Sequence record: NC_061447.1
Length of the DNA: 64,000 nt
Strand: one strand, 5' to 3'
The translations under genes and the position numbers were made by a program. Positions 1 to 64,000 of this stretch are shown here, piece by piece (the first letter of the stretch is position 1; the number at the start of each line of letters is the position of its first letter). The notes under the pieces were generated by a model, which searched no databases, was not told the origin of the DNA, and worked only from the letters and a program-made list of their open reading frames with translations.

Positions 1-573
1 TACCGGGGCGCTGACTCCACCGCGTTCCATAATGGTGAGGTCAATCTTGTCGGCATAAATGAATGGTCGTTCACGCTTACACAAGATGTAGTCAATCTCA
101 TGCAAATTAAACAATGTGAAATTCATATAGCCAATAATGAACTCGGCTATGAGTTTAAACGATTCACTCATGTCCTGCCGAAACTGTTGTGTGAGAATCT
201 GATCAACGTAAGGTCGAATTACCATACGCATCTCATACCAACTCTCACAGAACAGCGCGGGAAAGTCTTCTGGGTGGTGGGCCATAAGACCCAACACCTC
301 GTTTTCCGTATCTGCAAAGGAACTTAAAATATCAGTGGCATCGTGTTCCATTTCGACACCACGACCAGTTGAAATGAATCGACGTTCAATGTCTCTCAAC
401 CAAGACTCCGACGCAGATAGGTATTGAAGCAATGTTTCTCGTGCGGCAGCCGTGAAGTCATGCCTGTTGGAGTCAAGGACTTCACCAAGCATAAAGGCTT
501 TCGCTTTGTAGAAATCACCATAGCGTTCGGCGGTGAATCGTCTGAACCCTATGTTATTCTTCAAATAGCCCAT
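1..573 (-). CDS. Hypothetical helical protein, 3'-truncated by the window edge (at least 191 aa, MGYLKNNIGFRRFTAERYGDF...)
   Basis: Not in the ORF track because it has no stop in the window. I translated it by hand: ATG at 573 overlaps the upstream TGA (TGATG coupling) and the frame is open to base 1. Confidence 0.8.
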   Translation of the reverse strand, partial: MGYLKNNIGFRRFTAERYGDFYKAKAFMLGEVLDSNRHDFTAAARETLLQYLSASESWLRDIERRFISTGRGVEMEHDATDILSSFADTENEVLGLMAHHPEDFPALFCESWYEMRMVIRPYVDQILTQQFRQDMSESFKLIAEFIIGYMNFTLFNLHEIDYILCKRERPFIYADKIDLTIMERGGVSAPV

Positions 574-1082
574 CATCGCAATGCCCTCAAATCATTCAAC
601 TCCGTGTTGCCTTGAGCATTCGGGGTTGTATAAAGAGAACTGGATATGCTCTGCAATCGCAGACCGAGCTTCTCAAGTTCTTGTTGACTCCCACCTAACT
701 TATCAAGCACTTCGCGCATTAGCTCGACTGATACCTGATGGTCATGGGACTGCTGGGATATGATTCGTTCGAAGCGCTGCATCGCACGGAGAACTGAGTT
801 CAATCCCTCTTTCATGTCCAAATTATCGACTGGTGCGGAGTCGGCGATTGACTGAATCAGTCGCATCATCTGCGCCAAGTCGGCTTGCACTATACTGCTA
901 TCTGGATTGACAGCAGTAGTCGCGGCTTCCAGCTCTGCATTCCGCTCTTTCAGTTGCTCCAGTTCTTCAAGCTGAGGCAGTATTTTCCACCAAACATAGC
1001 CACCGCCAATGATCAGTAGAACAACAGAGAAGACAGTCGCATAGTTGGACGCGAGCAACTTGTCTAAAATTTCCGCCCACAT
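573..1082 (-). CDS. Single-pass membrane protein with a long coiled-coil
   Basis: N-terminal TM helix (YATVFSVVLLIIGGGYVWWK) then heptad-rich sequence. ATG at 1082 with AAGGG upstream preferred over the track TTG at 1091. Confidence 0.75.
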   Translation of the reverse strand: MWAEILDKLLASNYATVFSVVLLIIGGGYVWWKILPQLEELEQLKERNAELEAATTAVNPDSSIVQADLAQMMRLIQSIADSAPVDNLDMKEGLNSVLRAMQRFERIISQQSHDHQVSVELMREVLDKLGGSQQELEKLGLRLQSISSSLYTTPNAQGNTELNDLRALR

Positions 1083-1087
1083 TATAT

Positions 1088-1372
1088 TCAACCCTTACAG
1101 GTGTTGTCGTTCAGATCAACAATAATCCTCTCGGCACCTGGTTCGTTTACGTCAGTGGTTTTGTACGTGTGCGCCATCCTAGGCTTGAACTCTAAGCAAC
1201 TCTGTCCGTAACGACCATCGACGACACAAATGGCAGACAAGCAGCTAACATCTTCCTTGAGTATTAAATTTTCAGGAGACTCGTTGGCGCTCCTAACAGC
1301 AGTGATCACGAAACCAACCACAGCGAGAGAAACGGCAACGACAATCGCAATCCTAATTCGCTTGGCTTGCAT
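1088..1372 (-). CDS. Small exported or membrane-anchored protein with 4 Cys (94 aa)
   Basis: Basic N-terminus plus hydrophobic helix (KRIRIAIVVAVSLAVVGFVITAV), four Cys in the soluble part, GAGGT RBS. Confidence 0.75.
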   Translation of the reverse strand: MQAKRIRIAIVVAVSLAVVGFVITAVRSANESPENLILKEDVSCLSAICVVDGRYGQSCLEFKPRMAHTYKTTDVNEPGAERIIVDLNDNTCKG

Positions 1373-1407
1373 TTCGGGTTCTACCTCATGGTCCTTTTAT
1401 CTGACTG

Positions 1408-1415
1408 AAATTAGC
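1408..1415 (-). promoter_or_regulatory. Candidate phage late-promoter motif GCTAATTT (copy 1)
   Basis: Exact intergenic copy 35 nt upstream of the ATG at 1372. The same 8-mer sits upstream of four other minus-strand genes. Confidence 0.55.
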
Positions 1416-1436
1416 GAACCACTTGTGTACGGAAGG

Positions 1437-2462
1437 TCATTCCTTCAATACACCACCAATCTCCGCAAACATATTTTTGTAAACCAATGAGCCATCCAGC
1501 TTGTCCAATCGTTCAGCCTGAACATAAAGTCTAGGTGATGTGCGCATGTTAGCCCACGTCTTCTCATTACGGTCGAGTCCACCAAGCATCGGGATAATGA
1601 CCATACTGAGATTCCTATTTGCTCTGACGAAACCTATGTCAATATGCTTCCTGTTTATGCTTATGAACAGTCTATTGATTGCGTCCAAACCAACAGGCCG
1701 ATTGAATTCCGTGTCACTAACAGTATTGACCAAGCTAATGAGAAACCCTTTCTCCTTACTTTCGATATCAAACAAGTTCTCTTTTAAATCGCCAACAGTT
1801 GACGCAGAGTAATACGATACGTCATGACCATAATCTTTGAGGCAAGCACCTAACGCACGAGCAGATTCGATGTGCGCAACGTTATCATCTCTCAGGATAT
1901 AGACAGGAGCATCGGACTGATAGGTCTTCTGCGCAACCATGTTGATAAGATCGCAAGAGGGCTTGCCTACAGTGGCCAAGCCCTTATTGGCGATAAAGAA
2001 TTTGTCACGATAAACATCATACACGTTTGGAGGCATGTACTTCATGTAGTCATCATCCAGACTAAGTATCACGCGAGGCTTAGTTAACTGAATGACAAGC
2101 TGCATACTGCGAAGCGATGCCTTGTACTCCGTGTCGGATAGTACGCGACTAATAGGCAGATATTGCACGACAACGAATCGGTCATCAATTGAATCGACAA
2201 CCGAACGTATCAGCGTACTGCCTAACGTTGGCCCAGCAGAGAATTGGGTAACGATCATTAGGCCATCTTCAACTAAGCCTTTCGACTCAGCAAGCGTCAT
2301 GCCGTTACCTGTCTGCTTTACCGCGCGCTCCCACGTTATTGAAGGTTCGTCTCGGCTTTCGGCGTGTACAGAAGCTGTGCAACACCAGAGACAGGCTCCA
2401 AGAATGTAAGCAGCAATACGTTGTCTGGATCGGCTTCGGCTGGAGTAACAGTTTCCGGCCAT
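1437..2462 (-). CDS. Periplasmic-binding-protein-like (ABC substrate-binding-type sensor domain) protein; start either 2462 or 2300
   Basis: VVQYLPISRVLSDTEYKASLR...KPRVILSLDDD and PVYILRDD...GFLISL resemble the two lobes of ABC-substrate-binding-like extracytoplasmic sensor domains (by eye). ATG 2300 has a CAGGT RBS. The longer start adds a signal-peptide-like segment. Confidence 0.6.
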   Translation of the reverse strand: MAGNCYSSRSRSRQRIAAYILGACLWCCTASVHAESRDEPSITWERAVKQTGNGMTLAESKGLVEDGLMIVTQFSAGPTLGSTLIRSVVDSIDDRFVVVQYLPISRVLSDTEYKASLRSMQLVIQLTKPRVILSLDDDYMKYMPPNVYDVYRDKFFIANKGLATVGKPSCDLINMVAQKTYQSDAPVYILRDDNVAHIESARALGACLKDYGHDVSYYSASTVGDLKENLFDIESKEKGFLISLVNTVSDTEFNRPVGLDAINRLFISINRKHIDIGFVRANRNLSMVIIPMLGGLDRNEKTWANMRTSPRLYVQAERLDKLDGSLVYKNMFAEIGGVLKE

Positions 2463-3160
2463 AGAACTTCTCCTCTCTCGTCAGTGACGTAAGGAATGCC
2501 GTTGCCTTTGCCCAATCCATGTCGCAAAGCCCAAACGGTGTCGGCATTCTCCTGCACGAACACTAACCCTTTTGTTTCTGGCTCACTCGAACCTTCTTCA
2601 AGTGCTGTCACACGCGCTGTAAGAAGCTGTGCATCAGACTGAATGGTACGAATGGCGCTAAGGTTAGAGTTAACGCGCTGGTTCATGTTGTTGAACATGG
2701 TGAAGAACGAGTTGTTCATCGCCGTGCGAACGCCGTCCGTATAGGACTTAGGAATCAGTTCGTCGTTATCGAAGGTTGTTACACCTGTGCGCACAAGAAC
2801 TTTACCGGTAAGACGTCCACCACTTGCGCTGATAATCTGAGGAGCAGGCAAATCAGCCTCGTCCCAGACTTGAACAGTGGTCATCACCGTATTGTAGTCG
2901 GTCTCTTCCTGCCACGTATTCCTATAAGGAGCCGTAGCAGTTTTGGACTTACGACGCATCACTTTTTTATAGTTAGCGTTCGTACCGTCCGCGATAATCC
3001 AGAGACCGTTCAGTGGGAAAACGCGAGTGTAAGGTTCGGCGAATGCTAAGATGATTGTTACATCAGCACTTACCTTATACACAATATCGTTCGACGCTGA
3101 CAGACCTTGCTGTTGTGCAAGACTAATCAACGTGTCCACGTAGTTAGTCAACTGGCTCAT
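2336..3160 (-). CDS. Virion structural protein with central coiled-coil and C-terminal small beta domain
   Basis: C-terminal WALRHGLG..PYVTDERG..LWPETV...DNVLLLTFLEPVSGVA matches the W-x-I-x-HNLG...F..P.SG.A module common in phage tail and fibre proteins. Confidence 0.7.
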   Translation of the reverse strand: MSQLTNYVDTLISLAQQQGLSASNDIVYKVSADVTIILAFAEPYTRVFPLNGLWIIADGTNANYKKVMRRKSKTATAPYRNTWQEETDYNTVMTTVQVWDEADLPAPQIISASGGRLTGKVLVRTGVTTFDNDELIPKSYTDGVRTAMNNSFFTMFNNMNQRVNSNLSAIRTIQSDAQLLTARVTALEEGSSEPETKGLVFVQENADTVWALRHGLGKGNGIPYVTDERGEVLWPETVTPAEADPDNVLLLTFLEPVSGVAQLLYTPKAETNLQ

Positions 3161-3620
3161 CCGAGACTCCTAACGATTGAAGAATAATAGAACTTTTATC
3201 GGAGAAGGCCTTAGCGATCAGTTTAGCAGCAGCCTTATCGACAACGAGTGTGCTGATTTTCCCTTTGGTGTTGCACACAATAGTCTGCGGAGCAAACTGC
3301 GCACAAGCCAAAGCAAATAGCAGATGGTTGCCTAAGTCACCCGAGATACTAATCTCAACGCCAAGCTCAGGCACTAAGATGTTCTGGTTGATTTCGGCAA
3401 CGAACTGCGCCAGCACCACAGGGTCGATATCAGGAGGCGCTGTATCATATCCTTCGACAAGATCAATCTGACCAGTAGAAGGGTCAAACGCGAATGCAGA
3501 TGGGTCGCCAATGATTCGGCCGAATAGCTCGTCACTAACTTCAATGCAATCGTCGTCTGTCTTCTCGCGCACACGACCAATAATTGCATTCGTGGCGCGA
3601 TTGATTTTGATTATCGGCAT
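3144..3620 (-). CDS. Putative tail-fibre assembly/chaperone-like protein
   Basis: Follows a fibre gene, about 158 aa, AGGTGA RBS before ATG 3620. Function inferred from position and size only. Confidence 0.5.
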   Translation of the reverse strand: MPIIKINRATNAIIGRVREKTDDDCIEVSDELFGRIIGDPSAFAFDPSTGQIDLVEGYDTAPPDIDPVVLAQFVAEINQNILVPELGVEISISGDLGNHLLFALACAQFAPQTIVCNTKGKISTLVVDKAAAKLIAKAFSDKSSIILQSLGVSDEPVD

Positions 3621-3621
3621 A

Positions 3622-4443
3622 TTAATCACCTACCGCAGTATACCAGAAGTCCCAGCCAGCAGTATTGGTGCCAGTAGACTTGATGGTGAAGCCGCCTAAC
3701 AGGGCGTTCTCATTCATCGCGCTCGTACCGTCCAGATTGTAGAGCTGGTAGGTCCTTGCTTGGTTCAGAGCAGCGTTAACGAACGTGATGTTAATGCTGA
3801 TACAACGGTTGATGAATGCCGTGTTAAACACAACGTGGATGGTATCAGTAGTTGACGCGTTCACGACTCGACCCATGTTCTGAGTAAAGCCTGTGTTCAT
3901 GTCACGGTTACTACCAATCCATGCGTTCGGTATTACAGCGCCGGTGTTTGGGTTGAGCGCCTGAGACACACGATACTCGTCAATAGCAGCATCGCGTCCC
4001 GGGCTACCAGTAGGACCAGTTGCACCAGTAGGACCCACAGCGCCAGTGTTACCAGTAGCGCCGACAGGTCCTGTGTTACCAGTAGGTCCGTTACGGCCAC
4101 GAGGGCCACGAGGTCCCGGGCAACCATCTTCACCATCACGACCATCACGACCATCAGCACCAGGGAGACCGCGTAAGCCGTCTTTACCCTGTTTACCTTC
4201 GCGCCCTGATTTAAGCTGATCAGCAGTAGGCAGTCCGATAACACTAGACTGACTACCATCAGGCCAGATGACTGTTAGCGTACCTGTAGTTGTGTCAAAC
4301 TCAACACCCTGAGAGCCGGGAATCTTTGCAGCCTCTGTTGGGTCGATAAACGCAACAGCGGTCGCCGTCTTCTTACCCAACACTTTACCAACAGGCGAAG
4401 CACCGCCGTCGATAAGTGCAGGGTTAATCTTCGTAAGAGACAT
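3622..4443 (-). CDS. Collagen-like fibre protein with C-terminal gp53-like/lectin-type tip domain
   Basis: Uninterrupted Gly-X-Y run. The C-terminus HVVFNTAFINRCISINIT...GFTI...WYTAVGD is typical of phage fibre tip domains. Confidence 0.8.
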   Translation of the reverse strand: MSLTKINPALIDGGASPVGKVLGKKTATAVAFIDPTEAAKIPGSQGVEFDTTTGTLTVIWPDGSQSSVIGLPTADQLKSGREGKQGKDGLRGLPGADGRDGRDGEDGCPGPRGPRGRNGPTGNTGPVGATGNTGAVGPTGATGPTGSPGRDAAIDEYRVSQALNPNTGAVIPNAWIGSNRDMNTGFTQNMGRVVNASTTDTIHVVFNTAFINRCISINITFVNAALNQARTYQLYNLDGTSAMNENALLGGFTIKSTGTNTAGWDFWYTAVGD

Positions 4444-4454
4444 GGGCTAAACTC

Positions 4455-4658
4455 CTAACCAGTCAGTGTTGTCCAATCTGGTTGACCCGATTGTCCAGCC
4501 TCAGGATTTTTAACTTTGGTGTTGTTGATTGTCATGCGAACCCAACGCACACTTCCATCTGAATCCTGATACCGAACCTTCGTTCCACCATACGCTAAAT
4601 TAGCTACCCATCTGTCTCTGCTTGGGTCTTTGAATGCTAAACGTGCATAAGCTGGCAT
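4455..4658 (-). CDS. Small virion-associated protein (67 aa)
   Basis: GGAGAG RBS, fills the gap between neighbours, and resembles the N-terminal 55 aa of 7589..9613. Confidence 0.7.
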   Translation of the reverse strand: MPAYARLAFKDPSRDRWVANLAYGGTKVRYQDSDGSVRWVRMTINNTKVKNPEAGQSGQPDWTTLTG

Positions 4659-4667
4659 ACGCTCTCC

Positions 4668-7547
4668 TTAACCATCAATCTCGTCAGGCTCCCAGCACAG
4701 AATAGGACGGCGCCATACTTGGAACACACCGATAGGGTTAGCGCGTCCGTCGTCAATGAAGCAATCCATTGTGCGTCCTCCTGAGTTTCCGCTTTGCATC
4801 AACGTCACAAGTCCTTCTGTCCAGGAAGCACGGCCACCAGAGTCAGCCTCAAACAATCCTTCCCACACCATATCGAAAGCGCCTTTCCACGCATTGAAGT
4901 GGTGAGAAGAATAAGCACCATCACCGACAGAGCACAGCACCATGTACTGGTAATCTTTCACACACGGGATGTTGTAGTTATTCCCGCGAGGAACCGATGT
5001 GCCGTTGTTGTTGAAGATACATTCCCAACCAGTACGGTCAGCAGCGCCAGTAGTTAAGAACAGAGGACGACGAATGATCATCATAATCCCGTTCTCACCG
5101 CCATTGTTGCTAGACTTCTCGCAGTACGCATTGCAGCGCAGCGAACGGTCTACTGTGAACGTGGTTGAGTTCGAGAAGTCACGGCAGTAGTAGTTCGATC
5201 CCCACTTAGGCAAATACTCTGCTGGTGGTACGAAGAAGTGACGCTCTGCAAGTTCAATCTCGCCGTAGCGGTCATACGCAAACACGATGTACTCATAGCC
5301 GGCCTCAATCTGGATGTTGTGGCCTTGAGTACCGACGCCATTCCATTTCCAGACAACCTGCCAGTCGTTCGAATCGCGTGAGGCTTCTTCTGTAATGAGC
5401 TGATACTTACGCTCATAGATGTGCCACACTTTCCCTTCTTCCGTTGTTTGGATATACAACGAGTTCGGGTCATTAATGTTCCCGTTCTCAGTACCGCAGT
5501 AAATCTTATGCGATGCACCAGCAGAGTTGTAGATAGTGCCTGACCCGATTGAACCAAACATATCCCAGTTCATCATCAGGTGAGAGGTACACATTTCGTT
5601 CTGGCCGCTACCGTCCGACGTTGTAATCAGATACTCACATAGGTCCTTGAACGGATATTTAACGTAGCGGTTGTTGGCGCGGTTAACAACGTGAACCCAA
5701 TCGTGAGACTGAATCTTAGGCACAGGGAAGCATGGGTTAGTCACAGACACAACGAAGGTCTTTGACTCATACATAGGCAGCTTCTTGAAACGGTTATCCC
5801 TAATCGTAACGTTGTGCTGCATCCCCATTGTCGAGGCACCGTCCTGAGAGCCAAGCACTTTGTAGTAGCGCAGGTGACTACTCTTGGTGTTCTCAAACAA
5901 ACCGTTGAGCGCCATGCTCATGTTGCCTTCGCGGTCTGTACCTGTAACGTAAGGGAAACCATTCGTGTCGAAGTCATAGCCGACAGAGAAGTAGCTGTCA
6001 GTATCAGACGACTTGGCGCCACGATACATTTCATTCCACGCGTTACCTTCACCAATACCAGGCTCACCAAACAGAGAGTATGCAGCGCGATACACATACT
6101 GCGAACCTGCGTACACACGACGCGATGCACCAATGCGGTACATGGCTTGAGGTAGCCCACCCTGCAAACGGTTAACGTCGGCCGTATCGTAAGACACAAC
6201 GTAGACGTAATGGTCAGAGCCAATTGAGTTCAAGAAAGCCGCACAGGCAGCAGCGTTCGCAACACCTGGGTTAGTACCTTCGGCAGATGCGTGAATGTCA
6301 AATGTACGACGCTCAACCAACGCGCGGTCTGACTTACGAATCTTATAGACGTTCCAGCCACGAGTGTCGGTGTAGCGAGTACCGTTAAAGATTGTGTAGC
6401 CTGTATCGCCTGTGTCGAGATAACGCTGGTAGCCTACGACGTGAGAGAAGATTAGGCTACGTGCTGCAAGTGACTGCGCGTTTTCGTTTGACCAAGAGAC
6501 TGTAACATCACCTGCTGCCATACGCGCTGCCCAATCATCGGGCTTCTGCGGATATGTAGTAACATCGAAGTCTACCTGATACGCAGAGCCTGGTTCGACG
6601 CAGCACTTGTCACGATAGATAAGAGGTGGGTCAATGACAACATCGTCAGAGATATCAACTTGTCCGCAGTAGAACTGGCGCCATGTACCTGGTTGACCAC
6701 CAATAGTGCCTGGGCCTGCTTGCGTAGCTCCTGTGAACTGATACGCAGCAGATAGCTCGAAGTTGATTTGGTTATGCAACTGAGCGACGTTGGTCCAAGA
6801 TACATGATTGCCGAACGCGTTAATGCTCTTGTTCTTTGCTGCAACGGTAGAAGCAACATACGCCTGACCGTTACTGCGAATGCCGAGTGGGTTAAAGATC
6901 GCGTTGAAGTTTACGTTGCCTTCATACGGACCTTTCTGCAACACAATCAGGCTGACGCCGTTTCGGTGGGCCTCACTCAGAGCACTAAGCATTTGGGCAG
7001 GCATACTCTGGTTGGGCGCAGACAGCAGAAGCATCACGCAACTGAACTGCTTGAAATACTTGTACGTACCGTCATAACCATACGCACCAGCGTTAATCTC
7101 TTGCCAGCTATGAGCAAGCATGTCGAGAGGGATGCGCTGCATATACGCAACGAGTTGTCCCCACGACTCCATTGCAGTGTCATCATTGACAGGTGCAAGG
7201 TCTGATATGACAAGCATGGTGCTGCCATATGTGATGTTCGAGTTGTAGCCGCGTTGTGTCAACAGGTGACGCAGCACACCCATGTTGTTAATGCTCTTAT
7301 TGCGGTAGTTACCGAGCCAACCGTAGTTAGCATCAACAAGAGGACTACCGTCGCGGATGAATCGACCATTCATGTAAACAGAGCCGAAGCCGCATACGTA
7401 TGAAAGAGCATGACCATCAACAACAAAAGAGGTGAAGCGTGAGCTATCAACTGCCATAGCGTCTACTGCGGTAATAGAGCCATCGCCAGGACTACCGCTA
7501 AATACAGGCGTAATGCCTCGCGCATACAAGCAGCTTTGTTGCAGCAT
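4668..7547 (-). CDS. Large adhesin-like virion protein containing an ILEI/PANDER (GG-type lectin) domain
   Basis: RGWNVYKI...RRTFDI...AFLNSI...VYVVSYD...MYRIGA...YRAAYSLFG..G matches the ILEI/PANDER pattern. 959 aa in the fibre cluster. Confidence 0.7.
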   Translation of the reverse strand: MLQQSCLYARGITPVFSGSPGDGSITAVDAMAVDSSRFTSFVVDGHALSYVCGFGSVYMNGRFIRDGSPLVDANYGWLGNYRNKSINNMGVLRHLLTQRGYNSNITYGSTMLVISDLAPVNDDTAMESWGQLVAYMQRIPLDMLAHSWQEINAGAYGYDGTYKYFKQFSCVMLLLSAPNQSMPAQMLSALSEAHRNGVSLIVLQKGPYEGNVNFNAIFNPLGIRSNGQAYVASTVAAKNKSINAFGNHVSWTNVAQLHNQINFELSAAYQFTGATQAGPGTIGGQPGTWRQFYCGQVDISDDVVIDPPLIYRDKCCVEPGSAYQVDFDVTTYPQKPDDWAARMAAGDVTVSWSNENAQSLAARSLIFSHVVGYQRYLDTGDTGYTIFNGTRYTDTRGWNVYKIRKSDRALVERRTFDIHASAEGTNPGVANAAACAAFLNSIGSDHYVYVVSYDTADVNRLQGGLPQAMYRIGASRRVYAGSQYVYRAAYSLFGEPGIGEGNAWNEMYRGAKSSDTDSYFSVGYDFDTNGFPYVTGTDREGNMSMALNGLFENTKSSHLRYYKVLGSQDGASTMGMQHNVTIRDNRFKKLPMYESKTFVVSVTNPCFPVPKIQSHDWVHVVNRANNRYVKYPFKDLCEYLITTSDGSGQNEMCTSHLMMNWDMFGSIGSGTIYNSAGASHKIYCGTENGNINDPNSLYIQTTEEGKVWHIYERKYQLITEEASRDSNDWQVVWKWNGVGTQGHNIQIEAGYEYIVFAYDRYGEIELAERHFFVPPAEYLPKWGSNYYCRDFSNSTTFTVDRSLRCNAYCEKSSNNGGENGIMMIIRRPLFLTTGAADRTGWECIFNNNGTSVPRGNNYNIPCVKDYQYMVLCSVGDGAYSSHHFNAWKGAFDMVWEGLFEADSGGRASWTEGLVTLMQSGNSGGRTMDCFIDDGRANPIGVFQVWRRPILCWEPDEIDG

Positions 7548-7569
7548 GTTATGTCCTTAGATCGAGAAG

Positions 7570-7585
7570 AGGGGCCGAAGCCCCT
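7570..7585 (-). terminator. cUUCGg hairpin (weak terminator or RNA-stability element)
   Basis: AGGGGC-TTCG-GCCCCT on the minus strand, followed only by CTTCTC (poor U-tract), intergenic. Confidence 0.45.
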
Positions 7586-7588
7586 ATG

Positions 7589-9613
7589 TTATCCAAATAC
7601 TACGCTGGTGATAGCGAGATAATCGAGGTCGTTCGAGTCACCACGGTCACCGCCACCTTGAACACGCAACCAAATTTCTTGGCCAACAGGTATGTTCACA
7701 TCGAACGTGAAATACTGATACGTTCCGCTGTTGTTTGCAGGATTCTTAGCAGCGCCTTCACCAGCAGTGCGCTCGTAGATCTCAATTGTGTGCCAGCCAC
7801 CATTCTTACCGTCGTACACCCATGCGAAAGTGATTTGCTTAATTGGCTTAGTGAAGAAGTTACCCCACTTGAACCAACCATTCACGCCACCCCAGATGTT
7901 CATGTAGTTACCGTCGCGTGTCCACACTTGAGAAGCATTAGGAGAACCTGTACCGCGTCCACCTGTCTGTTCCCATGCGTTTGGTTGCCACGGCAGAACG
8001 TCTGAATCTGGCGGCTGATCGTTACCACCTTCGATTGTTACGCAACGATAAGGAACGGTGAAGTCACTCACGTTAATCTTAGGAGGCTGAATCGGACAGT
8101 ACACGAAGTATGACCAATCACATCCGATAGGCGCTGTCGCTCGGACAGTGATGTTAGAGCGCAGCACATGCTCAGGGTACTTCCAAAATTCGAGTGTGCC
8201 AGTCTTGCCCGCAGCAACGATAGAGGTATCGAGCACGTTCATGTCTTGGTCAAACACTTCGAACTTGGTGTCGAACGAGTTCGCAACACAGACAACAAGC
8301 TCTGCACGAATGTCCGATTGAGTTCCTAACGCAAAATTATCTTCTGTGGTTGGATGACCGGCAGAGTACACGCTGTAGCTCTGGCAAGGGTGCATGTATT
8401 CACGCGCACCACGTTCACCTGGACAGTACAGACTATAGAAGCAACTCGCAAGCGAGGCAGCGTTACCAAAGTCCTTACTGACTACGCGCACCATGATATC
8501 ACATGCAACACCTTGAGGGTCAAAGTAGAAATACAGATAACCCTCACCAGTACGAGCGTCAAGCGTCGTAGCGATACGGCGACCAGACTGATAGACCTCA
8601 ATGAAGTCGAATGTTTCCCACGAGGTGTAGTCGAGATACATCCAGCCTGCTGTCCAGCCGATGAAGTGATAGTATTCGAAAGCGTTAGCATTCTGAATAC
8701 GTTCAGCGATAGGCCAAACAGTTGCGTGACACGGCGCAGGGAAGATTGGGCTACCGATGTAGTCTGGATGAATGACGTCAGGGAAATTGATAACGTCATA
8801 CGATGCCTGACTATCGAGAGCTAATCCGCCACGGTCAGAAGGTGCGGCAAGGCGCGGAGGATATACTTCTAAGCTCCAGCCATAACCCTGCGTTGTACGC
8901 ACACGCACCATGATACGCATATCAGCAGCGTCAGGGTCGAACTGGAATTTGATGCGCGAGCGACCGGCCAGCTTACCACACGTCGATGCAACACGCACAC
9001 CCATGTGGTACACGTCAACACTAGCACCAGCTGGTGCATAGGACGCGATCATCAGCTCCACGTACCCTTCGATTGCTGGCATTGCATAATACGTCTCGGT
9101 GATAACAGCACCACGCCCATGAACAGAAGCGTAAGGTACGTTAGGGTTAGCATAAGTGCCTAGCCCTGCGCGAGAAGCAACACCAGTAGGGTCGTATGAT
9201 TCGATGGTCTTGATGCCGGGTCTATTGATAGATCGACCAGTAGGAGGAGAGAAAGAGTTAATAAGACCGAAGCCAGTGCGACCAGCATCAGGTAAATCAA
9301 ACCCTGCAGGATAGCCTTTGAGGATATCGTATTTCTCACGGCCACCACTCCCTATTCCGTTACCAGAACCTTTGGTAGTTGACGTTGGACCGCCACCACA
9401 TGCGCCCGTCTCAAGGTTTGAACACGGGTCATCATACGTAGGGTCGAAAGAGTCGTTAATTGGTAACCAACTCTTTCCCCACTGATTACGCACACTGAAT
9501 TTGTCTGGGCTTAATGGCGTCCAGTCTCCTGCATGTGTGCGTATGAACATGGGCGTGTCCACGCAGTCAAGCCAACCGTTATTCGCAGCATTACGAACGC
9601 GAAAACGTGACAT
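7589..9613 (-). CDS. Virion structural protein with three tandem beta-sandwich repeats
   Basis: 674 aa. Three roughly 100-aa units with ...I.VRV...Y(P/C)P endings, located in the fibre cluster. Confidence 0.7.
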   Translation of the reverse strand: MSRFRVRNAANNGWLDCVDTPMFIRTHAGDWTPLSPDKFSVRNQWGKSWLPINDSFDPTYDDPCSNLETGACGGGPTSTTKGSGNGIGSGGREKYDILKGYPAGFDLPDAGRTGFGLINSFSPPTGRSINRPGIKTIESYDPTGVASRAGLGTYANPNVPYASVHGRGAVITETYYAMPAIEGYVELMIASYAPAGASVDVYHMGVRVASTCGKLAGRSRIKFQFDPDAADMRIMVRVRTTQGYGWSLEVYPPRLAAPSDRGGLALDSQASYDVINFPDVIHPDYIGSPIFPAPCHATVWPIAERIQNANAFEYYHFIGWTAGWMYLDYTSWETFDFIEVYQSGRRIATTLDARTGEGYLYFYFDPQGVACDIMVRVVSKDFGNAASLASCFYSLYCPGERGAREYMHPCQSYSVYSAGHPTTEDNFALGTQSDIRAELVVCVANSFDTKFEVFDQDMNVLDTSIVAAGKTGTLEFWKYPEHVLRSNITVRATAPIGCDWSYFVYCPIQPPKINVSDFTVPYRCVTIEGGNDQPPDSDVLPWQPNAWEQTGGRGTGSPNASQVWTRDGNYMNIWGGVNGWFKWGNFFTKPIKQITFAWVYDGKNGGWHTIEIYERTAGEGAAKNPANNSGTYQYFTFDVNIPVGQEIWLRVQGGGDRGDSNDLDYLAITSVVFG

Positions 9614-9622
9614 GCTCTCTCC

Positions 9623-10114
9623 TTACGGCCTTACCCAGATGGCGCCCGGTGCAATCTCATTATCAATGGCTGGGTCGGTGTCTTGTACGAAGACCATTAC
9701 AGTACCAGGATTACCCGGTGCACCAGTAGGTCCAGTAGGGCCTGTAGGACCAGCAGGACCGCGATTACCTACATAGCCTTGCTTACCTTGTTGACCATCA
9801 GAGCCACGAGGACCAGGACAGCCATCAGTACCGCGACGACCATCGCTACCCATGAGACCATCAATACCATCACGGCCAGCAGGACCAACGCCACCAGCAG
9901 GACCGTAGCCGATGCTGTGTATTGTAGGCAGACCAGAAATCTGGAGCTTGCCGATATTAGGGATGTTAATCGCCAGTAGACCTGTAACTGCATCGAATGA
10001 GCCGCTGAGTTGGCTATCATCCTGAACAGTATCAACTGTGATTCCCCCTTCGGTCGCTACGACAGGACCAGAAGCATTGGCCTTAACGAGCGATATATCA
10101 ACTTTTTCTACCAC
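9623..10114 (-). CDS. Collagen-like protein (163 aa)
   Basis: GTG start with AGGAGG RBS, Gly-X-Y run, C-terminal VFVQDTDP...GAIWVRP motif. Confidence 0.85.
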   Translation of the reverse strand: MVEKVDISLVKANASGPVVATEGGITVDTVQDDSQLSGSFDAVTGLLAINIPNIGKLQISGLPTIHSIGYGPAGGVGPAGRDGIDGLMGSDGRRGTDGCPGPRGSDGQQGKQGYVGNRGPAGPTGPTGPTGAPGNPGTVMVFVQDTDPAIDNEIAPGAIWVRP

Positions 10115-10123
10115 GTTGCCTCC

Positions 10124-10756
10124 TTATGGCCATGTGATATTCTGATCTTTGGTAGGGTCCACCCAGATTGTGCCAGCAGCAACGTTCCCTGGGTTAGTAG
10201 CACTGACGATGATAGACAGGCGTCCAGCAGGACCTGCAGGGCCGGTAGGACCAGTCGGTCCAGTAGAACCAGTAGCGCCTGTAGGACCAGTACCGCCACG
10301 AGGGCCAGTAGGACCAGTAGGACCCATAGGGCCTGTTCTACCATCTGGGCCAGTAGGACCAACAGGGCCTGGTAATCCGTCACGGCCATCTGGTCCTGGG
10401 ATACCCTGCTCACCATCTGGACCCACAGGACCAGTACACCCAGGCTCACCTGGATTACCATCGCGGCCATCTCGTCCGTCTTTACCATCAGCACCTGTCT
10501 CACCTCTACCGCCCTGACGACCTTCAGGTATATCAGCAGCAGTAGGGAAGCCGCCTACCTTAACTGTCTGCCCGTTAGCAAACTTGAGAGTAAGAATACC
10601 CGAAGTTGCATCGAACGACGAATCGGAAGTTACCTCTGAGGGAACCTGTTCGTCGCTAGGGTCTATCGAGAGAACCCCAGACTGAGCACGAATCGCAGTA
10701 GGCGTAGACGAAGAACCAGCCTGAATGAGACCGGTCTTAACTTTAATCAGACTCAT
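10124..10756 (-). CDS. Collagen-like protein (210 aa)
   Basis: Long Gly-X-Y run rich in GPT, C-terminal IIVSATNP...GTIWVDP motif, TAATG coupling to the upstream gene. Confidence 0.85.
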
Positions 10757-12195
10757 TACTTTTTCTCCGCTTTCGCAACAATATCCGTGTTGTGTGCGAG
10801 CACATCACCAACGAAATAACAATCAAATGGGTCAACGTCGATATCAACAGTCTTCACTTGATTATCTACGCGGCGGAACTCATACACTGACACAGGACCC
10901 TTACGACCAAGCACGGTATTCCCTGGCTGCACATCACGCGCAGGAATATAACGCCACACGCTATCGTCATATACAAGCACTGGATGTTCGTGTGTGAACT
11001 TCTGTCCGTTGATAACGAAGTAGTGATCTTCTTCGCCGTACTTCAAACCGACAACAGTAGCATTCACCAGATTACCTTTGAGACTTGGCGAAGACCACTG
11101 ACGGAAGTTCTTAGGCTGATTAGAGAAACTCAGCAGGCTATCACCTACACGTAAGTCCTCGGCAGCTTTAGGTCCTGTAATTGTTTCGACAACAGAACCA
11201 AACACAATACAGCCAGACGTTGAGCTTGTTGGGTTACGTGCAACAACTGTTAGCGCAGAACTCACAGTAACAGTAGGACGTGACGCTTGGCCCAGGTCAG
11301 TAACTACGCAACGGATTGTGCCTTTGATTGTACGATCAGCACCAAGTCCGAGACGCAGATAGAAGTTAACAATACACGTTGAGGTATCAGTAGCGCCAAG
11401 CGTTACGCCCTCAGTAGTTGTGATAGACCATTGATACTTATATGGACCTACACCACCACGCGCATTGACAGGAAGGTATGCAAGCGAAGTAAATACATCA
11501 GAGCCTTGCACTGCACGTTGACCTACCATGTACAGGTTAGACACTGACGCAGCAAGAGGCGTTATAGTAGGCAGAGGAGGTGCTGGCGTAACGTTTGCTG
11601 TAGGGTACAACCAAACGAACACACGACCATCTGTAGGCTGCGTGTTAGACTGAACAGCAGTTGTAATAGGCGCTGGACCAGTAGGCCCTGTAGCACCCGA
11701 GATGCAGCTTGCTCCAGTAGCGCCACGAGGACCGATGTTGCCAGTAGGACCAGGAGGACCGTCTGGGCCCGTAGGACCGTCTGGACCTTGACGCCCAGTA
11801 TCACCAGGAGGACCGTCTTCACCATCACGTCCTGGGTCACCAACAGGACCAGTCTTACCTTTAGAGCCAGGACCACCTTCGCAGCCCTGTCTGCCTGTTT
11901 CACCATCTCGACCATCACGTCCGTCACGGCCAGGAGCACCTGGAGCGCCTCGACGCCCAGGTTTCCCTTCACCGAACATAGCAATAGTAGGAAGTCCGGG
12001 GACGTTCACTACTTCCCCGTTCTTCTTGATGAACACCAACACGCCTGTCTTGCTGTTAAACCTTACGCTTGCGATCTGAGTATTCGTCGCTAAGTCCGTA
12101 GACTCAAACTCGACGCTACCATCAACACCGACCAGCGATTTACCTTCATCGTTAGCCGTTGTTTCGATTTGCGAAAGTTTTAACTGTGTTGTCAT
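10756..12195 (-). CDS. Collagen-like fibre protein with Ig-like domain and C-terminal Hint (intein-like) domain
   Basis: Gly-X-Y run, then [10 protein letters not shown] Ig-like domain. Hint blocks: G/CIVFGSVV (A), FTHEHP (B), VDIDVD (F), LAHN/T (G); Hint spans 10789..11211. Confidence 0.85.
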
Positions 12196-14531
12196 TTCGG
12201 TTCAACCTTAATGCACAAGTTACCTGACAGCTTCGAACCGTAGCTTGTAATCTGCGCGTTAACGATACGCACCTTAGCAACGATATCAATGAAGCCTTGA
12301 GGTTGGTTTTCTATCAGCACCGTGAACATCTGCGTCAGGCTAACGTTTGAATACGCAATCACTTCTGTCAGACTCGCATCAGAAGTAACAACGTTAAAGC
12401 CAGCACTGCCTGTGCCTTTAAGGCCACGCCCATATTCAGCTTCGGATGTACCAGGCACCTTGAACGACAGAACATATTCGAGATGCTCTTTACCGCTGGT
12501 GGCAGCAAAGCCAGGACCGAGTTGACACTGGAAGTCGGCGACACACGTAAGCATGATGCCTTTCTTGAACTCGATGCGCTGCTGAATAACCAGCTCTTCC
12601 GAATCGTCCGCATTCTGCTGAATGTTGTACATGTTGCGTGGGTCAGCTTCTTCGGCGAGAGCCTGAGTATTACGAATTGTAATCTCTGGCCACTTGCCTG
12701 TAATCTGAATGCCCTCACCCTGAATGATTTCAGGTGCAGCGATAGGCACGTCGATAGGAGGCAGACCTTGACGTTTGAACATGTAGCCAGTCGGCGTAGG
12801 GATAGCATCAATGATAACGCCATCGACCGAACTGTCTTTCGAGCCTACTGCCATAACGTTCTCAAAGATTGTGATCTCAATGAGTGTGTCGGCAGGAATA
12901 GGCGACAACGTTTTCAGCACATTGCCCGCTACTGTGAAGTCCTGCGTGTGTACTGTCAGGCCACTCATGGCCATAACGCAGTGCGACTTGTTCAGCGGAG
13001 TAGTTGGCAGAACAAATGTATCAGCATCATAAGGCAGGCGATACTGAGCAACACGAATACGAGTAGACCAGTTGGCGCGTTCTTCATAGCGAGCTACATA
13101 GAATGTGTACTTCTGACCTGACGGGATTGCTTCGGTTAACGTTACGCTGTTACCATTCGTGAGTTTATACACGGTGGTAGGCTGCCACGTTGAACCAACG
13201 ACACAGAACACCATGTCAACGCTATCAATCGGTTTGTTGCCGAGTTTAAACAGCGCAGTCTGTCCGTCACCCACACCTTCGTATGTCTCAAACAGAACAA
13301 CGTGACCTTGAGAAGGCTCAACGCGGAACTGACGCATATCGAGTTGCATACGTTGTTCAGGATAAGACGAAAGCAGAAGCTGGTCATCAACAACACTGTA
13401 TGCAGTACGCGGCTGGAGAACACCTGACGTGCCAAGCAACAGGTCAGTTGAGCTATCGAGAATCTCAGATAGCGTGTAGCGCAGCTTATCAGGCGTTGCT
13501 GTAGTCACAACAGAACTGAATAACAGTTTGCCTGGAGGAACAAACAGCGTACCAGTTGTCTGACGAGTACCACCAGCAACAGGTCCCCAATACGGCTGCA
13601 AGTCTTTGCCTCTGTACAATGCCCACGCTTCTGGTACATCGTTATTCAGCGGCCACGGAATGCCAGCAGACGGAGTTGTTGGGTTAGTGATGCGTCGCCA
13701 CACGGCAATAGTTGTCTGTGCGCTAACGAATGGAATCGCGCTGTCCATGTTGACCAGTTGACCATTCGTGTATTTGAAGTGACGACACGCACCAGCGCCT
13801 GTACCAGAGATTGTCTGAATCAGAACAACCTCGTTAGCCTTCAACACTGAGGACAGCGAAGCAATCTTGAACGTGTTTGCGTTGATGAATCCTGCGGCAG
13901 TAATCTGTCCGCTGAACACACGGTCATGCTCACTGAAAGCCCAATAGTATGAGCCTTGTCCATAGCGATATGCAGTACCTGGAGAGCGTGTGCCGTCAGA
14001 GTTAACGTGCATATCAAGAACCGATACGGCATTGAACACGTTATCGCTCAAGCTCGGTAAGTTCTGGAGCGTTGCTACACTCGGTATGGATGTGTAGTCA
14101 GCCATTTTCACAGCAAGAATCTTTTGGATGTCCTGCTGAATATGTACGAGAAGGCTAACGCGGTTGATAGAGTTCGGTACGGCGATGATAGGCTCTTGCA
14201 GAACAACGTGACCAAAAGGTCGGTTGTCAGAAAGCATGATCAACAGCTCACCAACTCGTTTCAGTGCTTCACCTGCAACGTAGTTGACTTTAATATCAAA
14301 GATAAAGCGGGCACTGTTCTCGGTAAGAACCTGAACATATGACAATGCGCCCGACGCAAGCTCGCTGCCAAGTAACTGCTCTGGAACCACAGACGGGTTA
14401 GAGCCAACAAAGTCACCTGCTTTAAACGACACTGGTTGAATAGCAAGTCCACCAGCGTTAGCGTTCGCAACGGCCTGTTCTCCCTGAGGCGTTAGACGCA
14501 ATGCGTCAACGTAGATAGATTCAGTGGCCAT
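12192..14531 (-). CDS. Proximal tail fibre / tail-collar fibre protein
   Basis: N-terminus [16 protein letters not shown]...FKAGD resembles the P2 gpH / tail-collar fibre N-terminal domain. Three internal GDG.T..F.L...P-type repeats. AAGGAG RBS before ATG 14531. Confidence 0.7.
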
Positions 14532-14560
14532 CAAAGAACTCCTTGGGTTTTAACTCTTAT

Positions 14561-14568
14561 AAATTATC
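14561..14568 (-). promoter_or_regulatory. Variant of the candidate late-promoter motif (GATAATTT)
   Basis: One mismatch to GCTAATTT, 29 nt upstream of ATG 14531, directly after a terminator. Confidence 0.4.
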
Positions 14569-14570
14569 GT

Positions 14571-14610
14571 AAAACAAAAGGGAGCCGGGAACATATAGCT
14601 CCAGACTCCC
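14571..14610 (-). terminator. Rho-independent terminator
   Basis: GGGAGTC-TGGAGC-loop-GTTCC-C-GGCTCCC stem followed by TTTTGTTTT, just after the stop at 14617. Confidence 0.7.
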
Positions 14611-14616
14611 TTTATT

Positions 14617-17600
14617 TTATTGATAGCGAACTGTGATGACTGAGGAGCCGAATGCACGGGCGTTGGTGCGATAGATCAAGACGTTTTCTGTCAGGTTATC
14701 GTACACAATCTTACCTACAATTGGTCCCTTCTTACCGTTGTCTCCAGTTACTGGCCACTGAGCACCATCGAAGCCTTGCCACCCTTTGTTTACGTTGCCT
14801 GTACCGTCTGCGGCTGCTGCAAACACAGCGTTACCGTATGACTGTCTGACAACGAAGTAACCGTATTCGTCCTGTTTGGTAGACAACACGAACTGGCCAC
14901 CTGTCTTAGAACGTAAACGTGTAGGCAGTTGAGCAAGCGCGATACTCACACCTGTGATACCGAAAGGTGCAACACCGAAGCGTGGATAAGATGACATGGC
15001 TTTCATGAAGTGCGTCTGCGTAAGCGTCTGCTGTCCTTCAATGTAGATAGCCTTGACACCGAAGTCGGTATCGTTAAGCAACAGGCCTATGGTCAATCGT
15101 CCAGTCTGAGAGTTGATAGAGATGCCTTGAACATCAACCACGTCGCCCTTACTGTTAGTGACTTGCCATAAACACTTGGAGCTAACATCTTCTTTCACGA
15201 ACGTGCCAGTACGGCCGAGCAATGCGTTCATCTGCATTGAACTATCGTCACGCACATTCGTATATCCACCTACTGACAGGTCTTGTGGGAAACCGATGCC
15301 TGGGCAAGTGATTTCCTGAACGAGACTGATTTCAGTACGCTGCTCGGTGATGATACATTCCACTTTAACTTTCTGCGGGTCTTTCGATGCAGGGAAGCGG
15401 AAGGTACCGTCTTGGGCCAACGTAAAGCCACTGACAGACTCGACTATGTTCCACTTGAACTTAACTGAGTTCGCGTCAGGCAAACGGCTTGAGCCAGTAG
15501 CACCAGAGCGACGAGTATAGAACGCAGTGAATCGGTAGTCCGTGTTAGGGCTAATGTTGCCTGGAGGATTCTCGATATAGCCGTTGAGAATCGTGTTCTG
15601 CGTGTGAAGCTCAATCGTGCGGAAGCCTGTGATAGTTTCATCAGCAAGCGACTGTGGATTCTGCTTGGTAAACACAGCACGAAGGTTAATCAGGCCGTCA
15701 GACAATTGCGACTGACCAATGAACAGATGACCATTGAGCGGGTCAATCGACACACCATCAACGTTTGTCTCGTCACCGATAGACCAGATAGCGTCTGTGG
15801 TTGTGAGTTCGTCGTCAGGGTCGATGATAACACGCAAGCTGTATGGAACGTACCAGCGTCCATTCTCGTAGCCAATAGTTGGGTTACGATCAGACACATC
15901 CCACACTACATCAGGCCCAACGATACCAATCTGACGGAGATACGTATTCGCCTGCACAAGGAACACAAGCAACGTTTTCTCAATCTGATACTGGTCGCAC
16001 GTAAAGCGAGCACGAATCAGCACAGCACCGTTAACGTTCTGACTTGGTGTGAGTGAACCATCAGCATCAATCTCGGCAACACTGTCTGTGGTAGGAATAA
16101 GCACAGGCGTGTTGTTCGGTCCTGGTTGCGTGTAGTAGTTCTGCACAACAGCCCATTCCGAATCGACTTCAAGGTCAAACGTCTTTGGAGTTTCCTCAGC
16201 ATACGAACCATCGAGAGTACGCATCACGCCACCAGTCTTATACGTGTTGACCAGAGTGTATGACTCGGACAGCACATCAGCACTGATTTGCGTTGCACCT
16301 TCGATACGACTGTTAATGATGTTGTTGATACTCTGCTTAGGCGAAGGTGAAACGATCATATCAATCTTATTGCTCACTCGGAAGAATGAAGCGATAACCT
16401 GAGTATATGTATCGTACTCGTATTTCAGTTTGCCTGTTTGCAGAATAGCACCATCGTAGTAAGACTTGTTCAGGTCAGCGATACTACCAATTGCGTTGAA
16501 CATCGGCAGCTTGCTAACGTCCATTGAGCGGAAGTCTTTGTAGTCGAGAGGAGTACGGCCTTCGATGATTTCAACAACGGCCATGCCACTATAACGACCA
16601 GGCGAGAACTGTAGGAACTTGTACTCGTCTTCTTCCTTCTCTGGCCAGTTGCCTACCCATTCAGCAGCAGTCACATATTCCTGTGTGCCATCAACATAGG
16701 TCGCAAGCAAACGAACAAAGGTACGTGTCTTCTCATACATCGTATCAGGACATTCGATAGTGATACTATTCACCAACGAACGTGTTGGAATGAGTTGCAG
16801 GTCACGGTAGTTTGTGAGATGCGTTCCATCGTACTCATATTCCATAGTGATACGCGCAGAGCCATGCAGGTCACCCTGATAGTAAAGCACATACTCTTTG
16901 GTGCTGCGTCCCATTACAGGGTCATACACCGTGTTATTGCTCAGGCTTACGGTGAGAGTTACCCAACGTGCATAATCAGGATGGTCAGGGTCGAACTGGC
17001 TTGGGTCTTGGCCTTGCTCGACTGCTTGTTGCTGCAATCGAACTGTACGCGCCCTCGCTTCTTCCTTAGCTGAGTCAGATGGAATGTATTCGACCTTAAC
17101 AGCAGCCGCAGCAGCATAGGACAGGCCGTTATTCCACAGACAAACAACAGGCAGCATCAACGTACTACCGCTACTGATTGTTGGGCTTGAGCGCAGGTCT
17201 ACAGACTTCGGAATCATAATCGTATCGTTAACAAGAATGATTCGGTTGAACGTCACTGTGGCGCTACCATCAATGAACGTGAAGTTGAGAGCGTACTTAA
17301 CAGCATCACCGCTAACCAGAGGTGCTTCGAACTCACCTGTCTGCGTATCGACACGAGGCAGAGCGTTAACAGCCGTAGCTGTATCTTCGCTACTGAACCA
17401 CAGACCGTATACCTCAGTGTAAGCAACCACGATCGTTGGGTCACGCGCATCAATCTGTGCCTGAGTAGCAGAGGCCAACACATAGAGAGCCATCGCCTTC
17501 GGTCGAATGATATCACGCTCAACCACAGTCTCTGGAACAACGAGGTCAATCGTAGCCAGTTTGATATCTGGTGCTTTCAGCGTAACCTGCTTGACAGCCT

Positions 17601-19152
17601 CGACAGGAGTGATCTCACCAAACGAAGCATAGATGGAAGTCAGGTAATCACCACGCAACACCTTAGACTTGAGGACGTTCTCAACAATCTCGGTATGTTC
17701 GCTGGTGGTACGCGCTTGTGCAATGCCAAGCTTTGACGTCCCATCATTATAGGTCACAGCATACTTGAGTGCAATCTCCTCGCCTTGAGGTATTTCATCA
17801 TCGACGATGATACGCAACTCAGTAGGCACCAAGTCTTTGACGCTGCGGTTAACATCGAACTCCTGCGTCTTGGACATATCAAACTGTCCTTGATACGCAA
17901 CACTGATATCGATCTTCGAATCTGCATCAACGCTAGGCAACAGGAGAGTCGTGCCGTTGAACGTACCGAGAGATGCCGACAGAGAGATCATGCCGCTATC
18001 GGTTAGTTCTTTTGTTGCGCCAGTAGATAGGTACTTACCGTACACGCGAACTTTGGCACTGGCGTTACCGTACAGCGTAGGGCACTCGATGACCAATTCA
18101 TCAGGGTCGGGCTCAACACCCATTGGGTAAATACGCGACTCCAGTTGCTGCTGAGTGCCGTTGTAGGTCAGAGTCAGGTTGATGACAGAGATGGCCAGCG
18201 GTTCATTAAAGCGAACAGCATTACCATCACGCTCTGCAATCCACGTTGAGTCTTCTACCCACACTTCAACCGTTTCTTCTGTGTTGTCGCTGTAGTTAAC
18301 GATAGCACCGAATGTAGTCCACTCACCACCACGAATAAACTCAGGCTGAATGAATGAGATAGACTTTTGCAACGGTCGACCAACATTGAATCGACGAACA
18401 GGCTCGACAACTACATGAGCACCGAGATACAGTTTGGCGCCAATGTTTATCGCAGCGTAGACGCCCTCTAATACTTCTTCGATGGGTGCCCACTGATAGA
18501 ACAGGTCTGCGATACGTCGATAGAACATTGCCGAACGCGCAGTGTATTGCTGCACATCGTTGTTAACTGGCTCGAAGCCGATGTGGTTGTTAAACCAATC
18601 TTCGGCCTCTTGTTGCGTCATGCCTACTTCTTGCAGTGCATTAACAACATCCTTCTCGGCGTCTTTCGTGATCGTCAGGTCAAGGCCACCATCAATCAGA
18701 TGGGCGTCAACTTCAAGGTTAACCTTGTTAGACTTATACCACGTACCGCCATCTTGAATCAGAGTGCCTAGTGGAGTAGGAACGAACGTCTGATAGTCAG
18801 CGGTGTACAGGCGAGAAGAATCAAACTGACCACCGAGTAACATGCCTACGAACTTAGGCCACTGAGTTGTACCAGATACTTGCTGCCAGTCAGGCAAGCA
18901 GTCGATAACACGTTTCAATGACGGCAAACGATACTGCATCAGGTCACGCGTAATGTTGATGCCGAGCTGGCGAATACTCGCTTCGGCCAGCTCGTCGTTT
19001 GTGTCACCGTTGATGCGACGAAGATTAAGCAGTTGCTCAATGGTCTTGAGGTTCTGCTCGTCGTTGTGTGCATCGAGAATCTCGAACAACTCCGCCCATG
19101 ATTCGTTGGCTTCAAGGAAGTCAATGTTAAAGGCTAGAGTGTTTGATTTCAC
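14617..19152 (-). CDS. Large baseplate wedge protein (P2 gpI / T4 gp7-like N-terminus) with many Ig-like domains
   Basis: Directly follows the gp6/J-like gene. N-terminal QLGINITRDL...LPDWQQVSGT. Repeated I.I.(G/C)PD.(V/M).E...(L/Y)..TY.DG Ig-like units. 1511 aa. Confidence 0.7.
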   Translation of the reverse strand: MKSNTLAFNIDFLEANESWAELFEILDAHNDEQNLKTIEQLLNLRRINGDTNDELAEASIRQLGINITRDLMQYRLPSLKRVIDCLPDWQQVSGTTQWPKFVGMLLGGQFDSSRLYTADYQTFVPTPLGTLIQDGGTWYKSNKVNLEVDAHLIDGGLDLTITKDAEKDVVNALQEVGMTQQEAEDWFNNHIGFEPVNNDVQQYTARSAMFYRRIADLFYQWAPIEEVLEGVYAAINIGAKLYLGAHVVVEPVRRFNVGRPLQKSISFIQPEFIRGGEWTTFGAIVNYSDNTEETVEVWVEDSTWIAERDGNAVRFNEPLAISVINLTLTYNGTQQQLESRIYPMGVEPDPDELVIECPTLYGNASAKVRVYGKYLSTGATKELTDSGMISLSASLGTFNGTTLLLPSVDADSKIDISVAYQGQFDMSKTQEFDVNRSVKDLVPTELRIIVDDEIPQGEEIALKYAVTYNDGTSKLGIAQARTTSEHTEIVENVLKSKVLRGDYLTSIYASFGEITPVEAVKQVTLKAPDIKLATIDLVVPETVVERDIIRPKAMALYVLASATQAQIDARDPTIVVAYTEVYGLWFSSEDTATAVNALPRVDTQTGEFEAPLVSGDAVKYALNFTFIDGSATVTFNRIILVNDTIMIPKSVDLRSSPTISSGSTLMLPVVCLWNNGLSYAAAAAVKVEYIPSDSAKEEARARTVRLQQQAVEQGQDPSQFDPDHPDYARWVTLTVSLSNNTVYDPVMGRSTKEYVLYYQGDLHGSARITMEYEYDGTHLTNYRDLQLIPTRSLVNSITIECPDTMYEKTRTFVRLLATYVDGTQEYVTAAEWVGNWPEKEEDEYKFLQFSPGRYSGMAVVEIIEGRTPLDYKDFRSMDVSKLPMFNAIGSIADLNKSYYDGAILQTGKLKYEYDTYTQVIASFFRVSNKIDMIVSPSPKQSINNIINSRIEGATQISADVLSESYTLVNTYKTGGVMRTLDGSYAEETPKTFDLEVDSEWAVVQNYYTQPGPNNTPVLIPTTDSVAEIDADGSLTPSQNVNGAVLIRARFTCDQYQIEKTLLVFLVQANTYLRQIGIVGPDVVWDVSDRNPTIGYENGRWYVPYSLRVIIDPDDELTTTDAIWSIGDETNVDGVSIDPLNGHLFIGQSQLSDGLINLRAVFTKQNPQSLADETITGFRTIELHTQNTILNGYIENPPGNISPNTDYRFTAFYTRRSGATGSSRLPDANSVKFKWNIVESVSGFTLAQDGTFRFPASKDPQKVKVECIITEQRTEISLVQEITCPGIGFPQDLSVGGYTNVRDDSSMQMNALLGRTGTFVKEDVSSKCLWQVTNSKGDVVDVQGISINSQTGRLTIGLLLNDTDFGVKAIYIEGQQTLTQTHFMKAMSSYPRFGVAPFGITGVSIALAQLPTRLRSKTGGQFVLSTKQDEYGYFVVRQSYGNAVFAAAADGTGNVNKGWQGFDGAQWPVTGDNGKKGPIVGKIVYDNLTENVLIYRTNARAFGSSVITVRYQ

Positions 19153-20612
19153 TGGTTCATCTTCCTTTCACTGTAGGTGATATTGATGCGAAGGTTACGC
19201 AGCGCAACATACTCCAGCACCGTGTTAGGAATGATATCCTGAACAGGACTTTCAATGTTGCAATAGTCCACTTCTGGGCGACGTGCAGGTTGGTCTGGAT
19301 CAGTCCAATCGTATAGCACACGATCTGTAATGTCAGACAGCGCCAGACGTTTACCCAGCAGACCAGGACGACGCTCAAACAGTTTCAGCACCGATTGTTC
19401 GAGAGTTGCCTGATTGGATTCACGCGTACCAGGAGCATCGGCATACAGCGCAACGTTAAGCGTACAGTCAATCTGTAGCTTCTCTGGGTTCCATGATTGA
19501 ACGTCGAGCGGGCTATTGAATTGAGCCAGCCACGTCAGGAACTTGTTCCATTGCGCAGAGCTTGGGTTAGGATTGATACCACCCCAAGTGCTGGTGTTAC
19601 GAGGCAGTACGCACACACGCACGACACCTTGCCACTCACGATCATTAGGAGCAATCTCTGCCTGACCCTGAACAACAACGTCAGCAACATCTGGATAGAG
19701 CGCGATAGCAGCTTTCCATTCGTCGCGGCGAATCAGCTTCTTACGGCTACGGCCTACGATTGGTGCGTAGTTACGATAGTAATCAACAGGCGTTTCATCA
19801 GAGCCGCCTAAGATCGCACTCACTGTCTTACCTTGCAACTGTGGATTAGACAGACACTGCACTTTAAGACCTGTGCTGTCTGTATTACCACTGGCACCGA
19901 TTGACTTGATACCCTGCACACGCAACGTATAACCAGCTGGTGGTTGTGCTCCCCACTGCTCGCCGCCAAACTGAATCTCAACGTCACCTTCATCGGTTGT
20001 TACATCGAGGAAGATCTGCTGGTCAGCGTATGCTTCAAACAGACACTTGGTGAAGCGTTGATACTCAATACGTGTGCCAGTAGGATGTTCGAACCACACA
20101 CGAATATCGTCGGTAAGCTGGAAGTTTTCAGTGCCGAGCTTAATCGACATGTAATCGACAGGCGTAGGAACAATCTGACTGAACGTAAACACTTCACCAA
20201 TAATGAAGTCAACGTTCTTCACTTCGCCTGGTTCCCACTGCGTTACTTCCGCAAGCAGAGCATTGAACGTGCCGATAGTGAATGGTGTGTACTTGTCGTA
20301 GGATTGTTTTACAGAGCTTAGGTTAGCAACTGAGGCAGTAACCGTAGACACTGATTTGCGTCCGATATCCACACCAAGATAACGAGCGTTAGCAAGGATA
20401 GAAGTGTTACGACGAGCGAGTCGGCTGAATGCTTCACGCGCAGCAATCAAGGACGCATAGGCATTCGTTACACCGAGATCACCAAGCGCATCAGCAAGCA
20501 ACGAGGTCAATGAACTAACCTGTGCATCAGTCCAATGGCTGGAGCTGTTAATACGATTCAGGAAGTCTTGTGCAAACTCCTCATGAGTCGTGTAGGTATT
20601 TAGCATGGACAT
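19149..20612 (-). CDS. Baseplate wedge protein, T4 gp6 / P2 gpJ-like
   Basis: REAFSRLARRNTSILANARYLG and GGSDETPVDYYRNYAP...LIRRDEW motifs typical of gp6/baseplate J. Follows the gp25-like gene. Confidence 0.85.
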   Translation of the reverse strand: MSMLNTYTTHEEFAQDFLNRINSSSHWTDAQVSSLTSLLADALGDLGVTNAYASLIAAREAFSRLARRNTSILANARYLGVDIGRKSVSTVTASVANLSSVKQSYDKYTPFTIGTFNALLAEVTQWEPGEVKNVDFIIGEVFTFSQIVPTPVDYMSIKLGTENFQLTDDIRVWFEHPTGTRIEYQRFTKCLFEAYADQQIFLDVTTDEGDVEIQFGGEQWGAQPPAGYTLRVQGIKSIGASGNTDSTGLKVQCLSNPQLQGKTVSAILGGSDETPVDYYRNYAPIVGRSRKKLIRRDEWKAAIALYPDVADVVVQGQAEIAPNDREWQGVVRVCVLPRNTSTWGGINPNPSSAQWNKFLTWLAQFNSPLDVQSWNPEKLQIDCTLNVALYADAPGTRESNQATLEQSVLKLFERRPGLLGKRLALSDITDRVLYDWTDPDQPARRPEVDYCNIESPVQDIIPNTVLEYVALRNLRINITYSERKMNQ

Positions 20613-20613
20613 G

Positions 20614-21036
20614 TTACTGTGACCTCATTGCAAACGTAATTGATTGTTTGTCTTCGAGCTTCGGACAACGCCATGTGACTACACATACGTAGGTCTGATC
20701 AAATTGATCGCTGGCAGTACATGCGGTTTGCACGTTCGTCACATCCTGCGTCAGACCATTGTACGGGTCTTCGAGTGCAAGGCGCATATACGTTGCAATC
20801 CAGTCGGCCGTCGTTTGGTCGAACGGCTCAAAGAGATATTGATACACGTCAGCGCCGAAGTTCTCACGCCACTTACGGGATTTCTTGCGCGTACCAATTA
20901 CCATCAGAATCTTCTGGACGATGCTGTCCATGTTCTGAACATTATCACGCGGTTCAAGTTGAATCCACGCATTGATATCACAATAGATGCGCTCACTAAT
21001 AGGCACATCTATCAGTCTAATTCCGATTCCTGCCAT
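20614..21036 (-). CDS. Baseplate wedge subunit, T4 gp25 / gpW-like
   Basis: SIVQKILMVIGTRKKSRKWRENFGADVYQYLFEPFDQTTA matches the gp25-family pattern. Confidence 0.85.
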   Translation of the reverse strand: MAGIGIRLIDVPISERIYCDINAWIQLEPRDNVQNMDSIVQKILMVIGTRKKSRKWRENFGADVYQYLFEPFDQTTADWIATYMRLALEDPYNGLTQDVTNVQTACTASDQFDQTYVCVVTWRCPKLEDKQSITFAMRSQ

Positions 21037-21326
21037 CAGCCAAATCTCACGTTAGAACTACCGTTAGATGCTGTGTCGCCACAACTGTTTGCGTCACCAG
21101 CACGTTGAGCTGGCTTGCCGTTGACGCGCACACTGGAGCTTGAAGTAGCTTTACCTGTATGAGGAGGCTTCTTTGGTTTCCAGTGTGGGCGATAGCTATC
21201 GCCTTGGCGAACACTCCCTTTCCCATTCACGAATACGTTAGACGAAGCCTGCGCAGGAACAACAGGAAAATAACCGCTGTGCCCTGTAGACAGATCTGTG
21301 CCTAAACGAATAGCAGGTTTACCCAT
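21036..21326 (-). CDS. PAAR-repeat spike tip protein (T4 gp5.4-like)
   Basis: KPAIRLGTD..TGH, VFVNGK...RQGD, VRVNGKPAQRAGD..SCG motifs, 96 aa. Confidence 0.92.
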   Translation of the reverse strand: MGKPAIRLGTDLSTGHSGYFPVVPAQASSNVFVNGKGSVRQGDSYRPHWKPKKPPHTGKATSSSSVRVNGKPAQRAGDANSCGDTASNGSSNVRFG

Positions 21327-21447
21327 TTCTATTTGCCTTCATTGGAGGGATTTTAGGAGAGCGCGGAGGGCTGATTTTCTGTCTCTCAAGTTTCTTCTTG
21401 CCGTCTTTTACGTCAAAGAATAACTTCCAATCAGTACATCGACACAT
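21319..21447 (-). CDS. Small basic ORF (42 aa, MCRCTDWKLFFDVKDGKKKLERQKISPPRSPKIPPMKANRNG)
   Basis: Below the track cut-off. AGAGGAG RBS 7 nt before the ATG, GCTAATTT motif upstream, stop overlaps the PAAR start. Confidence 0.65.
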   Translation of the reverse strand: MCRCTDWKLFFDVKDGKKKLERQKISPPRSPKIPPMKANRNG

Positions 21448-21470
21448 AACTATTCTCCTCTGTTAGGCAC

Positions 21471-21478
21471 AAATTAGC
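21471..21478 (-). promoter_or_regulatory. Candidate late-promoter motif GCTAATTT (copy 2)
   Basis: Exact intergenic copy between the terminator at 21493-21524 and ATG 21447. Confidence 0.55.
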
Positions 21479-21492
21479 TTGTTGCGCAGTAG

Positions 21493-21524
21493 AAACGAAA
21501 ACGGGCGACCCGAAGGCCACCCGT
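21493..21524 (-). terminator. Rho-independent terminator with cUUCGg loop
   Basis: ACGGGTGGCC-TTCG-GGTCGCCCGT followed by TTTCGTTTCT on the minus strand. Confidence 0.85.
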
Positions 21525-21556
21525 TTTCTAGTGCTTGGATTTGTGTCGTTACTCCC

Positions 21557-21715
21557 TTACGCCCGATGCAAGTGCCCTACGGCCGAAGCCGGTGAGCTGG
21601 AGTGGAAGACCGAGAGTGAAGCCGCACGCCACGGCAACAGTAAGTGACTCTCGGGCCTAGATAGATCGTGACCAAGCATCACGATTGCTATCAACGACAC
21701 TAAGAACAAAATCAT
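21557..21715 (-). CDS. Putative small membrane peptide (52 aa, MILFLVSLIAIVMLGHDLSRPESHLLLPWRAASLSVFHSSSPASAVGHLHRA)
   Basis: AGGAG 5 nt before the ATG, 14 N-terminal residues nearly all hydrophobic, ends just before the terminator. The coding region is itself highly base-paired, so translation is unproven. Confidence 0.45.
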   Translation of the reverse strand: MILFLVSLIAIVMLGHDLSRPESHLLLPWRAASLSVFHSSSPASAVGHLHRA

Positions 21716-21773
21716 GTTTGCTCCTGTGTCTCCCTATAAGTAAAACATTTGCAAATGTCGATCAAGTTACTTC

Positions 21774-22184
21774 GAATCGCCCTTCGCCCAACATCACTAG
21801 AGTTTCGATTCTTTTTCTCTCTTTACCGCCTGGGTTGCGGCGAGCCGCGCACAAGAACAACGCTTCAACCATACGTGGGCAAGGAGGCACGTACCGTATT
21901 CACATCGCTCAAGCGAAGGAGGTCTCCCATCGGTGATCTGCGGTGGTTAATACACTCTTTAACAATCGCTCTTGTTGTGCATTAGATCGTGGTAGGAACG
22001 CGATTGACCGCTAACAAGTCCTATACGATATTTCACTACCCGGAAAAGTGGGCAAGCTATGGCAGCACGTCAACGACAGCAGGCGCGGACACACTCCATT
22101 GAACATTGTTAAGGGCAATGCTCAACAGGCTGTGAACAGCTTTGACCAAACGTAGAGTCGCTCGTCGCCCAACATCACTTGAGT
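21774..22184. repeat. 30-nt direct repeat (26/30 identical) at 21774-21803 and 22155-22184
   Basis: GAATCGCCCTTCGCCCAACATCACTAGAGT versus GAGTCGCTCGTCGCCCAACATCACTTGAGT. Each copy is enclosed by its own, different stem. Confidence 0.85.
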
Positions 22185-22727
22185 ATCTCGTCTACGTTCT
22201 TTTACTCCCTGAATACCGTACAAGGAAGACGGCGCTCATGAGGGTCTGCGGATGTTTATCACTCTCAGACTCTTGAGCCACTATCTGGAAGCTAACACGT
22301 TGAGTCGTCCGCTGGATGACGTGTTAACTCTCCTCTCCCCGTCGTGCGAGGGCCAGAGTGGTAGCTGATGGATTGTCATGAAGTCCTGACCTAGGTCATC
22401 GCTTCCCAATGCGCACAAAGTGAGAGGATATGCGCATCAGGCAGCGGAGGCTGCGGTATTGCTATCCCTATTAGATGGTTCACAGCGTTGAGAATACGCT
22501 CCAACCATCTACGCGCCTAAGAGGCAGTTGCCGTGCCATGTCTGTCAACGATGAAATCAGCTGGGCCTTTTGAGCGTCAGCAGCAGAGCAACCGTCTATC
22601 GCGTGGGTGCCGGGGTTGTCCTCACGATTACAGAGCTTACACTCAAACCGGCTGGAGGCCTATGTGTTGGCAAGAACAACTCACAGGTTTATGGCTCCCG
22701 GAGAGCGCCCGCTAAGTACACTCTCCG

Positions 22728-22756
22728 ATGATACAACTTGATATTACTATCTGCAA
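22728..22756 (-). promoter_or_regulatory. Sigma70-type promoter TTGCAG-N17-TATCAT with AT-rich UP element
   Basis: -35 at 22751-22756, -10 at 22728-22733, exact 17-nt spacer, upstream AAATCTGTAAATAAAAA. Points into the ORF-less region, TSS about 22721. Confidence 0.75.
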
Positions 22757-22772
22757 TTTTTATTTACAGATT

Positions 22773-24536
22773 TTAGAACGCTTTACGTTCGATATTCGAA
22801 TATAAAGTTTCATACGGCTCAGAGTACAACTCAGGTCCACGCTGTGCGCGAATCGTCACGTAGCCCGTATGACGGTTGAATGCAATAATCTCGACCGTAG
22901 GCTGTTTAGGCTTGATGGTCGCATAGATAGGAGCATTCATTGTTGGTTCGTCTGTCTGAATCTTATTTACAGATTGCAGAGCAGCGCCCGAGATGTTCGG
23001 CAGATTAAAACGCAGTTCAGCGCGTTTCTGGCCAAACGCAGTACGCAGCATACCGGCTTCCAGTGGCACACCATTCTGCTTGAGGTACGCAGCGATGCGA
23101 CGGCCGATGCCTGTGAGCTGGTCACGGGTGCGTGGGTCGAATGTACCTTCGAAGCTGATTGCTTCTGATGGTTGACGTACAGACAGGTGCAGACCAGTGT
23201 TGAAGTAGCCTTCGGTCAGCAGACGCAGAACCTCTTTGACGACTTCTTTAGTGTTAGGCTTGATAGCAGCGATACGCAGTTCAGGCACGTCCACTTTCAC
23301 AGGGTCACGCAGTTCGGTCTGGTTGTCCATGTAACCGAGAGATACGTGCTTTGCGTTGGTGTACGTGTGTTGCAGAACACCAGTAGCGCGAATCAGCACC
23401 GAGCCACCTTTAGATTGATCGTAGAGTTCATCGCTGGTGGTTGTGCTGAACAGGTAATAGTCGGTAGGAACAGCCATGCGATTAACAGCTTCAATCGCTT
23501 TGGTCTGCGCCTCTTTCACAGTAGCACCAAACACAATGCGACTGCGGTTAGGCTGGGCAGCAGATACAGGGAAGAACGCACCGTACACAACGCTTACGTT
23601 TTTCTTAATCGGCTTCTCAGACTGTACTTTCTTACCGCCAGGCAGAGAAGGCAGCTTAACGCCCACCAGCTTGCCTTTGACGATATGCTTGTTCTCTTTA
23701 ACAGGCTTGAGGCCGTCAATGAGTTTCGCCAGATCAGCACCGCTAAGAATCTTCTCCAGCGGAACAGCAAGGTTCTGCGGCAGATAGTGCTTCTTACGGA
23801 ACATGTAGATAACGGTGTCTTTCTTGATCTGCATTGGCGTAGCCATGTTGCGACCAATAACACCGACAGGCTGGAACGTGTTTGCTTTATCGTCAGCGAC
23901 TGCACCGAACTGCTTGGTGAACTCAGTCTGGCCGATGATGTTAGCTGCACGTAAGTGACCACGAACGATAAACACGATCTTCGGTTCATCTTTCATGCGC
24001 AACTCGTAACGGTCACGGTTCAGATAAACCATGCTGAACTTGTCGCCTTTCTCCAGCTCAAGATCGTACTCGTCGTTAGCGTCGTCGATAACAACTTTCT
24101 TACCCTGATAGGTAGCGTACACACGAGGGCCAGCAGATTCGGAAGCAATCTCCATGGCCTTACATGTGTTGGACATAGAGGCAGCGAAGTCCATGACAGC
24201 AGGCATCAGGTCGAACGAAGATGCCACTGCATACGGCTCACGCTTCTTACCAAGCTGTACGTGGACAGCGCTACTGCTGGACATGAACACAGTGTTACCA
24301 GTGTCTTCATGTGTGCCAGCGAAGTGCATACCACTGATACGTTCGATGATGTTTGCGTTAAGCGACTGGAAGTTTACTTCGCTTCCTGCGGTGAAGTCAT
24401 AAATCTCACCGTTGCGCCACGCATATGCCACGTTGTTGGAGCTAAGACCTACAAAAGCATCACCCAACTGACGCACGGTCAATGGCATGATGCTCAGGTC
24501 ACGAATAATCGAGGACTGCTTTTGAATGAGGTTCAT
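22773..24536 (-). CDS. Hypothetical protein (587 aa) carrying the repeated head-region domain
   Basis: Long ORF with RBS. Segment VYATYQGKKVVI...LEKGDKFSM...RYEL..KDEPKIVFIV is similar to N-termini of 36990..37664, 45559..46689 and 52806..54677. Confidence 0.8.
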   Translation of the reverse strand: MNLIQKQSSIIRDLSIMPLTVRQLGDAFVGLSSNNVAYAWRNGEIYDFTAGSEVNFQSLNANIIERISGMHFAGTHEDTGNTVFMSSSSAVHVQLGKKREPYAVASSFDLMPAVMDFAASMSNTCKAMEIASESAGPRVYATYQGKKVVIDDANDEYDLELEKGDKFSMVYLNRDRYELRMKDEPKIVFIVRGHLRAANIIGQTEFTKQFGAVADDKANTFQPVGVIGRNMATPMQIKKDTVIYMFRKKHYLPQNLAVPLEKILSGADLAKLIDGLKPVKENKHIVKGKLVGVKLPSLPGGKKVQSEKPIKKNVSVVYGAFFPVSAAQPNRSRIVFGATVKEAQTKAIEAVNRMAVPTDYYLFSTTTSDELYDQSKGGSVLIRATGVLQHTYTNAKHVSLGYMDNQTELRDPVKVDVPELRIAAIKPNTKEVVKEVLRLLTEGYFNTGLHLSVRQPSEAISFEGTFDPRTRDQLTGIGRRIAAYLKQNGVPLEAGMLRTAFGQKRAELRFNLPNISGAALQSVNKIQTDEPTMNAPIYATIKPKQPTVEIIAFNRHTGYVTIRAQRGPELYSEPYETLYSNIERKAF

Positions 24537-24544
24537 ATAAATCC

Positions 24545-24979
24545 CTAATACGAAACAATGCGGAAGGCATTCTGCTTGAGCAGATTGAGGTTACCAAGCA
24601 TCAGGCTATATGCCAGAGTGCCGTGATGTTCGATCAGATCATCAGGTACGATTGACCCGAAGTACAGGGCCTTATCTGGTCGAGCATTGATTTCCTCTCC
24701 AACAGACTTCATTGCGTCAGGGACAACGAAGCACCATGGTTCAGCAATATACTTGCCTTTGACGTACTGAATCCTATAACCAACAGCCATGTGTTGGCCT
24801 TTGGTAGGGCGGTACGCGAAAACATCCGTGTTCTGGTTGCGAGACTTCCTAACAGAGAACAATGCCATCGTGAGGAAGCGCTGTTCGAACTGCGGAATGA
24901 ATGCGTTGTCTTCGCAAATCTTTTTAAGTACCGCCTCTTGTCGAGCGCGCGGCATCGACGCGTAGAGGTTTAAGTTCAT
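24545..24979 (-). CDS. Hypothetical protein (144 aa)
   Basis: ATGA coupling to tmk, fills the gap, no recognisable motif. Confidence 0.75.
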   Translation of the reverse strand: MNLNLYASMPRARQEAVLKKICEDNAFIPQFEQRFLTMALFSVRKSRNQNTDVFAYRPTKGQHMAVGYRIQYVKGKYIAEPWCFVVPDAMKSVGEEINARPDKALYFGSIVPDDLIEHHGTLAYSLMLGNLNLLKQNAFRIVSY

Positions 24980-25590
24980 GACAACCGTGCGAGAATTTGA
25001 CGAACAACATCAGACACCGAATTAACCTCAGTGTCGATAATCAGATCGAAACCACCAGGCACTTCGAGGTAGCGTTGATTGTATTGCTCGTACACTTCTT
25101 TGGTCTGACGCTTTTCGATGCGGTCTTCACCGCCGATGCGAATCTTCCGACGCTCAACAGACGTTTCGTAACTACACGTCAACAGCACTGTCAGACGGTT
25201 CTCAGGAGCAAGCGCTTCCCAAGTATGCTGATAGATGTGCGCGTTAACGTCGGACTCACCTGCCTGATAAACGTAGGTAGATGGATAACCACGATCGGCA
25301 ATGATGATTGTGTTAGGTTCGTTTTCGAGAATGCGCTCATACGCAGTCATCGTCGAGGAACGGGCCGCAAGGAAGAGGAGCAGCTCGGTACGTGAATCCA
25401 TATCTTCATTAAGAGGATTTGAATTGGACAGCAGAACATCACGGATGTGCTCCGCGAGAGGTGTGCCGCCTGGTTCACGTAAACGCAGAGTGTTAACTCC
25501 ACGTTGCGTCAGTATCTCAGACAGAGCATTACATACAGTGGATTTACCACCACCCTCGCCGCCTTCGACTAAAATATAGGTTGGTTTCAT
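24976..25590 (-). CDS. tmk: Thymidylate (dTMP) kinase
   Basis: P-loop EGGEGGGKST, REPGGTPLAEHIR and IADRGYPSTYVYQ motifs. Confidence 0.93.
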   Translation of the reverse strand: MKPTYILVEGGEGGGKSTVCNALSEILTQRGVNTLRLREPGGTPLAEHIRDVLLSNSNPLNEDMDSRTELLLFLAARSSTMTAYERILENEPNTIIIADRGYPSTYVYQAGESDVNAHIYQHTWEALAPENRLTVLLTCSYETSVERRKIRIGGEDRIEKRQTKEVYEQYNQRYLEVPGGFDLIIDTEVNSVSDVVRQILARLS

Positions 25591-25599
25591 AATGAGTCC

Positions 25600-26091
25600 T
25601 TAGGCAAACCGCCCACCACGCCATGCGGCCTTAATGAGCAATTTTGCCACGATTTCGTTCTTCATTGTCTTTCGCTTGGCATTGCTTCTGACAAATGCAG
25701 AGCCGAACTTATTCACGACAATCAAACCGCAGCCGCGCTTTTTAATACGCGCTACGATCTGTTCGCCGCGAGATTCAAACAGTTGCTCGTCAATGATGAA
25801 GTACATGCGCATACAGTAAGGCAAATACTTATGCCACTTCTTATCGGTATTGAAGTCGGCCCAGCAACTTTTCACCTCTGTGATAATCATATCGCATTTG
25901 GTGTTTAGGCAGAACACGTCAGCCCGTAAGTTACCGTGCTTAATCAATCCAAGTTCGATGTGGCATGAATAGCGTTTGTCAATCCAGTAGCGCTGTGCAG
26001 CTTCGGTAAGAAAGGCCGTCTTATCAGGACGGCTCATTGACTTGAACACGGCAGTCTGAACAGGTTCAGCCTTGCGCTTCTTATACGCCAT
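25600..26091 (-). CDS. MmcB-like PD-(D/E)XK putative nuclease / DNA repair protein
   Basis: RADVFCL...IITEVKSCWADFNTDKKWHKYLPYC.RMYF matches the MmcB-family pattern. Confidence 0.8.
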   Translation of the reverse strand: MAYKKRKAEPVQTAVFKSMSRPDKTAFLTEAAQRYWIDKRYSCHIELGLIKHGNLRADVFCLNTKCDMIITEVKSCWADFNTDKKWHKYLPYCMRMYFIIDEQLFESRGEQIVARIKKRGCGLIVVNKFGSAFVRSNAKRKTMKNEIVAKLLIKAAWRGGRFA

Positions 26092-26539
26092 ACGAGTCGA
26101 TAATGTCCAGGGCTTGCTCTACGATAGGACGAAGTTTCTTATCCAGTTTACGCAGAGCCTTATCCGATTTGAACCACTTGCGTTCACGCGTCAGGGCTTC
26201 ATCGTATTCAGTCAGCATAGTCTTGACCTTCATGATGAACCATTCGACGTGTTGCTCGCGGCCTGTTTTGCCTTTGACGTAACGCATGATATCTACGAAG
26301 TCTTTCGGCTTGCCCAGGACACCAGCTTCTTCCATAGCTTCTTTAAGCGCACTGTCAAGTGGAGTCATTCCCGGCTCCACACCGCCTTTCGGCAGTCCCC
26401 AGTTACCAGCGTGGGTGGTACGAATCAAAAGCAACTCGATTGTACCATCCTTTTTCTTTCTGTATGGAATGACGCCAGACTGCTTACGAGGTTTCTTCTC
26501 GTGCGGCAGCTTGGCAGACAATGATACGTTGATCATCAT
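26081..26539 (-). CDS. Nudix hydrolase
   Basis: Nudix box variant GGVEPGMTPLDSALKEAMEEAG preceded by WGLPK, with N-terminal KQSGVIPY. Confidence 0.92.
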   Translation of the reverse strand: MMINVSLSAKLPHEKKPRKQSGVIPYRKKKDGTIELLLIRTTHAGNWGLPKGGVEPGMTPLDSALKEAMEEAGVLGKPKDFVDIMRYVKGKTGREQHVEWFIMKVKTMLTEYDEALTRERKWFKSDKALRKLDKKLRPIVEQALDIIDSYGV

Positions 26540-27036
26540 AATGAGTCGAGTCCCCGTGGCAGGTCAACATCCCACGAACCAGCATTGTCTTTCCACAGAC
26601 CTTGATCCTGCAACTCTTTATACGCTTCATAAAGAGACACACGGGCCTGAGGCGAAAGCTCGTTCACGAATCCAGGCATGTTGTACGAATACGAACAGCC
26701 AGGGAAGTATTGTAGACGGCAGGACTCGTATGTGTCAAACACGATACGACCTTCTGCATCAGTCACAACGGAATGTGAAGCCATACCACCTTGACCGAGA
26801 ACAACGATCTCATAGTCAGGATGTTTGTTGTAGACACGTTGAATGAACGCGGCGGTTTCAGCGAACGGTCGAGCTACTTGCGCAGCGCGGTGACAGTTCT
26901 GCTCCACGGCTGATTCAGCGAGAGCGCGAGCGCCAGTCAAATTCATAGCCGAGGCAAAGATAAGAGTTGTGAGCGCTTTTGGCTCAACAGCAGTGGGGAA
27001 AAACTTTGTGCCCCACGCTTGAGATAACGAAAGCAT
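26536..27036 (-). CDS. Hypothetical protein (166 aa)
   Basis: AAGGAG RBS, ATGA coupling to the Nudix gene. Confidence 0.75.
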   Translation of the reverse strand: MLSLSQAWGTKFFPTAVEPKALTTLIFASAMNLTGARALAESAVEQNCHRAAQVARPFAETAAFIQRVYNKHPDYEIVVLGQGGMASHSVVTDAEGRIVFDTYESCRLQYFPGCSYSYNMPGFVNELSPQARVSLYEAYKELQDQGLWKDNAGSWDVDLPRGLDSL

Positions 27037-27065
27037 GGACGTCTCCTTATACGATAGTCTCAGCT

Positions 27066-27073
27066 AAATTAGC
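27066..27073 (-). promoter_or_regulatory. Candidate late-promoter motif GCTAATTT (copy 3)
   Basis: Exact copy in the 38-nt intergenic gap, 29 nt upstream of ATG 27036. Confidence 0.55.
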
Positions 27074-27074
27074 G

Positions 27075-27365
27075 TCAGTCATCCCGACATGTAAGGACTT
27101 GCTTGCGAATCTGTGTAAACTCGCGTGGCGCAGGACCTGAGACAACAATAGCGAGTGTAGCAGGACGTTTCGGCTCTTTCAGAGTCACGTTACAGCCCGC
27201 ATGGGACAGTGCCGCGAAGGCGCCAGTAGCACACGGACCACTGACCACAAGAGTATGCGAATAGAAAGGCTTGTACTTCTTAGCCATAAATCGTGATATT
27301 GCGCCATGTATAGCTCGGCACTGCAACTCTGTAGGAACAGATCCACACCAAATCGCATATATCAT
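27075..27365 (-). CDS. Hypothetical protein (96 aa)
   Basis: ATGA coupling to the upstream gene, fills the gap. Confidence 0.65.
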   Translation of the reverse strand: MIYAIWCGSVPTELQCRAIHGAISRFMAKKYKPFYSHTLVVSGPCATGAFAALSHAGCNVTLKEPKRPATLAIVVSGPAPREFTQIRKQVLTCRDD

Positions 27366-28087
27366 TTCGTGTTCTCCTTAATCAAAAGGAGACCATTGAA
27401 GACACCGAATTTATCAGTGAAATCGCCGAGGACGTTATGGAGAGAACCACTATCACCAGGAGCACCGTAAGGATTAAAACCTGTGACGTTGATTTGCAGA
27501 TGCGATGAACTGACGGTATCGCGTCCCTTTTCCGACAAAAAGATGGTATGGCCAGAAAAACGCTGCTTATCAGTAATGAGCACACCCATGTTAGACCACG
27601 TACGGGAAGAGGTTTCCAGCACAAAGACAGACGCTTCGAAAAAGTTGCATCCCAGCTCTGGCTTGATATCTTCAATGTAGTGTGCATCTTCATGGTCAGC
27701 AACAACAACGTCCACCGTAATGAAATCAATCGCATCACGACGGTTGCGCAACCAGACCTGCATACAGCGTTCAAAGTAGTCAGCCAACGCACAGCAGATG
27801 CAGCTATAGTTCGACGGGTCTTTCTTGGCGCGTGGTATGGCTGTAATGCTGCGTTCATTGAATTTCCAGCTAATGTGATCAGTAACGAGGGTGCCGCCTT
27901 GCATCTCAACGTCTTCATCATTAATGAAGAACAGGTTGGTGCGTTGCATTGCGATGTTGGACATGACGTGGAGAGCACTGCCCTGTAAGCCCAGCGGATG
28001 CTGAATCATAACACGGGCAGTAACCACGCGCGGTACGCCACCATCAAGATATGCGAAGTTCATGGTGCGATGTAATACAGTGCGCAT
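27362..28087 (-). CDS. Hypothetical protein (241 aa)
   Basis: AAGGA RBS, contiguous with the baseplate operon. Confidence 0.75.
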   Translation of the reverse strand: MRTVLHRTMNFAYLDGGVPRVVTARVMIQHPLGLQGSALHVMSNIAMQRTNLFFINDEDVEMQGGTLVTDHISWKFNERSITAIPRAKKDPSNYSCICCALADYFERCMQVWLRNRRDAIDFITVDVVVADHEDAHYIEDIKPELGCNFFEASVFVLETSSRTWSNMGVLITDKQRFSGHTIFLSEKGRDTVSSSHLQINVTGFNPYGAPGDSGSLHNVLGDFTDKFGVFNGLLLIKENTK

Positions 28088-28097
28088 GATGCGTCCT

Positions 28098-28886
28098 TTA
28101 GTTCAGGTTGATTGTCTGTCCATTTACAGATACGTCTTGACCTGCCTCGATATTGATCGCACCCTTCACGTCCAGCGTATCATCGCCTTTCACTCGGACA
28201 ATACGACTACCCCCAACCTCAACAGTCTGATTGCCTGTGATTTTGGTATACTGATTGCCTGCATCGTTCTTAGCCGTACCCTTAAACTTCACACGCTTCT
28301 TAGGATCAGGCTTCAAGGACTTAGGTGTCATCGTTGGGTCATTCAGAATGTAGTCAGGAATATCACCCTTACTACCTGTGACGATCAGTTGCTGATTACC
28401 CACAATCGTTTGGTTAACGTCGCCCATAATCGTCATATGGAAATCACCAGACGTCACGAGGAAGTGCTCGTTAGTCATGCGGTCGATAATGAGCTGGGTA
28501 CCAGTAGACAGTCTGATACCAATACGATGCGGATAGTTCACCTGAAACTCTGGCAGCATATCAGCCTGAGTCATTCGCACGTCAGTAGAGTAGATACCTT
28601 CGTGCAATTGCCCTGTAGGGAATTTGACACTGACCTTACCGCCGCGAGTAGGAACGAACTGAGCGCCAAACACGACGCCCTGACTGCCACCCTTGAGTCC
28701 TTCGAGATGACCAACAGCAGGACGAATCCACGGAATAGATTCATCAGGAATGTCATCTGTCAGACCCATGATACGCGCACGAATCTGACAAATTTTCTGA
28801 GGGTCGTTGTTGTCAATAACGATAGCCTCATAGGTCATCTGCGGGTCGATGCCTTTCTTTGCGTTAACTGTATTGAGTGGAATCAT
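28098..28886 (-). CDS. Baseplate central spike, T4 gp5 / VgrG-like (OB fold plus short beta-helix, no lysozyme domain)
   Basis: VIDNNDPQKICQIRARI...IPWIRP OB-fold motif and C-terminal V/I-x-G-N/D beta-helix repeats. Confidence 0.88.
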   Translation of the reverse strand: MIPLNTVNAKKGIDPQMTYEAIVIDNNDPQKICQIRARIMGLTDDIPDESIPWIRPAVGHLEGLKGGSQGVVFGAQFVPTRGGKVSVKFPTGQLHEGIYSTDVRMTQADMLPEFQVNYPHRIGIRLSTGTQLIIDRMTNEHFLVTSGDFHMTIMGDVNQTIVGNQQLIVTGSKGDIPDYILNDPTMTPKSLKPDPKKRVKFKGTAKNDAGNQYTKITGNQTVEVGGSRIVRVKGDDTLDVKGAINIEAGQDVSVNGQTINLN

Positions 28887-30778
28887 TGGTTCACCCGTGG
28901 CAAATACATTTCAAGTTTATCGCCGTCTGGCGTACCGCGCTTACTCGAACCATCAACAGTACCATCACCAAGAGAGCACAAGAAGTTACGCAGGTTCTCT
29001 TCCTGTTGACGAATAAGCTGTGCAAGGTTGGTACTAGGACCAAGCAGCTTGCTAATGGAGAATGCGTCGAGGCACTTATCAGGCAGTGCGTCAGACAGCA
29101 TACGGTTCATATCTTCCAGTCTGTTACTTACACAACGCTGGTTGATCTGAGGACCATCGAGATACTCAGCAGGGATATCGCCGTTAGCAATCAGGCCGTT
29201 GACGTCACGCGTGAATCCACCGAGCATGTTCTCCATGCTGTCAATGCGATTCGCCAATGCGTCGAGTATGCCGCCTTTGTAGTTGATAGCCAGATTGACA
29301 CTCAACTTCTCCAGCGTGTTCAGCGCATTACAAATACCAGTCAGGTACTTGGCCATGTTGAACTCTTGCATCAGACTGTTCAGGTAGTCGGCGCCTTCGC
29401 CATATTTGGCTGCAAGCTCAGGGAACTTGAAAGCCTCACTGTCAGTCTGGAACTGGTCCAGCATCACGTCTAACTGGAGATTGTGTTGCTGTGCAAGGAA
29501 GTCGATTGGGTTTGAACCATCGAGCGCCTGTTTGATGTTCGAGTTAATCTGGAATGGACGCAGAATATTAGCAACGGTAGACAGCGGAGTCTGAATGATG
29601 TTTGACCCACCGCCAATGTTCGACGTACCCTCAACTGGAGTGAAGTTACGACTCAACAGGAACGCTTCGCTGTACATGCCACCAACGAATACGCGAGTGC
29701 GCCCGATGACCAGCCACTTGCCAGACACTTTGATATCAGTTTCAACTTCACGCTGTCCGTTAATCACACCAGCAGACACGTCAACGATATCGAACAGGTC
29801 TACCTCAGGACAACCACCAAGCACAAGAGCGCGAGCAGTTTCCGTATAGGTCATTGACTGACGCTTGTTCGAATAACGCGCCTGCATGTATTTGTTGTGC
29901 GTGTTGATATCGTTCGTTGGCTGCGCGTATGTCTTACGTGCGCCTGCGATAGTGCCACGAGTGTCACTGTTAATATTCAACGGGTCACGGTTCCTGACGG
30001 TCACTGCGGTAAGCTCGTTCGTCTTACCAGTGGCATCTGACCATAGCAGCTTTTCACCGTAGTTGGACATACCGTTGAAGATACCACTCATTGACTTAGG
30101 ACGAAACTCATGCAGGTTATACGCAGGAGTTTTGCCGATAGGCACATGGTTGAACAACCAATATGCTTTAGGTTCATCGTCAAAGAGTTTGTTGATATCC
30201 CGCACGACCATGCGCTTATCAGCAGTGATGAACATCTTCGGCAGTGCTTCTTCGGATATCCACATATGCTGTTCAATCATGTGCGTAAACTTCTTCGGAG
30301 AACAGGTAGCAGAGACCCAGTTCATGATATCAGAAGTTTGCACGTCACCAAAGTCAGGCGTTAGGCCGCTGAACGATGCGACTTGATTGAGTGCGTCGAT
30401 GGAGGTACCGTGTATGCTAAAGCTACGGGTATCGAAGATGAAGGCAGGAGCGTCGAGAATACACAGCACATCGAGCATAGGTGTGCCACTCTCACCGTAT
30501 TCCTTGACAGCGAATACAGAGAACGTGAGCGTAGACGCCGACTCATGGTCAGGCCCCATCACCATTGTCACCTTTGTACCGTCTACAATCGCGTGGGAAG
30601 ATCGCAGCACGTTCGTCTGATCGGAGAATACGATCCGAGCGCAGGGAATAGCAAATGTGTTTTCGTACACATGGACAGAACGGATAAGGTTAGGCATAGA
30701 CGGCGGTGCTTTGCCGTCTAACAGTAGCCCAAAATAACCCTGATCCTTTACGCCACCAGCAGTAGCTTGATCAGACAT
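28883..30778 (-). CDS. Baseplate hub protein (T4 gp27 / gpD-like) with C-terminal helical extension
   Basis: Immediately upstream of the spike gene. SVHVYENTFAIPCARIVFSD start and VSGKWLVIGRTRVF end are typical of hub proteins, followed by about 230 extra helical residues. Confidence 0.7.
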   Translation of the reverse strand: MSDQATAGGVKDQGYFGLLLDGKAPPSMPNLIRSVHVYENTFAIPCARIVFSDQTNVLRSSHAIVDGTKVTMVMGPDHESASTLTFSVFAVKEYGESGTPMLDVLCILDAPAFIFDTRSFSIHGTSIDALNQVASFSGLTPDFGDVQTSDIMNWVSATCSPKKFTHMIEQHMWISEEALPKMFITADKRMVVRDINKLFDDEPKAYWLFNHVPIGKTPAYNLHEFRPKSMSGIFNGMSNYGEKLLWSDATGKTNELTAVTVRNRDPLNINSDTRGTIAGARKTYAQPTNDINTHNKYMQARYSNKRQSMTYTETARALVLGGCPEVDLFDIVDVSAGVINGQREVETDIKVSGKWLVIGRTRVFVGGMYSEAFLLSRNFTPVEGTSNIGGGSNIIQTPLSTVANILRPFQINSNIKQALDGSNPIDFLAQQHNLQLDVMLDQFQTDSEAFKFPELAAKYGEGADYLNSLMQEFNMAKYLTGICNALNTLEKLSVNLAINYKGGILDALANRIDSMENMLGGFTRDVNGLIANGDIPAEYLDGPQINQRCVSNRLEDMNRMLSDALPDKCLDAFSISKLLGPSTNLAQLIRQQEENLRNFLCSLGDGTVDGSSKRGTPDGDKLEMYLPRVNQ

Positions 30779-30780
30779 GA

Positions 30781-31200
30781 TTAACCCTCAGCATCAAGCT
30801 CAATCGCGATGGCTTTGAGTTTTGCAGCAAGCAGCTTGATATCAGCAGACTTGGCTTGCATGTTAAAGCCACCGCGACCAGGTTTGATTTCAGAATCGTT
30901 TTTGGTGTTATACCACTTACGCACTTCTACGACACGGTTACCGGCATCGTCGTTAGCCAGATCAACAGAGAGATAGCTATGCGGTCCAATCTGGATGCGA
31001 AACATCTCAGGCTCAGAAGTCTCTACGCGAGTTTTCTTCTTGATCTTCTGAGGCTTCTCTTCCTTCTTGGGTTTCTTCACCTTAGAGGCTTTCTTCTCTG
31101 CGGCCTTCTCAACAAGAGGCTTATCGTGCTTCTTCTTTTTCAGGCTGTCTTTGATCTTCTTCGCTTTCGTACCAACAATCTTGCCGTTAACCATAGCCAT
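30781..31200 (-). CDS. PC4-like ssDNA-binding protein with Lys-rich N-terminus
   Basis: YLSVDL...RVVEVRKWY...EIKPGRGGFNM matches the PC4/KELP V.IR.(Y/W)Y...KPG.KG.S(L/M) motif. Confidence 0.75.
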   Translation of the reverse strand: MAMVNGKIVGTKAKKIKDSLKKKKHDKPLVEKAAEKKASKVKKPKKEEKPQKIKKKTRVETSEPEMFRIQIGPHSYLSVDLANDDAGNRVVEVRKWYNTKNDSEIKPGRGGFNMQAKSADIKLLAAKLKAIAIELDAEG

Positions 31201-31493
31201 TAGATTTGCGTCCTCTTAACTTTCTTGATAGCAGCACTCGGACGCTTCTGGGGTATCGCCATCAACTTACCCGCAGTCATCTCAGATGGATGAATCAACG
31301 CGTTTGCGATCAGCAGCAATGCCCAGTTAGTGTTCGAGCCGTATGTAATGTGCGACAAGAGTTGAGGATTGCCCTCCATAGAAGCGTCGATGCGTGTCGG
31401 CGTTGTATACAGTGCCGTGTCCACATCATCAAACACTTTCATGGTCAGAGGGTCAATACCCCACTTGTCAATCACGCCTATTGTTTCAGCCAT
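31200..31493 (-). CDS. LysM-like baseplate protein (T4 gp53 / P2 gpX-like)
   Basis: LLSHITYGSNTNWALLLIANALIHPSEMTAGKLMAIP pattern. Confidence 0.78.
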   Translation of the reverse strand: MAETIGVIDKWGIDPLTMKVFDDVDTALYTTPTRIDASMEGNPQLLSHITYGSNTNWALLLIANALIHPSEMTAGKLMAIPQKRPSAAIKKVKRTQI

Positions 31494-32284
31494 TTCTTCA
31501 AGTCCTCTCGCGTTACAGCAAAGTAGCTACTGACCTGTAGAATGAAGTCCACGCTGATAGGATTCCCTGTACCATCTTCCCACACGTTATCGAAGTTAGC
31601 ACTTACGCTATCAATGACGCATGGACTCATGGAGAAGAAATTACCAATATCAACGAAGAAGGCTTCACTGTCCTCTAAGACGTTACCGATTGCAGCGTTA
31701 GCAGCTTCGGCACCTTGACCACTTGCAGCCATAGTAAGCGTTTCCATACTTACTGACTTCAATGGGCTTGGACCAGGAGGAAGTAACAGGCCGCCTTTCT
31801 CAGACGGAGCACACAGGGAAAGCAGAGCTACTGTGGTATCGACGACTTCGGTTTTCGTATCAGAGTAAGCATCAACGAAGATAGGAAGGTCGATCGACAT
31901 GTAGCTTGGGCCTCCCCATACGCGAGCACTTGCCAGCTTGTGCATAGAACTGGCGCCAGCAAATCGCAGCGCCTTATCCATTGCTCCAGCATTGTTTGCA
32001 ACGAATCGCCCAGCAGCACCAGCAGCACCACCAACAGATGACAATGCGTTACCGCCTTGAGCAGCGAGGTCAGCCAACGAAGTGTTAGCAAAAGGTGCGT
32101 CCCACTGCGACGATAGGCTGAACGTGAAGTCTGGTGGAATGAAACCAGTGAACTTGATTGTACCACTCTTGTTGTAGATTTTCACACGGTACATGTTATC
32201 GACAGAGATGATATCGTCACGCGACCGTGTGTTCCCAACAGAAGTGGCTTGCCCACCATCGGCAGGCATTAAGTAGTTAGCCAC
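31478..32284 (-). CDS. Putative tail tube initiator / baseplate cap (T4 gp48/gp54-like)
   Basis: Position between the tape-measure-like and LysM genes. PCVIDSVSANFDN...PISVDFILQV tube-fold-like ending. GTG start with AAGGAG RBS. Confidence 0.6.
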   Translation of the reverse strand: MANYLMPADGGQATSVGNTRSRDDIISVDNMYRVKIYNKSGTIKFTGFIPPDFTFSLSSQWDAPFANTSLADLAAQGGNALSSVGGAAGAAGRFVANNAGAMDKALRFAGASSMHKLASARVWGGPSYMSIDLPIFVDAYSDTKTEVVDTTVALLSLCAPSEKGGLLLPPGPSPLKSVSMETLTMAASGQGAEAANAAIGNVLEDSEAFFVDIGNFFSMSPCVIDSVSANFDNVWEDGTGNPISVDFILQVSSYFAVTREDLKKWLKQ

Positions 32285-32296
32285 ACAAACTCCTTA

Positions 32297-34936
32297 TCAC
32301 ATGTAGCCCATAGTAATCATGTTCAACATCGGGTCATCCATAAAGATTGGAATCGAGTCGAGTGAATGTGCGTTACTAGGACTTGCGTTGTTAGAACCGC
32401 TTGAGCTAGGACGTGAGGCAGCAATAGCTTTAGGAACCTCAGGCGCTGGAGCTTGTTGCACAACGGCAGGTGCTGGAGCCTCTGTGCGAGCAATATCACC
32501 CTCAGTAACTAGAGGCTGTCTCGCAACAGTGTCTTCCTGCTTGACCGTAGGCGCAATGCGATTAACTTCTGGAGCTTGCATCATAGCGTTCGGAGCCATG
32601 TTACCCAGCTGAGTAGCAGCCACGGCTTCTGGCTTCTGTTCATCAGGCTTAGGTGTTTTGTCAGCAGCGACCTGCTGTGGCTTCGCAACGTCTGCGGGCA
32701 GTTGCTCTTTATTTACAGCTTTCTTCTGGCGATCTGCTTCGGCAACTTTAAGCAATACGTCCTTCTCGTTCTGCGCTCGCATTGCAACGGATTGCTGCGT
32801 TTGAGCATCAGATGATTTGAAGTATTTGCCAGTCGTTGAAGCCTTATAGTCCTGAATGGTCTTAATTAGATCATCGTCGGACATAGCGTTAACGTCTTTG
32901 CCTTGCAGCGCATTGGAGATAACACTGGTGCCAGCTCCATACTGAACCGCCGTGCTATACAGAAGTTCTTTCACGCCAGCACCACGCTTCGTCAGATCAA
33001 TGCCTACATCGTTCTGTGTCTTAGCAACGAGTGGCGCATAGTGAGTACGCGTGATATAGTCCGACTGTGCTTTGTCGAACGCTTCGCCTTGCGTGTTCGC
33101 AACATCTTTGTAGACGGAGTTGAACTGTGATGTACCTGGAGCAAGACCACCGAAACGCTCAAGGAATGGTTTACCTTCAGGGCTGTTCAGGAAGTTCATC
33201 ATACTGCCGTTGTTCGTAGCCAACTGGTGCTTGCCATAAGACACACCACCATAGTCACCACGACCAGTAGACACAGTACCAACACCACGACCACCAGACT
33301 CGAACTGCTCTGACACAGAACCAAGACCACCCTCAGCAATTGCCTTGTTAGCGATATCGGTAATCTGTTTGCTGTCATAGCGTTTAGCAGGTTGAGCACG
33401 TAACGGACCTTGATAGGTACCGCCTCCCATGCCCATTCCCATCATGCCCATACCGAATGCACCGAAGCCGAAAGGCGTCGCGGTAGGTGCAGGGAACTTA
33501 GCTTTGTTCTCGTTCTCGTCAGTAGTCTTGTTGTACTCCTCCATCTTCTCTTTACGGTCTTTCTCACCGTCAGCCAGCATCTTGTCTGATTCGTCGGTTA
33601 TCTTTGTAGATACATACTCACCCACAGAGCTACCGAAGTAATCACCAAGAATGCCACCGATTGTTGCACCCAACGCAGCACCAGCAGCAGTACCAGCTAC
33701 AGGAACAACTGAACCGAGAATACCACCAATCCAACCACCAGCCACTGCACCGAGAGAGCCGCCGGTAGCACCACCAACGGCAGATCCAGCAGCTTGCTTC
33801 TTAGCTTGCTCTTTCTCAGCATCAGTCATCTCCGTATCGCTATTGATATGACTTATATTGTTCGCATACTGCAAACCATTGCCGAGCACTGAGCCAACAA
33901 TAGGGATCTTCTTCGATGCCCCAGCAAGCAACACGGTAGCGCCGTCTACAGCAGAGTCCTGTACGATAGATGGTACACGAGGTACCTCACCTTCTACTTT
34001 CTCTTTTGCTGTATCGTCTGCACGTTGTACTTCTTGTTGCTGTGCTTGTGGTTGAGGCTGCGCTGGAGCTTCTGGCATACCTGCGCCGGCATTCGATGCG
34101 TTGTCCTGTTCGAACTCCTCTTGCGATTTGTTCTTCAACCACAGGCCGCCTACAGTAGCGGCTGCAATACCAGCAAGCGCCATTACAGCACCAGCTTTAC
34201 CTCTCAGTCGAGGGAATCGTGAACGAGGAAGGTTGCGTCCTGGACCACGACGTTGGCCTGCGCCTCTACCGTAACGTCTGCCACGACGATTACGACCACC
34301 GGTACGGCGACGACGATTATCGCTGCCATTATCATTGAAATCAGGGCCGCTATTATCATCTGGCTGGCTGTCGTCATCTGCTGGACCTCCTGTACCTGGA
34401 CCACCAGCACCAGGCTGTTGCCCATGAGGGTCTGACTTGGCGCGGTTTTTCTCTTTGAATGCTTCGCGCTTTTCCCACTCCAGCCAATCTTCGAGGGCTT
34501 TCTGCGTCTTGGTTGAGACTGCATTGCCTTCTTTGATTGCTTTAACGATATCATCGCCTGACTTCTCACCTGCAATAAACAGGTCTTCAAGCGCTGTTTC
34601 TACTTCACGAGAGTTTGGCTGTTGAGCCACTGGACGAGGAGATGCTACAGACTGCGGTTCGCCTTCAACATAACGAACACGCTGGTTAGCCATCTTCTCG
34701 CGCATAGCTTTCGCAGCACGGTTCTTAGCCCTTGACCCAGGACCGACGTACACAACTTCTTCATCGTACATCTCTGGGTCATAGTCGCGCTCAAAGTCGG
34801 CTTGCGTCTGATAGTCATTCGCTGCCTTACGTTTGCGCTTTGGCTTTGGCATACCTGCTACTGAGGAACTAACGCTATCCGCATGTTCGATCATTAGTTC
34901 GAGTGCGGACAACTCTTTCTCTTGTGGCTTAGCCAT
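32297..34936 (-). CDS. Tape-measure-like tail protein with a VgrG3-type muramidase-like domain
   Basis: Follows two chaperone-like genes. Gly/Ala zipper segments, then LGSVSEQFESGG...DYGGVSYGKHQL lysozyme-like motif. Confidence 0.7.
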   Translation of the reverse strand: MAKPQEKELSALELMIEHADSVSSSVAGMPKPKRKRKAANDYQTQADFERDYDPEMYDEEVVYVGPGSRAKNRAAKAMREKMANQRVRYVEGEPQSVASPRPVAQQPNSREVETALEDLFIAGEKSGDDIVKAIKEGNAVSTKTQKALEDWLEWEKREAFKEKNRAKSDPHGQQPGAGGPGTGGPADDDSQPDDNSGPDFNDNGSDNRRRRTGGRNRRGRRYGRGAGQRRGPGRNLPRSRFPRLRGKAGAVMALAGIAAATVGGLWLKNKSQEEFEQDNASNAGAGMPEAPAQPQPQAQQQEVQRADDTAKEKVEGEVPRVPSIVQDSAVDGATVLLAGASKKIPIVGSVLGNGLQYANNISHINSDTEMTDAEKEQAKKQAAGSAVGGATGGSLGAVAGGWIGGILGSVVPVAGTAAGAALGATIGGILGDYFGSSVGEYVSTKITDESDKMLADGEKDRKEKMEEYNKTTDENENKAKFPAPTATPFGFGAFGMGMMGMGMGGGTYQGPLRAQPAKRYDSKQITDIANKAIAEGGLGSVSEQFESGGRGVGTVSTGRGDYGGVSYGKHQLATNNGSMMNFLNSPEGKPFLERFGGLAPGTSQFNSVYKDVANTQGEAFDKAQSDYITRTHYAPLVAKTQNDVGIDLTKRGAGVKELLYSTAVQYGAGTSVISNALQGKDVNAMSDDDLIKTIQDYKASTTGKYFKSSDAQTQQSVAMRAQNEKDVLLKVAEADRQKKAVNKEQLPADVAKPQQVAADKTPKPDEQKPEAVAATQLGNMAPNAMMQAPEVNRIAPTVKQEDTVARQPLVTEGDIARTEAPAPAVVQQAPAPEVPKAIAASRPSSSGSNNASPSNAHSLDSIPIFMDDPMLNMITMGYM

Positions 34937-35781
34937 TATCCACCTCTACGGCCTCTCTGCGCTGCTAACGCAAGTGCTCGCTGTTCTTCTGCCTTGTTCT
35001 TGTCGTGAACATAAGCACTGTGCCAGTAAAGCAGTTTGTTGATCGTTATATCATCTGGCACGTAGATGTTCTTGGCGCTGGCTAGGTCAAGCGTCATGTT
35101 CATCATTGACGTGTCAGAGAACACACGGAAGTAACCGAGAATATCAATAGGGCTTGTGTATTTGTATGTGCGGAAACAACGGTTGCACTTATGCGTGGTC
35201 TCCAGTTCACAACTCACATACACATAGTTACTGGCTTCGAGCAATTCGATTGGGTCTGCATACTCAAGTGTTTGTTCGAGAGGGATATCGCTGTCGATAT
35301 ACATCGCGTTCATTACCTGAGTGCGGTTCTCATGCTCGGCCAATAACTCAGCCTCAATCCAGCGTTGAACGGTAGGATGGCGCAAGCCTTTAGGAAGGTC
35401 GCGCCACTCGTGCTGGATTACTCTCTGTCGCATAACCTCTTCTGTGTTAAGCAGGTTACATTCTACTTCAACGAACTTGCATCCTTTTGGCCTATCGTAA
35501 TAACGCTCACCACGCATATCAACAAAGAACGGCGTGGTGCATCGCCACTCATACAGACGATGCGACTGCGGCCAACTATTTCTGTCGAACATCGCCAGCA
35601 TATAACGGAAGTCTTCGAGGTACATCTCTCTGATTTTCACGTTGGTGAAACGCTGCAATGTATCGACAAAGAGTTCAGGCAGTTTGTGTTTCTGTGCGTT
35701 AAACAGACTCGACATAGCATCGGCCGTTATCTGGCTGATACGACAATCTGACCTGCCTGAAGGGAGATAGATCTCTAACAT
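34936..35781 (-). CDS. Baseplate hub / tail assembly chaperone (T4 gp26/gp51-like), paralogue 2
   Basis: N-terminal LPSG motif, Cys pairs including HKCNRC, C-terminal gp51-like helical part, TAATG coupling. Confidence 0.55.
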   Translation of the reverse strand: MLEIYLPSGRSDCRISQITADAMSSLFNAQKHKLPELFVDTLQRFTNVKIREMYLEDFRYMLAMFDRNSWPQSHRLYEWRCTTPFFVDMRGERYYDRPKGCKFVEVECNLLNTEEVMRQRVIQHEWRDLPKGLRHPTVQRWIEAELLAEHENRTQVMNAMYIDSDIPLEQTLEYADPIELLEASNYVYVSCELETTHKCNRCFRTYKYTSPIDILGYFRVFSDTSMMNMTLDLASAKNIYVPDDITINKLLYWHSAYVHDKNKAEEQRALALAAQRGRRGG

Positions 35782-36464
35782 TAGTTAACGAAGACCGATG
35801 GGTTAAGATCCCATGTGCGTGTGCTGCGACGATTGCAGTGTGGGCACAGGAGATCAATATCAGTCAGCAGACCGTGACGCGAGGCTCGCACCCACTCTGA
35901 AAGCTCAAGCCACAGAGTCAGGTCGGTCTGTTCTTCCAGACGGGCCACGTTAGCGTCGAAGTTGCGGCCCATGTGAGCCACATGCCAGCTAAACATATCC
36001 TCAGACGCTCGCTCATAGTGACGCATACGAGGCAGGTCAAAGTGTTCGTGTTCAGCATTGAGCATGGCGACTGTCATCGACGTTTCATCGACAACACCAA
36101 CGTTGTTTGCATCACAAGGGAAGGTATTGATTACTCCACCGTCAGGACGCAACTCGTTCACGATACCGTCGGAATATTCAAACAGCGGTTTCTTGCAAGT
36201 CCAGTATGTGCGCAGTGGCATCACAGTGTTCATCCACATACGCTGCTGGAATACAAGCGCAAACGCATCAGGCACGGTCAGTTCTTCGAGTTTGATATTG
36301 AGACACGGTGCCAGTGCATCGAGCAGGATGTACTTCATATCCTTAGAGTCGATTGCCTTAGCGATGGCTCGGTTCTCTTTACCACCGAAGCGACGCATCT
36401 CGAAAGCGGTAGGCAGTTCAGCCTTATAGCCACGAGACGGTAAACTCGCTGTTTGAATTTCCAT
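35781..36464 (-). CDS. Baseplate hub / tail assembly chaperone (T4 gp26-like), paralogue 1
   Basis: SLPSRGY...MRRFGGKENRAIAKA and C-terminal CPHC resemble the gp26 family. Confidence 0.6.
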   Translation of the reverse strand: MEIQTASLPSRGYKAELPTAFEMRRFGGKENRAIAKAIDSKDMKYILLDALAPCLNIKLEELTVPDAFALVFQQRMWMNTVMPLRTYWTCKKPLFEYSDGIVNELRPDGGVINTFPCDANNVGVVDETSMTVAMLNAEHEHFDLPRMRHYERASEDMFSWHVAHMGRNFDANVARLEEQTDLTLWLELSEWVRASRHGLLTDIDLLCPHCNRRSTRTWDLNPSVFVN

Positions 36465-36474
36465 AGTTTTAATC

Positions 36475-36987
36475 TCACATCATTGGACGGGAAACATCGA
36501 GGGCCATTTGAACGCTCCACATACCACGACCACCGGTTCCGTTAAGCTGAATGCTTTGACCACCGATAGGCCAGCAGTTGCGGAGCTGTTGTTCGCCAAC
36601 CATTTGCCCTTGGTTGTCGTATAGCTCGATGATAATGTTTTTCTTATACACAGACGGCAATCTAAAACCGCCAGTGTATGGGTTCTGAATCAAGTTCTGC
36701 CATGCAGTGAAATACTTCATCACGGCCAGCTTCTGGTCGATACCAAACAGCAGACTGAATCCGTCAACGCTCGAACCATGTGGCCAGTTGATTTGCACCG
36801 TCGCCACTTCTTTTGATTTCGATTGATAGACAGAGAACGGCAGGTCTACTTCTTCACACGCGAACGGGCTTAACGATATATTACCAATTACAGGAAATTC
36901 TCGTACACGCCACTTGTCTTGCATGAAGGGATCGTCAAGGCCAGGAGCAGAAGAATCATTCAGGTCATCAAGCGTCGGCAGCGGCAT
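36475..36987 (-). CDS. Tail tube-like protein (T4 gp19-family paralogue)
   Basis: YFTAWQNLI...YKKNIIIELYDNQG...LRNCWP pattern of gp19-like tube proteins. Confidence 0.75.
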   Translation of the reverse strand: MPLPTLDDLNDSSAPGLDDPFMQDKWRVREFPVIGNISLSPFACEEVDLPFSVYQSKSKEVATVQINWPHGSSVDGFSLLFGIDQKLAVMKYFTAWQNLIQNPYTGGFRLPSVYKKNIIIELYDNQGQMVGEQQLRNCWPIGGQSIQLNGTGGRGMWSVQMALDVSRPMM

Positions 36988-36989
36988 GA

Positions 36990-37664
36990 TTAGTCCTCTA
37001 CAATAACAAGCACAGGCCTAACAGCATCGTCGAACTTGAGGAACGTAGCACCAACCAGATAGCCGCCGTTTTCAATCTGCTTCACGATTGCTTTCTCGTA
37101 GTCCGTTTCCCACTTGTCACGTTGGTTAGCCTTGTAGCCTTCAAACGTTTCTGACGCGTCGTAGTAGTTATACGTGCCGCCAGTTGGCATTGGGATTCGA
37201 GCAAGGAACTCAATACGACCAGCGTTCTTAAACTTGGCCTTACGTAGTTCTTGAGTCAGCTTCGTGTTCTCGGCCTTAGAGCCAGGAACAGCCTTAAACG
37301 GTTTCTTTGGTTGTGGTTCTTTCGGTGCAGCAGGAAGTTTCTCACGCGCTGGAGTGTTCTTGTCTGTCGCTTTCTTAACACGAATACCTGAAACGGTACC
37401 AGTGAATGGACGACTACGGCCAAGCAACGAACGTGCAGTAGCAGCATCGACTTCAAACACAACTGACGGGTCATCCTTATGCAACACATAGAACTTGTTG
37501 CGCTTTGCAGCCAAGATACCGAATACATCTTTATCCTCGATATCGGCTTCATGCTCCTTGTTCTCAATGCTTACCTTGCGCTTACCTTCGAAGCGATACC
37601 AATCGCAGTCTTGAATCCCTACGTCTGGTTTCTTACGTGCGCTTTCGCTCAGTAGAATAAGCAT
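36990..37664 (-). CDS. Hypothetical basic protein with the repeated head-region domain
   Basis: GGAGAG RBS, N-terminal LLSESA, WYRFEG...DKDVFGI...DDPSVVFEVD...SRPF domain. Confidence 0.78.
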   Translation of the reverse strand: MLILLSESARKKPDVGIQDCDWYRFEGKRKVSIENKEHEADIEDKDVFGILAAKRNKFYVLHKDDPSVVFEVDAATARSLLGRSRPFTGTVSGIRVKKATDKNTPAREKLPAAPKEPQPKKPFKAVPGSKAENTKLTQELRKAKFKNAGRIEFLARIPMPTGGTYNYYDASETFEGYKANQRDKWETDYEKAIVKQIENGGYLVGATFLKFDDAVRPVLVIVED

Positions 37665-37679
37665 AGTCTCTCCAAAACG

Positions 37680-37708
37680 AAAAAGGGCCAGAACGAATCT
37701 TGGCCCTT
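37680..37708 (-). terminator. Rho-independent terminator after the tail tube gene
   Basis: AAGGGCCA-10 nt-TGGCCCTT followed by TTTCGTTTT. Confidence 0.75.
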
Positions 37709-37715
37709 GTGTTTC

Positions 37716-38228
37716 TTACGATGCGAGTTCGGCGTAGTCGAAGGACCATTCGATTGATACCGGAACAGCCTGCGCAGCACCAGAGAACTGCAAATCAGGA
37801 ACCTGTTTCGGCCACACACCGTAGATGTTGTACTCAGCAACTACAGAACCGTCCATATCGAAGATACGGAAGATTGCTTTGGTCGCGTAGTCGGCTTTAC
37901 GTGCGCCCAGCTGGGTTTGAGTGGCACGAACAAACTGATGCCACGCTTCCAGATCTTTGTACACGGCCATTTCTGAGTTTTCGTTATACTCAGTGGAGAG
38001 CGCGTGAGAGAAGATCTTACGACCAGCGTAGTTGAGCTGGTGGCCGAACGCTTCTTTCAGAACTTCTTCCAGAGTAGAACCTGGCTTAACACCAGTCTTA
38101 CAGAACAGACGCAGAGTACGCGCATAGTCCGTACCACCAACAGGTGGGTTAGGAATCAGGAACTCGAAGTTGTCATCGAGTAACGGATCTTTCGTAGACG
38201 AAAATTCGTCAAGAGTTACCTTTGGCAT
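37716..38228 (-). CDS. Major tail tube protein (T4 gp19-like)
   Basis: Directly after the sheath gene. NYAGRKIFSHALSTEYNE...EAWHQ...YNIYGVWPKQV tube motifs. Confidence 0.85.
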   Translation of the reverse strand: MPKVTLDEFSSTKDPLLDDNFEFLIPNPPVGGTDYARTLRLFCKTGVKPGSTLEEVLKEAFGHQLNYAGRKIFSHALSTEYNENSEMAVYKDLEAWHQFVRATQTQLGARKADYATKAIFRIFDMDGSVVAEYNIYGVWPKQVPDLQFSGAAQAVPVSIEWSFDYAELAS

Positions 38229-38239
38229 CTAAAAGCTCC

Positions 38240-39925
38240 TTAGAGTGCACCAGAGTTAATCAGTTGCAGCGCGTACTGGATATCACCGACAGGCGGCACG
38301 ATAGCAGTAACGTGAATGCGTTTGGTGTAGCGAGTCGGGTCAAGGAACACGTCGATGATCAGATCGCCACGCGCTTCGTCTTCTGCGGTGTTGTTGGTGT
38401 AGTTACAAACAACTTCATACCAACGCAAGCCACGACCAGTTTTAATTGGTTCGAGGATTGCTTCCATCGCAGACTTCTGGCGCTGTTTCAGAATGTCGTC
38501 GTTCGGTTCGAAGACAGCACTCAGGTTGTTAGCGCGAGCAGAAGCGTGAAGCATTGCCAGCAGACGGCGAATGCCGATATCTTGCAGCGGAGACTTCGTG
38601 GTGTACGTTGTATCTGCACCCCACATGAAGATGCCTTCGCCGTCGAAGATAGCAATCGGGTTAATCTGGTTATCTACCAGAACGTCGCGGTCGCCTTGTT
38701 TAAAGCGATAGCGCACATCAGTAGCGAAGTCCAGCTTACCACGATTCAGACCACCTGGTGCCAACCACGATGCTACTTGGTCAGCAGTCAACATGCAGTA
38801 CGCCATACAGATGGACGCAGGCACATAGTAGTCACGAGCATTGTCGTTATCACGGGCTTTAACGTCAGCATTCGAGATAGCAGACCAAGAGCCGATGATA
38901 GAGAACTCTGCTTGCTGATACGGCTTATTGCCGCGACGATACGCAACAGCATTGTCACGCGCCTGGAGGCTAACAGGAACACCGTGAGTAGCGATACAGT
39001 CCATGCGGCTCTCAGCCAGTTCATCGATCTTGTTCGCAATCACTGGATGCTCAAGGCCACCAGAGCACAGAATGCCTGCCTGAACGTCTTCCCAGTCACG
39101 GTAGTTGTCCCACGCAGTCAACACAGCAGACAGACTCTGGTTAGCGATAGTCGCGTCAGAGTGGTCTACGTCGATAACAGCGCCGTCACTACCACCAGTG
39201 AACTGACCGTTAGGAGCTGTTGGGTTCGTTGGGTCAGCAGGACCACCACCGATAGAGTTGATGACCACAAAGTTCGGGTCTTCCACCAGCTTGTAGTGGT
39301 TGGCGTTCAGCTTAACGCGGATGTACTTGGAGTTAACGTTGATAACGTCTTCAATGAAGAACTGGTTACCAGCTTCGTCTTTCCAGTAGCGCGTTGTTAC
39401 GGTGTGTGACTCAAGAGGAGTCAGGTAGCCGACACGGTACACCTTGATGATAGACTTATAGCCCAGCGCATCAGTCACGTCAGGTTCGAACGTGATGTAC
39501 ATGTCGTTTGCCGCTGCGTACTGAGACATTGCGTAAATCAGGCAGATATCACGATCAGAGAAAGCAATCTGCTCAGGGTCAACAAGTCCAGCGTCACCCA
39601 GAGGGCGGCAGGTGGCAAAGTTATTATAAGTTGTGAGGTACACACCTGCGTATTTCACGGAGAGAGCGACACGCGTAATGTTCAGCTTGGTTGCTTTCGT
39701 CATCAGAAGTTTTGCGTTCTGGACGTTGTTAGCGTACTGCCCCGTTGCTGGACCAAAAATTGCGTCGATCTCATCCTTAGAGGTAACAGTTGTGTTAACA
39801 CCCACAGGTCCGCGAGGGAATGGCAGAACCAGAGTACACATGCCGTACTGCACAAGTGACGCTTGGTTGCTGCGATCATTCTCCTGCGAATAGACCCCCG
39901 GAGAGGGGTGATTAGGTTGTAACAT
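38240..39925 (-). CDS. Contractile tail sheath protein
   Basis: HPSPGVYSQENDRS N-terminus, YVPAS...WLAPGGLNRG, NQINPI...WGADT, IRRLL, VFEPND motifs. Confidence 0.95.
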   Translation of the reverse strand: MLQPNHPSPGVYSQENDRSNQASLVQYGMCTLVLPFPRGPVGVNTTVTSKDEIDAIFGPATGQYANNVQNAKLLMTKATKLNITRVALSVKYAGVYLTTYNNFATCRPLGDAGLVDPEQIAFSDRDICLIYAMSQYAAANDMYITFEPDVTDALGYKSIIKVYRVGYLTPLESHTVTTRYWKDEAGNQFFIEDVINVNSKYIRVKLNANHYKLVEDPNFVVINSIGGGPADPTNPTAPNGQFTGGSDGAVIDVDHSDATIANQSLSAVLTAWDNYRDWEDVQAGILCSGGLEHPVIANKIDELAESRMDCIATHGVPVSLQARDNAVAYRRGNKPYQQAEFSIIGSWSAISNADVKARDNDNARDYYVPASICMAYCMLTADQVASWLAPGGLNRGKLDFATDVRYRFKQGDRDVLVDNQINPIAIFDGEGIFMWGADTTYTTKSPLQDIGIRRLLAMLHASARANNLSAVFEPNDDILKQRQKSAMEAILEPIKTGRGLRWYEVVCNYTNNTAEDEARGDLIIDVFLDPTRYTKRIHVTAIVPPVGDIQYALQLINSGAL

Positions 39926-39967
39926 CGTGAATCTCCATAAGAATGGGCATCGTGTAACGACTGTATG

Positions 39968-39975
39968 AAATTAGC
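39968..39975 (-). promoter_or_regulatory. Candidate late-promoter motif GCTAATTT (copy 4)
   Basis: Exact intergenic copy 42 nt upstream of the sheath ATG. Confidence 0.55.
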
Positions 39976-39981
39976 GAGAAC

Positions 39982-40326
39982 TCAATAGCAAATCACATTA
40001 ACTCGCTGATCCACGTCACTTACCAGAACAGATTGTGCCATCTTTCCTGTGAGTGTAAATTGGCCTTCGATAATCATCTGGCCACCAGCGAACTGGAGGA
40101 CGATAGGCTCTGCGGTATCAATGTACAGCAAGCCTTTAATCTCAGGCAGCGCATAGCCTTTCGGACCGACGATGACACTCTGCATTTGATATTCGCCTTC
40201 GAGAGGAATACCTACAGCGTGTGACTGTCGTTTCAGAATAGCGTTCTGGTTGGAAGTGACTGATCGCACACGGCTATCAATGACCAGTGTGCGGTCGAGC
40301 TTACGATACTTTTCGCGTGTGTACAT
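39982..40326 (-). CDS. Hypothetical virion protein (114 aa)
   Basis: TAATG coupling, located between the terminator-like gene and the sheath. Confidence 0.7.
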   Translation of the reverse strand: MYTREKYRKLDRTLVIDSRVRSVTSNQNAILKRQSHAVGIPLEGEYQMQSVIVGPKGYALPEIKGLLYIDTAEPIVLQFAGGQMIIEGQFTLTGKMAQSVLVSDVDQRVNVICY

Positions 40327-41015
40327 TAGTCAAGTTCCTCTTCGTCTTCATCAGAAGCAGCCATAGCGCGAGGACCTAAGTCCATATCGATCTCAACGTT
40401 CTCGGTGATTTCACCGTAGTTGTTAATCTTCGCTTGCTCCAGATTGAAACCAATCTTGGTGTGAATCGTGATTGGAATCTCCAGTTCGAAACTACCCGGC
40501 GTACTGCCATCATCGAGGTCATCAATGTTAGGCATAGGGATAGAATCATCGAGCTTAACACGCACAGTCCACTTGGACGAAGGCATCTCAATAGAGAAAC
40601 TCATTAAGTCCGTTAAGCCAGCGATAAGGGCCTGTTGAATAAACAGCAGAGCCTGATCGATGTTCATAAACTTAACGAACAATGAGCCAGTGAGAGTCAC
40701 AGGGAAGTAGTAGTTAGTTACTACGATGGCGTTAGTGTCATCGTTCCCTAATGCCCAGCCTGAACCGTGTCGTGCGATGTTCTTAATGTTCACCGATTCT
40801 TCACGGTTGAATGCCATAGTAGGCAACTTGAACCATCCATAAGGATAGTCAGTGCTTTGATTGTTCGTTGCACGAATACCTTGCTTAGGGTTGTTATGCA
40901 CAGACCAAACAAAACGCTTTAAGTTGAATCCTTGGCGGAACTGACGTTGAAAGCCGAAGATGGTAGCTTTCAGTGACGTACTGTTCTTGAGCATACCAGC
41001 AAGGTTCGCGCTCAT
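40326..41015 (-). CDS. Putative tail terminator / sheath stabiliser (T4 gp15-like)
   Basis: YPYGWFKLPTMAFNRE...FPVTLTGSLFVK...QALLFIQQ resembles the gp15 pattern. Position between head and sheath genes. Confidence 0.55.
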   Translation of the reverse strand: MSANLAGMLKNSTSLKATIFGFQRQFRQGFNLKRFVWSVHNNPKQGIRATNNQSTDYPYGWFKLPTMAFNREESVNIKNIARHGSGWALGNDDTNAIVVTNYYFPVTLTGSLFVKFMNIDQALLFIQQALIAGLTDLMSFSIEMPSSKWTVRVKLDDSIPMPNIDDLDDGSTPGSFELEIPITIHTKIGFNLEQAKINNYGEITENVEIDMDLGPRAMAASDEDEEELD

Positions 41016-41033
41016 TTTCTCGCTCCAGATACG

Positions 41034-41057
41034 AAAAAAGGGCGGCCGAAGCCACCC
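41034..41057 (-). terminator. Rho-independent terminator ending the head operon
   Basis: GGGTGGC-TTCG-GCCGCCC followed by TTTTTT. Confidence 0.85.
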
Positions 41058-41080
41058 TTTTGGTTACCCTTAATCGGGTG

Positions 41081-41503
41081 TTAGTCGTCGAGTCGTAAAC
41101 GAATCAATGTGGAAGGGGCGGATGAATCGGATTCGATAACATCATCTGCATCGTCCTCTTCTTCATCTTCAAGCTCGTCTTCCAATTCGTCCTCTTCTTC
41201 AACGTCGTCATCAGAGTTAAGGCTGATAACTTCGTCGTCGCAAAGGGACTCGGCTTTTTCTTCCTCGGCATTAAGCTCTAAAGCAGCGGATAACGCAGCA
41301 ACGGAGTCAGCCATTCCAGAAGCGTTCGATACAGAGTTAACGAGGCATGACGCTTCGAAGTTGTCTGCAAGTTCGCATTCGAGAAAGTCCTCAGCGTCTG
41401 GTGCACACGCCGCTTGAGCAAGCAAACGCGCAACATCAGTCCACTGTCCGTCACGCGCCGCGACGATTGCCAGTGCAGCTAAGGAACCAGATAAAGTCTT
41501 CAT
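41081..41503 (-). CDS. Small acidic head-region protein (140 aa)
   Basis: GAGGA RBS, follows the MCP gene, C-terminal D/E tract. Confidence 0.75.
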   Translation of the reverse strand: MKTLSGSLAALAIVAARDGQWTDVARLLAQAACAPDAEDFLECELADNFEASCLVNSVSNASGMADSVAALSAALELNAEEEKAESLCDDEVISLNSDDDVEEEDELEDELEDEEEDDADDVIESDSSAPSTLIRLRLDD

Positions 41504-41555
41504 GCTTGGTCCTCAGTTAAGAGGGCAACGTTATGCTGCCCTCATTGCACAGTCA

Positions 41556-42656
41556 TTAGCCGCGAACAGCTTTAGCCACAGAACGCACGTTCGCCAGAGT
41601 GAAGGAGAAGGTGCTAGACAGCAACCAACCGCGGTCGGTGTTGCCCTGGTTAGCGCCGCTGGTCGGGGTAGACTGGGTGCCGCCACGAGTGGTGTACACT
41701 GCGTGGTAGTCCTGGTCAGCCAGAACGTACAGTTCGCCGTCGTGCAGAACGCGGTGTTCTGGAGCACGGAAGCCGTCAGTGATCAGTTCCATACCCAGCA
41801 GGGTACCCAGACGACCGGTAGTGATCAGGTCATACTTAGACACTGGGTCCAGAGCAGAGCTGAACTGATCGTTACCAACGATATCGTTCCAGTAGTCCTG
41901 CGCCATCACAGCGGTGCTGACAGGCAGCGGCCAGGAAGACACAGAATTTTTCAGAGTAGACAGCAGACGCGGAGTCAGGTCGCCGTGTACCCAGGTGACA
42001 GGGTTAGCAACGCCAACAGCCTGGTCACAAGCGCGTTTCCACAGACGGTCTTCTGCAACCATGATAGAAGACAGGCCGTCTTGCTGTGCGCGGTCCAGCA
42101 GGTCGCCGTTGATCTGGTCCAGGTCCATCTTGCTTACGCGGATGTTGGATTTCAGTTCGAACTCAGCAGGCGTGTAAACACGGCCGCGGAATTGACGGTA
42201 ACCGAAGTCGGTAGGACCAGTAGCGATTACTGCTTCTGCCTGGTGGATTTTCAGTTCGATACGAGCGATATCGCCCTGACGAACGGTAGCGCCTTTACAA
42301 ACTTTGCGCAGCAGGCCAGCACGTTCAGCACGGTCTTCGATAGATGCAACGATAGATGCACCCAGAGAAGCCCATTTCTCACCGCTGCCGTCTGCAACAG
42401 CTTCCTGAATCAGCTCGATCTTCTCAGCTTCGGACAGACCGTTCTGTGCGCCAGAGTGAGAGTGAACCAGGTTGCCGGACGCAGCTTCTGCCATCAGAGC
42501 AGAGATACGGGTCAGCAGGTCTTTCTGAGAGTAGGCGTTGATTTCGCCAGTGCTTTGGCTCAGAGCCAGTTCGCCTTTACCACCGAAGCGCAGGTCTTCG
42601 ATTGGGGCACCGTTACGCAGAGTTACTTTAGCGCCGCGCATTAAGGAATTGTTCAT
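41556..42656 (-). CDS. Major capsid protein (probable HK97 fold)
   Basis: Position after protease, scaffold and decoration genes. FELKSNIRVSKMDLDQINGDLLDRAQQDG...AEDRLW and LGTLLGMELITD motifs. Strongly biased codon use suggests high expression. Confidence 0.85.
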   Translation of the reverse strand: MNNSLMRGAKVTLRNGAPIEDLRFGGKGELALSQSTGEINAYSQKDLLTRISALMAEAASGNLVHSHSGAQNGLSEAEKIELIQEAVADGSGEKWASLGASIVASIEDRAERAGLLRKVCKGATVRQGDIARIELKIHQAEAVIATGPTDFGYRQFRGRVYTPAEFELKSNIRVSKMDLDQINGDLLDRAQQDGLSSIMVAEDRLWKRACDQAVGVANPVTWVHGDLTPRLLSTLKNSVSSWPLPVSTAVMAQDYWNDIVGNDQFSSALDPVSKYDLITTGRLGTLLGMELITDGFRAPEHRVLHDGELYVLADQDYHAVYTTRGGTQSTPTSGANQGNTDRGWLLSSTFSFTLANVRSVAKAVRG

Positions 42657-42715
42657 TAGTTGCTCCTGAGAATAATCTCGTAAGTTTCAGTTCAAACAGT
42701 TACGGTGCGCGACGA

Positions 42716-43423
42716 TTAGGCGCCGTAAGAGGAAGACATTTCGATGATCAGGTAACCACGTTCAGTGGTAGGCGCCTGCTTGATGATGCAGCCTTTCAGC
42801 ACGGTACCATTACCGCCGAGGGTCAGCAGACCATCTGCACCCAGGGTAGGGTGGATAACGTTGTCAGCAGACCAGTCAGCAGTCGGGTCAAACATGGAGG
42901 TAGCGATGTTACCCAGTTTGATGTAGCCAACGCGACCTTCAACGTTAGATGGCAGACCACCGATAGGAGCATCAGCAGTGTAAGAACGCGCTTCGGTCAC
43001 GGTCAGTTCGTAAGCATACACGATGCGAACTTTCTTACCAATGTCGTCAGCGTGGAAGTACAGGTCAGCGCCCTGCACACCAACTTTACCGGCAGCAGAT
43101 GCAGAAGCAGCGGCTTCCTGTTCAGCTTTAACGCCGTCGATTTTAACCAGCAGCGCGCCAGCGTTAGGTACGCGGGAAGCGGTGAATTTTTTGGTAGCGT
43201 CGATAGCGAACTCTTCCACACGGTTCATGTTCGCTGGCGGCATAGAGCGAGCCAGAGCGAAACCGGCGAATACTTCGTTAGCGTTACCAGTAGACAGGCG
43301 CAGATAGGAGTGACCGCCTTCGCGAGCCCAAACCAGTGCAACACCTTCTTCGTGGATTACTTCGCCCGGCAGCAGATCAGCTTCCTGGGTCTGTACGATA
43401 TCAGTAGCGTTTTGAAACAACAT
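42716..43423 (-). CDS. Putative capsid decoration / head structural protein
   Basis: Between scaffold and MCP, GGAGA RBS, highly biased codons, beta-rich. Confidence 0.55.
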   Translation of the reverse strand: MLFQNATDIVQTQEADLLPGEVIHEEGVALVWAREGGHSYLRLSTGNANEVFAGFALARSMPPANMNRVEEFAIDATKKFTASRVPNAGALLVKIDGVKAEQEAAASASAAGKVGVQGADLYFHADDIGKKVRIVYAYELTVTEARSYTADAPIGGLPSNVEGRVGYIKLGNIATSMFDPTADWSADNVIHPTLGADGLLTLGGNGTVLKGCIIKQAPTTERGYLIIEMSSSYGA

Positions 43424-43478
43424 AATCAGTTTCTCCAGATTAGAGATAAAGGTTTAACTTGCTACCGCTTGCTGCCCA

Positions 43479-45482
43479 TTACAGGCAGCGGAGGCGGGCG
43501 AGTTTATCTGCGAAAGAGCCAGTGGAAGCTGAACTCTGGGATTCGACTTTCTCGTCACCCTGAGCCAGAAGTTCAACAGCAGACGCCGGGGCTTTAGCCT
43601 GGGCAACTACAGGTTGTTGCTGAACAACAGGCGCACGTTCTGCGGTAACAGTACCAGCAGCCGCGTCGATGGACTCAGAGATTTCATTCTGTGCGACTTC
43701 GGACTTATTCATCAGGTCCAGCGCTTTTGACAGCGATACCTTCAGGAAGTCTTTGCCGTGAGCGATGAATGCACGTTCAATCAGAGCGCGAGGCTCTTTG
43801 ATACCAGCAGCCGACAGAGAGTTGACCAGGCTATCAACGATTGGGTTGCGCACATCACCCCAGAAGTTTTTGGTGATACCCAGCTGAGATGCAGACAGAG
43901 CAGCAACGAGGCGGTCGCCGTAGGCGGTAGTCGCGTCTTCGATGGTGCTCGTAACGTTCGCACTAGCTTCGCTAATACGTGCGTCAGATTCTGCGGCCAG
44001 CAGTTTATCAACCGGCATTTCGATCTGATACGGCATAAAGCCGAATGCTTCACAAGTGCCGGTCACGCCAGTCTGATTCAGAGAGTGTGATACTGCACGG
44101 ATGAAATTATCAGATGCGAAAGATTTCACTGCATTTTCTTCGCCGACTGCATTAGATACAGAAGCGAGAGTTGCGCGAGCAATCGGCTGGCCGTCATAGT
44201 ACATGTGTACCGTGTCGAGCTTGCCAGTAGCGCGGCTCAGGCTGACCAGCTGAGGGTCGAGCGTACCGTGCTGTGCTTGCACAGTGGACAGGCTGTTGAA
44301 GACGCGGCTGACGGTCTTGCTTTCAGAATCAAATTCATCTTCCTCGTCATCGAGGTCGAGATCATCTTCATCCAGGTCGTCTTCGTCAAGGTCATCTTCC
44401 TCTTCATCTTCGTCGAGGTCGAGATCATCTTCGTCGTCTTCTTCGAGGTCGTCTGAACTGGATTCAGAGTCGATATCCTCTTCTTCGAGGTCTTCGTCAT
44501 CTTCCAGATCTTCCTCGTCTTCGTCGTCCAGATCATCTTCATCCAGATCTTCGTCGTCGAGGTCGTCCTCGTCGTCGATATCGTCTTCATCATCGTTAGA
44601 TGATTCAGAGTCGAAGTCTTCGTCCTCGTCATCAGACGAATCATCTTCGTCCTCGAGGTCTTCTTCTTCGATGATATCAATGTCGCTGTCATCGCCTTCG
44701 TCGCCAGACTGAGATTCAATCGGCTCGTCAACCAGCGCGGCAGAGCAGTGAGCGCAGAACACAGGTTCTTCGTCAGAGCTTACAGTGAACGGCTGTTCGC
44801 ATTTAGCGGAGCAGCTATACATATGAGCTTCGACTTCGCCGTTATCAGCAGCGCCAGACAGAGCAGTGATAGCCTCAGGAGATTCCTGTGGTTCACAGCT
44901 AGTGACGGCCTGACCGGTATACGGGTCAAAGTTCGCGGTAGTAGCAGCGTTAAAGCTACCAGTACCAGACAGCGCGGTAAACGCGTGTGCGTTGCTCAGT
45001 GCCAGAGCGAAGTTGCGTTGTGCAGCTTCGGCTGTCTCGCCAGTAGCAACCAGACCAGCGTGTTCGATTTGTTCGTCGGCGGAAGCGGATTCCGCCAGGA
45101 ACTGCGTAACACGTTCGTCAGTGATTTCGGACAGGTCAGCAGAGCACGATGGGCAGCAGCCCTGAACCAGTGCGGCAGAGTCAGAGATAACGTGGCTACC
45201 ACAACCATCCAGACAGATAGTGTAATGCGCCTTAACGTCACCAGCAGAGGACTGCGACTGGACTTCGGCTTTCTCAACCAAATCAGGGTGCTCCACCAGC
45301 AGTTCTTCACCGCCAGTTGGATTGTAGAGGTCTGCGCCACTTTGCGAAGCAAAGCCTACACCAGCAGCAGAACCATAAATCATCAGGTTCTGACCGGTTG
45401 CAGTAAGGCGAAAGTTCTCTACTGCCTGATTATGGTTTTTACCGACACACAGGATACCCGCGAGTTGGGTAATCTTTGGCAT
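43479..45482 (-). CDS. Putative prohead scaffold/core protein with two Zn-ribbon-like units and a very acidic tract
   Basis: Upstream of MCP. CLDGC...CCPSC and CSAKC...CAHC units. Roughly 120-residue D/E/L tract at about 44325-44705. ATG 45482 with GAGGG RBS. Confidence 0.65.
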   Translation of the reverse strand: MPKITQLAGILCVGKNHNQAVENFRLTATGQNLMIYGSAAGVGFASQSGADLYNPTGGEELLVEHPDLVEKAEVQSQSSAGDVKAHYTICLDGCGSHVISDSAALVQGCCPSCSADLSEITDERVTQFLAESASADEQIEHAGLVATGETAEAAQRNFALALSNAHAFTALSGTGSFNAATTANFDPYTGQAVTSCEPQESPEAITALSGAADNGEVEAHMYSCSAKCEQPFTVSSDEEPVFCAHCSAALVDEPIESQSGDEGDDSDIDIIEEEDLEDEDDSSDDEDEDFDSESSNDDEDDIDDEDDLDDEDLDEDDLDDEDEEDLEDDEDLEEEDIDSESSSDDLEEDDEDDLDLDEDEEEDDLDEDDLDEDDLDLDDEEDEFDSESKTVSRVFNSLSTVQAQHGTLDPQLVSLSRATGKLDTVHMYYDGQPIARATLASVSNAVGEENAVKSFASDNFIRAVSHSLNQTGVTGTCEAFGFMPYQIEMPVDKLLAAESDARISEASANVTSTIEDATTAYGDRLVAALSASQLGITKNFWGDVRNPIVDSLVNSLSAAGIKEPRALIERAFIAHGKDFLKVSLSKALDLMNKSEVAQNEISESIDAAAGTVTAERAPVVQQQPVVAQAKAPASAVELLAQGDEKVESQSSASTGSFADKLARLRCL

Positions 45483-45558
45483 GGTTAAAACCCTCATAGA
45501 ATTTAGTCGTTGAATCGACAGGTTGAAATTAAAATGTGCAGAAAAAATTCAGGTATTT

Positions 45559-46689
45559 TTAAATTTTTCTGCTATCAATGTCAGTCTGAGGAATATATCT
45601 GTTTTCGAAGTATTTCGAGACAATTTCTACCCCATTTAAGGTGTATACGTTGCGCAGACTATATCCCCAAACCATTAGCTCCGCAAGCGTTGCGAAGTGC
45701 TCGGCGGGTACCGAACTGATTGCCCTTGGGGAGAGCGAATCTGGGTGGATTTTCTTACCACGGATGGCCTGATCGAACTTCATACGGTCAACGTTACGTA
45801 TCATCGTATGGTCTACAAAGTGGGCCAATTCGTGCGTAATAACGTGGGCCATGGACAGGCTATTATAGCCACCAAGCAATTGCACCAACTGCTGAGGATG
45901 GATAGAGATAGCACCATACATAAAGCCATGCACGACATACGTTGAAATGTGACTTCCGCCACTATCCGAGTTAGCTTTTAACAGGCCAACATACAGACGT
46001 TTGAACGGCAGCGGCAAGTTAAGACCTATACCAGGCATAACGTTTTCCTGAATGTCTTTAAGCACATAATCAGGAGGGCTAATACCGTTCTTTTCGAGAG
46101 TCACGCCAGGCACACGTAAATCATCCATACCCATTACTTCAAGATGCACTTTGCCGCACTTCTTAACAGGCTTGATGGAGTAGTTATTAGGTGTACCGCC
46201 AGGATAGATTGCAGACGCGTACTTCAATGGTTTGAAATTACCAAAATCAGGCATATCCATAAGACGACGCTGTGCTGCCTTCATCGAATCTGGAGTATCT
46301 TCGCCTGGTCGGTCATCATTACCTTTGAATATAGGCGGTGCAGGTTCAGTCTCTGCTTTCTTGACTGATACTGGTTTTGGCTCAGGTTCTGCTGGTGGCG
46401 CTGGCTTCTTATTCTTCTCCTCATATGGAGTGAAGTCGAAGTCAGGCTTAAAGAGAGCGTCAGGCTTTGCAGTGAATGGGCGACTATTCTCAATGAGTTT
46501 GTCACCGTCGTCTCCACTGATAGCGTAAGCCTGATCGTATTTAGGATGGGCTATGTAGTACAGGTCGCTACTAACCTTTAACAGGCCAATGACCTCGCGA
46601 GTCTCCATATGGACACCGTTTGAGATCATGGCCGCAGGACCGAGATAGCGATAGTACGAATAGTCTGTGATGGACAGACTTCCGAGCAT
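45559..46689 (-). CDS. Putative zinc metallopeptidase (HExxH) with the repeated N-terminal domain
   Basis: ITHELAHFVDH at 45820-45834 and downstream EHFATLAE. ATG 46689 overlaps the upstream TGA (TGATG), preferred over the track start. Confidence 0.7.
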   Translation of the reverse strand: MLGSLSITDYSYYRYLGPAAMISNGVHMETREVIGLLKVSSDLYYIAHPKYDQAYAISGDDGDKLIENSRPFTAKPDALFKPDFDFTPYEEKNKKPAPPAEPEPKPVSVKKAETEPAPPIFKGNDDRPGEDTPDSMKAAQRRLMDMPDFGNFKPLKYASAIYPGGTPNNYSIKPVKKCGKVHLEVMGMDDLRVPGVTLEKNGISPPDYVLKDIQENVMPGIGLNLPLPFKRLYVGLLKANSDSGGSHISTYVVHGFMYGAISIHPQQLVQLLGGYNSLSMAHVITHELAHFVDHTMIRNVDRMKFDQAIRGKKIHPDSLSPRAISSVPAEHFATLAELMVWGYSLRNVYTLNGVEIVSKYFENRYIPQTDIDSRKI

Positions 46690-47471
46690 CAGGCCATCCT
46701 TAACAAATGTTCTTTGTACGTTGCAGCACAAGCGAATGCTGGATCGTCCACGCTACTGCACTCGAAGCCAGTCAGCATCTTACAGTCACGATAGACCAGA
46801 CGGCCAGAACGCGCATCAAGATACGTTGGCTTGTTGAACGCCGTGTGTGAACAGAAGTTGCGGTGCTTAGGAGTAACAAGCTGTCCACAGATACTGCACT
46901 TATACGCACGATAGGTTGTGCCTTTACTGTATGTGTTCAGGTCACCACTAAGAATGCGGTCGCAGCGTTCAGGACAGCGTGTACGGTCGAACGCCAGCAG
47001 CAGAGTCAGACGCGCATGATCACCACGGAAGTTTTTGAGCTTAGACAGGTTACTGTCGAAGATCATGCCCATGGCTTGGCGGTAGTCTTTGTTGTTGTTG
47101 TGTTCGATGAACGTAGGCTTACCAATGAACGTCTGATATGCAAGGCGTCCTTGGTCAGGGTTGAACGTCAACCATTCTTGAAGTGAGAACGCATCACCAT
47201 TCGTGTTTGGCAGTTCAGTGATGTTCACAGGCACAGGCACGATGATGTAGTCGCGGATGTTGCGTGACGTGTTATACATCTCAGCAGCTTTAGGCAGCCA
47301 CACGTTCACGTCAAGATTAAAAGAGCCTGTCTCGATACCGAAACGCGACGCATCCACACGGATAGACTTAGCTGTACGGCTAACATCTTCCTTGTGCATA
47401 TCAATCGCGTTCAGTCCGACGAGGCCCATGTCCGAAGTATCAAACGACTCGGAACGAATGGACTGGTCCAT
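46689..47471 (-). CDS. Putative prohead maturation protease
   Basis: FIGKPTFIEHN...GMIFDS, TYSKG...CSICG...CSH, GFECSSVDDPAF match the herpes/HK97-type prohead protease-like family with a Zn insert. GGGAG RBS before ATG 47471. Confidence 0.75.
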   Translation of the reverse strand: MDQSIRSESFDTSDMGLVGLNAIDMHKEDVSRTAKSIRVDASRFGIETGSFNLDVNVWLPKAAEMYNTSRNIRDYIIVPVPVNITELPNTNGDAFSLQEWLTFNPDQGRLAYQTFIGKPTFIEHNNNKDYRQAMGMIFDSNLSKLKNFRGDHARLTLLLAFDRTRCPERCDRILSGDLNTYSKGTTYRAYKCSICGQLVTPKHRNFCSHTAFNKPTYLDARSGRLVYRDCKMLTGFECSSVDDPAFACAATYKEHLLRMA

Positions 47472-47481
47472 CGTGTTCTCC

Positions 47482-47892
47482 CTATTGGAATTTGTCGATA
47501 TTGCTCGGTGTATTGGCCAGACGCACTTGGCCTTCGTCAGCTTGGAAGCCGTCGAGACCATTCATACTACTCAGCCAATAACGTAAGCGGCCATTAGAAA
47601 TTACTGCACTTTCAACAAATGCGGGAATTTCGAAGCCCTCTTTTGTTTTCACGAATACTTCGACGCCAGGGTAAAACACATCGAATGACTTCGTACTGAA
47701 TATCGGTTTAACGATAGCAGATTCACAAACAGGGTGCTGTGCGTAGCGGCTGCTTATCATATAAATCGCCTCTTCCTTACCGATAAGGATAGAGTTGATA
47801 GTGCCGCGAAGAATACACGGTGAGCAATGCTCCGAAGGAATCTCAAACGAAACAATGTCACCGATGTTGTGTGCAAACGAGAACTGTGGCAT
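47482..47892 (-). CDS. Hypothetical protein with two SH3-like halves
   Basis: GAGGT RBS before ATG 47892. Halves begin FAHNIGDIVSF and FYPGVEVFV. Confidence 0.7.
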   Translation of the reverse strand: MPQFSFAHNIGDIVSFEIPSEHCSPCILRGTINSILIGKEEAIYMISSRYAQHPVCESAIVKPIFSTKSFDVFYPGVEVFVKTKEGFEIPAFVESAVISNGRLRYWLSSMNGLDGFQADEGQVRLANTPSNIDKFQ

Positions 47893-47893
47893 G

Positions 47894-48775
47894 TTAACCT
47901 CGCAGTGCTCCACGCGCCCACGACTTAGCGAGTGCCAGAGTCATACGCGTAGGGTTATGCAGCTTGACTTCACCTTTATGGACAGCGGTAAAAGGCTCAT
48001 GTGGATTAGAACCACGACCAGAGCGATATGCTGCTTCGTTGAATCCATCAAACAGCGTTACCACCCAACCAGTCGATTTATCAGAGCATTCACCGCAGGC
48101 TTTATCCCACGCAATCTTACCGCACACACGGCCACCAGCAGTAACAGCGTAGCTAACCTGCTCAGTGCCTTTGTAGATATCAGGCGACTTGAGTGTTTTG
48201 AAGGTGACACGCGACGCAGACTCAGAGCGCGGCATCATCTTCTCTTTCAGTGCTTCTACGTCGAGTGAACCCCAGAAGGATTCAAACAGCGCAGCGAACT
48301 TCTGTTCGATAGGAAGTTCGAGGGCATTGATTTGTGCGATAGTGCTGGAGCTATCTTCCAGCACACGATTCAGGAAGTACCCGCCGATAATCACAGGCAT
48401 TTGTGTACCCTGCGAGCCAGTAGTCAAGCCAGCTTTCTTGCAGTAGATTTCAGACAGGCCGATAGCCAGACGCGCAAGAGTCATGAACGTCTGCTTCTCG
48501 GTCGAGTTAGCAATCTCTGTGTAGATACGTGCAGCGATAGCAGGGACGACGGTGCGTTTAGCCACGCTCAGGATATCTTCTGGCTTGATTGGTTGGCCGA
48601 GCTTCTTACGCGCAGCCAGTTCGAATGCGTTAATCAGGCTGGCTTTGTTCGCCGTCGTCAGCGACTCGCCTAACTTCGTAGTTGTCGTTTCCGCACTGCT
48701 CACTATTCCCTGTTGCGGCGTTTTCTCCAGTCGGCGTACTCCCGACGTCGATCTCACCAATCGCTTCACTGTCAT
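47894..48775 (-). CDS. Hypothetical protein (about 293 aa)
   Basis: AGGA RBS before ATG 48775 (MTVKRLVRSTSG). The longer track start lies deeper inside the GT gene. Confidence 0.75.
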   Translation of the reverse strand: MTVKRLVRSTSGVRRLEKTPQQGIVSSAETTTTKLGESLTTANKASLINAFELAARKKLGQPIKPEDILSVAKRTVVPAIAARIYTEIANSTEKQTFMTLARLAIGLSEIYCKKAGLTTGSQGTQMPVIIGGYFLNRVLEDSSSTIAQINALELPIEQKFAALFESFWGSLDVEALKEKMMPRSESASRVTFKTLKSPDIYKGTEQVSYAVTAGGRVCGKIAWDKACGECSDKSTGWVVTLFDGFNEAAYRSGRGSNPHEPFTAVHKGEVKLHNPTRMTLALAKSWARGALRG

Positions 48776-49883
48776 TTGTTTGTTCCTGAGTAGCAGGCTG
48801 CTGCAAATAGGCAAGCAGACCAGAGTTCTGAATTGCCTCTTCCAGATTCTCACCACGATGAATGGTAAGCTGGGCGAGGTAGTTGAGAGCAGGTTCAACC
48901 ATACCGAGATTACGACAGCCCCAATAAGCTGTTTCGTAACATAGGTCTAAATTAATAGCGGTCTGGTCAAACAAGAAACTTTTTGGATTCTGCTTAGTGA
49001 CTTCAATGCCCTGAATAGCCATGCCAGTAGCGTTCATCATATCGTTGTGACGATAGAAGATATCCGCCAGCATTGCATAGCACTCAATGCGATCAGGGCG
49101 GGATGCGATAGCTCGGTAACATGCAGCAATCGCTTCCTGTGTGAATCCCTGTTTGAATACCGCTTTCGCCAGTTCGATGTTAGCGATAGAAACATAGTCA
49201 GCCCATCGCGCAATACCAGCCAGGCGATCTACTTCACGTCGCGCATCATCCAGCAAATCAGGACGTTCGTGATAGCTCACTGCGTAGCACAGCTCACGCG
49301 CATAGTAGAAGCTGCAACGATCATCATGAGGATAATCACCAACATCCCGTCCAAGCTCCAGCAGATAACCGCGAGGCTTCGAGTGGTCAGGATAGTGGTC
49401 AGTTGCGAAGGTCGCTTCGACGGTACGCAGGTTCTGGCCAGGCTTACGAGAAGACAGGACTTCATGCGCACGATACTTCCAGAAGTAAGAGCGACGACGA
49501 TACGCTTTCATCTGCTGGTAGTGACTATCACCGTTGCGCATCAGAATCCAAACTGCTTCGGCATGTTTAATGTGCTTCGTGTTGCGTAGCGTTTCAACCC
49601 AATTAGGGTCATCGAAACGTTCATCAATATCAAGCCACACAACGAGATCATCTTCGGAGAATGGCGTAGCGGCCAGTTCACGACTCGCGCCCAGATTACG
49701 TTCTTCTGACACGTCGAACATATGGTACAGGTTAGGGTGCGTGAACGCAGAGATGATGTTTGTGGTTTGGTCTTCGCTGCCCGTGTCTACGATACTGATT
49801 GCATCAGCACCAGCTACGTGCTCCAACCACTCACGCATATTCTTTTCTTCATTGCGACAGATAGCCGCTACGCAAATTCTCAT
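48630..49883 (-). CDS. Glycosyltransferase family 2 with TPR-like C-terminal region
   Basis: ICRNEEKN...IVDTGSEDQT and WLDIDE (DxD) motifs, HEVL, then helical TPR-like repeats (FYYAREL, AIAACYRAI...YAMLADIFY). GAGG RBS. Confidence 0.88.
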   Translation of the reverse strand: MRICVAAICRNEEKNMREWLEHVAGADAISIVDTGSEDQTTNIISAFTHPNLYHMFDVSEERNLGASRELAATPFSEDDLVVWLDIDERFDDPNWVETLRNTKHIKHAEAVWILMRNGDSHYQQMKAYRRRSYFWKYRAHEVLSSRKPGQNLRTVEATFATDHYPDHSKPRGYLLELGRDVGDYPHDDRCSFYYARELCYAVSYHERPDLLDDARREVDRLAGIARWADYVSIANIELAKAVFKQGFTQEAIAACYRAIASRPDRIECYAMLADIFYRHNDMMNATGMAIQGIEVTKQNPKSFLFDQTAINLDLCYETAYWGCRNLGMVEPALNYLAQLTIHRGENLEEAIQNSGLLAYLQQPATQEQTNDSEAIGEIDVGSTPTGENAATGNSEQCGNDNYEVRRVADDGEQSQPD

Positions 49884-49899
49884 ACATGCCTCATTTGGG

Positions 49900-50817
49900 T
49901 TATACTAAAATGTTACCACTATCCCACCACTGCTTGCCATAGATATCCGACAGGCGATAGTCAAGGATAAGTGGTTGGTCAAGGTCGACTTGCGTTATGT
50001 TACGCCCTAAAGCAGGACTCCAAACTGTTTTCTCCTCAGTGTAGAGTCTTATCTCAAGTTCAATGTCGCCTTGCGAGTTCTTCGGCACAAACGGATGCGA
50101 GTAGTCACCATCAAAGCCTGCACCGAGCGAGTCGTCAAAGTAAGTGTACGCACGGATTTCTTCCGCACTGTTAATGATTGTAGGCGCGTACACCTGACGG
50201 TTGTAATAGGAAGTGTAGTCAGCAACGGTTGATTGCACGACAACACGGCGCTTGTAGATTCGCGTTACACCTTTGCTGTCAGTCTCTGCGCGATACTGGT
50301 TGTAGTACCAGCTTATCTGCGCAAACTTAACAGGCTTCAATGTAGGCTGACCTGTGGCGTACTTCATGAACGGCTTCGCAGTGAAACGATGGTACGTCTT
50401 CTGCGTGTTCAATCGGTACAACAGAACCTGATACGTGTACCACTGATAAACATCAAGGGTAATCGTACCGCTATCAGACTGCTGTGTGCCGTTAGTCAGG
50501 ATGTAAGCGAAACAGTCTGCACCAACGTAACCGCTTCGAGGACTGTAGATAAAGGCTTCGTTCAGATTGTTCAGTCGCACCGTGCCGACCAGTGGGTCAT
50601 TGACCTTGATCGCAGAAAGGCGCCAACCCCTTTGAGCTGGCACCTTATCCAATACACCCTCAGTTGGGCTATGCAACGTCACTTCGTCACGAGCGCCTTG
50701 TAAGATCTTTTCGAGCGTTATCTCAGTGTCACCTGAGTTACGCACTCGCACAGTCAGGTTCGGAGCCAATGGCTTATAGTTACGCCAGTAGTCGAACGTA
50801 CAAGGCAAAGAGAGCAT
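49900..50817 (-). CDS. Virion protein with a cadherin/Big_9-type Ig-like domain
   Basis: GTVRL...FIYSPRSGYVGADCFAYILTNG...SDSGTITLDV is the typical tandem-95/Big_9 pattern. GGAG RBS. Confidence 0.7.
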   Translation of the reverse strand: MLSLPCTFDYWRNYKPLAPNLTVRVRNSGDTEITLEKILQGARDEVTLHSPTEGVLDKVPAQRGWRLSAIKVNDPLVGTVRLNNLNEAFIYSPRSGYVGADCFAYILTNGTQQSDSGTITLDVYQWYTYQVLLYRLNTQKTYHRFTAKPFMKYATGQPTLKPVKFAQISWYYNQYRAETDSKGVTRIYKRRVVVQSTVADYTSYYNRQVYAPTIINSAEEIRAYTYFDDSLGAGFDGDYSHPFVPKNSQGDIELEIRLYTEEKTVWSPALGRNITQVDLDQPLILDYRLSDIYGKQWWDSGNILV

Positions 50818-50819
50818 AA

Positions 50820-52766
50820 TCACTCCAGTTTGTATTTGCTCTTGAACTCCGCGATACTCATAACAGGAATGCCTTTGTCTATGGCCTTCTGGAGTTTCGC
50901 AGAACCAGAGCCAGGGTCTTTAGCAATCAGGATCGTCGTGTCGGACTTCATGCTGTCTGACGCTGTACCACCAAGCTCGACAATGCGTTGCATCAGGTCG
51001 CGGTCACGTACACCAGTGAATGCTACGTTAATGCCTTTCAGTTTGGCATTAACCACCTTCACTTTCTTCGGTGCAACGAGAGTCACATCCATCTCGACAG
51101 CCATCAGATAAGACTTAACGGCCGCGTCTGCAATTTGTGGTGCGAGTTTATCGACGCCGTGCATACTGCTAATCTTTGTCGTCAGGTCAGCAGTCTTGCC
51201 TTTCTTGAGATACTGCTCAAGGTTAGGTACGGCATCAACAACTTTGTCGAACGTAGTGTTAGCACCACGCATGAAGAATGAAGCAGTAGCTTTCAGCCAC
51301 GTATTCATCGGCACGCCAGCTTTCAGCACCTTCAGGTCTTTCGCCAGTTGACGACCGCGTGAATCACCAACGATCTCACGCAGAGAAGCCATAGGCGTCA
51401 TGAACAATTGCTGAGGTGTTTTGATACCAGACTCAACAAGCAGCTTACAGGTACTTGGTCCTGTGTTCGCTACGTCCAGACCCTTCAGGAACGAACCTAA
51501 CATACGAGCATCAGCAGCACTGGTCTTCGTCTTAGCAATGAACTCAACGCCATTGATTTTGTACGGCACATCAGGCAGCTTAGGCTTCTTAGCAGGCTTG
51601 AGAATCTCCATGATGTATGGGATTACCTTACCGCTTCGAATCAACTTAACCTTAGCGCCCGGGCCGATAGGTTTCTTCGTACCCAGCACAGCACCTTTCT
51701 TCTTCGGCTTGAGATAGCCGTGCTCAACGTAAAAGCCGTTGTGCGCAGAAGCACGTTCAACAGTCACACCGCCAGGCATAACAGTAGGCGGGAAGATTGC
51801 AACAGGAGCCAGCACACCGTACTTGGTCTCCTGATAGATTACGTCTTTGACAGTCACGATAACCGTATCGGACTCAACGTTCATCTTGAACTTGAAGGCG
51901 TGTTTAGGGTTACTGGCAGTCGCCTTAGGAGTAGGAACATCGCGGGTCATTACGATCCCATCGAGTTCATACTTCGCTTTAGCAATACGCTTGTCCAGCC
52001 AAGGAATGAGTTCTTCCTCAGAGTCGAAACGCATAGGACCAAAGTGGCGTACTACCTCGAATCCCCATTTCTCCAGCAGCTTGAACTGAGAAGACTGCTT
52101 GAGCGTAGCACCCTTACCACCGATGATACCGAAGCACACCATGTGGACGTACTTGAACTCTTTCGCAGTCTCAAAGTTACGCACCAGACCAGACGCTGCG
52201 TTACGTGCGGCTTTGAAGCGACCACCAGCAGATTCATGCAGCTTGGCCATGAATGTCTTATATGGAATCAGCGCTTCACAGCGCAAGACCACTTGGCCTT
52301 TCTCAGAGATTTTCTGAGGGATGCGCATTGCAGGCAGATGCTGCGACACGTCTTTACCATGAGTTGCATCGCCACGAGTAAGCGCACGAACAGGTACGCC
52401 TTTCTCATAGACAATTTCAATACTCAGGCCGTCGAGCTTATCAGTGAGAACCCAATCAACGTCTTCGGCCAGAGCCTTAGATAATTGTTTCCCACCGAGC
52501 ACGTACTGGTCGAGACTCGCCATCGGCACAGGCAGCTTAACATCCGAATCATCACGCGCACCGACTTTACGCGCCAGCTTAGACTTAGGCCAGCGCTTGT
52601 CGATGTAATTGCGAATATGATCGTACACTGCATCAGATATCAGACCTTCCGAATCAGTGTGGAACGCATCATCCAGATGCGCCACAAGTTTCGTTGCCTG
52701 CGTCAAATTGAGCGTGTCCAGAACCTTATCAGGATTCTTTTCGAGCCGCTTCAAAGAGATTTGCAT
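50820..52766 (-). CDS. ligA: NAD-dependent DNA ligase
   Basis: ISDAVYD, KLDGLS (motif I), TRGDATHGKDVS, RNAASG, LDGIV, AFKFK, C-terminal BRCT (FTG.RD...GG...SGSAKLQKA). ATG 52766 with GGAGA RBS. Confidence 0.95.
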   Translation of the reverse strand: MQISLKRLEKNPDKVLDTLNLTQATKLVAHLDDAFHTDSEGLISDAVYDHIRNYIDKRWPKSKLARKVGARDDSDVKLPVPMASLDQYVLGGKQLSKALAEDVDWVLTDKLDGLSIEIVYEKGVPVRALTRGDATHGKDVSQHLPAMRIPQKISEKGQVVLRCEALIPYKTFMAKLHESAGGRFKAARNAASGLVRNFETAKEFKYVHMVCFGIIGGKGATLKQSSQFKLLEKWGFEVVRHFGPMRFDSEEELIPWLDKRIAKAKYELDGIVMTRDVPTPKATASNPKHAFKFKMNVESDTVIVTVKDVIYQETKYGVLAPVAIFPPTVMPGGVTVERASAHNGFYVEHGYLKPKKKGAVLGTKKPIGPGAKVKLIRSGKVIPYIMEILKPAKKPKLPDVPYKINGVEFIAKTKTSAADARMLGSFLKGLDVANTGPSTCKLLVESGIKTPQQLFMTPMASLREIVGDSRGRQLAKDLKVLKAGVPMNTWLKATASFFMRGANTTFDKVVDAVPNLEQYLKKGKTADLTTKISSMHGVDKLAPQIADAAVKSYLMAVEMDVTLVAPKKVKVVNAKLKGINVAFTGVRDRDLMQRIVELGGTASDSMKSDTTILIAKDPGSGSAKLQKAIDKGIPVMSIAEFKSKYKLE

Positions 52767-52805
52767 GTTATTCTCCAATCGTCAGTAACACTGGTATTTA
52801 CAGCC

Positions 52806-54677
52806 TTAACTGGCGATAGGGTCTTTGTTGACAGGATAATCTTCGGCCATATCGAGCACACGATTGAACAGCTTAGGAGGCATGTCTTTCACATGTTCGG
52901 CATAGTCAAAGAGGTTCTGTTTACGCGCACGGTTCACACGTACCTGACGAACTTCATCAGGGCTATTGGTGATATCGTACAGCGTATAGATGACGATGTT
53001 GTCGGACTGAGAGTGTGTACTGACTTTCAACACAACCCAATCACGATTCAACTTGGCGTCTGCTCTGAACTTGAGCACGTCACCTTCTTCGGCCTCTTGA
53101 GCACGATGATCAGGAGTAGACTTGTTAGCAGCAGCGATTTTCTTCGCTGTCTCTTTCGCTTCCTGGTCGGCAGCGGCAACGTCAGAGTCCGTGTCTTCTT
53201 CTGCGGAGGTTTCGTCTACCGCATCAGAGGTATCAGCGTCCTCTTCTTCTCCATCTTCACCTTCTCCGTCAGCTCCTGTGTCGTCAGAGGTGTCATCATC
53301 CATGGATTCGGAATCATCGTCGGAGGTGTCGTCCCCATCCTCTGCATCATCAGCATTCGGATCGCTATCGTCAGTACCTTCTTCTGCATCAGGGTCCTCC
53401 TCTTCCTCAGAGCCGTCATCTGCTTCTGGATCATCTTCCTCTTCGGTACCATCATCTGCTTCTGGGTCTTCTTCCTCAGCAGGTGCAGTAGCTTTCTTGC
53501 CTTTAGCGCGAACCTTAGGCGGAGGTGTATCTTCCTCATCCTCTTCTGGTTCGTCTATATCAGACAAGTCGAGCGCAGGTTCTTCGTGGTCTGTAGAATC
53601 ATCACCACCAAACAACGAGCCGATAGAATCTTCGATGTTGAAAGCGTCGCCAGCGAACGGACTACGCGACAGGATATCTTCCAGCTTCTGCTCGTCAATA
53701 TCGAGGTCAGTCACTTCTTCGATATCGTCATCGAGAATCTCTTCCTCGATAACCTTAATGCGCTTACCGCGTTTGTCGATACCGTCAGCATAGACAGTAC
53801 GCACTTCGGCTTTAGGTGCCTCGATCTCACCAGACTTAACCTTAGCACGAAGGTCACGCATCTCAGCAGAGCGCTCTTGAGCTTTCTTACGCGCTTCTTT
53901 CTGGAGTTCTTTGCGTTGCTGCTTCTGCTCCAGAATCTTCGCGTTGTTTGCAAGACGTTGCGCTTCTTCCTGTTCCTCTTGAGAACGACGACGCGCCTTG
54001 CGAACGATACGGCGATATGCCTTGACCGTATCAACATCGACAGTGCCTTTCGGCCAGTCATTGATAGGCAGGATGTTAGTGTCATGCACCAGCAGGTCGT
54101 ACTGCGCATCGTCCACTTTCAGGTACATACCATCAGTGTTGACAACGATGCCGCCTTTGCCCTGTCTAAGGAAGCGCACACCAATCATATCGTTTTTGTA
54201 CAGCTTGGTCATACCCTTAGAGGTTTTCACAGGGTATTCAGGGCTTGAAACCATACGCCACTGATAGTTATCAAAGTCGAGGCCATTAACAGCTTCGGCT
54301 TTCACACCACGAGGGCTGAAACGCGCTGCATCAAATTGACTGCGCATCAACTGGCGCTGCAATGTTTTAGCACCAGCAGTTTTAACGCGCTTCCCTTCTG
54401 TGTTTAACACGTCAGGTACCTTGCGCATTTTCGATGCACGTTCCATCAAGAATAGTCCAGTAGACTTATCAAGAGGGAAGTCAACATGGGGCATATCAGG
54501 GAAAATCAGAGTGTAGCGTCCGCCATTACGCAGCGGGAGAATACCGAAGATATCACCTTCACGAATCATGCGTTTATGAGTTCGTTGGGATACTTCTTTT
54601 CCGCGTGAACCTGTATACTTCATCCACGCGTACTTCGATACGGCATCTTGATAGGATGCAGATACGGAAAGTACCAT
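52806..54677 (-). CDS. Hypothetical protein with two copies of the repeated domain, a coiled-coil and an acidic tract
   Basis: Start MVLSVSASY (ATG 54677). WMKYTG...EGDIFGI...DMPHVDFPLD domain, long D/E-rich region, C-terminal beta domain. Confidence 0.8.
   Translation of the reverse strand: MVLSVSASYQDAVSKYAWMKYTGSRGKEVSQRTHKRMIREGDIFGILPLRNGGRYTLIFPDMPHVDFPLDKSTGLFLMERASKMRKVPDVLNTEGKRVKTAGAKTLQRQLMRSQFDAARFSPRGVKAEAVNGLDFDNYQWRMVSSPEYPVKTSKGMTKLYKNDMIGVRFLRQGKGGIVVNTDGMYLKVDDAQYDLLVHDTNILPINDWPKGTVDVDTVKAYRRIVRKARRRSQEEQEEAQRLANNAKILEQKQQRKELQKEARKKAQERSAEMRDLRAKVKSGEIEAPKAEVRTVYADGIDKRGKRIKVIEEEILDDDIEEVTDLDIDEQKLEDILSRSPFAGDAFNIEDSIGSLFGGDDSTDHEEPALDLSDIDEPEEDEEDTPPPKVRAKGKKATAPAEEEDPEADDGTEEEDDPEADDGSEEEEDPDAEEGTDDSDPNADDAEDGDDTSDDDSESMDDDTSDDTGADGEGEDGEEEDADTSDAVDETSAEEDTDSDVAAADQEAKETAKKIAAANKSTPDHRAQEAEEGDVLKFRADAKLNRDWVVLKVSTHSQSDNIVIYTLYDITNSPDEVRQVRVNRARKQNLFDYAEHVKDMPPKLFNRVLDMAEDYPVNKDPIAS
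53385..53480 (-). repeat. About three degenerate 36-nt tandem repeats encoding EE(E/D)DP(E/D)A(D/E)(D/E)G(T/S)
   Basis: Protein EEEDPEADDGT-EEEDDPEADDGS-EEEEDPDAEEGT. DNA repeats CATCTGCTTCTGG. Boundaries approximate. Confidence 0.7.
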
Positions 54678-54710
54678 GTTATTGTCTCTATGTTGTACGA
54701 ACACACGATG

Positions 54711-54718
54711 AAATTAGC
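54711..54718 (-). promoter_or_regulatory. Candidate late-promoter motif GCTAATTT (copy 5)
   Basis: Exact intergenic copy 33 nt upstream of ATG 54677, just after a hairpin. Confidence 0.55.
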
Positions 54719-54728
54719 TTGCGCGAGG

Positions 54729-54751
54729 TAAAGCGGGGATTAACCCCCGCT
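54729..54751 (-). terminator. Terminator-like hairpin overlapping the stop of 54740..58867
   Basis: AGCGGGGG-TTAA-TCCCCGCT followed by a short TTAC tail. Confidence 0.5.
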
Positions 54752-57700
54752 CAAATATCCTCTAGCGGCACACGACATAGAACCGCAAGATTCTTCGCAC
54801 ACAGTAATCTGCGCCCAGGTCCAATAGCCATTAGGCTGCTGGATAGCATACACCACAGAAGGATCGAAGCCCCAGACCTGAGTAGCGTTCTGCAACGCAT
54901 CAAGTTCCGTAGCGAAATAGCCCTCTTCAAGAGGCTTATCAATCGAACCGTGGTTTGGCTCAACCGTCCATGCTTCGACAACAGGAGCTGCAACGCCATA
55001 AGCTGTGCTGGTGGCTTTGCGTGACTTCTGAATCTCAACACGAATAGGTTTAGGGGTAACAGGATTACCCGCCTGACGAGCAACAGAAATGACAGTGCTT
55101 GTATTGACCTGACGTGCGCCCAACTCTTCCGTCTTACCAGACTGGCTGGTCTTAATGAACTGACCTTCAATCAGGTGACGATAAGAAACTGGATTCGCTG
55201 TAACCTCAGGACCAAATGCAGGCAGTCTATCTGCGGCTTGTCTTTGCTGATACCATTCGCTCTCCGCACTGTCTATGTGATAAATCACAGAAGGTTTCGA
55301 GTGCTCTGCCTCTGCTGGTGCCATGTGATATATAGGCGCGATAGGCAGACGACGAACGTAAGGAATCTCAGGCAAGAACAGAATCGCTGGGTGATAGATA
55401 GGGTCAACATATCGCGGAGCCATAGCATCCGCTTTATAGGAGACCGAAGCTGGAACCCATTGAGGCTGCGACCAACCGACATGATACGTTGTGCCTGGAG
55501 GAACGTAACGTGCTTCTGTCATTTCCTGAGCAAACACGCCGCCAGTTGAGGCCTGACGTGGCGCAGACGCATCTGCTTTATTGAGGCCAAGTCCTTGCAC
55601 GTAACGCGCACGACTAGCATCAGCAGGGTAAACGCCTTTCACCTGCGCAAACTTCGGCAGAATCTGATCAGACTTGGCTTTAATGCCCGTACGATACTCA
55701 GGACTACGCAAATCGAAATACTGAGGCGCGTCATCCAGATGTTCGATGAAGTTGTTGATGAACGTGTCACTAACAACATACAGTGCTTCGGTGAAGTCTG
55801 GCCAGAACGTGTCCGACACAACATCTGCACCAACCACAGCCTCGAACAGAGGGAACTCGGCAACAGTATCAACTTGGCCTTGAGTAAGCTCAAACAGAGG
55901 GAATGTGTCCGCTGCTACGCTTTCTGTTTTATCGACAAATGCAGGCAGAGGCATCGCTTCGATAACGTCTTTCTGTCCTTGCGTAAGCTCGAACAAATCA
56001 AATTTATCGATCACGATATCAGACTGAGCGATCAGGTCGAACATGCGGAAGTTATCCACGAAGTCCTTATGACCTGTGTCGAACTGAGGACCGGCGATGA
56101 TTTGCTTGTCTACAGTAGGACCTGCATCAACAGTACGTCCAGTCGAATCACCAACGTGTGTCTGTGCATCGGAGAAGTCCAGCCACTTGAGTTGTTCATC
56201 AAGCTCTGGGTTATACACAGGCGTAACGAGAACAACAGAACTGCCAGCAGCACTGTAGGTCTTCGCATCGACTGAGGTGACGGCCTCGCGCACAGCATCA
56301 AAGTGTGTTACGCTAAACAGTGTCACTGCACTATCAGCATAAGCAGTGTACGACGGATCGACCGTCATATCATACAGCCAGCCGAACGGTGCATTACCAA
56401 ACATCAGAGTATGAGGTTGGTTGTGCGACGGCAGGCCATAGATCTTGAGCATCGTGTCTGCGCATTCAAACGGACCGATGACGAGACCCTGTTCTTTGTA
56501 CACACCGCGCGAATCAAGCTCCTGTTCGACACGCACACCATCAACATCCAGCAGCATACCTGCGGGCACAGTGATGTACGTCCAGAAGTTATCTGGGATG
56601 TTATCGACGAACAACGTACCACTATCGCCCATAACATAACGCTCTGCGCGTTTAGTCGGAGCAGCAGTACCTAACCACTGAGCATCAGCCCACACGTACC
56701 ACTCGTAGTTATACTGGTCGGAGTGGAATTTAATCGTGTACTGCTTATTCTCTGTAGGAGTGAACTTAATGCTGGTGGTCCCACCAACAGGCAGTGTGAC
56801 TGTCTGACCACCCTGTGCAAACTGCGCATCAGTCGTGTCGATTGTCAGAGTGAGTGGGATTGTGCCTGTGTTCGTAAACACATCCGACTGCACCTGCTTA
56901 CCGACGGGCATGTATGCCCAATGACGGCCGACGTCAATCTGCGCCTCAACAATCGTATACAGACCAAAGCGAGAAGTGCCTTGACCAACATCAACGTCAA
57001 TGCGTGTTGTGTCGTTCTCATGCAGAATGCTGAAACCGAGCTTTTGATTGTTGCGAATGAAGACAGGCATTGCTGTCTCAGTGCCATCGACAAAAATCTT
57101 AACGCGGCTGTAGTCTTCTACACCATCCACCAGCACACTAACAGGAACGGAAACGTTGATGCCACTAATAGTGATATCTTCGGTGCGGTTCCATGTATCG
57201 TTATCAATGCCCAGAATGTTCTGCCATGAAAAAGCATTCGGCGTATCGTCAGCTTTCATCTCGAACTGATAAACAGATCGACCGATGGAGATCGGGAATG
57301 ATGTGCTGGTGATGTACGCGTGACTGAGTGAGATAGTGACCTCTTGGCCATCATACACTTTAGTCACAGGCACGGTTGTTGTGTGCTCTACGCCATCTTC
57401 GTCTACAGTCGTTTCTTCAATCGTGGCAGCAACAGTAACACCAGCAGGTGCAGTGATAGGCAGTCCGATATCAGGGTCGCCTGCATCGACAACAACCTTG
57501 AATGTTACTGACGGTCCTAAGTTAACAGCACTCAGGTCAGGCATGTTCACGGTGTAGTCACGAATAGCGAGATGTTTCAGGCCAGTCGTTGGACGCGCGG
57601 TGTAATAGAACAGACGGTCATACGTATCGTCCTGAGTATATGGAGGTGTCAGGAGTTCAATGTACGGCCAGCCACCACGCGTTTGCACAGGACTGTCTGA

Positions 57701-58867
57701 GGATGCGAAATCGAACAGCGCATTACTGCCGTTCGTGTCCATACCAGCAACGAGCTTGCCACCTTTTGCAGACCATGCAGCAGTCGTGTTAAACACAACG
57801 AGGTCATTGGCTACGAGCGGACGTGCTGCAACGTTCTGGACGTTATCGCGTAGGTTGAACTGATAGACATTAGTACCATCGTGACCGAAGACGAGCAGAG
57901 AACTCGGAACGAACTGATACCAGAAGACGTTTGCAGATGCGGCAGCAGTATTACCACCCACCAGCTTACCGTCGAGTGTTGACAGCACATCGTAACTGTC
58001 TGAACCGTTAACGTAGAAACGATCTGACTTAACTGACGTTTCAACGAACGAGGCATTCAGGTAGTGCGCACGACCATCTAGGTCAAATGCAACGTAGCTA
58101 TCAACTGTGTTTGTACCAACGCCAGCACGACGACACACAACACGGTTAACTTTATAGCCGAGTTGTTTAGGCTCACCGAACTGCGTCATCGCTTCATCAA
58201 GCACGTCTACTCGGCCAGACGTGTGGAATACGACGGCGCTGCGTTTGCCTGCCGAGTCGTAACTGACTTTGTAGCCTGCGATATCAACGTCGTACATGCC
58301 ACCGAAGATTTTCGTATTCGATACGGCACCGTCTGTGTGGATGTAATAAAGAGCACGAGCCACACGGTCATAGACGATTGATACAGGCTTGGTTAAATCG
58401 AAGAACGTGGATTCAAAGTCCGAGAACTTCGCAACGGCCGATTGCTGCATGTCCTGCACTGTAGGTATGCGTACCCCGCCACCCAGCACAAGACCGCCAT
58501 AGGTAGGATTGACAGTAGCGCCATTAGGAAGCGCGTCCATACCTTTGACAACAAGACGATAGTCCAGCTCTTTCGTTTGTGGCGTAACGAAGATGCGAGA
58601 CAGTGAATGCGCAAGCACCCACAGGTCACCGTCTTTGTAATACAGCAAAACAGATTGCGTGGCAGAAGCAGCTACAGCGATGTTAGCCATAAGACTAACT
58701 GCGTAGTCTGAACCAGAACTCGGCGAGATATCCTTTTCAGTAGTTGCATCGTCGAACGTACCGCCTACTACGCGAAACGTTAGCGCATCAGTGTGGCCTT
58801 GAACAGTGATACTGCCCGACCAAGACTGTGCACCAGTAGCCGACACAACAGGAATCATTTCAGCCAT
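54740..58867 (-). CDS. Large virion fibre/structural protein (1375 aa)
   Basis: GAGGTG RBS, beta-propeller-like N-part, DDTPNAFSW...SEDITISGINV Ig-like units, periodic C-terminal repeats. Confidence 0.75.
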   Translation of the reverse strand: MAEMIPVVSATGAQSWSGSITVQGHTDALTFRVVGGTFDDATTEKDISPSSGSDYAVSLMANIAVAASATQSVLLYYKDGDLWVLAHSLSRIFVTPQTKELDYRLVVKGMDALPNGATVNPTYGGLVLGGGVRIPTVQDMQQSAVAKFSDFESTFFDLTKPVSIVYDRVARALYYIHTDGAVSNTKIFGGMYDVDIAGYKVSYDSAGKRSAVVFHTSGRVDVLDEAMTQFGEPKQLGYKVNRVVCRRAGVGTNTVDSYVAFDLDGRAHYLNASFVETSVKSDRFYVNGSDSYDVLSTLDGKLVGGNTAAASANVFWYQFVPSSLLVFGHDGTNVYQFNLRDNVQNVAARPLVANDLVVFNTTAAWSAKGGKLVAGMDTNGSNALFDFASSDSPVQTRGGWPYIELLTPPYTQDDTYDRLFYYTARPTTGLKHLAIRDYTVNMPDLSAVNLGPSVTFKVVVDAGDPDIGLPITAPAGVTVAATIEETTVDEDGVEHTTTVPVTKVYDGQEVTISLSHAYITSTSFPISIGRSVYQFEMKADDTPNAFSWQNILGIDNDTWNRTEDITISGINVSVPVSVLVDGVEDYSRVKIFVDGTETAMPVFIRNNQKLGFSILHENDTTRIDVDVGQGTSRFGLYTIVEAQIDVGRHWAYMPVGKQVQSDVFTNTGTIPLTLTIDTTDAQFAQGGQTVTLPVGGTTSIKFTPTENKQYTIKFHSDQYNYEWYVWADAQWLGTAAPTKRAERYVMGDSGTLFVDNIPDNFWTYITVPAGMLLDVDGVRVEQELDSRGVYKEQGLVIGPFECADTMLKIYGLPSHNQPHTLMFGNAPFGWLYDMTVDPSYTAYADSAVTLFSVTHFDAVREAVTSVDAKTYSAAGSSVVLVTPVYNPELDEQLKWLDFSDAQTHVGDSTGRTVDAGPTVDKQIIAGPQFDTGHKDFVDNFRMFDLIAQSDIVIDKFDLFELTQGQKDVIEAMPLPAFVDKTESVAADTFPLFELTQGQVDTVAEFPLFEAVVGADVVSDTFWPDFTEALYVVSDTFINNFIEHLDDAPQYFDLRSPEYRTGIKAKSDQILPKFAQVKGVYPADASRARYVQGLGLNKADASAPRQASTGGVFAQEMTEARYVPPGTTYHVGWSQPQWVPASVSYKADAMAPRYVDPIYHPAILFLPEIPYVRRLPIAPIYHMAPAEAEHSKPSVIYHIDSAESEWYQQRQAADRLPAFGPEVTANPVSYRHLIEGQFIKTSQSGKTEELGARQVNTSTVISVARQAGNPVTPKPIRVEIQKSRKATSTAYGVAAPVVEAWTVEPNHGSIDKPLEEGYFATELDALQNATQVWGFDPSVVYAIQQPNGYWTWAQITVCEESCGSMSCAARGYLSGG

Positions 58868-58891
58868 TGTTCACCTCACGAAACAGAAACT

Positions 58892-58914
58892 AAAAAGGGC
58901 GCCCGAAGGCACCC
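58892..58914 (-). terminator. Rho-independent terminator
   Basis: GGGTGCC-TTCG-GGCGCCC followed by TTTTT. Confidence 0.85.
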
Positions 58915-58922
58915 TGTGAGGA

Positions 58923-60104
58923 TTAGGCTCCGGCGCCTTCTGGGGCTTTATAGCCTTGCAGCAGGAAGATACGCATACCTGTGTTGTTCGGACTGTTAGC
59001 AGTCAGAGCTTTGTAGGTACGTTTCTTCGGAGTGCTACCGTCGTCTTCTTTCTCGTTGTACACCTGAACATCAATCAGGGTACCGTTCGAGATAACGTCA
59101 GCAGACGCGTAACCAACCATATCCATTTCATATGGGTAGCTGTAACGCTGCGTGTTGAAACCTGCAGGCAGACGGAAGTCGAAGTGATTATCTTCGGAGA
59201 ACGGAACCATCTGGTACGGGTTAAGAACAGCAGAGCTATCAGCACTGTGGATATGCGCTGGCGCTGGAACAGTCGGGGCGTTCACGTCAGCTTCACGCAC
59301 GGTAAAGCGCATGATCTGATATGAGCCTGGGCTATTCGGAACAGGACGCACTTCGTCGTTGTTGTTCATGGAGCCGCCGCCGTTCACAGAGAACATGCAG
59401 AACAGTGGAGCTTTACCATCAACCACAACAGTACCATCAGAGTTGATAGCACGTTGAACTACGAGCCACGCACCGCGGCAGCCATCGGAGTCACGGCCTT
59501 CAACCTGAATGTGAATCGCAACGCCGTGATCAGACAGAGCGATGTGATACGTGAACGGAGTTGCTTCCGGGTCAGCGAACACAAGACTGTCAGGGCTGGT
59601 CTGCGCGGTAGGCTGAGTAGTGGCTGGTGGATAAGCCATCGTACCGCCGTAGTACGTAGTGTTACCCTGGTTCACGATGCCGCGATGCCAGAAGTACACT
59701 TCGTTATCACCTGATGCTGGGTTGAGCTGTGAGTTAGTCGAACGACCACCAATCTGACCAGCGTATTCACTGATAGTGGAAGAGCCGAGTGTAATGGCTC
59801 CAATCTTAGAGATGGTTCCAGTGTCAGAGATCTGCTCAGGTGCAGCACAGAAAAGCTGAGTGCGCTTCTCGGTGCCTTTCATCGCCAGACGCCAGCGCTG
59901 TTGACCTGCACCAGTGCCAGAGATTGGGTCGATAGTGCTTGTCGCTTCGATAACGAAAGACGCAAGGTCAGTCGAAGGGATAGAAGAAGCGATAGTACCG
60001 TTCACGCTCACCAGCTTGAAGCCGTTATCAACCAGATCCTGCAGGATTGATTTCCACATTTTCAGGTTGCTGGTGAAGCCGGATTTCACGATCAGTTTGT
60101 TCAT
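58923..60104 (-). CDS. Virion structural protein, paralogue of 60123..61109
   Basis: Shares P(F/L)TY....DHG(V/I)A(I/L)HI..EG.D..G....W.VVQR...PLF..FS..GGG and Y..(M/L)DM.GY.SADV.S motifs. Highly biased codons. Confidence 0.8.
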   Translation of the reverse strand: MNKLIVKSGFTSNLKMWKSILQDLVDNGFKLVSVNGTIASSIPSTDLASFVIEATSTIDPISGTGAGQQRWRLAMKGTEKRTQLFCAAPEQISDTGTISKIGAITLGSSTISEYAGQIGGRSTNSQLNPASGDNEVYFWHRGIVNQGNTTYYGGTMAYPPATTQPTAQTSPDSLVFADPEATPFTYHIALSDHGVAIHIQVEGRDSDGCRGAWLVVQRAINSDGTVVVDGKAPLFCMFSVNGGGSMNNNDEVRPVPNSPGSYQIMRFTVREADVNAPTVPAPAHIHSADSSAVLNPYQMVPFSEDNHFDFRLPAGFNTQRYSYPYEMDMVGYASADVISNGTLIDVQVYNEKEDDGSTPKKRTYKALTANSPNNTGMRIFLLQGYKAPEGAGA

Positions 60105-60122
60105 GAGTTGTTATCCCCTTAA

Positions 60123-61109
60123 TTAAGCCGCGCTGCCTGTGCCGATAGGAAGCATCAGACGCATACCACGGTTGTCTTTACCGTTCGCGTTCATGCCCAG
60201 GTATTTGGTTTTGTTTGCTTGTTTCAGAGGGTTCAACTCTACTTCCGAACCAGCAGACAGAACGTCGGCAGAAGTATAGCCCAGCATGTCCAGTGTAGCG
60301 AAGTACACGTAACGCTGAGTGTTGATCATCTGTGGGAACAGAACGATAGCACGGTTCCCCTCTGCGATCATAACCTGCTGGAGCGGGTTGATGATTGGCG
60401 CAGAGTCAGGAGTAGGCTGCACGGCAGACACAGGAAGAGTAGCAGAGAAAATGCCGTCTTCGATTACTGTGTAGCGCAGAGCCGCTTCTGGTTTGATGGT
60501 ATCGGGGTCGCCAGCAAGACCGCCGCCGCAGGAGAAGATAGCGAACAGTGGGCTATGATCGCCAGGAGTGGTATCACCTGTCTGAACGCCACGCTGAACA
60601 ACGAACCAGCTAAACGCTGTGCCTTTGTTGTCGAAGCCTTCTGCGTTGATGTGCAGAGCGATGCCGTGATCGGTAGTGATGAAGTCATACGTCAGCGGGT
60701 ATGCGGACATATCAGCGGCTGCGTCCATCTTCCAGTCATTGACCAGATCGATGAAGAAGTTAGCAACCAGACCACCTTTAGACATACGGCCTACTTCTTC
60801 GGTAGCAGAGCGTTTGGCCGCAGTGTAGTCGGTGCTGTTTACCTGGTTGTCAGGCAGCACGTTCACGCTAAGAGTTTTAGCGGTGTTGTCAGCAGAGAGG
60901 ATGATACCCCACTTTTGGTTCTGATAGAGCGGGTCTACTGAGGCAGAAGCCAGCAGATAGAAAGTCTTACCAGAAGGTGTTACGGTAGATCCAGCAGTGC
61001 CGTCAACAGCAACAAGCGAGAAGCCCGCTGTAATCATTTTGCCTACAAGATCGCGGGTCAGTGCTTCCAGACCTACGAGCTTAGTGGCATTTACACGTTG
61101 AATAGCCAT
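60123..61109 (-). CDS. Virion structural protein, paralogue of 58923..60104
   Basis: Same shared motifs, highly biased codon usage. Confidence 0.8.
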   Translation of the reverse strand: MAIQRVNATKLVGLEALTRDLVGKMITAGFSLVAVDGTAGSTVTPSGKTFYLLASASVDPLYQNQKWGIILSADNTAKTLSVNVLPDNQVNSTDYTAAKRSATEEVGRMSKGGLVANFFIDLVNDWKMDAAADMSAYPLTYDFITTDHGIALHINAEGFDNKGTAFSWFVVQRGVQTGDTTPGDHSPLFAIFSCGGGLAGDPDTIKPEAALRYTVIEDGIFSATLPVSAVQPTPDSAPIINPLQQVMIAEGNRAIVLFPQMINTQRYVYFATLDMLGYTSADVLSAGSEVELNPLKQANKTKYLGMNANGKDNRGMRLMLPIGTGSAA

Positions 61110-61116
61110 ATGGTGA

Positions 61117-61902
61117 TCACTCCATTACCAGATAGGTTACAGTGAGTTTTGGTTTCGACGGCGATGTGCCGATATTCTTCATACGCCATGCGATTGTCGG
61201 CGTGTTATCCTTATTGGACAAGAAGCTATATCGACGGAGCTTACGGACTAGTGGATTGCCTTCGCTATCCACGTCAGTAAACACACCATCATCTTCGAGA
61301 AAATTAGCAGTGGAACGGAATATATACGGGTTTCTGTCATCACGCAGTGAACTTTGATATGCGGTAAGTTCCACGTCAAAAGCGTTGAGCTTAACAGAAA
61401 GCAGCATAACCGTTTTATTCATTGCCAGATCGAAGTCGAGATGTTGGCCTGGGGTAATGTAGTCGGCGGCTTCGTACTCTACGGTCTTACGCACACCAGC
61501 CTGTTCATTACCACTCATATCAACCCAGAACATCGTACCGTTAGCACCAGACATGAGGGTCATACCCGCATACTGAGGCTCAGGCACCTGTTTACTTGGG
61601 TCGAGGCCTACAACTGTCAGACCTGTTTCATCCACAGCAGTAACGAAAGGCGACTCGAACTTGTAGTTAGAGCCACCGAATTTCGCTTCTTCCCACGTCA
61701 CGTTATCCGCACCAAGTTGATACATCTTCTTGGTCTCAGTGACGTAACACAACATCCCAGGCTTTTTATTACCTACGGACATAATGTCACGATCATTGAG
61801 CGTCGGCAGACAGCGCATACCCCCTCGAAGATATTTATCCTCAAGGAGGTATGGGAGTGCTGCGGATGCGGGCAACAGGAACGAAGTCATGTTAACCGGC
61901 AT
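61117..61902 (-). CDS. Virion structural protein (261 aa)
   Basis: N-terminal LRGGMRCLPTLNDRDIM....KPGMLCYV motif is common in phage fibre-attached proteins. AAGGAG RBS. Confidence 0.7.
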   Translation of the reverse strand: MPVNMTSFLLPASAALPYLLEDKYLRGGMRCLPTLNDRDIMSVGNKKPGMLCYVTETKKMYQLGADNVTWEEAKFGGSNYKFESPFVTAVDETGLTVVGLDPSKQVPEPQYAGMTLMSGANGTMFWVDMSGNEQAGVRKTVEYEAADYITPGQHLDFDLAMNKTVMLLSVKLNAFDVELTAYQSSLRDDRNPYIFRSTANFLEDDGVFTDVDSEGNPLVRKLRRYSFLSNKDNTPTIAWRMKNIGTSPSKPKLTVTYLVME

Positions 61903-61912
61903 CCTATTCTCC

Positions 61913-64000
61913 TTACGCGATACCAGAACCTGGGTTCGATGAACCGTAGGTCAGTTTGAACGTGTACGCCAGATTATCGAACGGGAAGTCGTTACGATAG
62001 ATAACGTAATCAACACCGTTGATAGTCACTTCGGCAGGACCAGCAAAGTTGAAGTCATCGAACTCCAACGCACCATCCCATGAACCAGCAAAGCCCTGTA
62101 CGGACTCAACGAAGTAACCATAGCCAAGAGACTTAGGCCACGCAACGTAGAAGAACACGTTGTTCGTTGATGTACTGGTATTCGCAGGACAGTTCAGGAG
62201 CTGTTCACCGCTCGTAGTCAGCGCTGTTTGCAGACCTTGTACGAATGCCGCATCGTAGCCCGCTGTAGACTTGATCTTAGAGTGAGAGCCGAAGCGAGCA
62301 CCCAAGTCAGAGGACTGTTGCGGTTTGAGCGTAACGTCTTTGGTCGCAGTAACCGTCTTACCGTTCTTAACGTAAGTAACGGTGATAGTCACTACAGCAT
62401 CAGCAGTAACGGCGTCAGACTTCAACGAGCCACCAGTGATGCTCAGGCCGGTTGCAGTGCCAGATTTCACAGCTACTGCCCACGTTGTACCACTATCTGC
62501 CGTAACATCAGGCGTGGTGCCGTCAGACAGAGTAGCAGTCGCAGTGTATGCAGTAGTCACGCCACCAATGATTGAAGCTGGACCAGTGATAGTCACAGAG
62601 TCAGGAGTCGGTGGAGCTGGCGTGTTCGTTACAGTCAGTGTCGCGGTTTGCGCTTGGCTGTTATACGAAGCAGTACCAGTGATAACTGCGGTCTGAGTAG
62701 TGCTCACAGTGTTACCTGTGATGGTGTTGTTGCCGTTGAACGTGAAGCCTGTAGTAGAACCAGAGCTACGCGTAACAACAGGTGTCAGGTCAACCGTCGT
62801 GTTATCAGAGAACGTCAGACGGAGAATGTAGGTACCAGTCTCGCCTTTGTTCACAGCAGTAGGACCAATCAGCTCGCGCTTGGTGATCGTTGCTGCCTGA
62901 TTGATAAGCTGAATCACTTTCTCTGGTGCATACGTCTGGCCATCGACCGTGACGTTAGCAGCACGAAGCGTAGCAGTCTGGTTCTGGCTAATCGAGTTAG
63001 CAGGTACGGTCAGCTTCACGCGAGTTGAAGTAGAACCGACAGACATAGTTGCATACGCAGCGCCCTGAGGCAGTGACCACGTTGGCAGTGACGGATATTC
63101 GTTCGTCGCACCAGACAGACGAGTAACACGAACGAGATAATCACCAGACACCGTACCCTCAGTGATAGAGTCATCACCGATGATTTCCACTTTGCTCACA
63201 TCGTCAGTTGGACCAACAACGGAGAACTGCACGTTACCAGTTTTGGTAACAGAACCAACAGTCGCAGCAACGTTAAGCTGGAAGGTCAGTGTGCCGTAGA
63301 AACCAGTGAGTGGTGCTTTGGTGCGAATACGCCAACCAGTAGTGCCGCCAGCAACGATCTCAAAGTAAGTCTGAGCCGCAGATGACAGCGTATAAGACAG
63401 TTCACCACTAGTACCCTCACGAGTAGTAGAGTCGGAGAATGTCAGGATGCTATGCAGGTCACGCGTCACACCAGATGCAGTGCCGAAGTCAAACACAGGC
63501 GATGGCGCTTGTGGCTGAACGGACAGCAGACTGATAACGATGACGTTCTTAACCAGCACGGATTTCTGTGCGTTGCGACCATCGTAAGTAGCGCGAATCA
63601 GAACAGTCGTGTCCTGAGTGACTTCACCAGCAGACAGCACACCAGTCTGTGCAATGCTTGCGATAGCGCTTCCCTGAATCACAGACCACGTTGGGTTAGT
63701 TACCTGACGCTCTGTACTGTCGGAGAGAATTTCCCACGCGGTGTATTGCGAAGTGGTGTTCTCGTTCATCGAGTCATTACCACGAACTTCCAGAGATACC
63801 ACAGTCGGCGGGTTACCAACAATAGTTACCTGAAGGGTGGTGTTCTTCGAGATACCGTTTTCAGTATACGCAGCGTAGATGGTAACGCTGGTATTAGCGA
63901 TAGGTACTGCGCCAGCAATCAGTTCAGAGTTGCTGAATGTTGCGTACTGCGAAGCCGTCTGCAAACGGAACTCGTTAGGAGTAATCGTCGCAGTGTGGCC
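61913..64000 (-). CDS. Multi-Ig-like-domain virion protein, 5'-truncated by the window edge
   Basis: Frame stays open from the track start 63964 to base 64000 (GHTATITPNEFR-LQTASQY). Repeated (V/L)EI.G...(I/V).(E/G)G....Y...T.(S/L).DG units. Confidence 0.85.
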   Translation of the reverse strand, partial: GHTATITPNEFRLQTASQYATFSNSELIAGAVPIANTSVTIYAAYTENGISKNTTLQVTIVGNPPTVVSLEVRGNDSMNENTTSQYTAWEILSDSTERQVTNPTWSVIQGSAIASIAQTGVLSAGEVTQDTTVLIRATYDGRNAQKSVLVKNVIVISLLSVQPQAPSPVFDFGTASGVTRDLHSILTFSDSTTREGTSGELSYTLSSAAQTYFEIVAGGTTGWRIRTKAPLTGFYGTLTFQLNVAATVGSVTKTGNVQFSVVGPTDDVSKVEIIGDDSITEGTVSGDYLVRVTRLSGATNEYPSLPTWSLPQGAAYATMSVGSTSTRVKLTVPANSISQNQTATLRAANVTVDGQTYAPEKVIQLINQAATITKRELIGPTAVNKGETGTYILRLTFSDNTTVDLTPVVTRSSGSTTGFTFNGNNTITGNTVSTTQTAVITGTASYNSQAQTATLTVTNTPAPPTPDSVTITGPASIIGGVTTAYTATATLSDGTTPDVTADSGTTWAVAVKSGTATGLSITGGSLKSDAVTADAVVTITVTYVKNGKTVTATKDVTLKPQQSSDLGARFGSHSKIKSTAGYDAAFVQGLQTALTTSGEQLLNCPANTSTSTNNVFFYVAWPKSLGYGYFVESVQGFAGSWDGALEFDDFNFAGPAEVTINGVDYVIYRNDFPFDNLAYTFKLTYGSSNPGSGIA

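Follow-up and report, generated by a model that had tools for sequence, protein, structure and literature searches.

A GT2-TPR glycosyltransferase of Erwinia phage pEa_SNUABM_33 as a candidate modifier of collagen-like fibres

The gp148 gene and its surroundings

The window analysed here is a stretch of 64,000 nucleotides from record NC_061447.1, the 263 kb genome of Erwinia phage pEa_SNUABM_33 (Alexandravirus). On its minus strand, at 48630..49883 including the stop codon, lies gp148 (MPK70_gp148 in RefSeq), which encodes a GT2-TPR glycosyltransferase of 417 amino acids. The open reading frame is real: it starts with ATG, and its product is identical to the RefSeq protein. The start codon is called right, since the N-terminus is kept in all homologues. 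This is the sole GT2 match across the 263-kb genome. Scans for promoters and terminators around the gene returned fewer sites than in shuffled sequence.

The original prediction placed the gene among the late genes and next to the head module, and we confirmed this location: gp148 belongs to one long minus-strand structural block. It is surrounded by genes for a DNA ligase, the Ig-like protein gp149, two unknown proteins and the prohead protease. The latter is two genes downstream, the major capsid protein is also encoded downstream, and tail-sheath-like genes are found upstream, further off. The ligase-GT-protease synteny is kept from the Erwinia phages through PaBG and Lu11, and the position of the GT gene is kept in lytic jumbo phages of Erwinia, Dickeya, Yersinia, Salmonella and Pseudomonas. 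In the enterobacterial clade, the gene for the Ig-like protein always adjoins the GT gene.

Domains and fold of gp148

The GT2 domain was recognised by Pfam PF00535 (Glycos_transf_2) over residues 5-116, scoring 29.7 bits where the cut-off is 23.3. A search of NCBIfam gave no informative family. The protein matches phrog_13126 (E 4e-119), whose database label is 'beta-1,4-glycosyltransferase, moron'. In the AF2 model, residues 1-170 (49374..49883, minus strand) form a GT-A catalytic domain with a pLDDT above 90. Structural matches support this fold, and over residues 1-175 a VIA Z of 17 was obtained to WrtF and of 14.9 to TarS. The GT-A motifs are D33-T-G-S-x-D38, D85-x-D87-E88 (DxD), H140-E141 and H163/D166/K169/R171. 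The DxD, which reads D85-I-D87-E88, is invariant in 30 jumbo-phage sequences, and the motif columns are invariant in the jumbo-phage alignment as well as in that of the collagen-adjacent homologues described below.

Residues 174-360 (48804..49364, minus strand) consist of about ten helices according to the AF2 secondary structure, and form a TPR-like domain presumed to be the module that binds the acceptor protein. The repeats are weak in sequence, the 17.7 bits of TPR_MalT falling short of that model's cut-off; among PDB entries, designed TPR proteins match gp148 with an E of 1e-10. In the AlphaFold model, whose pLDDT is 86 as a whole, the TPR fold is clear, with a VIA Z of 15-16 to OGT and other TPR domains. 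The protein ends with a disordered acidic tail, residues 363-417 (48630..48797 with the stop codon, minus strand; pLDDT below 50), with 13 D/E and 2 K/R. This tail is present only in Erwinia/Yersinia-type relatives, and is missing in the JA-type and most distant homologues. No membrane segment was found in gp148, as the maximum Kyte-Doolittle mean over 19 residues is only 0.84.

The top full-length structural matches in the PDB are the peptide S-glycosyltransferases ThuS and SunS (7MSN, 7MSP, 7MSK; Foldseek E 4e-12), with a VIA Z of 19.8-20.3 over up to 309 residues that include both domains. Like gp148, these glycocin S-/O-glycosyltransferases consist of a GT-A domain followed by TPR-like helical repeats; their substrate is a peptide. 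However, gp148 is only 12-16% identical to them, and its family is linked to collagen genes instead. A glycocin system was considered and rejected: no precursor, transporter or thiol-disulfide genes are present among the annotated neighbours of gp148. The best non-designed PDB match by sequence is the GT2 N-domain of Listeria GmaR (phmmer E 2.5e-8), a protein O-glycosyltransferase of GT2-TPR architecture that transfers O-GlcNAc. GmaR differs from gp148 in being much longer, in having flagellin as acceptor and in its anti-repressor role, and the phage has no flagellin.

LPS cores are built by cytoplasmic GT2 enzymes, and gp148 could likewise modify a host glycoconjugate, such as the LPS core, a lipo-oligosaccharide or an exopolysaccharide precursor, for instance to block superinfection. 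The PHROG and RefSeq names ('beta-1,4-glycosyltransferase', 'moron') go in this direction, as do the annotation of the PaBG orthologue as a LOS glucosyltransferase and a weak match to the GtrB-like phrog_841 (E 1.8e-5). Nevertheless, we hold such a role to be decidedly unlikely. The TPR domain and the SunS-like fold point to a protein acceptor, the position of the GT gene is constant though surface glycans differ among hosts, and it is collagen genes rather than LPS loci that accompany the family. In addition, gp148 lacks a membrane anchor and GtrA/GtrC-type partners are absent from the genome annotation, two points on which a GtrB-like serotype conversion was rejected as well.

Another substrate to consider is the phage DNA, glycosylated at a hypermodified base as a protection against restriction. 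The GT gene adjoins that of the DNA ligase, the enzymes by which phages glycosylate DNA are of diverse kinds (Pyle et al. 2024, as cited in PMC12619734), and the genome encodes a thymidylate-synthase-family protein, in principle a possible hydroxymethylase. Yet this homologue scores 122.9 bits against the 108.35-bit cut-off of the NCBI thymidylate synthase equivalog and matches the PHROG thymidylate synthase family, so that comparison at the sequence level favours an ordinary thymidylate synthase. No other hypermodification genes are annotated, the structures closest to gp148 act on peptides or glycans, and a DNA substrate would leave both the TPR domain and the collagen linkage unaccounted for. 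DNA glycosylation is therefore exceedingly improbable in our view, and both the DNA and LPS alternatives are weakened.

Collagen-like genes in the phage and next to the gp148 family

Four genes of the window, all on the minus strand, encode collagen-like fibre proteins that pass Pfam Collagen, and each is a candidate acceptor. These are gp105 (3622..4443; Pfam Collagen E 5.6e-15), with 24 triplets and 7 Thr at the Y position; gp109 (9623..10114), with 23 triplets and a tract of three GPT; gp110 (10124..10756), with 34 triplets and 12 Thr at Y; and gp111 (10756..12195), with 29 triplets and 6 Thr at Y, whose C-terminus is a Hint-like domain (Collagen and PT-HINT matches). The strongest candidate acceptor of the four is gp110, whose final 16 triplets include 9 of the G-X-Thr type.

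Pooling the four proteins gives 110 triplets, with Thr at Y in 28 of them (25%), including 14 GPT, and within each collagen run Thr clusters in its C-terminal half. The window had been predicted to contain collagens rich in Gly-X-Thr. The collagens are there, but the enrichment had to be restricted to local tracts, because 25% Thr overall is no richer than what is seen in an arbitrary sample of phage collagens (median 0.30). The prediction also spoke of collagen hairs; hairs have been seen on related phages, and the four proteins are at most putative components of such structures.

Homologues of gp148 are found beside collagen genes in other genomes. When the jumbo-phage alignment was compared by hhalign with that of the collagen-adjacent homologues, the match had a probability of 100 (E 2.1e-77, 26% identity) and covered 335 columns across both domains, reaching residue 352 of gp148. 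Members of this GT2-TPR family are 346-385 aa long, gp148 being longer by its 55-aa tail. The collagen-adjacent members share 46 invariant residues, of which 26-30 are kept in the enterobacterial jumbo clade, 34-35 in PaBG and Lu11, and 43 in DSL-LC01. In the clade of gp148, the catalytic residues are all retained, but the PWRFD motif is altered at P-W-R. No other branch of the family has diverged as far as this clade. A FastTree tree of 164 rows has it on a long branch where the midpoint root falls, and therefore yields no reliable sister group. Given this divergence, its specificity for the acceptor or the donor may have shifted.

The low number of conserved residues in this clade (26-30 out of 46), together with the acquired acidic and disordered tail, could also mean that gp148 has lost its transferase role and works mainly via its TPR domain, for instance by chaperoning the assembly of fibres or of head proteins. 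We find this very improbable, because the motifs associated with nucleotide, metal and catalysis remain invariant in the 30 jumbo-phage sequences, down to 26% identity, which is the pattern expected from selection on catalysis.

The scan of bacterial genomes covered the best 80 of at least 579 matches, and linkage to collagen genes was examined at 79 Bacillota species loci. Collagen runs were present at 48 of these loci, and at 43 they lay within 2.5 kb of the GT gene; in 40 of the 43 cases the close run was on the same strand as the GT, with a proportion of Thr at Y of up to 0.97. The other 31 loci had no collagen run within 8 kb. The genomes concerned contain just a few collagen loci per 3-6 Mb.

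Among distant viral homologues, 8 out of 21 lineages have a collagen gene within 2.5 kb of the GT gene, and the density of collagen genes is 0.77 per 10 kb near the GT versus 0.12 farther off. On one contig (L060), which also carries portal and capsid genes, the GT begins 14 nt after the end of a collagen gene; at another locus (L080), two tandem GT genes are followed by genes for collagen proteins of 1310 and 475 aa. In actinophage DSL-LC01, two collagen genes are directly upstream of the GT. The collagens adjacent to GT genes mostly have 0.4-0.97 Thr at Y. The family thus usually adjoins Thr-rich collagen-like genes, which makes the collagen fibres the probable substrate of gp148. In pEa_SNUABM_33 itself the genes are not adjacent, the GT being about 36-46 kb from the collagen genes, of which the nearest, gp111, ends at 12195.

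Co-occurrence of GT and collagen genes across phages had been proposed as a test, and within the lineage defined by the capsid the two are either together or absent together. Collagen genes are present in 6 of the 6 GT-positive phages of the pEa_SNUABM_33 lineage, and the five GT-negative capsid relatives have neither the GT nor collagen genes. This co-occurrence may reflect a single evolutionary event.

These comparisons also bear on whether gp148 glycosylates virion proteins other than the fibres, for instance tail proteins, the major capsid protein, or a decoration or Ig-like protein of the kind of gp149. Its place beside the genes for head morphogenesis, with the prohead protease two genes downstream, and the constancy of the Ig-like neighbour in the enterobacterial clade would fit such acceptors, and mycobacteriophages are known to glycosylate capsid and tail-tube proteins (Freeman et al. 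2023, as cited in PMC12619734). Moreover, one complete GT-positive viral genome, of 259 kb, contains no collagen run at all, which indicates that the GT2-TPR family can have other acceptors. However, the neighbour that recurs throughout the family is a collagen gene rather than a capsid gene, and the GT-negative relatives, devoid of collagens, have the same capsid. On balance, such acceptors are unlikely.

Proposed role of gp148 and its significance

One enzyme of GT-A plus TPR architecture has been characterised, SgtA of C. difficile (PMC7157674). It is 358 aa long, with GT-A at 1-260 and TPR at 262-358, and its gene adjoins bclA3. It transfers GlcNAc from UDP-GlcNAc to Thr/Ser of GPT collagen peptides as beta-O-GlcNAc, in a Mn2+-dependent manner (PMC7157674). 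Compared by published length, domains and gene position, SgtA resembles gp148 in having an N-terminal GT-A and a C-terminal TPR domain in about 360 aa, and in its metal dependence, which for gp148 is predicted. Its gene is associated with a collagen-like gene of the Gly-Pro-Thr type, and the enzyme acts on the exosporium collagen-like protein BclA3. These features are shared by the collagen-adjacent Bacillota family, which is homologous to gp148. None of the best 120 of about 8000 relatives in the protein search is named C. difficile. By contrast with SgtA, gp148 is encoded by a phage, in a Gram-negative host; its collagen genes are distant, it has the 55-aa acidic tail, and it belongs to a divergent branch.

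Glycosylated fibres have a parallel in giant viruses: Mimivirus L230 is a collagen hydroxylase/glycosyltransferase, a virus enzyme that glycosylates virus-encoded collagen-like fibre proteins, as proposed here for gp148. L230, unlike gp148, belongs to a eukaryotic giant virus, adds glucose to hydroxylysine, and is of another enzyme family and chemistry. Among phages, mycobacteriophages of the Che8, Corndog and Myrna type glycosylate their own virion proteins (as cited in PMC12619734). They differ from the present case in that the acceptors are the C-termini of capsid and tail-tube proteins, the hosts are Actinobacteria, the GT families are others, and no collagen is involved. In the literature, we found no study of the gp148 gene in Y3, AD1, PaBG or Alexandravirus phages, nor any report that a phage collagen is glycosylated; the listing of PaBG virion proteins is limited to 14 abundant ones.

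Fold, homology, the SgtA precedent and co-occurrence all support the prediction of a GT2-TPR protein glycosyltransferase acting on phage collagens. We consider it probable, with room for doubt, that gp148 O-glycosylates Thr residues of the phage's own collagen-like fibres. What follows on its acceptor and donor sugar, on when it acts and on the benefit to the phage is inferred. gp148 would be a soluble, cytoplasmic, metal-dependent GT-A enzyme fused to a TPR-like protein-binding domain. Late in infection, it would take a nucleotide sugar from the host, which by analogy with SgtA could be UDP-GlcNAc, made by every host, and attach the sugar to the hydroxyl group of the Thr, and perhaps also the Ser, that occupies Y in the G-X-Thr tracts that terminate the collagen region of gp105, gp109, gp110 and gp111. 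The transfer would take place before or during trimer assembly, so that the virion would bear glycosylated collagen fibres. The benefit might be fibre stability, adhesion or shielding.

A broader proposal, to which we give even chances, is that glycosylated collagen fibres are widespread, though so far unrecognised, in tailed phages, by means of SgtA-like GT2-TPR enzymes and the same chemistry as in the exosporium nap, the enzyme-collagen pair having moved between Bacillota and phages. Many unrelated lineages would be concerned, among them the 'hairy' jumbo phages that infect Gram-negative plant pathogens, and the glycan coat would add to the stability, adhesion or shielding conferred by the fibres.

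If the proposed activity is true, pEa_SNUABM_33 would be the first phage known to glycosylate collagen-like virion fibres, and phages that infect Gram-negative bacteria would gain their first proposed case of glycosylated virion proteins. The activity would also provide a function for phrog_13126, and would tie to a single type of acceptor the thousands of GT2-TPR genes that lack annotation in phages as well as in spore-formers. Jumbo phages of Erwinia and Dickeya are used in biocontrol, and a glycan coat on the fibres could influence the adsorption, environmental stability and antibody recognition of such phages.

A glycosyltransferase gene in the structural block of pEa_SNUABM_33

The window is identical (100%) to bases 62001-126000 of Erwinia phage pEa_SNUABM_33 (NC_061447.1, genus Alexandravirus, 263,237 bp), whose lineage relatives Y3, AD1, the JA phages and Lu11 have been termed ‘hairy Myoviridae’ in the literature. 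Positions 48630-49883, where a GT2-TPR glycosyltransferase (GT) had been predicted, coincide with a single minus-strand ORF of 417 aa with an ATG start, gp148, named ‘beta-1,4-glycosyltransferase’ in RefSeq after phrog_13126. The GT2 assignment was borne out by a match to Pfam Glycos_transf_2 (29.7 bits, cut-off 23.3), the sole GT2 match in the whole genome.

The late-gene, head-module setting also proved correct, as gp148 lies inside one long minus-strand structural block in which all surrounding genes share its strand. Along the block, the tail-sheath-like genes are followed by a 1375-aa protein, the first of two KMPT-N proteins, an NAD-dependent DNA ligase, the Ig-like gp149 and the GT; beyond the GT come two unknown proteins and the prohead protease, then the other KMPT-N protein, an ‘ATPase’, a structural protein, the major capsid protein and tail genes. 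The two KMPT-N proteins (‘KTSC and metallopeptidase N-terminal fusion domain’, 45559-46689 and 52806-54704, both minus strand) flank the ligase-GT-protease segment in the head-morphogenesis region, and the ligase (50820-52778, minus strand) is complete, with adenylation, OB and BRCT domains. Two adjacent minus-strand paralogues, both matching tail-sheath phrog_12249 (58923-60104 and 60123-61109), are located upstream of the head genes, far from the main tail module. A 334-aa TTG-start frame in the mechanical ORF list (47894-48898, minus strand) overlaps the 3′ end of the GT gene; a PHROG match and the RefSeq annotation favour the shorter gp147 (223 aa, 47894-48565).

GT homologues were found in all Erwinia, Dickeya, Yersinia and Salmonella relatives (43-95% identity) and in Pseudomonas phages PaBG, Lu11 and HRDY3 (about 26%). 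The order ligase, (small gene), GT, two genes, prohead protease and, farther on, capsid is kept in all relatives, from the Erwinia phages to PaBG, Lu11 and HRDY3. A host-specific LPS ‘moron’ is unlikely, because the GT keeps its position in lytic phages whose hosts have unrelated surface glycans.

Predicted fold of gp148

An AlphaFold2 model built from 30 homologues (pLDDT 86) comprises a GT-A domain (residues 1-170) and about ten TPR-like helices (residues 174-360). Residues 363-417 (48630-48797, minus strand) form a disordered acidic C-terminal tail of 55 aa, with 13 D/E, 2 K/R and a conserved ...SEQS(K/Q)PD end, which is limited to enzymes of the Alexandra, Y3, Yoloswag and Yersinia-phage type. 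Jumbo-phage homologues, even at 26% identity, retain without change the nucleotide-binding D33-T-G-S-x-D38, the DxD motif D85-x-D87-E88, H140-E141 and H163/D166/K169/R171.

The best full-length PDB matches were the glycocin peptide glycosyltransferases ThuS and SunS (Foldseek E 4e-12; VIA alignments of 263 residues at Z 20.3 and of 309 residues, spanning 1-362, at Z 19.8). Structures matching one domain alone ranked next: the GT-A part resembled WrtF and TarS, and the helices resembled OGT and other TPR proteins. At the sequence level, GmaR, which transfers O-GlcNAc to flagellin in Listeria, gave the sole natural PDB match, through its N-domain (E 2.5e-8). From these matches, the modelled fold is read as belonging to a GT2-TPR enzyme directed at proteins or peptides. 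Glycosylation of the phage DNA would leave the TPR domain unexplained. It would also have to be reconciled with the genome's only TS-family gene, gp045, which passes the thymidylate synthase equivalog cut-off (TIGR03284; Pfam E 2e-55) and encodes a 368-aa homologue, a RefSeq ‘hypothetical protein’, outside the window on the plus strand (genome positions 27071-28177; 1429-2535 of extracted locus L008).

No hydrophobic segment was found in gp148, which should therefore be soluble and cytoplasmic. Modification of host LPS by gp148 is accordingly unlikely, as the enzyme has neither membrane anchor nor annotated partners and is conserved across hosts with differing surface glycans.

Linkage of the family to Thr-rich collagen genes

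The principal finding is that the GT2-TPR family travels with Thr-rich collagen genes. Searching IMG/VR by pattern and by tblastn with the GT alignment yielded 55 distant homologues of 346-385 aa (24-32% identity), which fall into 21 lineages at a 60% identity threshold. In 8 of the 21 lineage representatives a collagen-like run lay within 2.5 kb of the GT, on the same strand in seven, with Thr at Y in 33-92% of triplets except in one lineage (14%). Viral loci with collagen had a density of 0.77 per 10 kb near the GT versus 0.12 per 10 kb farther out. At L040, 90 triplets, 83 with Thr at Y, end 585 bp upstream of the GT; at L060, the gene of a 435-aa collagen protein stops 14 nt ahead of the GT, and the contig also bears portal and capsid genes; at L080, two tandem GTs (both phrog_13126) precede a 1310-aa and a 475-aa collagen protein. 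The GT of actinophage DSL-LC01, an unrelated phage, comes after two annotated collagen genes. As a reverse control, 80 arbitrary viral loci with the collagen pattern were taken with short flanks only; three had a GT relative, and median Thr at Y was 0.30.

The same approach, applied to one genome per prokaryotic species, gave at least 579 relatives, the best 80 almost all from spore-forming Bacillota (Oscillospiraceae, Eubacteriaceae, Lachnospiraceae, Anaerovoracaceae, Cellulosilyticaceae and Tissierellia). Among these best 80, collagen runs were present at 48 of 79 loci: 43 within 2.5 kb of the GT, 40 of these sharing its strand and 39 lying upstream, usually by 500-800 bp, which is the size of the collagen protein's C-terminal globular domain. 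Thr at Y reached 0.97. Whole-genome pattern counts gave only a few collagen loci per 3-6 Mb in GT-bearing genomes, so that chance adjacency would be about 1 per cent.

At least 8000 proteins, 360-375 aa long and carrying both GT2 and TPR Pfam domains, make up the family. Judged by sequence, gp148 is a true full-length member of the collagen-adjacent superfamily, because the jumbo-phage alignment, compared profile to profile with that of 29 members adjoining collagen genes, matches across both domains (probability 100, E 2e-77, 335 columns). Within the family, the enterobacterial clade has diverged furthest, keeping 26-30 of 46 family-invariant residues, with the P-W-R of the PWRFD motif altered; PaBG and Lu11 keep 34-35, and DSL-LC01 43.

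Two tandem GT paralogues come after a (GPTGDT)n protein in Aminipila. Such duplicates adjoining collagen genes (L137:1111-3298 in Aminipila, L080:8854-11113 in the viral contig) suggest two successive sugar additions or two acceptor specificities. In DSL-LC01 (an Actinomycetia phage; L012, 2535-9077 and 14805-16941), the collagen genes are separated from the GT by an annotated tryptophan halogenase, and a UDP-galactopyranose mutase and a second glycosyltransferase are found about 6 kb off, hinting at a more elaborate fibre glycan.

Candidate acceptors and the SgtA precedent

The expected Gly-X-Thr collagen genes are present in the window, four in number (gp105, gp109, gp110 and gp111), but their richness in Thr was overstated, with only 25% Thr at Y overall. 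They are the genome's only collagen-like genes and do not adjoin the GT, lying 36-46 kb beyond it on the same strand. In each protein an N-terminal domain (about 75 aa) accompanies a collagen run of 23-34 triplets, charged in its first half (GRDGRD...) and a G-X-Thr tract in its last; gp110 has 9 Thr among its final 16 triplets.

Co-occurrence of GT and collagen genes was upheld in the capsid-defined lineage: all six GT-positive genomes tested (pEa_SNUABM_33, Sen-NF, PaBG, Lu11, HRDY3 and fHe-Yen9-02) contain collagen, with 82-106 pattern matches each on the structural strand. In PhiXhv-15, Motura, BcepSaruman, phiRSL1 and Voja-6, more distant capsid relatives (29-36% capsid identity), neither the GT, by profile search, nor a collagen run was detected. 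The association is perfect among these genomes, and may represent one gain or loss event.

The main rival to probable modification of the collagen fibres is that gp148 acts on other virion proteins, such as the capsid or gp149, which is possible. Four of five GT-positive viral contigs without nearby collagen have it elsewhere. The other, a complete huge-phage genome of 258,965 bp (IMG/VR contig G006, behind locus L061), had no collagen run of at least 8 triplets anywhere, so the family can serve acceptors besides collagen. The 307-aa gp149 (49900-50823, minus strand), with a bacterial Ig-like (Big_9) domain, lies immediately upstream of the GT across a 16-nt gap and is a possible alternative acceptor or decoration protein. 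Its position is retained in Sen-NF and fHe-Yen9-02; PaBG and Lu11 have small ORFs instead.

For the collagen fibres as acceptors, the precedent is C. difficile SgtA, which has a GT-A domain (residues 1-260) and four TPRs (262-358) and whose gene adjoins bclA3 (PMC7157674). The recombinant enzyme uses UDP-GlcNAc only, prefers Mn2+, and puts beta-O-GlcNAc on Thr, and also Ser, of BclA3 GPT collagen-region peptides; its deletion leads to loss of the spore-surface glycoprotein (PMC7157674). Compared by architecture, size and gene context, SgtA appears to belong to the same family as gp148. SgtA-like enzymes as a kind, and phage virion glycosylation, in mycobacteriophages, are already known. The searchable literature yielded no report of the two combined, as a glycosyltransferase for collagen fibres that jumbo phages of Gram-negative hosts would themselves encode.
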